A stretch of 52,797 bases of DNA, the filler included, from Basidiobolus ranarum (Eukaryota), in NCBI GenBank assembly GCA_040143965.1. It is 2 parts of 2 records of this genome, joined end to end, with 100 filler letters (N's around TTAATTAATTAA, not from the genome) between each part and the next. Parts side by side here need not be neighbours in the genome. Positions count along the whole stretch, not along the records: positions 26,483 to 52,797 come from JASJQH010007008.1; 1 more part is not named here. One strand, given 5' to 3'. Position numbers and translations under genes: made by a program. Below, in pieces: positions 1 to 52,797 of this stretch (position 1 is the stretch's first letter; each line of letters starts with the position of its first letter). The notes under the pieces are model-generated. The model made no database searches and was not told the DNA's origin. It worked only from the letters and a program-made list of their open reading frames with translations.

Positions 1-110
1 TAAGTAAATTCCGATTGAGAATAATTGATAATATCTTGGTGAATTATAAGATAACTAAGTACTAAGCTATATATGACTATATAGGTGTTTAGGCAATGCT
101 AATTTCAACA
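1..110 (-). mobile_element. Solo-LTR-like repeat family A, partial copy truncated by window start
   Basis: Reverse complement of the start of the 10172-10500 copy; ends in ...TTTCAACA. Confidence 0.7.
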
Positions 111-111
111 C

Positions 112-330
112 CTAGAAGTTCTCAGATATATAGATTTTTCAAACTTGTGCTTGAAGCCCTAAACTTTCACACATGTTCCTGGGACCTTCCTTAACACATT
201 CTATGTGTCAGTTTGCTTACACATTGACAAAAGTATAAATGTGAAATTTTAATTCAATAAATCAACAAGTTTAAGCTATCAATCTCTCTAATTCACTAAA
301 CCACTTCCACCAGGCTCCAAAGATACCTCA
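112..330 (+). mobile_element. Repeat family A, 5'-truncated diverged copy
   Basis: Shares ACATGTTCCTGGGACCTTCCTTAACACATTCTA and AAACCACTTCCA..AGGCTCC blocks with 10290-10500. Confidence 0.7.
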
Positions 331-471
331 ATATTGGTTCAAGTCAAATATAGGAAATGAATCCAACTTCATTATTAGTTCCAACCAATTTTTCAGATTA
401 GAGAAAAGTTCCATAAGTTTAACAATTTGACATTACTGGAGCTCATAGCCTTTTAAAGTATTTATGAAGTT

Positions 472-772
472 TGTTAAAAGTTACTTGGAAAACTAGCAGA
501 ATTGGTAATTTTCACTCATTTATTTATTGAGTACAAAGTTTAGAAGTATAGTTCTTTCAAGATAGAAGCAAACAAACATGAAGAATGTGTTAACAAAGCT
601 TACAGAAACACGTGTGCAAGACTTGGGGCTTCTAGAACAGGTTATCAAAATCTATATATCTTCAAACTTCTAAGTAAATTCCGATTGAGAATGGTGGTTA
701 GTGAAATATAGAATAACTAAATACTCAGCTATATATAACTAAATAGGTTTTTAGGCAATGTTAACTTCAACA
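472..772 (-). mobile_element. Repeat family A, near-complete diverged copy
   Basis: Starts TGTTAAAAG and ends ACTTCAACA; 671-772 repeats 1-110; internal GGGGCTTCTAG block is the reverse complement of the plus copies. Confidence 0.7.
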
Positions 773-3059
773 GCACCAAGTCTCATGAGATGAAAACTTA
801 CGTTTCTCTATTTGAGTATAAAGATAAAACTTTTGACATTATTCACCTAGTGTCTAGTATAACGAAGCGGTATTTCAATTTCTACCACTCAACGGACAAG
901 CAGATAGTTCCAGATATCACTTCATAGCACCAGAACTGCAAGTAATCCACACACAATACACCACCGGCAAAGTAGAATATCTCCACCATTGGATTTGTAG
1001 TAAAAACTGTCCACAACAAGCCCAGCAAATAGAGTAGGGTTAGGGTTAGGAGCAATCTATGGTGGATGCTAATATTCAATATTATGTGCCATTAGCTCAG
1101 TCGTGTCAATGGGTCAGTGCTTTAGCAGAAATAACACTTTCACCAGCTTCGGGCATTGAGTACATTTCAGGAGAAGATGGTAAAAAAGTCGTGTCCTACG
1201 TAAATGGCGCTAGTGGGGAGAGATTGTAGCTGAACCAACTACACCCACCAAGTGTGGCGTACAAAGGCCAAATCTTGGGATCAAAGTAAACGAAAGAGAT
1301 CGTAGACTAGTTCAGTGGTTAAGTTTCAATGCTACCTGTATTGATTGGACTATGTGGATTGGCTTATGTGTAAGGTTAAGTGCAATATGCCACAACTAAC
1401 GCATCCCCATATAAGCTATATACCTACAGTCTATTCCACTGTAAAATATTACTCAATGTGGATGTTAGTGTTCATCCCAAAGTTGACGGATCAAACCGGA
1501 GAGGGAGCATTGCAAAACACAACCTGACTGAAGTTAATGTATCGCTTACTACAACTATTCAGTTGGTTGATTGGCTGACTTTAAGTCACGTATCAACTTT
1601 CATGGATCTGATTAGTGTTGTTTTGCACGGTTTGAGTCAGATTCGTGAGTATATATGTTCACAACTTCGTCACTCCGCTCTCTGGTTAACTAGGCAAGAG
1701 AGCCGGCTAATCTCAAGGAAGTTAACTGCTCTAGTAATTGCCAGTTAGCCATAAGAGGCTTAATTCCGGAAGTCGATCAGACCAAAAGCCCCAATAGTTT
1801 AAAGTGGATTTGAGATCTAGGCAGAAGACGGTTGATTGACCATATTTAGTCACCGATAGAATTGTCTTCAACACCTAATGTTACTAAAAAATGAGATAGA
1901 TGACAGATGTACCGCCATGTATGTTGGTATGAGTGTTGGTACCGTAGATGTAGTCAGTATCTTCTCCTGATACTAGTTGGCTCTACTCTGTTCAAGTGAT
2001 ACGAGACTCAACATGAAGCATACTTCGAATGAGAACATGCGCCAGAAGCTGCACCTAGAGATATAGAGAGATAGGGAATCAATTCTGTGACACTTGGCAA
2101 CAAGGCTAATTCGCAACAACGAGACAGAATAGCAACAGCTCTACCTTGATCTTTATCAAGCGTTATTGAGATACCATCACTGATAGGACTGTGGATTTGG
2201 GCGAATTTGGGAGAAATTAGGACGAGGCTTGGGTGCAATCTGAGGGGTAGTGAACCGGTATTTGTGTGCCCAAGATGTCTCAATATCGTATTTCAACTTG
2301 AAGATAGCAACACCTACGATTCCTATCTTGTTGATCATTGTGGCTTGACTGGCCAATTCTACAATAGTTAGGATCTAAGATAATCCGAGAGAGCAGGATA
2401 AATTAGGATATCTAATTGGCAGATCAGAGACGAAGATCAAACTGGATGGAAGCACTTGCGTTTGACTATGACACGTTCATAAACAAAGATTTGCTTGATA
2501 AGAATGCTACCGAAGTCCACCGAAAACGCCGTTGATTAAAGTTTTGTTGTTCAGTTCGTTTTGCTCTACTCAAGATGTGTGAGTGAATCTGTGCATTGCT
2601 TATCTATGCGTGTGAATGAACTGTGTTTCAATCCAATCCCATACTTTAATGAATGCAATCAAAGCATTCAAATGAATGTAATCACTATATCAAATGACTC
2701 GAATAAATGCAAACACTACATCAATTCCGTATCGATTTAGCCTCATTTCGATTGTACGTCGGAACAGTAATTAATGGGGATAGTAATCTATAATGTTTCA
2801 AATAGTCACATTCATTCAAATATATTGGATTGACTGGGAATCAATACTATAACCCTATCTTTTGGATCAATGAGTCAACTCCCCATCTTATCCGACTATC
2901 CTAACCCACTCAACTATAAATACCTTCCCTCCCCCTTGCTAATATTTCATCGACTGGTGCAATTCCTTTCACACTTACTATCGTTTGGTGAACACTTGAG
3001 GTCAACTCATTAATAGCCCTGTTCATTCTCACTGATTCTATCCTATTCACATCACCACT

Positions 3060-4193
3060 ATGTTCCACATCGCAGAAAACGTCAAGATTTCTCCTAAGAA
3101 GTCAGCAATGAAGCAAACTACTCCTCGTCTTGTAAGAAAGAAGAGCGGCGAGATTGTCAAGCCTGCCTTGAAGCCCAATCTTGTGCGCAACAACTCAGTG
3201 CCAACTAAATTTGTACATTTTGATTCACAGCTTGAGTATGTCAAGTTATTCATGAAGAGTGAACGTCCAGAATCCATCTCAAATCCACCTTCTGATGATG
3301 ATGGTTCGGATTCGGATGAATACAGTGAACTTTCTAGTGATAATGAAGATGATATGCAACTTTCCATTCGTCTACCAAACTTCACTCCATCCATTTTCTC
3401 TACTCACAACAAACCAGTCATGGTGGAAAAAGTATATTTATCGCAAGATAAATCCACTTTGTTGGGTAACGTTATGGTTCATAATCTTGCTTTCCACAAG
3501 AAGATCACACTTCGCTATACCTTTGACTTCTGGCAAAGCGTACAAGAGGTTGAATTGAATTTCAAGGAAACAGCCATCAACCCCAGTGAATCATTTCCTG
3601 GTGTCGATAAATTCCAGTTTACTGTTGACCTAAAAGATAAAGTCAGCCTCAAACTTGGAGCCCCTAAAAAGAACATGTTCTTTGCCATCAGATACCAAGT
3701 AAACGAGCAAGAACTCTGGGATAACAACGAGGGCGTCAACTACCAAGTAGAATTCGTCGTCTCAAAGCCACAAACACATCGCTATCCATTGGCCACTCTG
3801 GAGAATTACTCGTCAAAGTCCATCTCCACCGAGAAGCCTGCACCTTTGAAATCAGCTTTCTCCGGCAAACTTGGATCTAGATATAGCTTTGGTGTCTCCC
3901 TCGGATCGATGTTCACAGCAGAACCTGAGGCTGTGAAAGATAAGGTCGAACAGAAATCCAAATCATCGTATTTTTTTAGCAGCAGCAAAAAGATGACCAG
4001 TTACAATTTCGCCCATCAAAAATTCCCCCAATCTTGGGAGAATCAGACTGCCACCACCGATTTTGATTATTCTCCATATTCACCACCTAGCCAATCATCA
4101 CTCTCTTCCTCCCCTATCTATGGATCTTCAGAATTTTATTCATACAGCTCTCCCTATAGTATGTCGTCTACGGCCACCTGCATCCGCGGCTAA
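3060..4193 (+). CDS. CBM21 glycogen-targeting regulatory subunit of protein phosphatase 1 (Gac1/Gip2/PPP1R3-like), 377 aa, intronless
   Basis: RVxF-type motif KFVHF; CBM21 motifs GNVMVHNLAFHKKITLRYTFDFW and FAIRYQVNEQELWDNNEGVNY; fungal N-terminal VRKKSGEIVKPALK motif; TATAAA at ~2916. Confidence 0.92.
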   Translation: MFHIAENVKISPKKSAMKQTTPRLVRKKSGEIVKPALKPNLVRNNSVPTKFVHFDSQLEYVKLFMKSERPESISNPPSDDDGSDSDEYSELSSDNEDDMQLSIRLPNFTPSIFSTHNKPVMVEKVYLSQDKSTLLGNVMVHNLAFHKKITLRYTFDFWQSVQEVELNFKETAINPSESFPGVDKFQFTVDLKDKVSLKLGAPKKNMFFAIRYQVNEQELWDNNEGVNYQVEFVVSKPQTHRYPLATLENYSSKSISTEKPAPLKSAFSGKLGSRYSFGVSLGSMFTAEPEAVKDKVEQKSKSSYFFSSSKKMTSYNFAHQKFPQSWENQTATTDFDYSPYSPPSQSSLSSSPIYGSSEFYSYSSPYSMSSTATCIRG

Positions 4194-6539
4194 ATAGATT
4201 TCTTGAAGATATCTGGCTAGTCCCACTGCACCTGCACCTGCACCTACCCCACTTCCACACATTTTTGTCAAGGCATTATTTTGTTATTTTCTATCATGTA
4301 ATTGTATCACCCAAGTTTGATCACTTAATGTAATATATATTGTATTCTTATCCCATGTTGTTTAGAACAATAAAAACCCAAAAGAAATGACTTCACCGCG
4401 CAATCTGTACATTACGATACACTCCGATGCTATCTATGTATTTGTTATCTACGAGTATAACCGCGCTGAGTACGAATATATTCGCTATCATGATGGGTTG
4501 AGATAAGACTTTCAAATGCCGCTACCATCGAGGCGATCTTGATCTGAATGCCAGTAAATAATTATCCGTGAAAACATTCACTTGACCCTAATCACGGCCT
4601 AGACTTGGCAACATCCATTGTCAATAAAAATAAGGTTTCAGCACGGAATGGATTTTCTAAATTCAACCTACAAATTGTACAGTTCAAGCTGTATTAAAGT
4701 GTCTCAATAAAGATAAATTACCCATGTATCCAGATCTGTTGACATCTGGTTAGGTAAACGGATGATGGAATTTGCACATGTTTACCTTGACGAAAGGTCT
4801 ACTTTCTTGAAGGGGAAATGAATGAACGGTACCGAAGTTCTAGATTCCAATCCTTCACGCCACTTTGAATTTAGGGATGTACCGACGGATGTACCAATAG
4901 ATGTCTGGCTGGGAGTAATGAATCCATGTAGAAAGATTGAGATAACCCGTTGGACCGTAGTACCAGCTACGTCAACTACCAAACTAAATGCATTAAATCT
5001 TCACCTAACCCTTAGCAACGAATGATTTCTTGATTAGGACATATTTTGTTACAAAACAATGGATATGATCACCAGAGAATGGAAGTGGGAGGTGGGTATT
5101 CGATCTGCGGATACCTCCAATGTAAACATCTACATTTTAGTCATGGTGAAATGAATACCACGTAAAGTGGTTGCCACAAAATTCTTTCCAGTAAACCATC
5201 GTGCAAAAATGAAGTGAAAGTGACGTCTAACCTTTATGAATCAATAAACGTGCGAATATTTCTGCAATCCAAACTTGTATTGAATGCAAATTTAGTGACA
5301 AATTTTCTTTAGTAAGAAGTTGTACGACATACTGAATGTTATTCGGAGATTCAAATTGCAAATTAATTTATTGTGAGATACGCGTTTTGTGATGGATAAG
5401 TTTAGTAAACATCCATCTCGCTTCTTGACAAGGTAAAAAAAAAATGAGTTAAAGAACGATACAAGAATGTATAAATTGCATCGATTAGCTACAAGACTCC
5501 ACGTTTTCTTTCCTTATCATGATAGTTTCGAGCTGATTGGGGATCAGATAATATAGTTAGCGTTACCACATAGAATGAAGGTGTACGGTTGATATGCCCA
5601 TAATCCTATATATAGTGGGGGTGACGATACTGTTGTTCCTAAAAGTAGGATGGATACCTAGGATTTGCTCCGCATTTGCTCACAATTTTGGTAGGATTAG
5701 TAAGGGCAGTATTGGTGGAATTAGTGTACGTGCTATACTAGGGACTAGTGTTATTGGGATTAGTATTGGTAGAACTAAATCAATCATATCATGCTATTTC
5801 TTCTCCAAATTAAATTACCTCATTCATTTTAATATCCCTTTTTTGGGGGAAACACGCTAGCGATCCCCAATACATCTGGTACAATTTCCATCCAACATAC
5901 AACCGGTATTCTAGAATCGAAACCAATTAAACTCCATTTTGTAACAAACGGATGCTATTTTCGGTTAGAGAACTGGTTATGTTTCAATCTAAGGTAACCG
6001 GATCTGCTGGGAGTGAGGTCACAACGGAGTCAGAAAACATATCTTGCACTGACGCGTTAGTAACCAAAAGAGGAGTCTAAACTGGTTCTTCTCTTGGATT
6101 CAAAGTATCACTGTTGTTTCACCTATTCATGAACTTAATTAATTCATCTAGTTGTGCCCAGGAGACCTTAGAACTTTAACTACTGGTTTCGGTCAGGATG
6201 AGAAGAAACACCACTTAATCCGTATATAATCTTTGGTTTTAGATGGCTTGTTTACGATGGATATACTGTTGGTGTTGTTTCATAGGTTTTAGCACATAAA
6301 TTAGCTTGGGAAAATGTGTTGCAAATCGTGGATTAATAATCTTCAATTCCATTAGTGTATATGCACTAACCCTAAATGCATCACTAACTCTAACTGATGC
6401 AAGTGATTGTCCGTTGAAGTTTATTCTGTTTGTTATCTCTAACCTTGTATATCTAATTATTTCATCTAGGTCAGTTAACATGTTGAGTGAAGAGTTGATA
6501 TTTATGGTTTTGTCAAGGGCTAGACAAAAAACATGTAGA

Positions 6540-6870
6540 TGTTGAAACTGTCATTGCCTAAACATCTATATAGTCGTATATAGCTTAGTATTCAGTTATC
6601 CTATATTGAACTAAGATATCTCCCATTATTCTCTTGAGGAATTTATTTAGAAATTCTCAGATATATAGATTTTGATAACTTGCGCTAGAAGCCCCAAACT
6701 GTGCACACATGTTTCTGGAACCTTTCTTAACACATTATATATGTTAGCTTATTTACATCTTGACAAAACTATAAATGTTGACTGAATACTCAATAAATCA
6801 ATAAGTGAAAGCCACCAATATCTCTAAATTCTCCAAACCACTTCCAACAGGCTCCCAAAATACTTTAGCA
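6540..6870 (+). mobile_element. Repeat family A, full-length ~330-bp solo-LTR-like copy
   Basis: TGTTGAAA...TACTTTAGCA termini; colinear with 10172-10500. Confidence 0.8.
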
Positions 6871-6877
6871 GTGAATA

Positions 6878-7080
6878 TGTTAAAAGACGTTCCAGAAACA
6901 TTTGTGCAAAGTTTGGGGCTTCTAGAACAAGTTAGAGATAATCCATATATGAGAACTGCAAAGTTGATAAACATATTGCAAGTAAATTCCTCCTGAGAAT
7001 AAGGGGTGGTCAATAGGGAATAACTAAATACTATGCTAATATATAAATATATAGATGATTGAGCTATGTTAGTTTCAACA
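6878..7080 (-). mobile_element. Repeat family A, partial inverted copy next to the 6540 copy
   Basis: GTTTGGGGCTTCTAGAACAAG and AAGTAAATTCC blocks; ends TTTCAACA. Confidence 0.7.
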
Positions 7081-7599
7081 TGTACAATTATATTGATGTT
7101 TAGGATATGTTAATAGCAACATGAGCTACTGCTTGGATAATTTACATATATCCCAAGTGTATCATCTCATTTGGCAAAGTTGAACTTGGAACTTCAAAGT
7201 TGTCTAAATTGGCCCTAAGAGTACTGTTTCCACTTCCACAGATGTCTTGAACTCAGTTATGTTGAAATATTAGAATTAAGTATCTAACAATTTATCTATC
7301 TTGCTAATATTTCGTAAGTCATAATCATCGTATAAATTTGAATGTACAATCATTAATGCTTAAGAATCTCTACACAAGCTCATGTTTTTTACAACTTCAA
7401 ATATTAACTTGATTCACAAATAATTTTATTGTAATTACAAATATTGAACTAGCGTACATACATAAATACATCTATATATTCCACTAGTTTACAAGATTCT
7501 ACATGAATGTCTATCCCCAGCCAAGTGGAGAATGATGCTGCTAATTCTGATCACTCAAAACATTTCATCTCACTTGCTTTTTCACAATGAACCTGACAA

Positions 7600-8805
7600 T
7601 CAAAGACTAACCTCATCACCGCTAACAAAGACACGTTTGATATTTAAATCATCATCCAAGAATAAGACATCCGCATCAGCACCAACATTAAAGGTTCCTT
7701 TCTTATGCGTGATACCAAGCACCTTGGCTGGATGTAATGTAGCTGCCTCAACAGCCTCAACAATGGTACATCCAGTGAATTTACGGAAGTTTTTCACGCA
7801 ATCGTCAATGGTCACCACGGAGCCAGCGAGAGTAGTGGTACCAGTGATATAAGCTCTGTCCGAAGATTTGTCTACCTCCATAGCCCCAAGATAGTATTTA
7901 CCAGGTGGAAGTCCAGCGGCACTCATTGCGTCAGTAACAAGTACCACTCCCTCAGGATGAGCATCATAGGCAATTTTGACCGAATTGGGATGGGAATGAA
8001 TACCATCGCAAATCAATCCGTAGTATGGACGTTTTCTAGAACTACCTAGAGTACCGATGATCCCAGGATCACGATGATGGAACTCATGTAAAGCATTGAA
8101 CATATGTGTAACCAGGGTGGCTCCTTTGCTGATCGCCTCCTCGGCTTGATCCGTAGTGGCAACTGAATGTCCAATGCTAACAACAACACCCTTATTCGCT
8201 AGTTCTGGGATAGCATTCATTACTCCCTCTACCTCTGGGGCGACAGTGATAATAGCAATATCGGTAGGTTTCCCTTCTTTAATATTATAACAATCTAACA
8301 GGTCAGTGACACCGTTGGGAGCGGTGCGAAGGGTTTTGACCTCATGCGCGCCAAATTTCAATGGTGAAATGAAGGGACCTTCTAGATGAGCACCAAGAAT
8401 ACCTGCACCATGTTCAACGCTAGCATCTCGACGTGCAAATACGTGCATAAGTTCAGCGTATACCTCTGGTTGAGAGCTTACAATGGTAGGACAAAAGGAA
8501 GTGCATCCCCATTTAAGAAGCCCTTTAGCGACCTGTTCAAGTTTTTCGCCGAGGTTTTCACGGTCAGCGGTAAAATCCACCCCTAGAGCACCGTTGATTT
8601 GAATGTCCAGAAAGCCCGGAGAAACCAGAGAGTCCTCAGCATCTATAACCTCTTCTTCAAATTGGGTATGATCCCAGAAGTAACTCTTTCCGTCGACAAA
8701 CTTGCCGTCTTTTACGTATAAATTTTCCCCGGTGATAATGTTTCCATCACGAATGATTCGACCGTTTATGATTTTCAGGATTCTATTCGTAGCTTCTTTA
8801 CTCAT
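7600..8805 (-). CDS. nagA: N-acetylglucosamine-6-phosphate deacetylase (NagA/Dac1), 401 aa, intronless
   Basis: Motifs PGFLDIQING, GAHLEGPFIS, GHS, THMFNA, HRDPG, DGIH, LVTDAM, TLAGS, GADAD. Confidence 0.96.
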   Translation of the reverse strand: MSKEATNRILKIINGRIIRDGNIITGENLYVKDGKFVDGKSYFWDHTQFEEEVIDAEDSLVSPGFLDIQINGALGVDFTADRENLGEKLEQVAKGLLKWGCTSFCPTIVSSQPEVYAELMHVFARRDASVEHGAGILGAHLEGPFISPLKFGAHEVKTLRTAPNGVTDLLDCYNIKEGKPTDIAIITVAPEVEGVMNAIPELANKGVVVSIGHSVATTDQAEEAISKGATLVTHMFNALHEFHHRDPGIIGTLGSSRKRPYYGLICDGIHSHPNSVKIAYDAHPEGVVLVTDAMSAAGLPPGKYYLGAMEVDKSSDRAYITGTTTLAGSVVTIDDCVKNFRKFTGCTIVEAVEAATLHPAKVLGITHKKGTFNVGADADVLFLDDDLNIKRVFVSGDEVSL

Positions 8806-9563
8806 GGTAGAGTATTTTCTAGTAACGATATGGGTTTAATAATGATAAGTGAAAGCAATCGAACGGTGATGTTCAACTCTTAAATATATAAGCCAGAGCT
8901 TGGATCTAGATCTGGCATATTTGGCGCCACGGAGCTACATATGACTCTTACTTTTGACAGGTGAGCAAACTGACGTAAAACCTCTAGACTAATTCAGTAA
9001 TACATGTGCTACATATATGTTATTTACTGCATATACCATTGACTCTAAAAGAAAGCGGCTACGAAATTGATCTCTGTTGATTGATTGGTAGGTCATACCT
9101 CATACTGATCCCCAGATGTCCAGATATTACTAAAACTGTGACTTGTCCCATCTGATTGAATCCTAATCCAGCTCTTGGTTGTTGCTTGAGGAAGCTCCGA
9201 TACTATCTTCGGATATATTAAACATGCCGGTCTATCCTTTCCCTTGACCTTAACAAGGTTCCATATACGCCGGTGACGAGTGATGGTAGTTGCCTCTATG
9301 TTAAGTAATGCTTGAGTGTTATACTACTTCTAGGGAATGAAATTCTAACTCAGCTTATATAGTCCAGCTTACCGTTAACTTAATGATTAGTTTAAATGTG
9401 TGGATGATAGATTGTTAGATTCCAATCGACTTTCTTTACAAGAGTATACATAGCTGAGGCTTTGGAATGATTCCTTTGGTACTTGTGGCTTACCGAGGAT
9501 TCATATATATTCTTACTAATCAAGGTCAATGAAATTGTTGTTTGGTGAGATTATACGCCTCAA

Positions 9564-9682
9564 ATATACTAGGGTTTTGGCTTTAATATGGCTTTGATTA
9601 TGTAATGCAGGGTGTTGATATATATACTAGGGTTTTGGCTTTAATATGGCTTTGATTATGTAATGCAGGGTGTTGATATATA
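9564..9682. repeat. Perfect tandem duplication, 58-bp unit x2
   Basis: ATATACTAGGGTTTTGGCTTTAATATGGCTTTGATTATGTAATGCAGGGTGTTGATAT repeated; CTAG at 9569 and 9627. Confidence 0.95.
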
Positions 9683-9989
9683 GCTACTAATCCCAAATTC
9701 ATGATCATAAATTAACTTCAATGGTCTAATATGGATTAATATCGCAGTTAACTTACTCCATATACAATGATTCAAGTAATCTAACTGAACTTATTGAGCA
9801 ATGGTCATTATTTTGTATTAAAGTTAATTGCCGAGATTGTTATAGGGTTGATGATGATCAAGTTACCAAGAAATACTGTAGTAGTGATAAGTTTTAGCTA
9901 TGCTAGGTATAATTTTCTTGCGAGAATATAAGTAACACAAGCCGAGAACTCAAATGTTGGTATGTGTTAAGAAAGATGGGGAAAGTATT

Positions 9990-10075
9990 TGTGGAGCTTT
10001 GAAGTGGTTTAAAAGCTGTGCTTGCCTGAAGATTTTGGAGGTACATGCAAAGTAAACTGTAATATTTGATATATT
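9990..10075. repeat. Dispersed repeat family B fragment, copy 1
   Basis: TGTGGAGCTTTGAAGTGGTTTAAAAG...CTGTAATATTTGATA recurs at ~10859-10945. Confidence 0.75.
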
Positions 10076-10735
10076 TGTTGAAATTGGCATTGCCTAATTA
10101 CCTATATAGTCATATATAGCTTAGTATTTAGTTATCCTATATTGAACTAAGATATCACCTCAAGAGGAGTCTGTTGAAATTAGCTTTGCCTAAACACCTA
10201 TATAGTCATATATAGCTTAGTACTTAGTTATCTTATAATTCACTAAGATATTATCCATTATTCTCATAAGGAATTTACTTAGAAGTTTGAAGATATATAG
10301 ATTTTGATAACTTGTGCTAGAAGCCCCAAACTTTGCGCACATGTTCCTGGGACCTTCCTTAACACATTCTACACGTTTGTTTGTTTACATCTTGACAAAA
10401 CTATAAATGTCAACTTTCTACTCAATAAATCAATAAGTGAAAACTACCAATTCCTCTAATTCTCCAAACCACTTCCAACAGGCTCCCAAATACTTTAACA
10501 GAATCTACTTAGAATATTGACACAAACTTAGAAGTTCTCAGTTATATAGGTTTTGATAGCTTCTGCTAGAAGCCCCAAACTTTGCACACATGTTCCTGGG
10601 ACCTTCCTTAACACATTCTACGTGTTATTTTGTTTACATCTTGACAAAACTATAAATGTCAACTCAATAAGTGAAAACCACCAATTTCTCTAATTCTCCC
10701 AACCACTTCCAACAGGCTCCCAAAGTACTTTAACA
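10076..10735 (+). mobile_element. Repeat family A outer copy, interrupted by a nested copy
   Basis: TGTTGAAA start at 10076; the consensus GAATTTACTTAGAA resumes at 10501; ends TACTTTAACA at 10735. Confidence 0.75.
10172..10500 (+). mobile_element. Repeat family A inner full-length solo-LTR-like copy with near-perfect 5-bp target-site duplication
   Basis: TGTTGAAA...TTTAACA termini; flanks GAGTC and GAATC; TATAAA at 10402; AATAAA at 10424. Confidence 0.8.
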
Positions 10736-10858
10736 TTATCATCGCTTAAAGCAAACCATCATTTGAAATTTGAAATGAATACGCACTTCAGTTGGAAATT
10801 ATGCCAAATGACAGTATGCTTATACTCTAAGAGTATTACGAGAGATAAGGAAGTTATG

Positions 10859-10945
10859 TGTGGAGCTTTGAAGTGGTTTAAAAGTTGTGCTTGCTTGAAG
10901 ATTTTGGAGATATATGTAAAAGTTAACTGTAATATTTGATACATT
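10859..10945. repeat. Dispersed repeat family B fragment, copy 2
   Basis: Direct similarity to 9990-10075. Confidence 0.7.
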
Positions 10946-11962
10946 TAGGGTTGATTGCTTTGTACAATATCATTTCTCCCTATGCCCAAAATGAGAGATA
11001 ATAACAACCAAGATATGTTCCTAGGGTTCTAAGAATGTACAGAAAAAAGTTTGATGAATTTGGGATAAGTTTGAAAGTTATGGTTTTGCTCAACATTACT
11101 GAGTTATATATACCAAGTAGCTGTTACAGTTTTTGTCCTGAGTATTTGGGATGAATTGGAGGTGTCTATGATAAATAGAAGAGATATGCAATTTGGACTG
11201 GTAGTTTTATTGAATCGAAAATAAGTGCTTATATTATGTTATGTTAAACAAGATATATGAGTACTTAATTCTAATATTTCAACAATTTTGACATATGTAG
11301 CAATCAGTGGATAAGCAGCATTATATTATTATATTAGATATGTTAACAAACATTTTAAGAGTTGAAGATCTCCGCAGTACTAGTGCGAATCAACTAGTGC
11401 GAATCATTATGCCTTAGTAATATAAAAAAGGAAATCAACCAAGTAGAAATTATCCAGATATTCTGGAAGATTATGGCAATTGATCGGAAATGTGGCTTTT
11501 TCAGGCCAACCCTATAGAGTGTGACCCATACCTCATTCACCCATTCACCCATTCCTCATTCCATAATGTCAATTGAAAAAAGGCAATTTTCTTACAACCA
11601 TTTACCCAACTGTTCAACCTTCAATCATTTCAGTTGATACAACTATCTGGTTACCTTTGATTGCTTCGATAGATTACGATGGACTCATGCTCGATTCGTA
11701 CTTAAACAGGAATTGATCTTCGGTCATCTGCAGATATCCTATTTAGTAAATATATCGAAGAGTTTTCCGAACCTTCTAAATCGATATGTTATTACAAACA
11801 AATCACTTCTACCAAATGTATAATCTACTTAACCCTAACCCTAACGTACTGCATTGAATAGTCATTTTTATTTCGGAGATCGTTAAAGTGGGTATAAAAT
11901 ATAGACAAGAGAGTAAGCAAAAGTGCTTGCATATTGGCGGGAGTTTTCGCGTATAAAAATGA

Positions 11963-13366
11963 TCAACCATTAACTAATAATGGCATTCTATCGTGTGCTT
12001 CCCCGGTAGACGTTGGGCTTTCCAAAGAGTCATCGTTGTTGGTTTCCTTGGTATGGCTTTGTATAGAACAAAGAAGAATACCGGCCAAGAAACCACAAAA
12101 GGCCAAGATAATGAAGAATACTTGAATCGCTAGAAAATTACCTGTCCATACCCGGATCTTTGCAATGATCATAGGGACCCCGGTGATGGCTAGATTGAAT
12201 GAAATAACGCTGATCCCAATCCCGGTCCCAAGTTGTCGTTCATGTACAAGGCCAGGGACTGATGGCCACAAAGCAGCAGCAAATATAGAGTATCCTAATC
12301 CAAGCATGATGTATGGAATGACAGGGGTGATGGAAGTAAAGGCAAGTAAACTGTGAACCACCATGATGATTAACGCACTAAAAGTCATCAGTTCTCCGTG
12401 ATACCCGATTCGGTCTATAATTAGACCACACAGAGGAGTACCAAAGGATGATAGTAAACTGGGAATAGACATGACGGTGCCTGCGGTCTCTGGTTGGCCA
12501 GGGTATTTTTCGGATTGCAAGTAATCGGAAGATATGTACAAAAATGGTTGCACTGAGCCATATAATGTAACAGCTAGTATACAAAGTAACCAAAAGGCTG
12601 GCTTTAGGTTTAGTATATCTTTAAACCTGATCTTTCGATTTCCATCCGCAATGTTGCCTTTGTTTTCTAGATTCACGCCTGCCTGAATACGTGCTCGAGG
12701 ACTATCCATATGAATTAGAAGAGAGGAGCCAAGAGCCGACAACAAGCACATCCCCAATCCAAACCAAGCCACCATAGAGATATTTCCAAAGTAGTGGTAA
12801 AGCCTTGGGGAAACAATGGCATCTCCAGCAGCAGCCCATCGATCAAAAGTTAGATTCAAGGCCAAAGCAAAGGCAAGTAAACTACCACGAAACCAGTCAG
12901 TCGTTAATTTGTTCTGCACTATCTCCGAGCTGCCACTCCCAATTCCAAATAAAGTACGCCCTAGGCACATAATCCAGAATGTTTTCAGGCTAATTCCTAG
13001 AGCAAACAATGCATGCCCAATACATAAAATCATGGTGAAGAGAGTCAATGCAAATTTCGAGCCGATCTGATCTATTAAGATCCCACTAATAAACGGGAAT
13101 ACTATGTTGGGCAAAGAGGTGACAGAGAACAGTAAATTTACTTTGTATTGCCAGTCGTCCAAGTCGATCTCCATGTGTTGCCTTAGTTCGCGGTTAAGCA
13201 CACCTGGCATGTCATAGCAAAAGTAGCTACCAACCAAGATAGAACACGCAGCGATGAGAAACGCCCCACGATATACATTGGTGGCTTTTTTGATGTTGGG
13301 TTTTGTTCTCAAGGACTTATCCTTCTTGGCATATGTGTAAGAGCAACCTCCGCAATCAGAAGTCAT
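11963..13366 (-). CDS. Major facilitator superfamily transporter, MFSD1-like; probable ATG at 13366
   Basis: About 12 hydrophobic segments; GSYFCYDMP, GILIDQIG, GRTLFGIG, WFRG motifs; C-terminal DRMPLL acidic dileucine motif. The ORF-track start (13504) is a non-ATG extension. Confidence 0.88.
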   Translation of the reverse strand: MTSDCGGCSYTYAKKDKSLRTKPNIKKATNVYRGAFLIAACSILVGSYFCYDMPGVLNRELRQHMEIDLDDWQYKVNLLFSVTSLPNIVFPFISGILIDQIGSKFALTLFTMILCIGHALFALGISLKTFWIMCLGRTLFGIGSGSSEIVQNKLTTDWFRGSLLAFALALNLTFDRWAAAGDAIVSPRLYHYFGNISMVAWFGLGMCLLSALGSSLLIHMDSPRARIQAGVNLENKGNIADGNRKIRFKDILNLKPAFWLLCILAVTLYGSVQPFLYISSDYLQSEKYPGQPETAGTVMSIPSLLSSFGTPLCGLIIDRIGYHGELMTFSALIIMVVHSLLAFTSITPVIPYIMLGLGYSIFAAALWPSVPGLVHERQLGTGIGISVISFNLAITGVPMIIAKIRVWTGNFLAIQVFFIILAFCGFLAGILLCSIQSHTKETNNDDSLESPTSTGEAHDRMPLLVNG

Positions 13367-14216
13367 GATGTTACAGCAAGGTAAAAAATAGTATCTAAAA
13401 AAGCCCAAGATGCGTCTACAAGGGAGCTGTAAAGAAAAATATCTCGAAAGGGAAGCACAAATGAGAATGCGTCTAAAGGAAACCAATCTAAGAAAATGAT
13501 ACAAAGTATTAACAACTAACTAGACACAAGGAGCATTCACAACAAAAGGTGATTTATAGCAAACACCAAACGAAATCTCTGCCGAAGAACTCTATCTATT
13601 GCTGCAGCATCTGTTCTCTTCTGTCGGTGGTGCATCCTTGCTTGTCGGATATCTCGACTTGATCCAGATTAATCAGTTGTACGTTGCTCAGTCTGAATTC
13701 AGGTTCACATTGTGATGTACTGTTTATTTGAAACATGCCATAGCTACATCATGAAACACATTGAAATCCCCTAAACATTCATACTATCTTAATGTGACTG
13801 ATAAGGTCAGATGACTCTTTTCTATACGATGGATTGTATTTTTAGTTTCAGAATATTCCACCATCATGTGACCAATCAATGACCTGTATGTCTTATTCTC
13901 TGAGATCCCTTGAAACTTGGTACTGTGATCCTGGAAATGTCAAGATAGAGTGACTCGATCGGGTTACTGCAAATAGGAAGAGTATTTTGGATCAAACCAA
14001 AGTTGTTCAAGAAAGTCTTGGAAGATGGGAAACGTTTCCATTTTTAGAAGATCATGTCAAGTATTTATAGGCGAACTCGAATCTTTCTATTTTCGTATTA
14101 TCGTGCTCTCTGCACATATTTTCATGACAGCGTTTTTGAAGCAGTAAAGCTCAACTCTTTATATATATATATATCTTTCGCTTATCAGAACATTTATTGT
14201 TCGTAACTTTTCACAT

Positions 14217-17200
14217 ATGAGTAGTTCTCATTATGATAACATGGAGGCTGCAGCTGACTGTGGGGAACTTAATGTGGACGATAGTCAAATGGACTGGGTG
14301 AAACATAAGAAAAGTGATGATCCTTTGCTGACAAAAACTTGCCAGGCTCCCAAGCCTCCTACTAGGCAAGCTTTTCATCGTTATAATACAGATACAGCTC
14401 GCGTGAGAACTATACCCGCGGTTGGAACCAGAACTACTCGAAGTGAGTTTTCAACATTTGGAAAACGGGACGCAAATGATCCAGTATTTCAAGCTTTAGA
14501 CGAAAAGTATTCATAGTCTTGATTTCTCCCTTACTTCACTTTTTCTCACACACGAACTCCTTTCTTAATAGCTCTCCAGAACTTCATGCGTTAAGCGAAA
14601 AGAGACAAATGAGCCTTCTACAAGTTCTTCGAACCCGACATGGTTGGACATACGATGCAATTCGAGACGAATATAAGTCACGAAAAGAGAGGCAGCGGTC
14701 AGTTGAAGTAAAAATATACTATTTACCCAAACTCTTACCTAATCTCACGATTTCTCTATTCCAGTAAAAATGAACGTGGTCATAGTTTCCGCAGTTATAT
14801 CAAAACACTGCTGAACTACGAGTTCTACCAAGACAAATTTTTAAGCTTTGTAAATTCTCAACAGCGACGAATTTTCTTTGTGAGTTATCAGTAAACTATA
14901 TCCTGAGTTGATGACAGAATAGATAATAATGGATATTTATAGATCATACTTGATTTGATCGCCGATGCTTTGTTTTGTGTCTTGTACTTGGTAGAAATGC
15001 AGATGTCGGATGTAACCGAATTCTCACCCACATGGCTCTGGATACAACGCCCGGCTGTTGTTTGGTACTTGATGATTGCCATGACTTGTGAAAATATCAT
15101 CTCCCGCCTCTTACGTTAGTACTAGTACAGCTATCACCAGCATACATCAATCATCATTAACTGACTTTCATGCAGGGATTACTTTCAGCCCAGGGAGTAG
15201 GTAACATAATCTAACATACACATGAAATAGTAGAGTCGAGATTAACGGGGCAAATCGGGTGATTTTAGATGGTCTGTTATTATTAGTTTATACACGTTCC
15301 TGGATTTAATTACTGGGGTTCCAGTGATTTGTAGTATTTTCTTAACGCACGGACAGTATTTATACGGTAAATTACATGAAGCTCATCTCCGAATTGCTCC
15401 AAAGATTGCTAAATCTCTTTTGTTAAGTTCCGTACTTTCTTCGAAGTATTGTAGTGGTGTGGCGTATTAAGCGTGCGCTCAATATTCGCATGGATTCCGG
15501 AGTCGCTGGTTTGTATTCGGAGATCACGTTTAATTATGACCAGAACTAATGCTATGAATTCAGATAAACTCTATGATCCGCTGCTGATGAAGCTCACTGT
15601 ATTGGTGGCTTACATCGTCATCATTGTCTACAACGGCATGGCAGCGTTCCAGTACTTTGAACTGATGTTCGGAAACAAGAACTACGAAATCATTGACAGC
15701 TTTTACTTTACAATCATTACTGTGTCCACTGTCGGTTATGGTGACATAGCCCCGAACTCCATACCCGCCAAATTCGTAGTGATTGTATTGATCATTGTTG
15801 TCGTGACCATCTTGCCGGGGCTGATTTCGGATACCATCGAAACCTTGAACCAAAAAAAAGGTAAGTCTGCTGAATTGCAGGTATTACTTACTAGTATTAA
15901 CCAATATGATCCCAAACAGCTGGCGGAGGTTCGTATGATAAGAATCAAAGCAGCAACCTTATAGTCGTATGTGGATCATTCGATCGCATACAACGGGTGC
16001 AAGATGTTCTCAATGGGTTTCTCCATCAAGAAAGACAATCGGCTATGACGAACCTGGTGTTCCTTGGGTGTGACCAGCCTACGGTACAAGTCAGTACACT
16101 CTTGAATACGCCTGCTTACAAGGGCCGAGTGACTTACTTGCAAGGATCTGTTTTGGTATGAATTGATTCGAAGAATTCTTACCCGAGTTTTTATTGATGT
16201 TCTTCGGTTTGGTCATAGGATACTCGAGATTTGCAGAGAGCCTGTGTGGAAAAAGCCCAGGCTGTATTTCTTCTCTCTGGTATTTACTTGGTAAACGTGT
16301 ATTTTGAGGGGAACTAATCTAACAATAGATTAAACAGATCGCGACGCAGAAGATACCATCGAAGAAGATGAAAATAATACTCTTCGAGTTTGGTCTATTC
16401 ATATTCATGCCTCCCACGTTCCCATCTATACCTACAATCTGCATCCGTATACTTCCATTTACCAGAAAAGTGTCACGAAGCAAACCATTTGTCCCAAGGA
16501 GTTCCAGCAAGTAAGCGCTCATCACCCACATCTGTATTCCATACACCCTTACTAACCTGTTCTTACACGTAGGCTCTGATTGGACATAACTGTCTTTACA
16601 AGGGATCGGCCACATTGATTTTAAATCTATTGTATAACAGTCGACCTATCGACAAATACTCTGAGCCATGGCAAGCTCAATATGGTATTGTTACCTCAAT
16701 CTTTGTAATCTCTGCCAAAACACCAGTATACTGATTGTGAGAAACATTAGATGACGGTTCAGGTAACGAAATCTACTCAGGTCACGTTAATCCGGTATTT
16801 GTTGGGAAGCCTTTTGCTTATGTCTCCTGGGTAAGTATGAGCTGCCACTTTGCCAGTGCTCCAATGTGTTAACCTGGATCTCTCGTAGTATATATATCAA
16901 GAGTTCCAAGCGATACTGTTCGCAGTAAACGTATATGTCAAGAGATCGGATACTCATCATCTTGTTCTCAACCCTGGCAGTCATTATGAACTTGACTCTA
17001 AAGATATCTGCTATTATATCAGTCAAAGTCCTCAGGAAGTCCAAGATATCTCCAACATGGTAAATATCTTGTGGGTTGAATCTCTGATGGAGTTGTCTAA
17101 CATGCATCTATTCTAGACCCCTAGTGAGTTTGAAAACTCTTTGAATCACATTCAATACTTAACTCCAACTGAACAAGATCTGCTAACAAACCCACACGCC

Positions 17201-18588
17201 TCATCTAAACACTCTTGTTGCAAGCGAAAATCAATCATAGGCAGATTTCCTTCGATCAACCCTAATATCATTATTGGTCAACCTGTACCTCTCTATGAGC
17301 AGTCCGTGACGCCATTGTGTCATTTGCTCAAGTACCCGATTGATACAGTCGATCAGATGATCTTGAGCGATGCACGTCGAATGGCTGGTCATATATTGAT
17401 TTGCTCTGGCTTTTCAAACCCATTCCGTTTGATATGTACCTTGAGGTAAGTAGTTCGACATACGGAGGTGTTTGAAAGCTCATTGTTGACCACCAACCTC
17501 TAGAGCTGCCCACATCACAGAATCAGAACACCGCACCATTGTTATTCTACGTAGCACACCTCCCTCCGAATCTGACGTAAAAACCCTAGGAGCTTTCCCC
17601 GATGTTTTCTTTGTTGTTGTAAGTTTTCGACACTAGCCGCGTTATCGTCAGATTGATTCCAATATTTTCTGGTTATTAGGGACAAAAAAGAAGCGAGCAG
17701 GATCTGCTTCGAGCCGGTATACTTGGGGCCAGCAGAATTATTATATTGCGAAAACAAGATTTCTCCCAGAAACATAACGAATATGTAGATACAACAGTCA
17801 TGTAATACACTTACCCTTTAGTTCATCGACTTCCAAGAAAATCCATTAATCTTTGAGGATTCTTTAGTATGTGCAATCAACTGGTCAGAAGAATTTTGAA
17901 GCAACATGATGAAAGTAAATACATCATCGTAGAGATAGGTTCGTAAACTTCGATGCTAAATGGAATAACTGTCAGAAACTGTTACTAAATAGCTCCATAT
18001 CAGTCGAGCAAGCAAACGTCAAACTGCTGCAAGCTACCAATTCCCATCACAGGGACAAATTTACCAACATCTTTACCCACACAAGTAGCTATGCATCTGG
18101 CCAGGTCTTTGTGGATTGCTCTATAGATCATCTATTTTACCAAGTTCGTAAGCATTTCTCAACTTGTCGAAGTTCCACTCTAACATCATGTTCTATTAGA
18201 GCTATCACAATGGAGCCATTATGAAAATAGTCAAACTTCTTTGCGGCTTGCGTAGCCAGAAAGACATCGCCTTTGATACCAAGCTGAATATAACATCTTC
18301 GTATTTGTGTTATATACAAGTACCACCAAAATTCGTGGTATGTACTAATCATCAGTCCTCTTATACCATCACGACCTTACGTGAATTCTTTTGCTGATTT
18401 AGGGTAGACCTTACGATGCGCTATATAGAGAACTCGCCACCGAGCAAGGGATCATTCCTCTAGGTCTGCTACGTGCCCCAAGCATGGACCTTGGCAATAT
18501 TTCCCCTTTTGTCTTGACGAACCCTGTGCCAGCCATTTTGCTCCGAGATCATGATTTGATTTATGTGTTGAAGGTTTCATTTGATTAA
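14217..18588 (+). CDS. Multi-exon Slo/KCa-family potassium channel (TM core plus RCK domains)
   Basis: Spliced reading gives an S4-like VPYFLRSIVVVWRIKRALNIR, pore FYFTIITVSTVGYGDIAP, RCK-start LIVVCGSF, YLQGSVL, EEDENNTLRVWSI, WQAQYDDGSGNEIY and C-terminal FVLTNPVPAILLRDHDLIYVL; GT-AG introns at the junctions traced (not all central exons checked). Confidence 0.85.
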
Positions 18589-19010
18589 TGCCTAATAATG
18601 TGTGTTCGTGTGAGTGCTTTTGCAGCTACCTTGTCTTCAGTTTTGACATTCATATCCATGTCGCTGTTATCTGAATTAACATTTGGTTGGATCCATCATT
18701 GTTCTGTTGGCTGCTATGTCACATGATCGTTCTACGATAACACTATCTTCTGCGACATACGGAATTCGTTGACTGTACCAGTGCCACTGCAGTGTTAGAT
18801 ACCTATTTAAAGATTCTTCGCTTAATGTTGCGTACATGTTGCACTTTCGAATATAGAACAATCACTAAAGGAATCATTGCAGGATTTCTAACCAATCCCC
18901 AAATATATCAATCAAAAAAAATTCCTAGAAAAATTTATTCATTTATATTTGCTTGATTTCATACCATACTATACCATACTATATTCAACCGCAAGAACGA
19001 ATACTAAATC

Positions 19011-20089
19011 ATGTTTGCACGTCGTGGCTTAAATACCTTCTTTCGACAAACTCAGCGTAGCTATGCAACAGCTAACCCAAAAAAAATCCAATACAACAGT
19101 CTAAAGCCATATGTATTAGTAGGGACTGGTTTATGCTTGGGTGGGTATGGGCTTTTAAGCTATCAAAAGAGCGGTACTGCTGCTATCGATTCTGATTGTT
19201 ATACTCCTTTGTCCATTCAAGAAATCAAGAAAGTCAACCACGATACTAGAATCTATAAATTAGCCTACAAAAATAAGAACGCTTGTGTTGAAATTCCCCT
19301 CTCTAGTTCGGTATATGTAAAAGATGATTCTATGCAAATCATGCGACCTTTCACACCTGTTTCTGATTCGGACACAAAAGGCCACTTAGAATTACTGATT
19401 AAACTTTATCCAGACGGCTCCATGTCCCAATTTTTGAAGGATCGAACGGTTGGAGATATACTTGAGGTCCGTGGCCCCATTATAAATTGGGAATATCAAC
19501 CTAATTCTTATCGGGAAATTGGAATGGTAAACTTTATAGACTAATTAAGTTTTATGGCACTTTAACCTTATACTAATGTTGTCTTGTGGATCATGTTACT
19601 ATGAAAGGTTGCGGGTGGTACTGGTATAACCCCTATGTATCAAATTATTCGAGGCATTCTACGCAATCCGGAGGATAAAACTAAGATTTCATTAATTTAT
19701 GCCAACCGTAGCGAAGAAGACATCCTTCTACGTCAAGAACTGGAGTCCTTGGCAAAGAACCATGCCGATCAATTTACCCTCTACTTTGTGGTGGATAAAG
19801 CGACTGAAGTTGAAAAATGGAGCCAGGGAGTTGGTTTCATTACTAAAGACATGCTTTCTCAACAGTTACCCAAACCTGGAGATGGCATCAAAGTTCTTGT
19901 GTGTGGCCCTGAAGGGTAATTTTACTTTAATTGAGAATTTTTGTTTCTTCTTGATACTTAACGAGCCTTTTCTTTGATAGATTGATGCGTCATATCTCTG
20001 GCCAGCGTGCTCGCGATTGGTCTCAGGGCTTAGTAAGTGGACTGTTACAAGAGCTGGACTACACTCCAGAACACGTTCATAAATTTTAA
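19011..20089 (+). CDS. NADH-cytochrome b5 reductase family flavoprotein, probably mitochondrial (Mcr1/Cyc2-like), 3 exons
   Basis: Arg-rich presequence plus TM; RPFTPVS, KLYPDGSMS, GMVAGGTGITPMYQ (across an intron), VLVCGPEG, ends VHKF-TAA. Confidence 0.92.
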
Positions 20090-20686
20090 TCACTTCAAAT
20101 GGATCTCATATTTATGAAGTTGAATTGCATGCACATCTCATTAATAGAGCAACTACGTATTGCCCAATAATCATCATCAATCAAACAAGCAAAGAATAAA
20201 TCGCATTGGAACTAATCGCTACTTTGTGTGTAGTTCTCATTGGCATTTGAGTATTTGAGTTGTTAACAATTACTTGTTGTGATCATTGGAATAAAGCGAT
20301 CCTATTGGGTAAAATGTTGGTACGTTTAAACCCAAACTATTTTACACACTTTTATAGGTAAGCCTAACAGGTTCAGGTCTGTGACGTATACCTACTATGG
20401 TGCGGGAACAGCCCACATTTTCCGTTGTCCATGGCCAATATGCATTGGAATTAAGGTTCGATTCCGAACTCAAATGCCATATATGGAGCCTGGGGTGCTG
20501 GGTTCCTTCACATCGTTCGTTCACTGATTTTATCATTATAAATTTTCAATTTCTACCTGTTCCCATTGTCCCCTTCAGAATTAAATTACACGCGGCTTTG
20601 ATAGCATTTTTCAAGTGGTTCCCAATTTTGAGTGGTGCTGAACTTGACCTTTTATCTTTTTCTCTTATACTGTGTGTTGAATAGAA

Positions 20687-23600
20687 ATGAGTTGGGCAAA
20701 AAAAGACGAGGATGGAGGTACTTGGTCTTCTTTTGTTATATTATCTTGTGAACCTTTTATTCATCTTCTGGTTACCGTTTATTATGAACTCTAGGTGAGT
20801 CTGGACTTTTGCATCACCTCGACAAGACCACAGTTCTACAAGAGGCTCGAGTATTCAACGAGACTCCCATCTCACCTAAAAAGTGTCGTATACTACTGGC
20901 TAAAATTGCCTATTTGTTATATGTGGGAGAATCGTTTGCTACCAATGAGGCCACTGACCTATTTTTCAGCATCACCAAACTTTTCCAATCCAAAGATGTA
21001 TATTTTAAACTTCTCATAACACTTTATTTCTAACCTGTATAGCTTAACAAGAATTCTTTTCCCTATATAGACTTCTTTACGTCAAATAGTTTATCTGGTG
21101 ATCAAGGAGCTCTCCACTGTCGCTCAAGATGTCATCATGATTACAAGTAGTTTAACTAGAGATATGCAGCCTAACTCTGAGGCTATTTACCGTTCAAATG
21201 CTATTCGTGCTCTTTGTAAGATCGTTGATGTAAGCTTACTTAAACATACTTTACCAATTTTCTTTCGTAAATATTGACGGTTTTCGGTGTAGGGTAACAT
21301 GCTTCAAGGTGTCGAGCGTTTCTTGAAGGCAGCTATTGTTGATAAAACTACCTCTATCTCCTCTGCTGCTTTAGTATCTAGTTATCATATGCTCCCAATT
21401 GCCAAAGATGTGGTACGTCGTTGGGCTAATGAGGTTCAAGAAGCTATGAACTCCAAATCTGGTTTGGGTTTTATGTCCACTTCCTCATATACCGGCAACG
21501 GTGTTATGTCTCAGTACCACGCAATGGGACTTTTATACCAGATAAGACAGCATGATCGTATGGCAGTTATCAAACTTGTTCAATCTTTCGCTGGTTCTGG
21601 TAGAGGATTTTTGAGCTCTTCTGCTACTCTTCGTAGTACTATGGCTCATTGTCTATTAATCAGATATGCCTGTAAGGTTATGGAAGAGGATCCTAGGTTT
21701 GTTTATTTATATTCTCTGCGTTCATTACCCGCTCATTTCTCTAAACAATATCTCACTTTAGCACCCAAAGACAACTCTTCGAGTTACTTGAGGGATGGCT
21801 TCGTCACAAGAGTGACATGGTTAACTTTGAGGCGGCAAAGGCCATTTGTAATATGCAAAATTTAAGTGCCAAAGACTTATTTTCAGCAGTATCAGGTAAG
21901 TTTAAAGAGAATTCATAATCCAATGAACAAGAAACTTAACAAAATTTGAACATTTTTAGTTTTACAACATTTCCTTTCTTCCTCTAAGCCAACCCTTCGT
22001 TTCGCTGCTATCCGTACATTGAATAGATTGGCTATGACCAATCCTACCGCAGTTACAGTCTGTAATATTGATATGGAGAATCTTATCACTGACTCTAATC
22101 GTAGTGTAGCTACCTTTGCTATCACTACATTGCTTAAAACCGGTAATGAGGCCAGTGTGGATAGACTTATGAAGCAAATCACCGGTTTCATGTCGGAAAT
22201 CTCGGATGAATTCAAAGTGATCGTTGTTGAAGCCATCAGATCCTTGTGTCTAAAATTCCCAGCCAAACACGGTACCATGCTCGCTTTCTTGAGCAGTATG
22301 TTAAGAGATGAAGGAGGTTATGAGTTTAAACGAGCAGTCGTCGAAGCTATCTTTGATCTAATCAAGAGTATTCCTGAGTCAAAGGAAGTCGCTTTATCAC
22401 ATTTATGTGAGTTTATTGAGGATTGTGAATTCACCAAGATCTCGGTTCGTATCCTTCATCTTTTGGGTGTGGAAGGTCCTAAAACTCCTACTCCAACCGT
22501 GTATATTCGTTATATTTATAACAGAATTATACTTGAAAATGCTATCGTACGTGCGGCCGCTGTTAGCGCTTTAGGTAAATTCGGTGTCAATGTGGCTGAT
22601 GAGAATGTCAAAAAGAGTGTACGTGTACTTTTGACTAGATGTCTCGACGATGTAGATGATGAGGTTCGTGATCGTGCCACTTGGGCTCTTAAGGTTATGG
22701 GTGATGAAGTGACTGCTGAAAAGTATGTTAAAGACGATTCCTCGTATGCATTGGCAGCTCTTGAGAGAAGCCTCGTTGATTACTGCAGTGCTCCGGAAAG
22801 AACTGAAGTTCCATTCGATATCTCCATAATCCCCCAGATCACTAGAAAACAAGCAGAGGCTGAACGTCACACTGTCAGTGCTATTGATTATGCTAATCTT
22901 GGTACTGTACCAAGTGTAGCTGGTCCTGGTGCGCCTGCAGCTGCTCAAAAGGCTAAGCCATCTAATGTTGACCAACAATTATCATATGCTAAGGAAATAG
23001 CCAAGATTCCCGAATTTGCCAGTTACGGACCACTTTTCAAGAGCAGCTTAAAGCCAGTTGAGCTTACTGAAAGTGAGACTGAGTACGTGGTTACTTGCAC
23101 AAAACATATGTTCTCAGAACATGTTGTGTTCCAATTCCATTGTCACAATACTCTTAACGATTCCCTTTTGGAAAATGTCTCAGTAATCATGCAGACAGAT
23201 GATGAAGGATTAGAGGAAATCGAGAATATTCCCGTTGAACAACTTGCTTATGATGTCCCTGGATCGGTCTTTGTTTCATTCAAGAGAGAAGATTCTGAGG
23301 CTTTCCCAGTTGCAACTTTCTCCAATACCATGAAATTCGTTGTTAAGGATTGCGATCCAACTACCGGGGAACCTGATGAACAGGGTTACGAGGACGAGTA
23401 TTTGGTACGTATATTGCATGATTTAGTGGTTTGCTAGTTGTACTAAAAACAATGATTGAATATTAGTTAGAGGATGTCGAACTCAGCATTGGCGATTATA
23501 TTCTTCCTTCCTACATTAGTGATTTCGCAAGAGTTTGGGGAGAACTTGGTGAAGAAGCTGAAGTGGTAGAAACTTTTGCATTAACAGCACTGGATAGTCT

Positions 23601-23909
23601 TCAGAGTAATTAGCAATTATACAATCAATTTACCCTATACTCCAGCTAATCTCATTCACATTGGATGCTTTATCAGCTGCCGTTACATCCATCGTCGATA
23701 TTCTTAGTATGCAGCCACTGGAAAATACGGACACACCCAAGAGTCAAACAACTCATACACTCTTCCTCTCTGGTATTTTCCTTGGTGGAATTAAAGTGTT
23801 GGTCAAATCTCGTATGTCTTTCACTAAAACTACCGGAGTTACCATGGAGTTCTCCGTGCGTAGTAGTGATGAAGAAGTTAGTCGATTTGTTATGGCTACC
23901 ATCGCCTAA
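20687..23909 (+). CDS. SEC21: Coatomer subunit gamma (gamma-COP), multi-exon
   Basis: MSWAKKDED start exon; [60 protein letters not shown]. Confidence 0.97.
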
Positions 23910-24418
23910 GTATGAAAATACTTGACTCTTATTTTATTTTATAAAGCTTACATTTCTTGGGAAGATGCATACTCTTTTTTATGTATTTTACCTGTCCCAC
24001 CTCCTTCTCTTCCCCTCTCTTTTACCTTCCACCAGAGAGTGCCCACCACGATATAAAAATAAATATAATTAGTGGAAAAAAACATCCCCCCCCAGTTTAA
24101 TCGAAGTATTCAAAGTAAATGTTGTATTTCTTCATTTAGAATTACACCTACCTTATTTTAATATTGTTCAATCTACAAACTGGTGATAGTTATTTCACTC
24201 GCTCAAAAATCTCAACTATAAATTGGTTTATTTTAAATCACTCTTAAATAAATCCCTTGAGATAACTCCATGCTAAATATAACTGAGAAATTTCAAATAT
24301 AAAAAAGTTGCCTAACTTGACGGATAATTTATGATACAATTTTTGAATGCAATAAATGTTAAATTTTGTTGAAATGTTTGGATATAGTGAATTATTTTCC
24401 GAAGAGTTTTCAATGAGA

Positions 24419-25651
24419 TTAAGATGGAACATCGGTTCTCTCGGTTGGAAGCGAAGTTGAATGTGAGGAGGAAGGTTGCTCATCACGACTGGTACCGGAG
24501 GTATGCGATGGTGAAGGATGAGAATCGTTACTTGTATGTTGGGATTCATGTGTACGGTAAGAGCCATCTGGCGTAGTTTTTTCGTTTGAAGTCGTCGATG
24601 AGTGAGAATAATGTGTGGTATCAGAGCTCCATGTAGCCGATGAAACGGGTGATTTGGGTTCACGTGAATGGTATGAGGTACTACTACTCCAAGTTACTGA
24701 CGAGGTTGCCGACGTATGAGAGTAGCGGGAAGTGGGAGGAATAGTATGTGTAGTATTTGTACTCCATGTAGTTGATGAGATGGGTTCACGTGTATGGCGC
24801 GAGGTAGTCGGTAAAGTATGTGTAGTATTACTACTCCAAGGTTCTGATGAAGCTTTGGACGAATGAGAGTAACGAGAGGTGGGTGGTATAGTGTGCGTAG
24901 TATTACTGCTCGAAGTTGCGGACGTATGAGAGTAACGAGAAGTGGACGGTATAGTGTGTGTTGAATTTGTACTCCATGTAACTGACGAGGTGGAGGATAT
25001 AGGTTCACGTGTACGGCGCGAAGTACTTGGTAGCGTGTGTGTAGTATTACTGCTCCAACTTGCTGATGATGTTATGGAAGTGTGAGAGTGACGTGAAGTA
25101 GATGGTATAGTATGTGTACTAGTGGTGCTCCAGGTGGCTGATGAGGTGGGTGAAATGGGTTCACGGGTACGGTGCGAAGTGGGTGGTGCAGTGTGTGTAG
25201 TATTACTTCTTGATTCTGTTGAGGTTGCGGACGTAAGAGAGTGCTGTGAGGTGGGCGGTATAAAATGGGTAGTAGCACCCCTCCTGGTTGTTGGAGTGGG
25301 GTATTGAGGCTCACTTGCGCTGATTGAGGTTGGTAATAGAGAATGGGTAGTACTGACACTTTGAGTCACTGATTCAATTAGGGAGGTGTGGGAGAAATGT
25401 GATGATTCAGAGGTATACGAAATAGAAGAATGAGGAGGACTGGCATGGGTACTTGATCTGGTTGTATATGATGTAGTGCTAGTATCTGCGGGAGATGTAA
25501 TGGACATTCGCAGAGACGAGACCCAAGCGCAACCACAAGTTGGCAAGGTTTGATCATATCCACTAGTCGTAGTGCCAATCGGTGCACTAAGTATATGACT
25601 GGAGTAAAACAACACCAAGGTGCTAATATGAGTTATAATCTTTGAAATCAT
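24419..25651 (-). CDS. Secreted Ser/Thr/His-rich mucin-like tandem-repeat protein, 410 aa
   Basis: N-terminal signal-peptide-like MISKIITHISTLVLFYSSHILSA; repeated TWSSNTTHT(L/I)PxTSR units; no recognisable globular domain. Confidence 0.75.
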   Translation of the reverse strand: MISKIITHISTLVLFYSSHILSAPIGTTTSGYDQTLPTCGCAWVSSLRMSITSPADTSTTSYTTRSSTHASPPHSSISYTSESSHFSHTSLIESVTQSVSTTHSLLPTSISASEPQYPTPTTRRGATTHFIPPTSQHSLTSATSTESRSNTTHTAPPTSHRTREPISPTSSATWSTTSTHTIPSTSRHSHTSITSSASWSSNTTHTLPSTSRRTREPISSTSSVTWSTNSTHTIPSTSRYSHTSATSSSNTTHTIPPTSRYSHSSKASSEPWSSNTTHTLPTTSRHTREPISSTTWSTNTTHTIPPTSRYSHTSATSSVTWSSSTSYHSREPKSPVSSATWSSDTTHYSHSSTTSNEKTTPDGSYRTHESQHTSNDSHPSPSHTSGTSRDEQPSSSHSTSLPTERTDVPS

Positions 25652-26382
25652 GTTGCAAGTTTTTTGTACTCATTTTGGTTTCTATCTATTTATATTTGCT
25701 TAATTCAGCAAAGCCCATACTCTTGTCTCCTTTAAACCTACATGGGCTTTGCTATATGTATCCTAGGTTCCTAGTCTTGACTGGTGCCGCTTAACCTAAG
25801 GCTAGATCACTCGTTGCAACTTCAATGCTAGGGTCTAATGCTTTGTACAGCTAAGCCTTAAAAATTGCCATATCGAGATGAATGATAGTTAGCCAAATTT
25901 TCTCATCCATTTACATGAAAATATCATAATCAACTCAGCCCCGAAATTTCGTCAACTATTGCCATGCAATATATGCATGCTTCTTTGTAGCCTTGAGTCC
26001 AGTGATTTCCCCTAAAGTGAGATAGATAGCCTGAATCGATGAGTTATGCACTGAGAATATCTACTAAGATAAAGGCGATCACCTTAATCAGATCTTATAT
26101 CAGACATCACTTGTTTCTATCCCTACACTACCTTTCCTCTTGAAGAAGTAGGCTTAGTTTACCAGTTTTGCCTAGGAATCGATTCATTCCACCCGAACCA
26201 CATGTAACTATCTGCTTCGCCTCATTGAATCTTATCACTCACAAACATTTATAAGTGAGGACAAGAGCGATAGCAATACCACGATACTGAACATACAAGA
26301 CTTCCAACTACACTCAACCATGCATTTCAACAATCTTCTTTAACTCGGCTGTTATGCTCTCATGTGCAATAACTTTGGCCAG

Positions 26383-26482
26383 NNNNNNNNNNNNNNNNNN
26401 NNNNNNNNNNNNNNNNNNNNNNNNNNTTAATTAATTAANNNNNNNNNNNNNNNNNNNNNNNNNNNNNNNNNNNNNNNNNNNN
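26383..26482. other. Artificial assembly gap / contig linker
   Basis: 44 N + TTAATTAATTAA (stops in all six frames) + 44 N = exactly 100 nt. Confidence 0.95.
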
Positions 26483-26558
26483 TTATTAGTAATACGTAGC
26501 ACCTCTATTTTATGCTAAGAACTTACGTAAGCTTGCTGGTATTTGAGTTAACATCAAT

Positions 26559-26652
26559 GCGTGGTTTTTGTTTAAGTATTAGCGTGATTTTTGTTTAAAT
26601 ATTAGCGTGATTTTTGCTTAAATATTAGCGTGATTTTTGCTTAAATATTAGC
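26559..26652. repeat. Minisatellite, 23-bp unit x4
   Basis: GCGTGATTTTTG(T/C)TTAAATATTA in tandem. Confidence 0.92.
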
Positions 26653-27374
26653 ATGAACTGGCATGTAAACAAAATTATCTATCCCAAACAAGTATGTCAC
26701 AATAAGCTATTTTTATGACAATCTCTTCAATCAGCTACTAGCTATAATGTTTAGCTAAACCTGATATGGAATAGGAATCATACATTAAATCAAGCCACAA
26801 CCATTGTTTATCAACAACAATCGCGAATGTTCTATGGCCAATAATCACTAACAAATCTATTCAAAAAAAGGCCGAAAATTGCATTTTTATCGGAATTGTA
26901 CCTGACTCGATCCTGATCTCTTTGTTCAACTAATCATGCGAATCTTTAGATGAGAAGCAGTGACCAATCTCAATTCGCTTATTATTTTGATATTACAAAT
27001 TAACAATGTGAAACGTACTCGGTGTTTAATTTGTGTATTTGGCGAGATCAGCCAAACTGGGATCTGCTCCAGTTCTATTCACATTTCTCGACTCCAGTCA
27101 TAATTTCATCTTGCCTTCTATGAGCATACAATCCTTATTTATATGCTGGTGGTTGCGCTAAGTTCGCTGTTTTTTCTTCTCTGGAAAAAGAACCTGTTTT
27201 TTCTCATACACCTCTCTAACCCGTGTCACTTGAGTGACATACTAACCTTCTTTAAAACTCTACTTTAAATAATAACTTACAATTAATTTTCAACCTAACC
27301 AAAACGCTATCGTGTACTAGTGGTCAATATCTTTAGTTAAAATCTTATTTGAAACTTCACTTTAGCTATTTCTC

Positions 27375-30016
27375 ATGGAGGTTGATACTGGTATTACCTG
27401 TAGACAAATGTACACCGCCTCTGATTTCAAGTTGAATGACTTTGCCAAGAAGCCCTCAACTACTGCTTATTCTTCAGAGCCCGATTATTCCTCAAGCTCT
27501 TCTAGCTACGAAGAAAATCGCATGTCTAGTACATCAAGTACTGGTCCTAGAACCCCTGACTGCGATAATAGAATGGAGCTTTGGAGCTGTTCGACTGAGG
27601 ATGAGGATGACTTTGAACCCATCGAAAAGTTTTCCCCACCAAAATTTGATAAAAATGGACTACTCGGACTCCAGCGTCCATTAAACAAACTCTCCCTTTC
27701 CATCGATTCCACCGCCACTTCACCTAATTTTGACTCTCACATACTTTCAAGTCCTACTTCAACAAACCAGCATATAGAATCAGATCCTTTCGAAGTCGAA
27801 GAAGATATTTTAGCACAAACATACCTTACTAGAGCACAAAAATCCGAAAAATTGACTAAAATTTTAAGAACAGCATCTTCTAACGGAGATTCTAAACGAG
27901 TAAAGCGCCTACTAGATATTGCCAGGGAGTATATCGATGTTGATGGACAAGATGAAGATGGCACTACTCCACTTATATATTCGGCATGTTGGGGCTATTT
28001 AGAGGTTGCATATACTCTTCTTGAAGCAGGCGCTGATCCCAATGCCCAGGACAAATGTATATTTTCTGTCTTTAGAATTTTCTAACCCAAAAAGTTATCA
28101 CGAAACTAATCCTCGAATCATATTTATATAGCTGGTTGGACTGCTTTGATGTGGGCTACAAATAATCACCATGATGGTATCGTTGCTACATTAATTGACC
28201 ATGGCGCTTCAACTGCCTCTAAATCTTCCAAAGGGCGCACGGTAATGGATTTCGTAAACCATGGCTTGGATAGCGACAGTTTTCAAAATCAAAGAATTTT
28301 AGAAATATTGACAGACCCTCGAGATGGTGCCGGTAGTAGCGGTAGCAACCGTGAAAGTGGCTATTATACTTCTTCTCGAGCAGACATTGAGAGTGTAATA
28401 TCAGAAAGTGACATTCTATTCAAAATGACTTTGGATCGAGCCAAGGGAAATGATGGTGATCTGACTGACTTCCGATTTAGTGACTATGGAGTAAGTGTTA
28501 GAACAGTATTGATGTTGATTGGTATTTTGTTCTTACAGTTATTCGTTATAACAGGATTTCGAAGATGAAACTGAATTCTCTTGGGATAACATTCAACCTG
28601 ACCAAATGTTTGTAATCACTCATGACAACCTCGATTTCTTGCTAGAAAAAATCATCACCAATATGAAGCCAAGTTATTCCCGTGAACATAAATTTATCCC
28701 TGCCAATATCTTATTCTTAGCAGCACGTTACGCTGTCCTCTTGGGTGGACCCGATCTACTTGATGCAATGATGAACCAATCTTTCGAAAAGATATTGGAA
28801 ACTGTCCAGGTACCGACCCTTCTAAATATATACTTCAAGTAGCACCATGACTAAGTTGTTTTTTTAGAAAAATTGCCAAGACATGTCCTTTTTAGCATTT
28901 TGGCTATCCAATTGCACCCTTTTACTGTACTACTTGAAGAGAGACCCTAATCTTGTCACAGTCACTGTTGAGTTTCAGCTAGGATTATCTGAACTGATAC
29001 ACGAACTTTATCAAAAGTTTGTTCGTAATGTCACTCAGCGAATTGAAGAGGTATTAGAGCCAGCAATGCTGGTCCATGATGCATTACCAGGGATGGAGGA
29101 TATTAAGTTTGTTGGTGAAAAAAGAAACTTTTTGTTTTCAGGAAAGAAAGCTTTCACGCCTCCGCCTTCTCCACGTACTAGCCGATTCTCTATTCGGCGT
29201 AAAAGTCGATTCTCATCCCCACGCGGTTCTTCACCTCGTATTAAGCCTGCTACCCCCAAAACTGTTACATCCATTCTTTCCTCTACACTGATTGTTCTTC
29301 AGTCGTACGAAGTTCATCCCATCATTATTCATTACGCGTTGAATCAGATATTCTACTATATCTCCGCCGAAATGTTTAATCGACTAATGATCACTAAAGA
29401 GTATTGTTGTAGAATCAAGGCGATGCAGATTCGTATGAATATCTCCACTATAGAGGACTGGGTGCACAGTAATCGCTTGCCTCAAGTTTTGATTCAGCAT
29501 TTCCAGTCGCTAATTCAACTACTTCAGCTTCTTCAATGTATCTCTGGTCTGACCGATCTAACTGAATTGCTTGTAACAATTAAAGAGCTTTCAGGATTGA
29601 ATCTTCTCCAATTCTATCGTATTTCCAGTAATTACCGTTATGAGGTCGGAGAAAGCTCAATTCCTGAAGAAGTAAGCCAGTATTTAGAACAGGTAGTAAG
29701 AGATACTTGCGATTTCAACGCCCGAACTTCTACTGAAATAGACAGAGAGGGGCATCGCACTCCCAAGGTCCGAGAAGAGGTTATTGATATTCTACCGACT
29801 AGCGAGTATGGACAGTCCACTGGGACAAGTCAGCAATCTGGAGATATGGAAGAGCTGATGGATCCCACACATCTCCTTCCATTTGCCATACCAACAAGTT
29901 CTGAAATGCTCAATGGCTGGGGTAGGAGCGAAAAAGAATATGTACCCTACATACCTGACTCCTTCTTTGTAGAATTGGATGGAGAATTGCAAGAAAGATT
30001 TGAAGGACAATATTGA
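27375..30016 (+). CDS. Ankyrin-repeat plus Dilute (DIL) domain protein, 4 exons
   Basis: Ankyrin motifs GTTPLIYSACWG and GWTALMWATNN; DIL motifs LAFWLSNC, FNRLM..YCCRIKAMQIRMNISTIEDW, LIQLLQLLQ. Confidence 0.88.
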
Positions 30017-30527
30017 GGTGTTGATTTAGATCATTTCGGATCTTCGTAGATAATACTTTCTAAATGTTTCATAGCCCATATTAGCCGTATCTTAATCCTA
30101 ATCCATTCGTTTCTTACATAATAGCACATCTTCATATTCTGTGAATATAGTCCATTTTCATTTACTACACTGATCATTTTGTTATTTTAAAAATCATTTG
30201 TAGCCGTTGTAGCCGTAATAAAACCAACTACTTTTTTTCCATGCTGAGATCAAGTTGAATAGATGTAAATGGGGATGGACATTAGAACTTGCTGAAAAAG
30301 GTCTAGACACATTCAATTTATATATTGATTCAATGATAAGTAGGTTTCAACTACCCGCCATTCATTTGTTGGTGGTGTTTAATCGATCTTACATAAGAAA
30401 AGTTCAGATAAAATGGGAGTGTATGAATATAATAAAATATGCGAGAATAAAGATCAAATAGAATACAGTGAAAAGTGAATTTACAAGAAATATGAACTGG
30501 GTTTTTCGGTTAGAAGGTCTAGTAGTA

Positions 30528-32570
30528 TCAACCATTGATGGTACCCCCGTATGTAGAAGCCCGTTTTAGCCCCTGGAACATCCAGCTGTCCTCAGTATCA
30601 ACAAGTCCACTACCTGTAACCTCCAAATCAATCCTTAAGTATTTTCGATCTTTAGGACCTGCAGCCCAGGGTGGGGGGAAAACTCCACCAACAGGTGAAA
30701 GAAGTGAAATGCGAGGACGTTGATTTAATGTCTTTTGATCTGTCTCATTGTGCTTTGCAAAGAAATGTTGCAAATTATCACAATAAAGATACGCATGCTC
30801 AACAAGGGGAAGAACGTTGTGTTGATTTTTCCTAAAGGTAGTAACCGCCATAGAAACTTGCTCCTTGTTTTCAGGTTTACTCGGGAAAGCGGGTTTAACT
30901 CGCTGCTTGTCAGAGGCAGGACCGAGACTGAGCCACGAATGTATAGCTCGGGTCGCTTCTTCACCAGATGCACTTCGGGGGAGTTCAGTCCTATTCATTT
31001 GACATTTCAAGTTATCCTCTTCAACCGGAAGTGAGCGTTTGACAGATTTTCCTTTGCCTTTCGTCGAGTCACGAACATTTTCGACATCAACTACACGTGG
31101 AGTGGTGGCACTGTTAACATGCGAAGATGGGGAGAAAAGATTGGACCCCATTGTAGCACGACTTCCATAGTTACCGCCAATAGTTGACTGATAGTTGGTC
31201 ATTGGCAATGAGAAAAGTGCAAAAGAGAAGAATATTATCATCAATACCACACCGGTAGTTTTCGGCTTGGATAGCCTTTTATCCTCAAACTTGATTACTT
31301 CGTCCGCTTCAGATTCTACTATATAATTGCTTTCCAAGTCAATATCCATCGTTTCGATTTCAATTGCCGTATCACTAGGACTATCCTTCGATGCTGGTTG
31401 CTCTTTGGATATACCAACTTCTTCGAGCATTCTACGTAATTTTAAACACTCTTCCAAAGCTTTGTCTCTTTCGTCAGAGATTATACTCATTTGATCTTCA
31501 AGTTCCTCAACTTTGATTCTCAGCTCATCATTTTCTTGTACGAGAGTTTCATTTGTAGTTTCCAAATTCGCCATATGCTCTCTCTTCCTCTTACGAGATA
31601 ACAAAGCAGCCGCTCTGTTCTTAATTAACCGTTCTTGGCGTTTACTCAATGCTGCTACTGCAGCCTCGGTTGGGGGAGTAGTGATTTTGTTTGGAGTTAC
31701 ATGTACAGATTGATTTCCGGATTTGGGTGACACTATAGCTGGTTTGGGATTATCAGTTGGAAGGTTCTGTAGAGGAATTTCGGTAACTTCTCTTTTCACA
31801 ACAACAACATCGTTACTGCTCGGTAGGCATACTTCCTGTTTGGTTTCAGCAAAGCCAAGTGGAACACTGGTTTGAGAACTGACAGGTATGAGTGGCTTTA
31901 GAGGCACAAGATTTGCCGTTGAAGGAGCAGGACAAGGCTCTCTTTTCTTTCTACCTCTCTTCTTCTTTGGTGGCTCTGGAGTAGGCTGGGCTGGAGACAT
32001 AATGGGAATTGGTGTGGCAAATAAAGGGAAAGCGGGTAAACCTGCAAGGCCGTGAGGGTAAAATAATGGAGCCTGGCCACCCAGGTGTTTGGGGAGAGGG
32101 ACACCCTGGAGGAAAGGAACCGTTTGGTGTTGAGTTTGCAACTTCAACGAAAGGTCGTCAATAGATAGAGGAGTGGAAGTTAAAGAATTCTTGCTTGAAG
32201 AGGAACTTGAAGCAGCATTTTCTAATACACACTCTTCGTTAACATACTGCCAATAATCAGCTTCTGGCTCCTCAAGTTTTGGAGAAGTAAGTCCAGGGGA
32301 TCCTCCTTTAGAACTATGAGGTGAACTAGGAAGTTCGTGTAGGCCACCGTTGTCATCGGAAGAAGAGCTAGACCAGGGCGGAGAGGCTCCACCAGAAATA
32401 CTTTCTTTATCTACGGTTGGGACGTTGTTCAAGAAGTCCCAAAGATTGTCGTCGTTGGCCAAAAGTTTCGGATCGGATAGAGAAGCGTCTGTATCGGCGA
32501 AACAGTCTTGGTTTAGAAAGGAGAGAATAAGATCTTCACTCTCTTGGTTTTCTGAAGTATTGGAAGACAT
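30528..32570 (-). CDS. Membrane-tethered bZIP transcription factor, ATF6/CREB3-like, 680 aa, intronless
   Basis: Basic region KRQERLIKNRAAALLSRKRKREH plus leucine zipper; single TM GVVLMIIFFSFALFSLP; C-terminal RPRISLLSP and YLRIDLEV motifs. Confidence 0.85.
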   Translation of the reverse strand: MSSNTSENQESEDLILSFLNQDCFADTDASLSDPKLLANDDNLWDFLNNVPTVDKESISGGASPPWSSSSSDDNGGLHELPSSPHSSKGGSPGLTSPKLEEPEADYWQYVNEECVLENAASSSSSSKNSLTSTPLSIDDLSLKLQTQHQTVPFLQGVPLPKHLGGQAPLFYPHGLAGLPAFPLFATPIPIMSPAQPTPEPPKKKRGRKKREPCPAPSTANLVPLKPLIPVSSQTSVPLGFAETKQEVCLPSSNDVVVVKREVTEIPLQNLPTDNPKPAIVSPKSGNQSVHVTPNKITTPPTEAAVAALSKRQERLIKNRAAALLSRKRKREHMANLETTNETLVQENDELRIKVEELEDQMSIISDERDKALEECLKLRRMLEEVGISKEQPASKDSPSDTAIEIETMDIDLESNYIVESEADEVIKFEDKRLSKPKTTGVVLMIIFFSFALFSLPMTNYQSTIGGNYGSRATMGSNLFSPSSHVNSATTPRVVDVENVRDSTKGKGKSVKRSLPVEEDNLKCQMNRTELPRSASGEEATRAIHSWLSLGPASDKQRVKPAFPSKPENKEQVSMAVTTFRKNQHNVLPLVEHAYLYCDNLQHFFAKHNETDQKTLNQRPRISLLSPVGGVFPPPWAAGPKDRKYLRIDLEVTGSGLVDTEDSWMFQGLKRASTYGGTING

Positions 32571-34913
32571 TGCAACTATCGTATTTATTTATATCAAGCG
32601 TTAACCGTTGTATAGTTAAGCTCGTCTCAATAGTTCAGAAGCAAAGTGTATATTCAAACCAATTGACAAAGGGGACCAACAGGTCTAACAGTAATGGCAA
32701 GACTGATCAAGGACCGGATATGTGTACCTTAGTCTACCTTAAATAGTTCCCTGTTACTCAGATCAAGGCGTCAGACTATTTCATTATCTGAGAGATCCAC
32801 CTATAAAACTGGCAAATCTAGGATAATATTGAGCCAAATCAGAGTTGGTAGTAGGTTGAGCAGACTCACCCACTGTACCATTAGCCCCTCACCAACCCCA
32901 ATCGACCAATACGCAAACTGACTTTAGCTTGAGCCTTTGTGTGCATTATTGAACCATCACAATGCTCTGACTAGGCTTGTAGAACCTACCTAACTCAGAA
33001 ACTAAATGTAGCCCATGAAGCAATACGGTACATTGCACACAAACGTACGACCATTTTCTCACACACTGATAGAGGAATCCTTTAATACGCCTTCCATTTT
33101 AAGTATAATTATTTTTGTGTTCTTACTACTTGGCCATATGAAATCATTCGTATCACATGATGGAAATTGCTTTTGACATGTAATAATAGCAGCCATCTAT
33201 TTGAATTGTGTTGTTCTGTAGTAGTGTATTATCTGATCATGCTGGAAGATGATTGATCCGAGCTATGTTTGTCCACACTGCCACAGTGCCACTTTGTACA
33301 AAACCGACGCTTTAGAATAAGCTAAGTATAGAAGGTAGAGCGAGAGCAAAGAGAAGAATGAACGAAGAGTGCAACGGATGGGGAATAAGTAGCCTAGAGT
33401 GAGTGCTATGGGGAGCTGGAGTCACCGGTACGCAGTGAATCATGTTGAAGAATCGGGTAATCCGTCCCCAAGCTACAGACCCTATCAATGTCGATTCAAT
33501 CTTATATTTCAAACAGTGATTAGGGGGTGGGGACCATAACCCTTACTTTTGTCATTCGAGGCAATCAGGTGTATCCGGCAGGGCATGCTCGAGTCTTCTA
33601 TTTGCTTAAAAAGGTCGAATTTCACTTGATAGCTGTTGTCGAGGATATATCGATTGCCTAACAATCAGGTATTCGCATGTCGGATCTTCACTATATATGG
33701 GAATGATTCGAACCTGTTTCTAGTCCAATAATTCCGGTTAAGCGAGGGGCAACCAACTAGATGGTACTGGAACAAATGAGAGTGAACAAAAGGAATTCGA
33801 GCAAATGACAAATAATAGTCTAATTCTCATTTTTGTCAATAACTGGTTTTCTCGTCCAATCAAACCCTAGACTGAACCATTCATCGCGCCACCAATGAAT
33901 TAGGCAATTTGATAAAATATCACTATGCATATGGGACTATTGCCGCAAATGAGACTAATTATGCTATTGCCTTCTTAGCCGCAAGGAAATCTATGCTACA
34001 TATGAGTAATGCACCAAGTAGAGTGATATTGCAATAATTCATCTCACCTTTGTTTGGTGGAAGGTAAGTTGGCTCAAGCAACCTATGCTAGGCGAGTAGA
34101 GTACAGGTCCTAGTTAAAGATTGATTTCCTTTCATGATAAACAAGAAATTAACGCGAGTTATCACGATATTCGATTTGGCTGTGAACCTGGCTTAAATTA
34201 GTGAATGTATGCTGTATGCTATTCTATTTATGTGCAACAGAATCAATAGAGATAAACAGGCCATGACTAACATGTGAAAATATAGTCATTATATGCATAA
34301 TACATCAATAGGAGCCCAAGTTTCAACGTCATATTGGAAGTGATGCTATACGTTGTTTCTTAAATTTTGGCTCGTGATATTGGTAGCGTAGGGTTAGTTG
34401 GTTTATAGCTGCTGATTATTCTTTTTGATTTTAGGGTGTTTAATATTCTACCAAGTCTCATTCTCCAGAAAACATTAGATCACTCGATCTTGCAATACAA
34501 TACTATCAGATATATTCAATGCATTTTCTATGTTCATTTTTTATTCTTCATAGATCATCTTTTAAGCTACTTTGGTTTAGTATCTAGTAATCTTACCCAG
34601 ACAATCTTCCAATAGTTTACAACACCACGAACCGTTCCTTACCATTCTTACAGTCCCCCATTTAACTTTCTTTAAGCAATTCTCATTTCTCGCTAGACAA
34701 CTTCGAGTGCCTGTCCTTAACTGAATTTCTTTAGTTTTAATACTGAACCTTTTTACAGTTCTGGCTAGTTTCGGTTATAATAGGCAAAATTATCTTGTTG
34801 CGTAAATATTGTTTAGTCAGCAGTTGTAAACTCTACGCAGAAACCACATTGCGTTATTTCTCTTCCATTCCTATTGTTCAAAAATTATCTTTGTAAGTTA
34901 AAAGAAGCCAGTT

Positions 34914-37757
<2,844 letters not shown>

Positions 37758-38866
37758 CTCGTCTTAACACTGCATACTCTTAAATCGTTACCGCATTGCC
37801 AGAATTCCACCAACGCACAACATTTTTTGTTCAGCTAGAATTACGAAATCTCTTTCTATCGATCAGATAAACCGTGTTTGTTTTTGCATTTTTATTCTAT
37901 TTCTTATCAAAACTTGCACACCCGCAGCGCTTCTACTTTTCTTTTCTTCCCTTCCCTTCCCTTCCCCTCCCTTTCCATTTCATTGACTTTGAGGAATTAC
38001 AACGCACCTAAATCTCATAGTATTAACATGTATGTACTGATTCAAGATACTCTTGGTTTTTTGAGATCCAATTTAAATAATATCAATAGGCATCCCATTT
38101 TGAGTTTGAATTTACGTAGTAAAAGAACTTGGTATACACGTGCTCTTGAGTTTTCTCTCTATCTTGCTTCATAGCTCCGTTTAATGATCAATTAGAGTAG
38201 CATGACGTTTATGTTGTTGTTAGTTAGATATTCTGATGTTTGTCTTGTTGGGAGTTAGATGTTCCGACGTTTAAAATGCGCCCTTTATTATGTATGACAT
38301 CGCCATAGAAGCAGCAGCTAGTTCTGATGAAACAAGTAATGCATGAACTGTACTTGAACAAGTCTTGGTGCATCGATGATCAGTATTGGGGCTGTAGTCC
38401 AACCCTCCTAAACTGATGTATAGATGAGAGCATAAATTAAATTTGTCACCAATTGATGAGATTCTGCAATGATGTTAGTCTGCAAATATGAAAGAGCCTA
38501 CCAATTAACTAGCTTTGTCAATAGAATCATTCAAGTTGATTAATTTACCACACGTTTCTTTGATCTAATGAAATGAACGTATTAAACAGTCCATGGCGTG
38601 TCACGTTGTTGGATCATTTCTAAAATAGATATTCCCTACGTTTACTCTAGCTATAGCTTCACCTCTGAAGAGTAAATACATAGCGGTTGAGTTTACTGCT
38701 GTTACATATTTATCACTCACTTGTATTGGCTTCATTGACAGTTATTCCTTTATTACATTGTTAGACTTCACTACAGTAAAGAAAGCGACTCTTTCTTGCT
38801 CTTTAACAAAAGAATAGCCATTCAATTCTTTTGCTCCTCAACGTTGTCTTAAGTCATATTTGTATT

Positions 38867-39715
38867 ATGGTACAAGAAACTCCAGTACGGTTTGCATCAG
38901 CAGGAAAACGTTTGCCTCTACCAGGTTTGAATCCCAATTCATACACCTACCTGGATTCTAGTTCGGATGGTGAAGGTACACAGTTGGGTGACGATACTGA
39001 CTCAGAAGCACCACTTTCCAGAACCTATATTAGCGGGAAAAGTTTACCAAAAACTGTATCACACCAAGCCCATTTTTCATCCATATCACCCTTCAGCTCA
39101 GATTTGGAAGAGAACGAATTAGTGATACCAAGAAGACACTCTGGAAAAACGTTGAAGAATATCATCAACCTCAAGAAAAAGTTCGATTTTGACACATTTC
39201 TGGAAGAGGAGACAGAGGAAGAAGACGAATTCTTTGAGTATGATTATTTCACCAATACTAAAGAATTGGGTGACATGGAGAGAAGAAGTTCGGATATTTC
39301 CATGTTCAATGAGAGTAGAAAGTCATCTTTATCTTTAAATGTCTCACTAAACCCAACATTGCATATATCAGATGAGATCTCGTTTGCATATGGTTTGGAC
39401 TCTGTATCGTCTGATTCACAGTCACCACCTGAAGATATGATATACCCAGAGGCAGACTCAGGATTTGCGAAAGAAGGAATGGTTAACCTAAGCAATATAC
39501 CGGATGCTGACATGATCAGTAGTCTAATCGAACAGGGAGTAGGGTCTTCGTCAGATAATGAAGAAATAGAATGGCACACTAATATCATCAAGGTGGACTC
39601 GGGTGAGGAGACAAATAGAGACTTTAGTCAGCATACTCGATACAGCCCTTATGGCCTAAAGCAAGGTCCGTTGAAGATATACATTAGAAGTAGGAGAGAG
39701 AAGAGGGAGAAATAG
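38867..39715 (+). CDS. Hypothetical acidic, Ser-rich, probably disordered protein (~282 aa from ATG 38867)
   Basis: Long open frame in AT-rich DNA; no domain recognised. Confidence 0.6.
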   Translation: MVQETPVRFASAGKRLPLPGLNPNSYTYLDSSSDGEGTQLGDDTDSEAPLSRTYISGKSLPKTVSHQAHFSSISPFSSDLEENELVIPRRHSGKTLKNIINLKKKFDFDTFLEEETEEEDEFFEYDYFTNTKELGDMERRSSDISMFNESRKSSLSLNVSLNPTLHISDEISFAYGLDSVSSDSQSPPEDMIYPEADSGFAKEGMVNLSNIPDADMISSLIEQGVGSSSDNEEIEWHTNIIKVDSGEETNRDFSQHTRYSPYGLKQGPLKIYIRSRREKREK

Positions 39716-40090
39716 CACCGGCCTACCAAGATAATTTTGTACTGCAGTATATGAGTTAGTAAAGTCGAAATCTGTTATAGCTATTTGAATTTAGAATAAA
39801 ATGTAAATCTGAACCATAATTGATGAACCATACTATGCTTAAATGATCCGACCTCACATGAAAATGAGTGCAAATGTTGTTTAGATTATGCCACTTCTTA
39901 TGAATAAAATAATAGTCGATTTTAATGATTTTGCAACTATGTTTGGTAATAAATTCAGAAAACTACTTGTTATAGGGTTGAAACCCTTTACAATTCATAA
40001 TTAAACACAAGAGAACTCAAGGCTGCGTTTGCCTTGTATAGTTACTCATTTGACACTTGAGTATTTTAAACTTGTAAAAATATTTCCAAA

Positions 40091-41680
40091 ATGACTACAT
40101 CTCCGGTGCAAACATTACAATATACACCGGTTGCTTCCATGATTCCTGAGATGGTGTATCCACCAGTTCCAGGAGAGACTCATGCTTTTTATGGAGACCA
40201 TCATAACAAAGGGGTGAAACTCCCTGACCGTTCTCACCTTAAGTTTAATGATTCTAACTTACCTAATCCTCTTAACTCTGAAATCCCCAATCAAATTCAA
40301 AAAGAGATTAATGAGCGCCTATACATCGCAGCAGAAACCGGCGATGCTAATGTTATGTCTGAACTATTAGAAGCTATGGATGCTGCTACAAACGGGTCAC
40401 CATCAGGACTGATCAATACGCCTTCTCCATCCACTGGACTTACAGCTTTACATTATGCTGCTTCGCGTGGCCATCTTACATTAGTACAGTTGCTAGTAGA
40501 TTCTGGCTCCATCGTTGAGCTACCAGATAAAGAAGGAGAGGTAGATATACCCACTTTTGTTTTTTCTTTTATAATATCTTGCTTTTATATTGCTTAGACC
40601 TAACTGATTGCTTTTCTTAGACTGCACTACTTAAAGCAGCTTATAACGGATACCTAAGTGTTATCAAATATCTAGTTGAACATCAAGCCGATGTCAATCA
40701 TAAAGATAATGACGGTTGGACCGCTTTACACAATGCCTGCTCAAGAGGCCAACTGGATGTTGTACGCTGGCTTATCGAAATCAGTGGTGCAGATGTGAAC
40801 ATCAGAAGCAAAATGGGACATACACCTCTAAGTAGGCCATATGAATGATTTGTTTTGAAACCTTTACAAGAAATTGAGCTGTAATCTTGCTTTTGTTTAG
40901 TTAATGCTGCATCCAAAGGTTATCTTCATATTGTGAGATATCTACTAAGGAAAGGAAAGGCCAATCCACTGATCAAGAATAAGTTTGGTGAAGCCGCATA
41001 CGATGTCGCGGCCGTCAGTATGGAGGCACAGGTGTGTGAATTATTGGAAAGAGCAGAAAAGGACTGGTGGAGAGCTCATAGAAAGCCTAGCGCTGGTAAG
41101 AATTTCGTAAAACTGAATTCAGAATTTTGTTAGAACATTCAATTGATATCATAAATAATTGATAGGTGGACCTCCTGTAGTCAAAGAGAAGTACGACATG
41201 ATCGCTTCACACAATACAATTCTTGTAATTTTACATGAGAACCAGCGGTCTACATCAAGCTTCCGACTTCGGTTCACAGCACCCAAGTTTTCGATAAGTG
41301 CGCTTTCAAAGTCCGATATACGTGGCCCCTGGTCTTTAACTAACGGGGAGCCCAAAGACAAAGAAGATATTCACTTGCCCACGCCTCCCGAATCCTCGCA
41401 ATCTACGTCTGATTCTTGGTTTTGGCTTACTGACTGGCAAGTTGACATCAAGCATCTGCAAGTTGATCCGGAAGAAGGATGGCAATACTCAAGATCATTT
41501 GACTGTCTAGAAAAGGAATGGACCCCTTCTGCGCCTGGTGCTGGATCTGGGGGTAGCTGGGTAAGAAGAAGAAGATGGTTCAGAGCAATGAAGCGTCAAG
41601 TGGATGTTGCACAGTTGACTCTGGATGAGTCGGACGACAACATATCGTTCAACAGCCAAGAAGCGATCTCTAGTTCATAG
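40091..41680 (+). CDS. Ankyrin-repeat protein with C-terminal dysferlin (DysF/Pex24-type) domain, 4 exons
   Basis: GLTALHYAASRGH, GWTALHNACSRG, GHTPLINAASKG; DysF motifs WFWLTDWQVD, DPEEGWQYSRSF, WVRRRRWFR. Confidence 0.85.
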
Positions 41681-42396
41681 AGAGTATGTTTTCAGCAGCC
41701 AACTCTCGTAATACCATATGTTTATTTGTTCACTCCATATGCATCCCACCAAAGAAACCATGAATATCCCAATTTTTTCTATGAAGAACTGATTTATTTA
41801 TATAGTCGAACTTAATATGCTTCAAATCGTACAATAAATCACAAACGATACCAGATATGCTACTATATAGCTACAATCAATGCTGTGAGCCATCTGAATT
41901 ACTGATGCTTTATTGATGCGAATGCTTGTGGTGTTGACTACGATTCGCTCAGTTCACATGTAAAATTTTATCTCGACTGTTGCATCGTCATTCACCATTT
42001 CACTACTAGGCTGGTCTCGGCTTACCCATGGCACAAATCTCTGGCTCACACTGCGATTGTAAAAAAAATCCCCTTTCCATTTTCATCTTTGTGCTAACCA
42101 TTCTAACCTTTTCTTTCCCCATCATTATTATATCTTTATATTATTCTATTTATTATAGTGGGTAATATTTCTCTTCGAAGCGACTCCATCGTTAGAATTC
42201 CCCAAAGAGATACCACTACATAGTACACGACACGTAACATTGAAGAGTGTTAATTACACTACAACAATTGCATACAGGGTACACTCTAGAGACAAAATTC
42301 ATTATAAATTCTACCCTGAGCTTATTATTCTCCTTGTGTCTTTCTACTCTCCTACGCTCAGATATTTCTTTTCATCCCATCTGAAAAACCTTTAGT

Positions 42397-45300
42397 ATGA
42401 CTATTGATAAACTCTTTCTCGGTAAGAGCTTCTATATAGTTGGCTTCGACGATATTCGATATCAACAATTGTATGACAATATTGAAAGTCATGGGGGTAC
42501 TGTTATCCTAGATGCTTTTATGCCAGCCAAGGTAATGTCATACTCTAAAATATTTTTTGACTTTCCTTCCTTGATTCTCCTATTATGACAGGAACATTTT
42601 TCCACATTCTTAAAAGCAAACCACCACTTCAAAACTCTTGACTTAGAGAGTTCTTTTTTATACTTTATAGACTTCCTATGTTTTGACTACACCTCATATT
42701 TTGGAAGCTATGAAAGACATTCTTTCAGAATTGTTGGCTTTTAACATACCAATTATTGATGAAGGTTTTGTATGGAGTTCTATACAACAAGGGATTTTAG
42801 TCAATCCGGAGATGTTTGATCTAACACGGTATGGGATGACTTTCTTTTCTTAGATATTCTATGTTGAAGCTTCCAATAGAGAATTATTTGCTTTCACATA
42901 CTTGATTATTAACCTTCTCGTTGTTAGGGAGCTATCTGTCACATCAAGAGGTGAGGAACTTCCGCGAGTTAACCTAAATTCTAACAGTAGTTGGTCTACA
43001 GCCAGTGATTTACCGGCTCATCACGACGCATATGGATATGAAATTCCAAGTAGTGACGGCCCTGCACCTAACGACCATTCTACAAAGCCTAACCAGAATC
43101 CGGACCAACCCTACTTCAAGTCAGTGAAATTCGACCGTGGTAATTCAGCGGACTCTGACTCCGATGATGGCGAAATGGATGACTATGACGACAAGTCTTT
43201 CATGGCCACACCTAGCATGGAATATGAGAATGTTGAATTAATTCAGGATAATCAAGCACAAGCTATTCATAGAGAACGGTTGGAATGGCGTGGTATGTTG
43301 GCTTCTGTATTGACTGGAGAGGTAATCAAATCCGAAAAGATGCGCATATCGGATTCCTTAAAGTCTAAGCAACAAAAGGCCGCCTTAAGCTATCAAAACT
43401 GGTTAGGCATACGTGCTTTGCTGAGACAAACAAGTGTTCTTCATGAGAAAAGATTTTTAGAAGAGGCTCGCTCCCAAATCGATGGCGTATTGCAGGAAGT
43501 GATTGGATTTCGGATTACAAATCGCTCAATCCCAGCCATAGAGCAAGTCGCAGAAATTTTGCAAAAAGTAGATCAAGTTGAAAACCTTTATCCAACTCGT
43601 AAAGCTATCATGGATGACAATCCTCTGTATGCGTCTCAAGAATTCCAATATAACTTAGACGCGTTGACTTCGTGGTGTACGGTTACCATGAGCATTCAAA
43701 TGCAATTGAAAATTCTCAAGAATTGGACTGGTAGTGACAGCCTACAGGTAGCGAGACCCAAGGATACGCCGGCGAATCCTGACGAGCCTTCTTTCATTGA
43801 GCGGATTTTAAAGGAGAACGGATTGCAGCGTACTTTTGAAAAACGTACTCTCTCTACCCTCAATTCTCTTCTATCCAAAGCTAAAACAAACATGATTGAG
43901 AATGCATCCGCTTACTCCGATATGGATTTGCCATCGTACACCAATGAACTTCGACAGCTGGTCAGGTTCCCTACGAGCTTAATGGAAGAATGTTTGAGGC
44001 TACGTTTAGAATACGCAGAGCGCGTCACTGATCCCACTAATTTAATGTTGGATCAGATGTCCGAAGATTTCAGAGTATCCTTGTCATTGGCGTGCCGAAT
44101 CAAGCATGAGTATCAAGAATTAACCCAAGCAGCTCCCGGTTGGGAGGTGCCTAATTGTATCGATGAACAATACGATTCGGTGCTTTTTGATAGCTTGAAG
44201 TATTACCTCAAATTGCTGCACTGGAAGCTCAAAGGTGGTAGTAAGGCCGTTTATTTCAAAGAGGCGGAAATCCTAGAAAGCGAATTCAATTTCTTAAGCG
44301 AAGTTTCGTTATACATTGAAGGTGGAGAGTGGGAGACTGCTGAACAACTTTGCTCACTGACTAACCGATTGCTCTGTCGTGTTCTTCTCTACTTTGAATC
44401 TCAGATGCGAGTGCCACCGGAGATGCCAGCAGCTGGTCTGATTAAATGGTATAATCGGGTATTGGAAAACGTACGTATGGGGGTGAGAAAGTTATTACGT
44501 TTCTCCAAGTTGCTCAGCAATCAATATGAAAGTGCCACTGAGTATATCTTCGAGCCGAGTAACCTGGACCTCGTACTAGGAACTCTCAGTGCCTCGGGTC
44601 ATGTGTTGGTTTACACTGGTTCCTTCGAAAGGGATGGACTTTATATCTTAGTCGACCCAAGTCTATGCCAAAAGCCGAATTTGGTGCGGAGACTAATGAG
44701 ATCGTGCATTTGCAACGAGAAGGAAGATATGATTAACAAGGAAAGCTATATGCTGATCATCAACCCCGGGAAGCGTGAGCTTGTGTGGCACGGCCAAATC
44801 ATTCAGATTGACGTAGAGTATATGAATATCAACCTCGGTATCAACCGTATTCGACTCATTTCGGAGAGTTCTGGTAGTCTTCCAGAGAGTAATCGTGTGT
44901 TTGCAAGCAGAACGGAGGGGATTGGGATAAATGTTATCCACAATCAAAAGTCGCATATTCCCAAAGTACATAAGGAGCAGAACAAAATCAAGAAAACCGT
45001 TTTCAAATTGGCTGAAACAATCCTGTTTAATGTCAATGTCATTCGGGAAGCTACCAAGCATGCGCCTTCTGTAGATTTAATTGAAAATTGCTTTACCTTC
45101 GCTTCCGACTTCGGACAGCGTGCCTTAAAATACATGGAAATTGGAGTTAGATCACAACTGAACTTGCAAATGATGCGTCTGGCAATCGATTGGGTAACCT
45201 TTGTGGTATCCGATTGTGTGCCTACTGAGAAGAAGACCTTCCGTTGGGCTGTAATTGCCTTGGAGTTCGCCATGCAAATGACTAGGGCTAATAACATCTT

Positions 45301-46782
45301 GCTACTTAGCGATGAAGAGTTTGAGCTTCTCCAAAGTAAAGTAGCAATATGTATGACTTTGTTGGTATCGCATGTGGATATTGCTGGAGCTAGAAGCGCC
45401 CATGAAGCAGTGCACCAAGCTGAACAGGAGAAACAAAGCAACATGGATGCTGCTATGGATGATCTTAGCAAACATCTACAAATGACAGTGTTTAGCACTT
45501 TCGCTAGTGATAGCTCTCTAATTGCCGTCCGGGATGAATGGATGCGAAAGCTTAAGGAAGTAGATGACTATCGAACCTCAAAAGAACAAGATGCCAGACT
45601 CATCGGTAAGGTACTAGATGATAATCGTCCAGAGGATCGTAGTTTGGTATTCTTAGCCTCCTCTTCAAGTAATATTTCACTACGTTGGCAACAAGGAAAG
45701 TTCATTGGAGGTGGTACTTTTGGTTCTGTGTATCTTGCAATTAACTTGGACAGTGGTGATCTCATGGCTGTCAAGGAAGTTCGGTTCACAGACTCTTCCT
45801 CGCTGACTGCTTTACACAAGTCTATCCAAGAAGAGATGTGTATTATGGAGAGTCTCGATCATCCAAATATTGTCAAATACTTCGGCCTAGAGGTGCATCG
45901 TGACAAGGTGTATATCTTCATGGAGTATTGTCAAGGTGGTTCACTGGCGGACTTACTTGAACATGGCCGTATCGAAGATGAAAACGTCGTCAAAGTTTAT
46001 ACACTGCAGATGCTTCATGGGTTGGAGTATCTCCATGAAAATAGTATTGTGCACAGAGATGTCAAGCCTGATAGTAAGTATCAATTTTCCCTCATTTTCG
46101 TCAGTTCGATGGTTCTAACTCATTTTCCTATTAAGATATCCTACTGGACCATAATGGCCTCATCAAGTTTGTCGATTTTGGTGCAGCTAAAGTTATTGCC
46201 AAAAACCAAAAGACTATGGGACGTGCTACGAATAATCAACAAATGAAGGTAAACAGCTTGACGGGTACACCAATGTACATGGCGCCCGAAGTTATTACAG
46301 GTGGAGATCGTGGTCGTCAGGGTTCCCAGGATATTTGGTCACTTGGATGTTGTATCCTTGAGATGACAACGGGGCGTCGTCCATGGTCCAATTTAGACAA
46401 CGAGTGGGCGGTCATGTATCACGTAGTGACAGGCCATCCACCACTTCCCGATCCATCCCAATTAAGCGAGACGGGTATGGATTTCCTGAAGAATTGTTTC
46501 ACTAGGTCTCCTTCAAAACGTCCTACTGCTCAGGAGTTATTACAGCATCCATGGGTCAAAGACATAAAAGACGTTAATATGGATCAACGGTGGTCTGCTG
46601 CTCTGGCTACTGGCTTAGTGAATGGGTCACCGGCCAACTCTTTTGCGGGTATTCCATCATTACCAAGCATGGGGGCTTCGTCGAGTACCACGTCAGTTGG
46701 TCTTTCTACTATCCGAGAGGAGGGATTTTCCAATCCTTTCAGGCAGATTGAGGCTGCCAATGGCTTAGAATCTCACAAATGA
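42397..46782 (+). CDS. SSK2: Stress MAP kinase kinase kinase (Ssk2/Wis4/MEKK4 family) with predicted N-terminal BRCT-like domain
   Basis: RERLEWRGMLASVLTGEVIKSEK N-terminal Ssk2 motif; kinase motifs RWQQGKFIGGGTFGSVY, HRDVKPDN, DFG, GTPMYMAPE, LDNEWAVMY; upstream exons 42397-42531 and 42671-42828 splice in frame to 42928. Confidence 0.9.
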
Positions 46783-47100
46783 AACACTCCTTAAAGAGCA
46801 TTTACTTTCCTAACTAATATCTGTGTTTGACCTTCACCTTGTTCCCGCCCCGCCGACATCATGTACTTTTCTTTTTGGCCTTTAGTTATACAATATTCCC
46901 ACATCTCTTGGATGTATTTCGTCTGCTGTCTTTCCCCTTTTATTCATACACCAATATAGTCGTCGCGGGCATTTACATTACATTTACACTTGTTCCTAAC
47001 TTTCTATTAAAATTTCTGGCTTCATCATTACTCAACCGATCATTCAACCATTGCCTCAAACAATCAATGAATGATGGAATCTTAATATTGATGTCAGTAG

Positions 47101-47166
47101 TCAATTATCAGTAGGATATATCTCAATTATCAGTAGCATATATCTCAATTATCAGTAGCATATATC
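47101..47166. repeat. Minisatellite, 22-bp unit x3
   Basis: TCAATTATCAGTAG(G/C)ATATATC in tandem. Confidence 0.92.
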
Positions 47167-47328
47167 TGCGATGTCAGTTGTCAGTAGGACTGTATGTATA
47201 TATATATATGGTTCACTTATTTTTTGACTATCCATATCCCTTTTTCCCTTCCAAATATAGTAATTATTTCATAGTCACACTCTGTATGAAAAGGTGCCAA
47301 AGTGAATACTTCTTCATAGTTACATATT

Positions 47329-48931
47329 ATGTGTCGTTTCTTGCTGTACAAAGGAAAGTCCTCGGTTTTGATTGCTGACGTGAGTAGAAGTATAACAACC
47401 TTCTACACTACTTTTCAGAACTAAAGCTTTCAAAATTTCCCAACCTTTAGCTATTGACCCGTCCTGCTCATTCCATAATTAACCAATCTTTCGATTCCCG
47501 TCTGAGAATAGATACAAGGAGACCATTAAACGGTACCATCCTAGTTCAATCAGCTCTCAATATCTATTTTTCCTCTAATCTACTTCATTCATGTGTGTAT
47601 CCTTGCTCAGGTGACGGCTTTGGAGTTGGTTTGTGTATTTTCCGTTGTATTCTTAAAGATAAAGTGACCGCTGAATTATAAGAACTCTTTTTAGGCTGGT
47701 ATCAATCAGAACATGATGAAAGCCCGTGCATATTTACTTCTACTCTACCTGCTTGGAATAACGTTAATTTGACTCGTTTGGCTGAAAAGATAAAGAGCCC
47801 TTTGGTATTTGCTCACGTCAGGGCTACCACTACTGGCTTGGCCTCCGAAGCTAACTGTAAGTTTCAAGTATCTATCTTTTCGTAAAACTTGATAGAACTA
47901 AAATTGCTGAATTAAAGGTCATCCATGGCAATATGGTAATTTGATGTGGATGCACAATGGAAATATATCTGGATTCGATCAAGTTAGTGACTTTAGGTAG
48001 AACTTGAACTGAAACAATCAATCATTGACTCTCTGATTATCAGATTAGAAGAAAGCTATTAGCTACACTTGCAGACGAAGTATTCAACTTTGTTCAAGGA
48101 ACTACTGATTCAGAATGCGCATTTGCTCTATTTTTAAATCAGGTATTTACTTAAAAACAAGTCACTTGGGCATTCCTGCGTTAATGAATATTCAGTTGGA
48201 AAATCCAGAAAGCCCATACCACACCCCAGAGGAGTTAAAAGAGGCCATGCTACAGATGATTGCTTTACTAAATAAGTGGACTCGTGAAGTTGGAGTTACT
48301 GAGGTATCTGAGTTAAGATACCCTCCTAATGTGATACCAATTTCTCATTTGTATATTTCCCTTTCATTCAGCCATCATTAATGAATTTCGCAGTAACTGA
48401 TGGAAGAACCGTGATCTGCACTCGATACATCAGCTCAGCAACCCAGGAAGCTGCGTCGTTGTATTTCTCTTCAGGTAAATATTGATTTCTTTCATCTTTT
48501 TCAATACTACTACCGTTGCTAATTTCATTTTAAAGGAACTCGTTTTGAGTCTTACAAACCAGGACACTATCGTATGGTAGGTTAACTCTTGCAGAATCTC
48601 ACCTACTATCCTGTGTCCAACACTTCTTTTTCATAGATCAAATCTGATAAGCGAGAGGATATAGTAGTGGTAGCATCAGGTTGACTTCTTCATTCTTCAG
48701 CTCTACATATCTGCACAAATAGTCTTTAGAAACTAACTTGCGCTTCCTGTTTGCTTTATAGAGCCCCTCACCTTTGAGCAGGCAGACTGGATAACAATCC
48801 CCACGAATACATTGGTTGTCATTACTCCTCGTTTCAATGTGCTTTTGTATCCTATTAAGGATGAGAACTACAATCCCCAGGATAGGCATCAACCAGTAGA
48901 TCTTTCTTGTGTTTATAACTTTAAGAAGTGA
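47329..48931 (+). CDS. DUG3: Class II glutamine amidotransferase, Dug3-like (glutathione degradation), about 11 exons
   Basis: Spliced reading MCRFLLYKG..LLTRPAHSIINQSFDSRLR..NGDGFGVGWY..PAWNN..FAHVRA..NCHPW..MHNG..GTTDSE..SLYFSSG..VASEPLT; catalytic Cys2. Confidence 0.93.
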
Positions 48932-49179
48932 GCCATAAATATATATATATGTAGCACTTAATGTGTATTTTATGCAAAGATATTAAATAGCCATTATTAA
49001 TGTTACTATTAATAAAAGACCAGTATTCCCCACAGGGAGCGATATATATGTGAACAAAAGTTGATAGTTTAATCTTCAAATGAGTTTGGTTAACTTGAAA
49101 TAGACATTTTTACATGTGGGATATGAAGTGCAATATGCTGGCTGGGATGATTTAGTAAGTAGACTCGATTGGAATCGCT

Positions 49180-51125
49180 CTACTTTTTGAGTGTACCAAT
49201 GACACATTCTGGGGAGTATTTTTCGATTACATTAGGCTCATGTAACATGTTGAATTCTTTGGAAGCATCTCTGCCTGCAAAGAGTAAAATGGATTTTTTG
49301 CCTCCTGGATGGTCACTTAAAAAATCGGTAACATCGAGGACTTGGCCATTAACCACAACCCAACAGTCCTTTTCAGTATTGTGCTTAGCGATATCGTCTA
49401 GTGAGTATTCTTTCAATTCCACTTTCTTTGGCTGCTCCTTTGCTTCTTGGGATTGCTCCTGTTTGCTAGCAATAGCAGGTGCCTGTTGGAATCCGTTACC
49501 ATTCACTTTGATGTCTACCTGAACTCGATTCTCTTCTGGGACTACGTTTAACTTGATTTGTGCTCCAAGTTGATTTGCTAAGTTCACCAAGCGTCTGACA
49601 GCTACTTCAGATTCAGAACCGACTGAGGTTGAAGAGGCGAGATTTTGGAACATATAACGTGAAGCACTGTTGCCAGCAACTCTACCGAACACTACGCATC
49701 CCAGAAGGGAACTACCACCTAGACGATTGGCTCCATGTACGCCACCAGCCAACTCACCGCAAGCGAAAAGACCTTGAATTAATCCATCAGTTCCTTTAAC
49801 TCTCGACTCAGGATCAATTTCGACACCACCCATAGTGTAATGAAGGACAGGTGTCATCAATGCGACATGATATTCATCGTTCATCTTGAAGGGAGCATTA
49901 TGGAAGAAACGTTTCCCGAATGGATCATTCTTCTTTTCGGCATATCCATTGTATTGATTGAAAGTTTCCTCCAACATCTTAGGATCACATCCCATTTCTT
50001 TAGCTAATTCTTCACCACTTGCGAACTTTCTCATCAAACCACGGCCTACATAATGCTTACAATGCCATTCGAGACTACTTGAAGCACTACTGTTGAGAAG
50101 TAAACGAATAGGAGACTTGGTCTTCCACATCTCACCAGTAACATAATCACGATGTCCCAATTCGTCACAGAAACGCTTTCCTTCTGCGTTAATTAGGATA
50201 CCCCCTACTCCACGCAGTGCCTCTGCCGCCAAGAACTTCACCTTAGCTTCAGGATCCTTGGGGTCGATTAAGCCGGTAGGATGTACCTGAATTTTATCCA
50301 TGTGAATCATACTTCCACCGATGGACATAGCCATCTTATGACCGTCACCAGTAGAGAAATCACCATTCGATGTAGGGAGATCGACCCATTCTGGGCGGTA
50401 TTTTTTAATCAAAGAGTTATCAGTGAAATCAGCAGCAAACCCACCGGTAGCTAAGATAACGGGACCATACTCTATGAATTTCTCTCCCTTTCTTTCGTAT
50501 TCAATACCGATTACGGCATTATTATCATCACGTATAAGATTAGTTGCTTTAGCCTTAGTTATGCACTGTACACGATGAGGTTCTTTCTTGGCTAATTCCT
50601 CCAGCTTTTCCATCAAAGCGTAGGTGATGGTCATACCAGGAAACTTTTCTTTACCACGATGGGTACGTTGAAAGGAATGTCCACCCAAACGAGATAATAA
50701 TGAAAGATCTAGATTGAATCTTTCCTGCAACCACTCTATGGCCGAAGCGCTATCACCAGTTAAAACTTTAACTAATTCTGGTTGAATCAGATCACGAGCT
50801 GACTTGGCGGTATCTTCATAAAAAGCCTCGACCGAGTCCTAAAAGTATTGATTCGATCATTTAGTTAAAAAGGAAAGATTCAAGGGGGGGGGGGGAGAAT
50901 GGAGAGTTAGCATAAGCAACCAACCTGAATTCCTTGTTTTATTTGAGTGCGTGTTAAAGCTCCGTTGATTCCAGAGGTTGCTTTGGTAGAGTTACCACCG
51001 TAGAACGAACTTTTATCAATCAATATGACGTTACCGCCACATTCATAGACAGCATGAGCAGCAGCCAGACCGGACAATCCACCACCTACAACGATTGCTT
51101 TATGCTGCATAGTTTGATTTGACAT
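49180..51125 (-). CDS. OSM1: Soluble FAD-dependent fumarate reductase (Osm1/Frd1-like) with C-terminal cytochrome b5 domain, 2 coding exons (intron 50839-50924)
   Basis: VVGGGLSGL, GGNSTKATSGING, QVHPTG, LAAEALRG, HYTMGG, GVHGANRLGGSSL; b5 heme motif DHPGG. Confidence 0.93.
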
Positions 51126-52691
51126 GACTAGTGAGTGAAGTGCAGTTAGTAAAATAGCACCAGAGTCAGTGATGTTGTGATTACTTACAAGTAAAATAGA
51201 AATGAAAACGATAGATTTTGAAAATCCCTCAATAACCAGACCCAGCTTTTATTCTAATATTTGTTAAGCAATAATATCGATCTTACCAAAACGGTGGTAT
51301 GACAAAGTTTTTTGGAAACATTCTCAATGATTTCGAGGCTTAAAGGTCTAGTCCAGAGCCTCTCCATATAGCCATCGACTAATTCAACCTATAGCCACTA
51401 GCTAATGTAACCTTCCAAATTCCACCTTCCCCGCTACGAAACCGCCAATTTCGATATCAAGTGATACGAAGTAACTCCAGGTCCATGATACATTCAGTGA
51501 GAGGATATCCTTGACATCTCTGGTTTGGCTCTTCATGGTTCATATTGCTAGCAAGGTACCCTTCGACCACTTCGGTAGAATTCAATGAAAAACAGGAATC
51601 AATAAAAAGCTGGGGTGTGTAATCTATCCAAGTTAAGCAATTTGTTGTGTTCCGAAATACCGAATTGGAGTTATACTTTGGAATATTCGTTACATAAGAT
51701 CATCTAGGTTGGTTTGGAAAATATCTGCGGGATTAATGTAAACTTACCTGGGATGGATATAATCATCTCCTATGATTTTCCTTTATATAATAATCCAGAA
51801 TAGTCAAATATCCGTATTCGCTCCAGAATAATCAAAGAGCTCCAGAATCGAGATCATGTTCAAATCATGGCTTAGGCTAATTTATCGAAAAAAGTACTCG
51901 TGTTTGAGATATAATGTGTAAGCAGTCTCCAAGAATCTTCTGCTATGTGATAATCATATGAAGGTATGGCCACAGTGTGGCTTTCAATTTGACTGAATGC
52001 AAGTCACTTGTAAACTCACTCGTAAGACCAATAGATGTATGCACTAGTAGTATGTTCATCTGCGCCCACATTGTTAACGTCTGTTTAAAGTGGGGAAGTC
52101 TACTAACATGCTTAGGCATTATAGGTCAATCTAGAACGAAGGATAACTGGAACATAATGATTTATGCAGAACGATGGGAATTTTTTGGCATTAATGGAAA
52201 CTGTGGAGTCTGGGGGTTGTCATACGACTTGAATGTTGGAGCGTCTTGACCGACATATCTTAGGATAATGATCAAAATTAATATCTATATTGATTGTTAT
52301 CTAGTAATAGCATTAATATTGAGGGGAATAAAATATAGAGAAAAGTTAATTGGGATAATTTTGAGTAAGCATATACTCGTATTAGTGATCTTGTCTACTT
52401 TATACCCATTATCTCCCATAAATTTATGAACAGTTTCCTCACATTTTGTTGAAATTGAATAGTTAAGCGACATATTCTATGTACATGTGAATTTGGTTCA
52501 TATATATATATTTCTTATTTCCAATCCACCCCACAACAGATTATCTAGCAGCGTTTCTCTACACTACCTCTTGTCAACTAACAGTATCAGTTCAGCCCTT
52601 TCAATGATGAATGAATACTGCATTTAACATGAATGTGATGTTAATATCCTCTAACTGTTGAGGTAATTTGGAAGTTGCTGGAAGTGATTTG

Positions 52692-52797
52692 TGTTAAAGT
52701 ATTTGGGAGCCTGTTGGAAGTGGTTTGGAGAATTAGAGGAATTGGTGGTTTTCACTTATTGATTTATTGAGTAGAAAGTTGACATTTATAGTTTTGT
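52692..52797 (-). mobile_element. Repeat family A copy truncated by window end
   Basis: TGTTAAAGTATTTGGGAGCCTGTTGGAAGTGGTTTGGAG is the near-exact reverse complement of 10395-10500. Confidence 0.85.

Follow-up and report, generated by a model that had tools for sequence, protein, structure and literature searches.

The Hog1/p38 stress pathway is entered through the Ssk2/Wis4/MEKK4 kinases. Signals arrive at the N-termini of these proteins, and the inputs known there are Ssk1/Mcs4 and GADD45. Ssk2 and Ssk22 of S. cerevisiae, Wis4 and Win1 of S. pombe, and human MTK1/MEKK4 have in common a STE11-type kinase domain and a MEKK4_N region. In this report, we describe a member of this family from Basidiobolus ranarum that has both elements but differs from the proteins just named in carrying an extra BRCT domain ahead of its N-terminal regulatory region. 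The gene lies in a stretch of 52,797 nucleotides, filler included (assembly GCA_040143965.1; the whole stretch is called "the window" herein), in the part taken from record JASJQH010007008.1. We put the probability that its product starts with a single BRCT domain, comprising approximately residues 3-86 and constituting a real part of this kinase, at about 0.85.

The gene comprises four exons (Table 1). Spliced by coordinates, these yield 1361 codons with no internal stops, and the spliced frame ends at codon 1362. The initial annotation had joined the first two exons, through GT-AG introns, in frame to the kinase ORF that begins with exon 3; the coordinates, frames and splice signals are as it described them, and intron 3 is an addition to its gene structure. 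An in-frame TGA (42382-42384) lies just 5' of the ATG at 42397. Exon 2 consists of 52 codons plus two bases, with the BRCT domain ending near 42793, and the Arg codon split by intron 2 is completed at the start of exon 3.

Table 1. Exons and introns of the BRCT-bearing MAPKKK gene (positions are those of the window).
Feature	Coordinates	Strand	Description
Exon 1	42397..42531	+	ATG and first half of the BRCT (strand 1, helix 1, strand 2); 45 codons, phase 0
Intron 1	42532..42670	+	139 nt, GTAATG...TATAG
Exon 2	42671..42828	+	Second half of the BRCT (strand 3, helix 2, strand 4, helix 3) and start of the linker
Intron 2	42829..42927	+	99 nt, GTATGG...GTTAG
Exon 3	42928..46073	+	Acidic, poorly predicted linker; MEKK4_N homology region; kinase N-lobe
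Intron 3	46074..46135	+	62 nt, GTAAGT...TTAAG; within the kinase domain, between HRDVKPD and NILLDH
Exon 4	46136..46782	+	Kinase C-lobe, C-terminal tail, stop codon

The spliced protein is collinear with P0002, a Basidiobolus ranarum protein, with 87.4% identity over 1362 columns. Exon 1 is 80% identical to the start of P0002, exon 2 is 85% identical to that protein, and the joined frame at intron 3 matches it without a gap. P0002, called "Suppressor of Sensor Kinase (SLN1)", has the same length (1361 amino acids) and the same exon-derived architecture, with its BRCT at residues 3-82; it differs in representing another species or copy and in being an automatic annotation with a precomputed Pfam label. 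Three outside gene models (P0001, P0002 and P0003) include the junction of exons 2 and 3, and P0002 is the only one with all of the junctions. We infer the splicing of the window gene from its sequence and from these outside models, which are possibly purely predicted themselves.

The product is a Ssk2/Wis4-type MAPKKK with a MEKK4_N regulatory body and a C-terminal kinase domain. Matches to Pkinase were obtained for exon 3 (E = 6.9e-32) and exon 4 (E = 1.2e-29, profile positions 129-263 of 263), and exon 3 also matches MEKK4_N (PF19431; E = 1.8e-22, 79.4 bits against a cut-off of 24.9). The catalytic motifs are legible: HRDVKPDN, which lies across the junction at intron 3 (HRDVKPD ends exon 3), DFGAAK and GTPMYMAPE. 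The best homologues of the protein are named Ssk2/Wis4 proteins. In a 46-row FastTree phylogeny, it falls in a Basidiobolus clade with 100% support, and the Ssk2 groups track fungal taxonomy. Thus, a STE11-group kinase domain, a MEKK4_N region and orthology all place the protein in the Ssk2/Wis4/MEKK4 family. The nearest large clusters to P0002 in the ESM Atlas are Ssk2/MEKK4-like; BRCT is not among the three families shown per cluster, which is uninformative as to the domain. The Pkinase and MEKK4_N matches, the gene tree and the outside gene models all agree with the original proposal that the two small exons join a Ssk2/Wis4 MAPKKK gene.

The same annotation had recognized a BRCT-like domain in these exons, and Pfam, a family profile, a predicted fold and a structural search bear out this identification. 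Exon 1 alone matches Pfam BRCT (PF00533) with E = 1.5e-4 (22.4 bits, cut-off 21.3, profile positions 3-35 of 78); exon 2 alone gave no Pfam matches at E values up to 10. The match of P0002 (residues 3-82) covers profile positions 2-77 of 78 (E = 2.8e-6, 27.9 bits). An HMM made from the BRCTs of Glomeromycotina and Calcarisporiella only aligned to residues 5-83 of the window protein, across both exons, with 45.2 bits. When the BRCT family profile was compared with the Protein Data Bank, 28 distinct sequences matched at E values up to 0.01, each belonging to a BRCT-bearing protein (Rad4, ECT2, RFC1, PARP1, PARP4, TopBP1, REV1 and DNA ligase). The fold was predicted with AF2 on residues 1-100 of the orthologue P0002, the N-terminal part of which is identical to the window's own protein at 81 of 98 positions; the model has a pLDDT of 79.9 and the element order b1-a1-b2-b3-a2-b4-a3, that of the BRCT fold, in which three helices flank a parallel sheet of four strands. 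A Foldseek search with this model gave 47 PDB matches at E values up to 0.001, the best with a query TM-score of 0.76 (Rev1). Every row listed was a BRCT-bearing chain or entry, including the BRCTs of PARP4, Rev1, XRCC1 and TopBP1; comparison of the first ~100 residues of the orthologue with known folds thus returned BRCT.

Individual residues are consistent with this identification. The window protein carries SHGG, the Gly-Gly turn after helix 1, and GFVWSS, with the helix 3 aromatic; our BRCT alignment of the family (A1) shows almost no variation at G33 and preserves the F/W/Y column. Scores over the Pfam cut-off, the order of the fold elements, the Gly-Gly turn and the helix 3 aromatic therefore all mark the domain as a BRCT. 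In P0002, block pLDDT values are 75-93 for residues 1-86 and below 50 for residues 87-204, with helices from residue 205. Residues 87-204, an acidic stretch of ~118 amino acids, are probably a disordered linker to the kinase body. A predicted two-copy complex of P0002 residues 1-100, for which the alignment was not used, scored 0.10 against a mark of 0.32, which speaks neither for nor against dimerization.

The BRCT-kinase architecture is inherited rather than local. Among the 120 best homologues, 10 carry a precomputed PF00533 label. A Pfam scan of 22 of these 120 placed nine over the cut-off and two under it (Geosiphon and Massospora), with 11 lacking a BRCT. A custom HMM gave at least 82 bits for 12 homologues and the window protein, a partial match for P0001 and no more than 5.1 bits for the other 107, in a survey that is circular for the sequences used to build the HMM and that covers the 120 best homologues. 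BRCT and kinase are found in one polypeptide in gene models from Rhizophagus, Funneliformis, Ambispora, Acaulospora, Gigaspora, Cetraspora, Geosiphon, Calcarisporiella and Massospora; a second Massospora model (P0271) supplies the first half of the domain, which is absent from P0031. Examples are P0019 of Gigaspora margarita ("MAP kinase kinase kinase wis4"), P0004/P0006 of Rhizophagus irregularis and P0011 of Calcarisporiella thermophila. As in the window protein, the Ssk2 proteins of Glomeromycotina and Calcarisporiella have one N-terminal BRCT, an acidic linker, MEKK4_N and the kinase; they differ by ~40 extra residues before the BRCT, starting MK..VRF.

Among the 120 best homologues, no BRCT was found on the Ssk2 proteins of Mucorales, Umbelopsis, Mortierellomycotina or Ascomycota; for the last group, none of the 11 orthologues in the tree has one, and none was detected by the custom HMM. 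The survey of orthologues proposed at the outset was thus positive for Basidiobolus, Massospora, Glomeromycotina and Calcarisporiella and negative for the first three groups just listed. Because the survey is limited to the 120 best homologues, many of them N-terminally truncated models, support for absence from any one lineage is weak, and the groups covered do not extend to chytrids, Blastocladiomycota, Kickxellomycotina or non-fungal MEKK4. A search of longer proteins with A1 listed eight matches, all already known, and one with an alignment reaching from the BRCT to the anchor (A2) listed 21, of which one was a new BRCT-bearing model (P0271); crowding of candidates restricted both listings. 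Against protein representatives, A1 matched 1422 proteins at E values up to 0.001. None of the best 150 of these 1422 had a Ssk2 body (BLAST against P0002 residues 200-1361, E 1e-5). The 25 representatives scanned with Pfam were multi-BRCT proteins, single-BRCT proteins or fragments, BRCT-WGR(-PARP) proteins and one BRCT-NACHT-TPR protein; BRCT-WGR(-PARP) proteins account for three of the 13 best single-domain matches scanned.

One alternative to a fused protein is that exons 1 and 2 represent a separate gene or an alternative isoform, encoding a stand-alone BRCT protein of ~105 amino acids, and that translation of the kinase begins at the ATG at 43175. If intron 2 is retained, the frame stops after eight further codons (ORF 42671..42853). 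Further, the two B. meristosporus models (P0001 and P0003) lack exon 1, beginning at internal Met codons of exon 2 and continuing into exon 3; the missing exon fits a shorter product as well as it does an annotation miss. However, exon 3 can be read in frame through 107 codons without a stop ahead of its first ATG, that at 43175 (P ~0.0012 from base composition), and an upstream start exon is therefore needed. This pre-ATG stretch has a positive coding score, is conserved and falls within the coding sequence of P0001, P0002 and P0003. When scored by a codon table trained on exon 3, the proposed frame reaches +9.2 bits in exon 1 and +5.8 bits in exon 2 and contains no stops; the remaining frames of these exons range from -23 to -34 and contain three to five stops each, and every frame of introns 1 and 2 scores negative with at least one stop. 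Both the coding signal of exons 1 and 2 and the open stretch before the ATG exceed chance expectation. Given also that the gene models of Glomeromycotina, Calcarisporiella and Massospora unite BRCT and kinase in one polypeptide, we consider separate products highly improbable. For the fused protein, the distribution is compatible with a single ancient gain followed by several losses, or with as many as three independent gains. The BRCT could have been added to Ssk2 independently in the Zoopagomycota and Mucoromycota lineages, a case of convergent domain shuffling. An HMM made without the Zoopagomycota rows gives the Basidiobolus BRCT 45-48 bits, and 15 unrelated BRCTs among the 150 best representatives score higher. 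Pairwise identity of the Basidiobolus BRCTs to those of Glomeromycotina and Calcarisporiella is only 22-31%, three changes are needed on the tree under either origin, and the VRF motif ahead of the BRCT in the latter groups is missing from the Basidiobolus models. In the window, the AG at 42394-42395 may serve as the acceptor for a further 5' coding exon, and the ORF list over 41681-42396 contained no upstream exon with this motif. Set against independent gains are the position of the BRCT, which in all groups precedes an acidic linker and a conserved ERxEWQ..SVLTGE helix, its equal size across groups, the shared departures from the BRCT consensus (a long helix 2 and, ahead of the Gly, a residue other than Ser or Thr) and the otherwise vertical gene tree. 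These features make repeated gain rather unlikely in our estimation. A fuller scenario holds that the ancestral Ssk2-type MAPKKK of terrestrial fungi had an N-terminal BRCT. This domain would have been kept in Glomeromycotina, Calcarisporiella, Basidiobolus and Entomophthorales, with losses in Mucorales/Umbelopsis, Mortierellomycotina and Dikarya, and would provide a second, response-regulator-independent input to Hog1; we consider this scenario improbable.

What the BRCT might recognize is also subject to competing interpretations. The initial annotation saw in it a direct input from DNA damage or phospho-signalling to the Hog1/p38 cascade, that is, a classical phosphopeptide or DNA-damage reader conveying genome-integrity signals. 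BRCT domains are characteristic of DNA-damage proteins. Among solved structures, the closest relatives come from PARP4, PARP1, Rev1, XRCC1, TopBP1 and Rad4, and BRCT-WGR-PARP proteins are among the closest single-domain matches scanned. Most members of the family retain a basic residue where helix 1 begins (K in Glomeromycotina, Calcarisporiella and Massospora), and Basidiobolus has an R one place before this K column. Precedent from mammals also counts in its favor: upon DNA damage, GADD45 binds the N-terminus of MEKK4/MTK1. The phosphate pocket of a BRCT, however, consists of a Ser/Thr-Gly at the end of strand 1 and a Lys at the start of helix 2, and the well-studied phosphopeptide-reading BRCTs are mostly tandem pairs. 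The Gly is kept in 11 of 12 family sequences, but none of the 12 has Ser or Thr before it (the residue is A, V, H, Y, L or F). The pocket Lys is likewise absent from all 12, the aligned column, as set by one HMM alignment to RFC1 and the residue numbering of its pocket, containing N in eight, M in three and L in one. As read by eye from A1 rather than computed, helix 2 begins with acidic or Asn-rich sequence. No second BRCT was found, with one Pfam stretch per protein scanned and residues 87-204 of P0002, behind the domain, predicted without structure. Neither the pocket residues nor the tandem pair of the BRCA1, MDC1 and TopBP1 type is therefore present, and nothing specifically favors the direct input proposed. 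Because the pocket Ser/Thr and Lys are absent, classical recognition of phosphoserine peptides by the BRCT is improbable, and we view a classical reader of DNA damage as unlikely.

The nearest relatives of the domain are single BRCTs of the PARP, Rev1, XRCC1, RFC1 and ECT2 kind. Such single BRCTs bind proteins, DNA ends or poly(ADP-ribose). The BRCTs of PARP1, PARP4, Rev1, XRCC1 and RFC1 are the best matches in structure or sequence and are single like that of the window protein; unlike this signalling kinase, the proteins that bear them function in DNA repair or replication. RFC1 also differs from the Ssk2 family in having a Thr-Gly...Lys phosphate pocket, mapped here on the family-profile alignment. 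ECT2, a RhoGEF whose BRCTs rank among the best PDB matches of the family profile (4n40, E = 6.3e-9), has these domains N-terminal to a catalytic signalling domain, as in the window protein, but there are three of them, with a phosphopeptide pocket, and the catalytic domain is a GEF. In ECT2, the BRCTs hold the catalytic domain in an autoinhibited state that is relieved when a partner binds. By analogy, an ECT2-like autoinhibition is a possible working model for the BRCT-kinase. Our tentative suggestion, held with somewhat less than even confidence, is that the BRCT acts as a flexibly tethered docking module that would recruit the kinase to a partner or keep it under regulation. Its input would add to the usual one from the response regulators Ssk1/Mcs4. 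Under the improbable scenario above, in which an ancestral BRCT provides a second, response-regulator-independent input to Hog1, the domain could act, for example, through a PARP-type or other BRCT partner on which it docks, or through ADP-ribosylated or nucleic-acid ligands. In coenocytic fungi, such an input would couple nuclear or genome state to stress signalling.

The fusion of BRCT and Ssk2 is already visible in the public gene models and databases of several early-diverging fungi, as the 10 precomputed labels among the 120 best homologues demonstrate. The possibility raised earlier that it had already been annotated is thus partly realized: the labelled proteins include a sister-species orthologue of identical architecture. 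In the open-access literature searched, we found no description of a BRCT on a Ssk2-type kinase and no discussion of P0002; passages of PMC10037146, PMC4177888, PMC12111849 and bioRxiv 10.64898/2026.07.25.740670 likewise yielded none. The value of the finding is tempered by the presence of the fusion in automatic annotations and by the lack of specific support for DNA-damage reading. Nevertheless, a conserved extra N-terminal domain in arbuscular-mycorrhizal fungi, Basidiobolus and Entomophthorales points to an input that is absent from the yeast and mammalian models, and the BRCT, as a small foldable domain, offers a handle for pull-downs of the regulatory input. The gene structure also bears on annotation. 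Public models are truncated or split at the BRCT exons in B. meristosporus (P0001 and P0003) and in Massospora (P0031 and P0271). The two Massospora models diverge, after FKE, at the place aligned with intron 1, which suggests that the position of this intron is shared with Massospora.

The Ssk2-type gene in the window very probably carries a real BRCT domain, fused to the kinase through predicted splicing; we put the probability of this reading at about 0.85. The gene region is a eukaryotic stretch with introns, and the four exons, spliced by coordinates, yield 1361 codons with no internal stops. An in-frame TGA (42382-42384) falls just before the ATG at 42397, which itself lies about 716 bases past the end of the ankyrin-repeat gene (~41680). 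Under a codon table trained on exon 3 of the same gene, the proposed frame is free of stops and scores +9.2 bits in exon 1 and +5.8 bits in exon 2; the alternative frames of these exons fall to -23 to -34 bits with 3-5 stops, and introns 1 and 2 score negatively in every frame, each frame containing at least one stop. Further, the frame of kinase exon 3 is open for 107 codons upstream of its first ATG at 43175 (P ~0.0012 from base composition), and thus this exon needs an upstream start exon. The stop-free reading frame and the contrasting scores of exons and introns bear out the initial annotation's proposal that two small exons join the kinase ORF in frame.

Features of the Ssk2-type gene and its neighbours in the window
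Feature	Position	Strand	Details
Ankyrin-repeat gene	40070-41680	+	multi-exon; three ORF pieces match Pfam Ank families; no clear Pfam family on the last piece (41159-41680)
Exon 1	42397-42531	+	45 codons
Intron 1	42532-42670	+	139 nt, GT...AG
Exon 2	42671-42828	+	52 codons and two bases
Intron 2	42829-42927	+	99 nt, GT...AG
Exon 3	42928-46073	+	split Arg codon completed at its start
Intron 3	46074-46135	+	62 nt; inside kinase domain
Exon 4	46136-46782	+	stop ends at 46782
FAD_binding_2 (fumarate reductase-like) and C-terminal cytochrome b5 gene	49180-51248	-	Pfam; at least one intron

The kinase itself is an Ssk2/Wis4/MEKK4 orthologue of the ordinary kind. In Pfam, exon 3 matches MEKK4_N, the regulatory region of this family (E 1.8e-22), and the protein kinase domain is divided between exon 3 (first half) and exon 4 (second half). 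Among database proteins, the best matches are Ssk2/Wis4-type MAPKKKs from Basidiobolus: P0001 and P0003 of B. meristosporus (91% and 85% identity) and P0002 of B. ranarum (87%). The last, publicly named “Suppressor of Sensor Kinase (SLN1)”, has exactly 1361 residues, begins with the start peptide of exon 1, and aligns collinearly with the spliced protein of the window (87.4% identity; 81/98 in the N-terminal part). In P0001 and P0003 the coding sequence begins at Met codons internal to exon 2 and runs on into exon 3; three outside models thus contain the exon 2/3 junction, and one contains the exon 1/2 junction. Around the BRCT exons, the public models P0001 and P0003, as well as P0031 and P0271 of Massospora cicadina, look truncated or mis-spliced.

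On its own, exon 1 passes the curated cut-off of Pfam BRCT (PF00533) with 22.4 bits (E 1.5e-4), matching the first half of the profile; exon 2 alone has no Pfam match. The fold was modelled on residues 1-100 of the orthologue P0002, not on the window's own protein, using A1, a 13-row alignment of N-terminal BRCT regions. The model (mean pLDDT 79.9) has the order strand-helix-strand-strand-helix-strand-helix. A Foldseek search of the PDB with it gave 47 hits with E no higher than 0.001, all listed ones being BRCT-bearing chains or entries, among them PARP4, Rev1 (query TM-score 0.76), XRCC1, TopBP1, Rad4, ECT2, Fcp1, Chs5 and BRCA1. With the A1 profile, 28 different PDB sequences reached E 0.01 or better, without exception from BRCT-bearing proteins. 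The exon 1 match and the orthologue's fold thus uphold the assignment of the N-terminal segment as BRCT. In a second P0002 model (residues 1-267, from an alignment extended to the conserved helical anchor), pLDDT is 75-93 in the BRCT and below 50 over residues 87-204, and helices begin from residue 205, where the conserved “ERLEWRGMLASVLTGE” lies. In these models the BRCT appears as a compact unit on a long, acidic and probably disordered tether.

Homologues were taken as the best 120 listed of 636 hits among 7999 scored candidates. The Pfam scan covered 22 of these: nine exceeded the BRCT cut-off (E 2.8e-6 to 5.8e-14), and two fell under it (Geosiphon, E 0.0037; Massospora, E 0.0021). For the other 11 (Saitoella, Syncephalis, Gilbertella, Mortierella, Umbelopsis and six shorter Glomeromycotina models), no BRCT match came out at E up to 0.1. 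The A1-derived HMM, whose survey is circular for sequences in A1, detected the BRCT in the window and in 12 of the 120, each with at least 82 bits, with P0001 partial; the remaining 107 scored at most 5.1 bits. The architecture is present in Glomeromycotina, Calcarisporiella, Massospora and Basidiobolus, and was not found in Umbelopsis, Mortierella and Gilbertella in the Pfam scan. Massospora P0271 supplies the first BRCT half missing from P0031. The latter model lacks BRCT strand 1; P0271 has it and leaves frame straight after “FKE”. The point of divergence aligns with intron 1 of the window, which hints that the position of this intron may be common to both. In P0014 (Entrophospora sp.), Pfam finds a ubiquitin and ribosomal L40e unit fused to the N-terminus of the Ssk2 orthologue, most likely a merge of two adjacent genes.

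The BRCT-Ssk2 variant spans several early-diverging fungal lineages, and both a single old gain followed by losses and several independent gains fit its distribution. A FastTree phylogeny of 46 rows (the window and 45 of the 120 best listed homologues; environmental rows without names, truncated models of Glomeromycotina and many near-duplicates were omitted) agrees with fungal taxonomy and places the window inside the Basidiobolus clade with 100% support. BRCT-bearing Calcarisporiella is sister to BRCT-less Umbelopsis and Mucorales (support 99). BRCT presence requires three changes on this tree, counting P0001 and P0003 as having the domain and the truncated Syncephalis model, by assumption, as lacking it. 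An HMM built without the Zoopagomycota rows gave the Basidiobolus BRCT 45-48 bits, a score exceeded by 15 unrelated BRCTs among the 150 best database representatives, and does not decide between one old gain and independent gains.

Classical phosphopeptide-reading BRCTs carry a Ser/Thr-Gly closing strand 1 together with a helix 2 Lys, and most of them are tandem pairs. That the domain reads phosphopeptides or DNA damage is possible but unsupported: the Ssk2-type proteins here have a single BRCT, and although the pocket Gly is present in 11/12 family sequences, the position preceding it holds A or V in Basidiobolus and otherwise H, Y, L or F, with Ser/Thr in 0/12. In the RFC1 BRCT, we take a Thr (within “VITGV”) and a Lys (within “GQSKS”) as the phosphate-binding residues; the aligned Ssk2-family columns lack both, holding a hydrophobic or aromatic residue in the first and N (8/12), M (3/12) or L (1/12) in the second. 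Most family members keep a basic residue where helix 1 begins. The direct DNA-damage or phospho-signalling input to the Hog1/p38 cascade that had been proposed for this gene finds no support here. With one BRCT and the pocket Ser/Thr and Lys absent, we instead read the domain as a putative tethered docking or regulatory module that would bind a non-classical ligand. BRCT-WGR(-PARP) proteins make up three of the 13 scanned best single-domain relatives in a library of 1.84 billion proteins. An unnamed representative of 1464 aa, P0243, has an N-terminal BRCT, DUF4062, a NACHT NTPase and TPR repeats in Pfam, and likewise places a single BRCT ahead of a signalling module.

A BRCT ahead of an Ssk2-type kinase is visible in automatic annotation, in that ten of the 120 best listed homologues bear a precomputed PF00533 label (B. 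ranarum, two clusters of Rhizophagus irregularis, R. clarus, Funneliformis, Ambispora, Calcarisporiella, Acaulospora, Gigaspora and Cetraspora). By one of the refuting conditions that the initial annotation set, the fusion is thus already annotated, but we found no paper that describes it. The open-access literature, supplements aside, was searched for BRCT with Ssk2, MAPKKK, Glomeromycotina, MEKK4, Wis4/SskB/Ssk22/MTK1/Win1, Rhizophagus kinases and fungal kinomes, and for Basidiobolus MAPK/Hog1; the portions available held no description of a BRCT on an Ssk2-type kinase. A Rhizophagus HOG paper concerns Ste11, not Ssk2, and the accessible parts of a Blakeslea MAPK survey and of a fungal PARP preprint make no mention of a MAPKKK-borne BRCT. 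The BRCT-bearing Ssk2 is an undescribed, modestly interesting variant of a well-known kinase family.

A short N-terminal motif is absent from the Basidiobolus models and the window, including 41681-42396, and is conserved in many fungal Ssk2 orthologues (P0004-P0013, P0019, P0020, P0024 and others). Glomeromycotina and Calcarisporiella carry it as “MK..VRF”, several Ascomycota as “RGVRF”, and Mucorales as “R(K/R)VRW” or “VHW”; it presumably resembles the RVxF-type phosphatase-docking motif.
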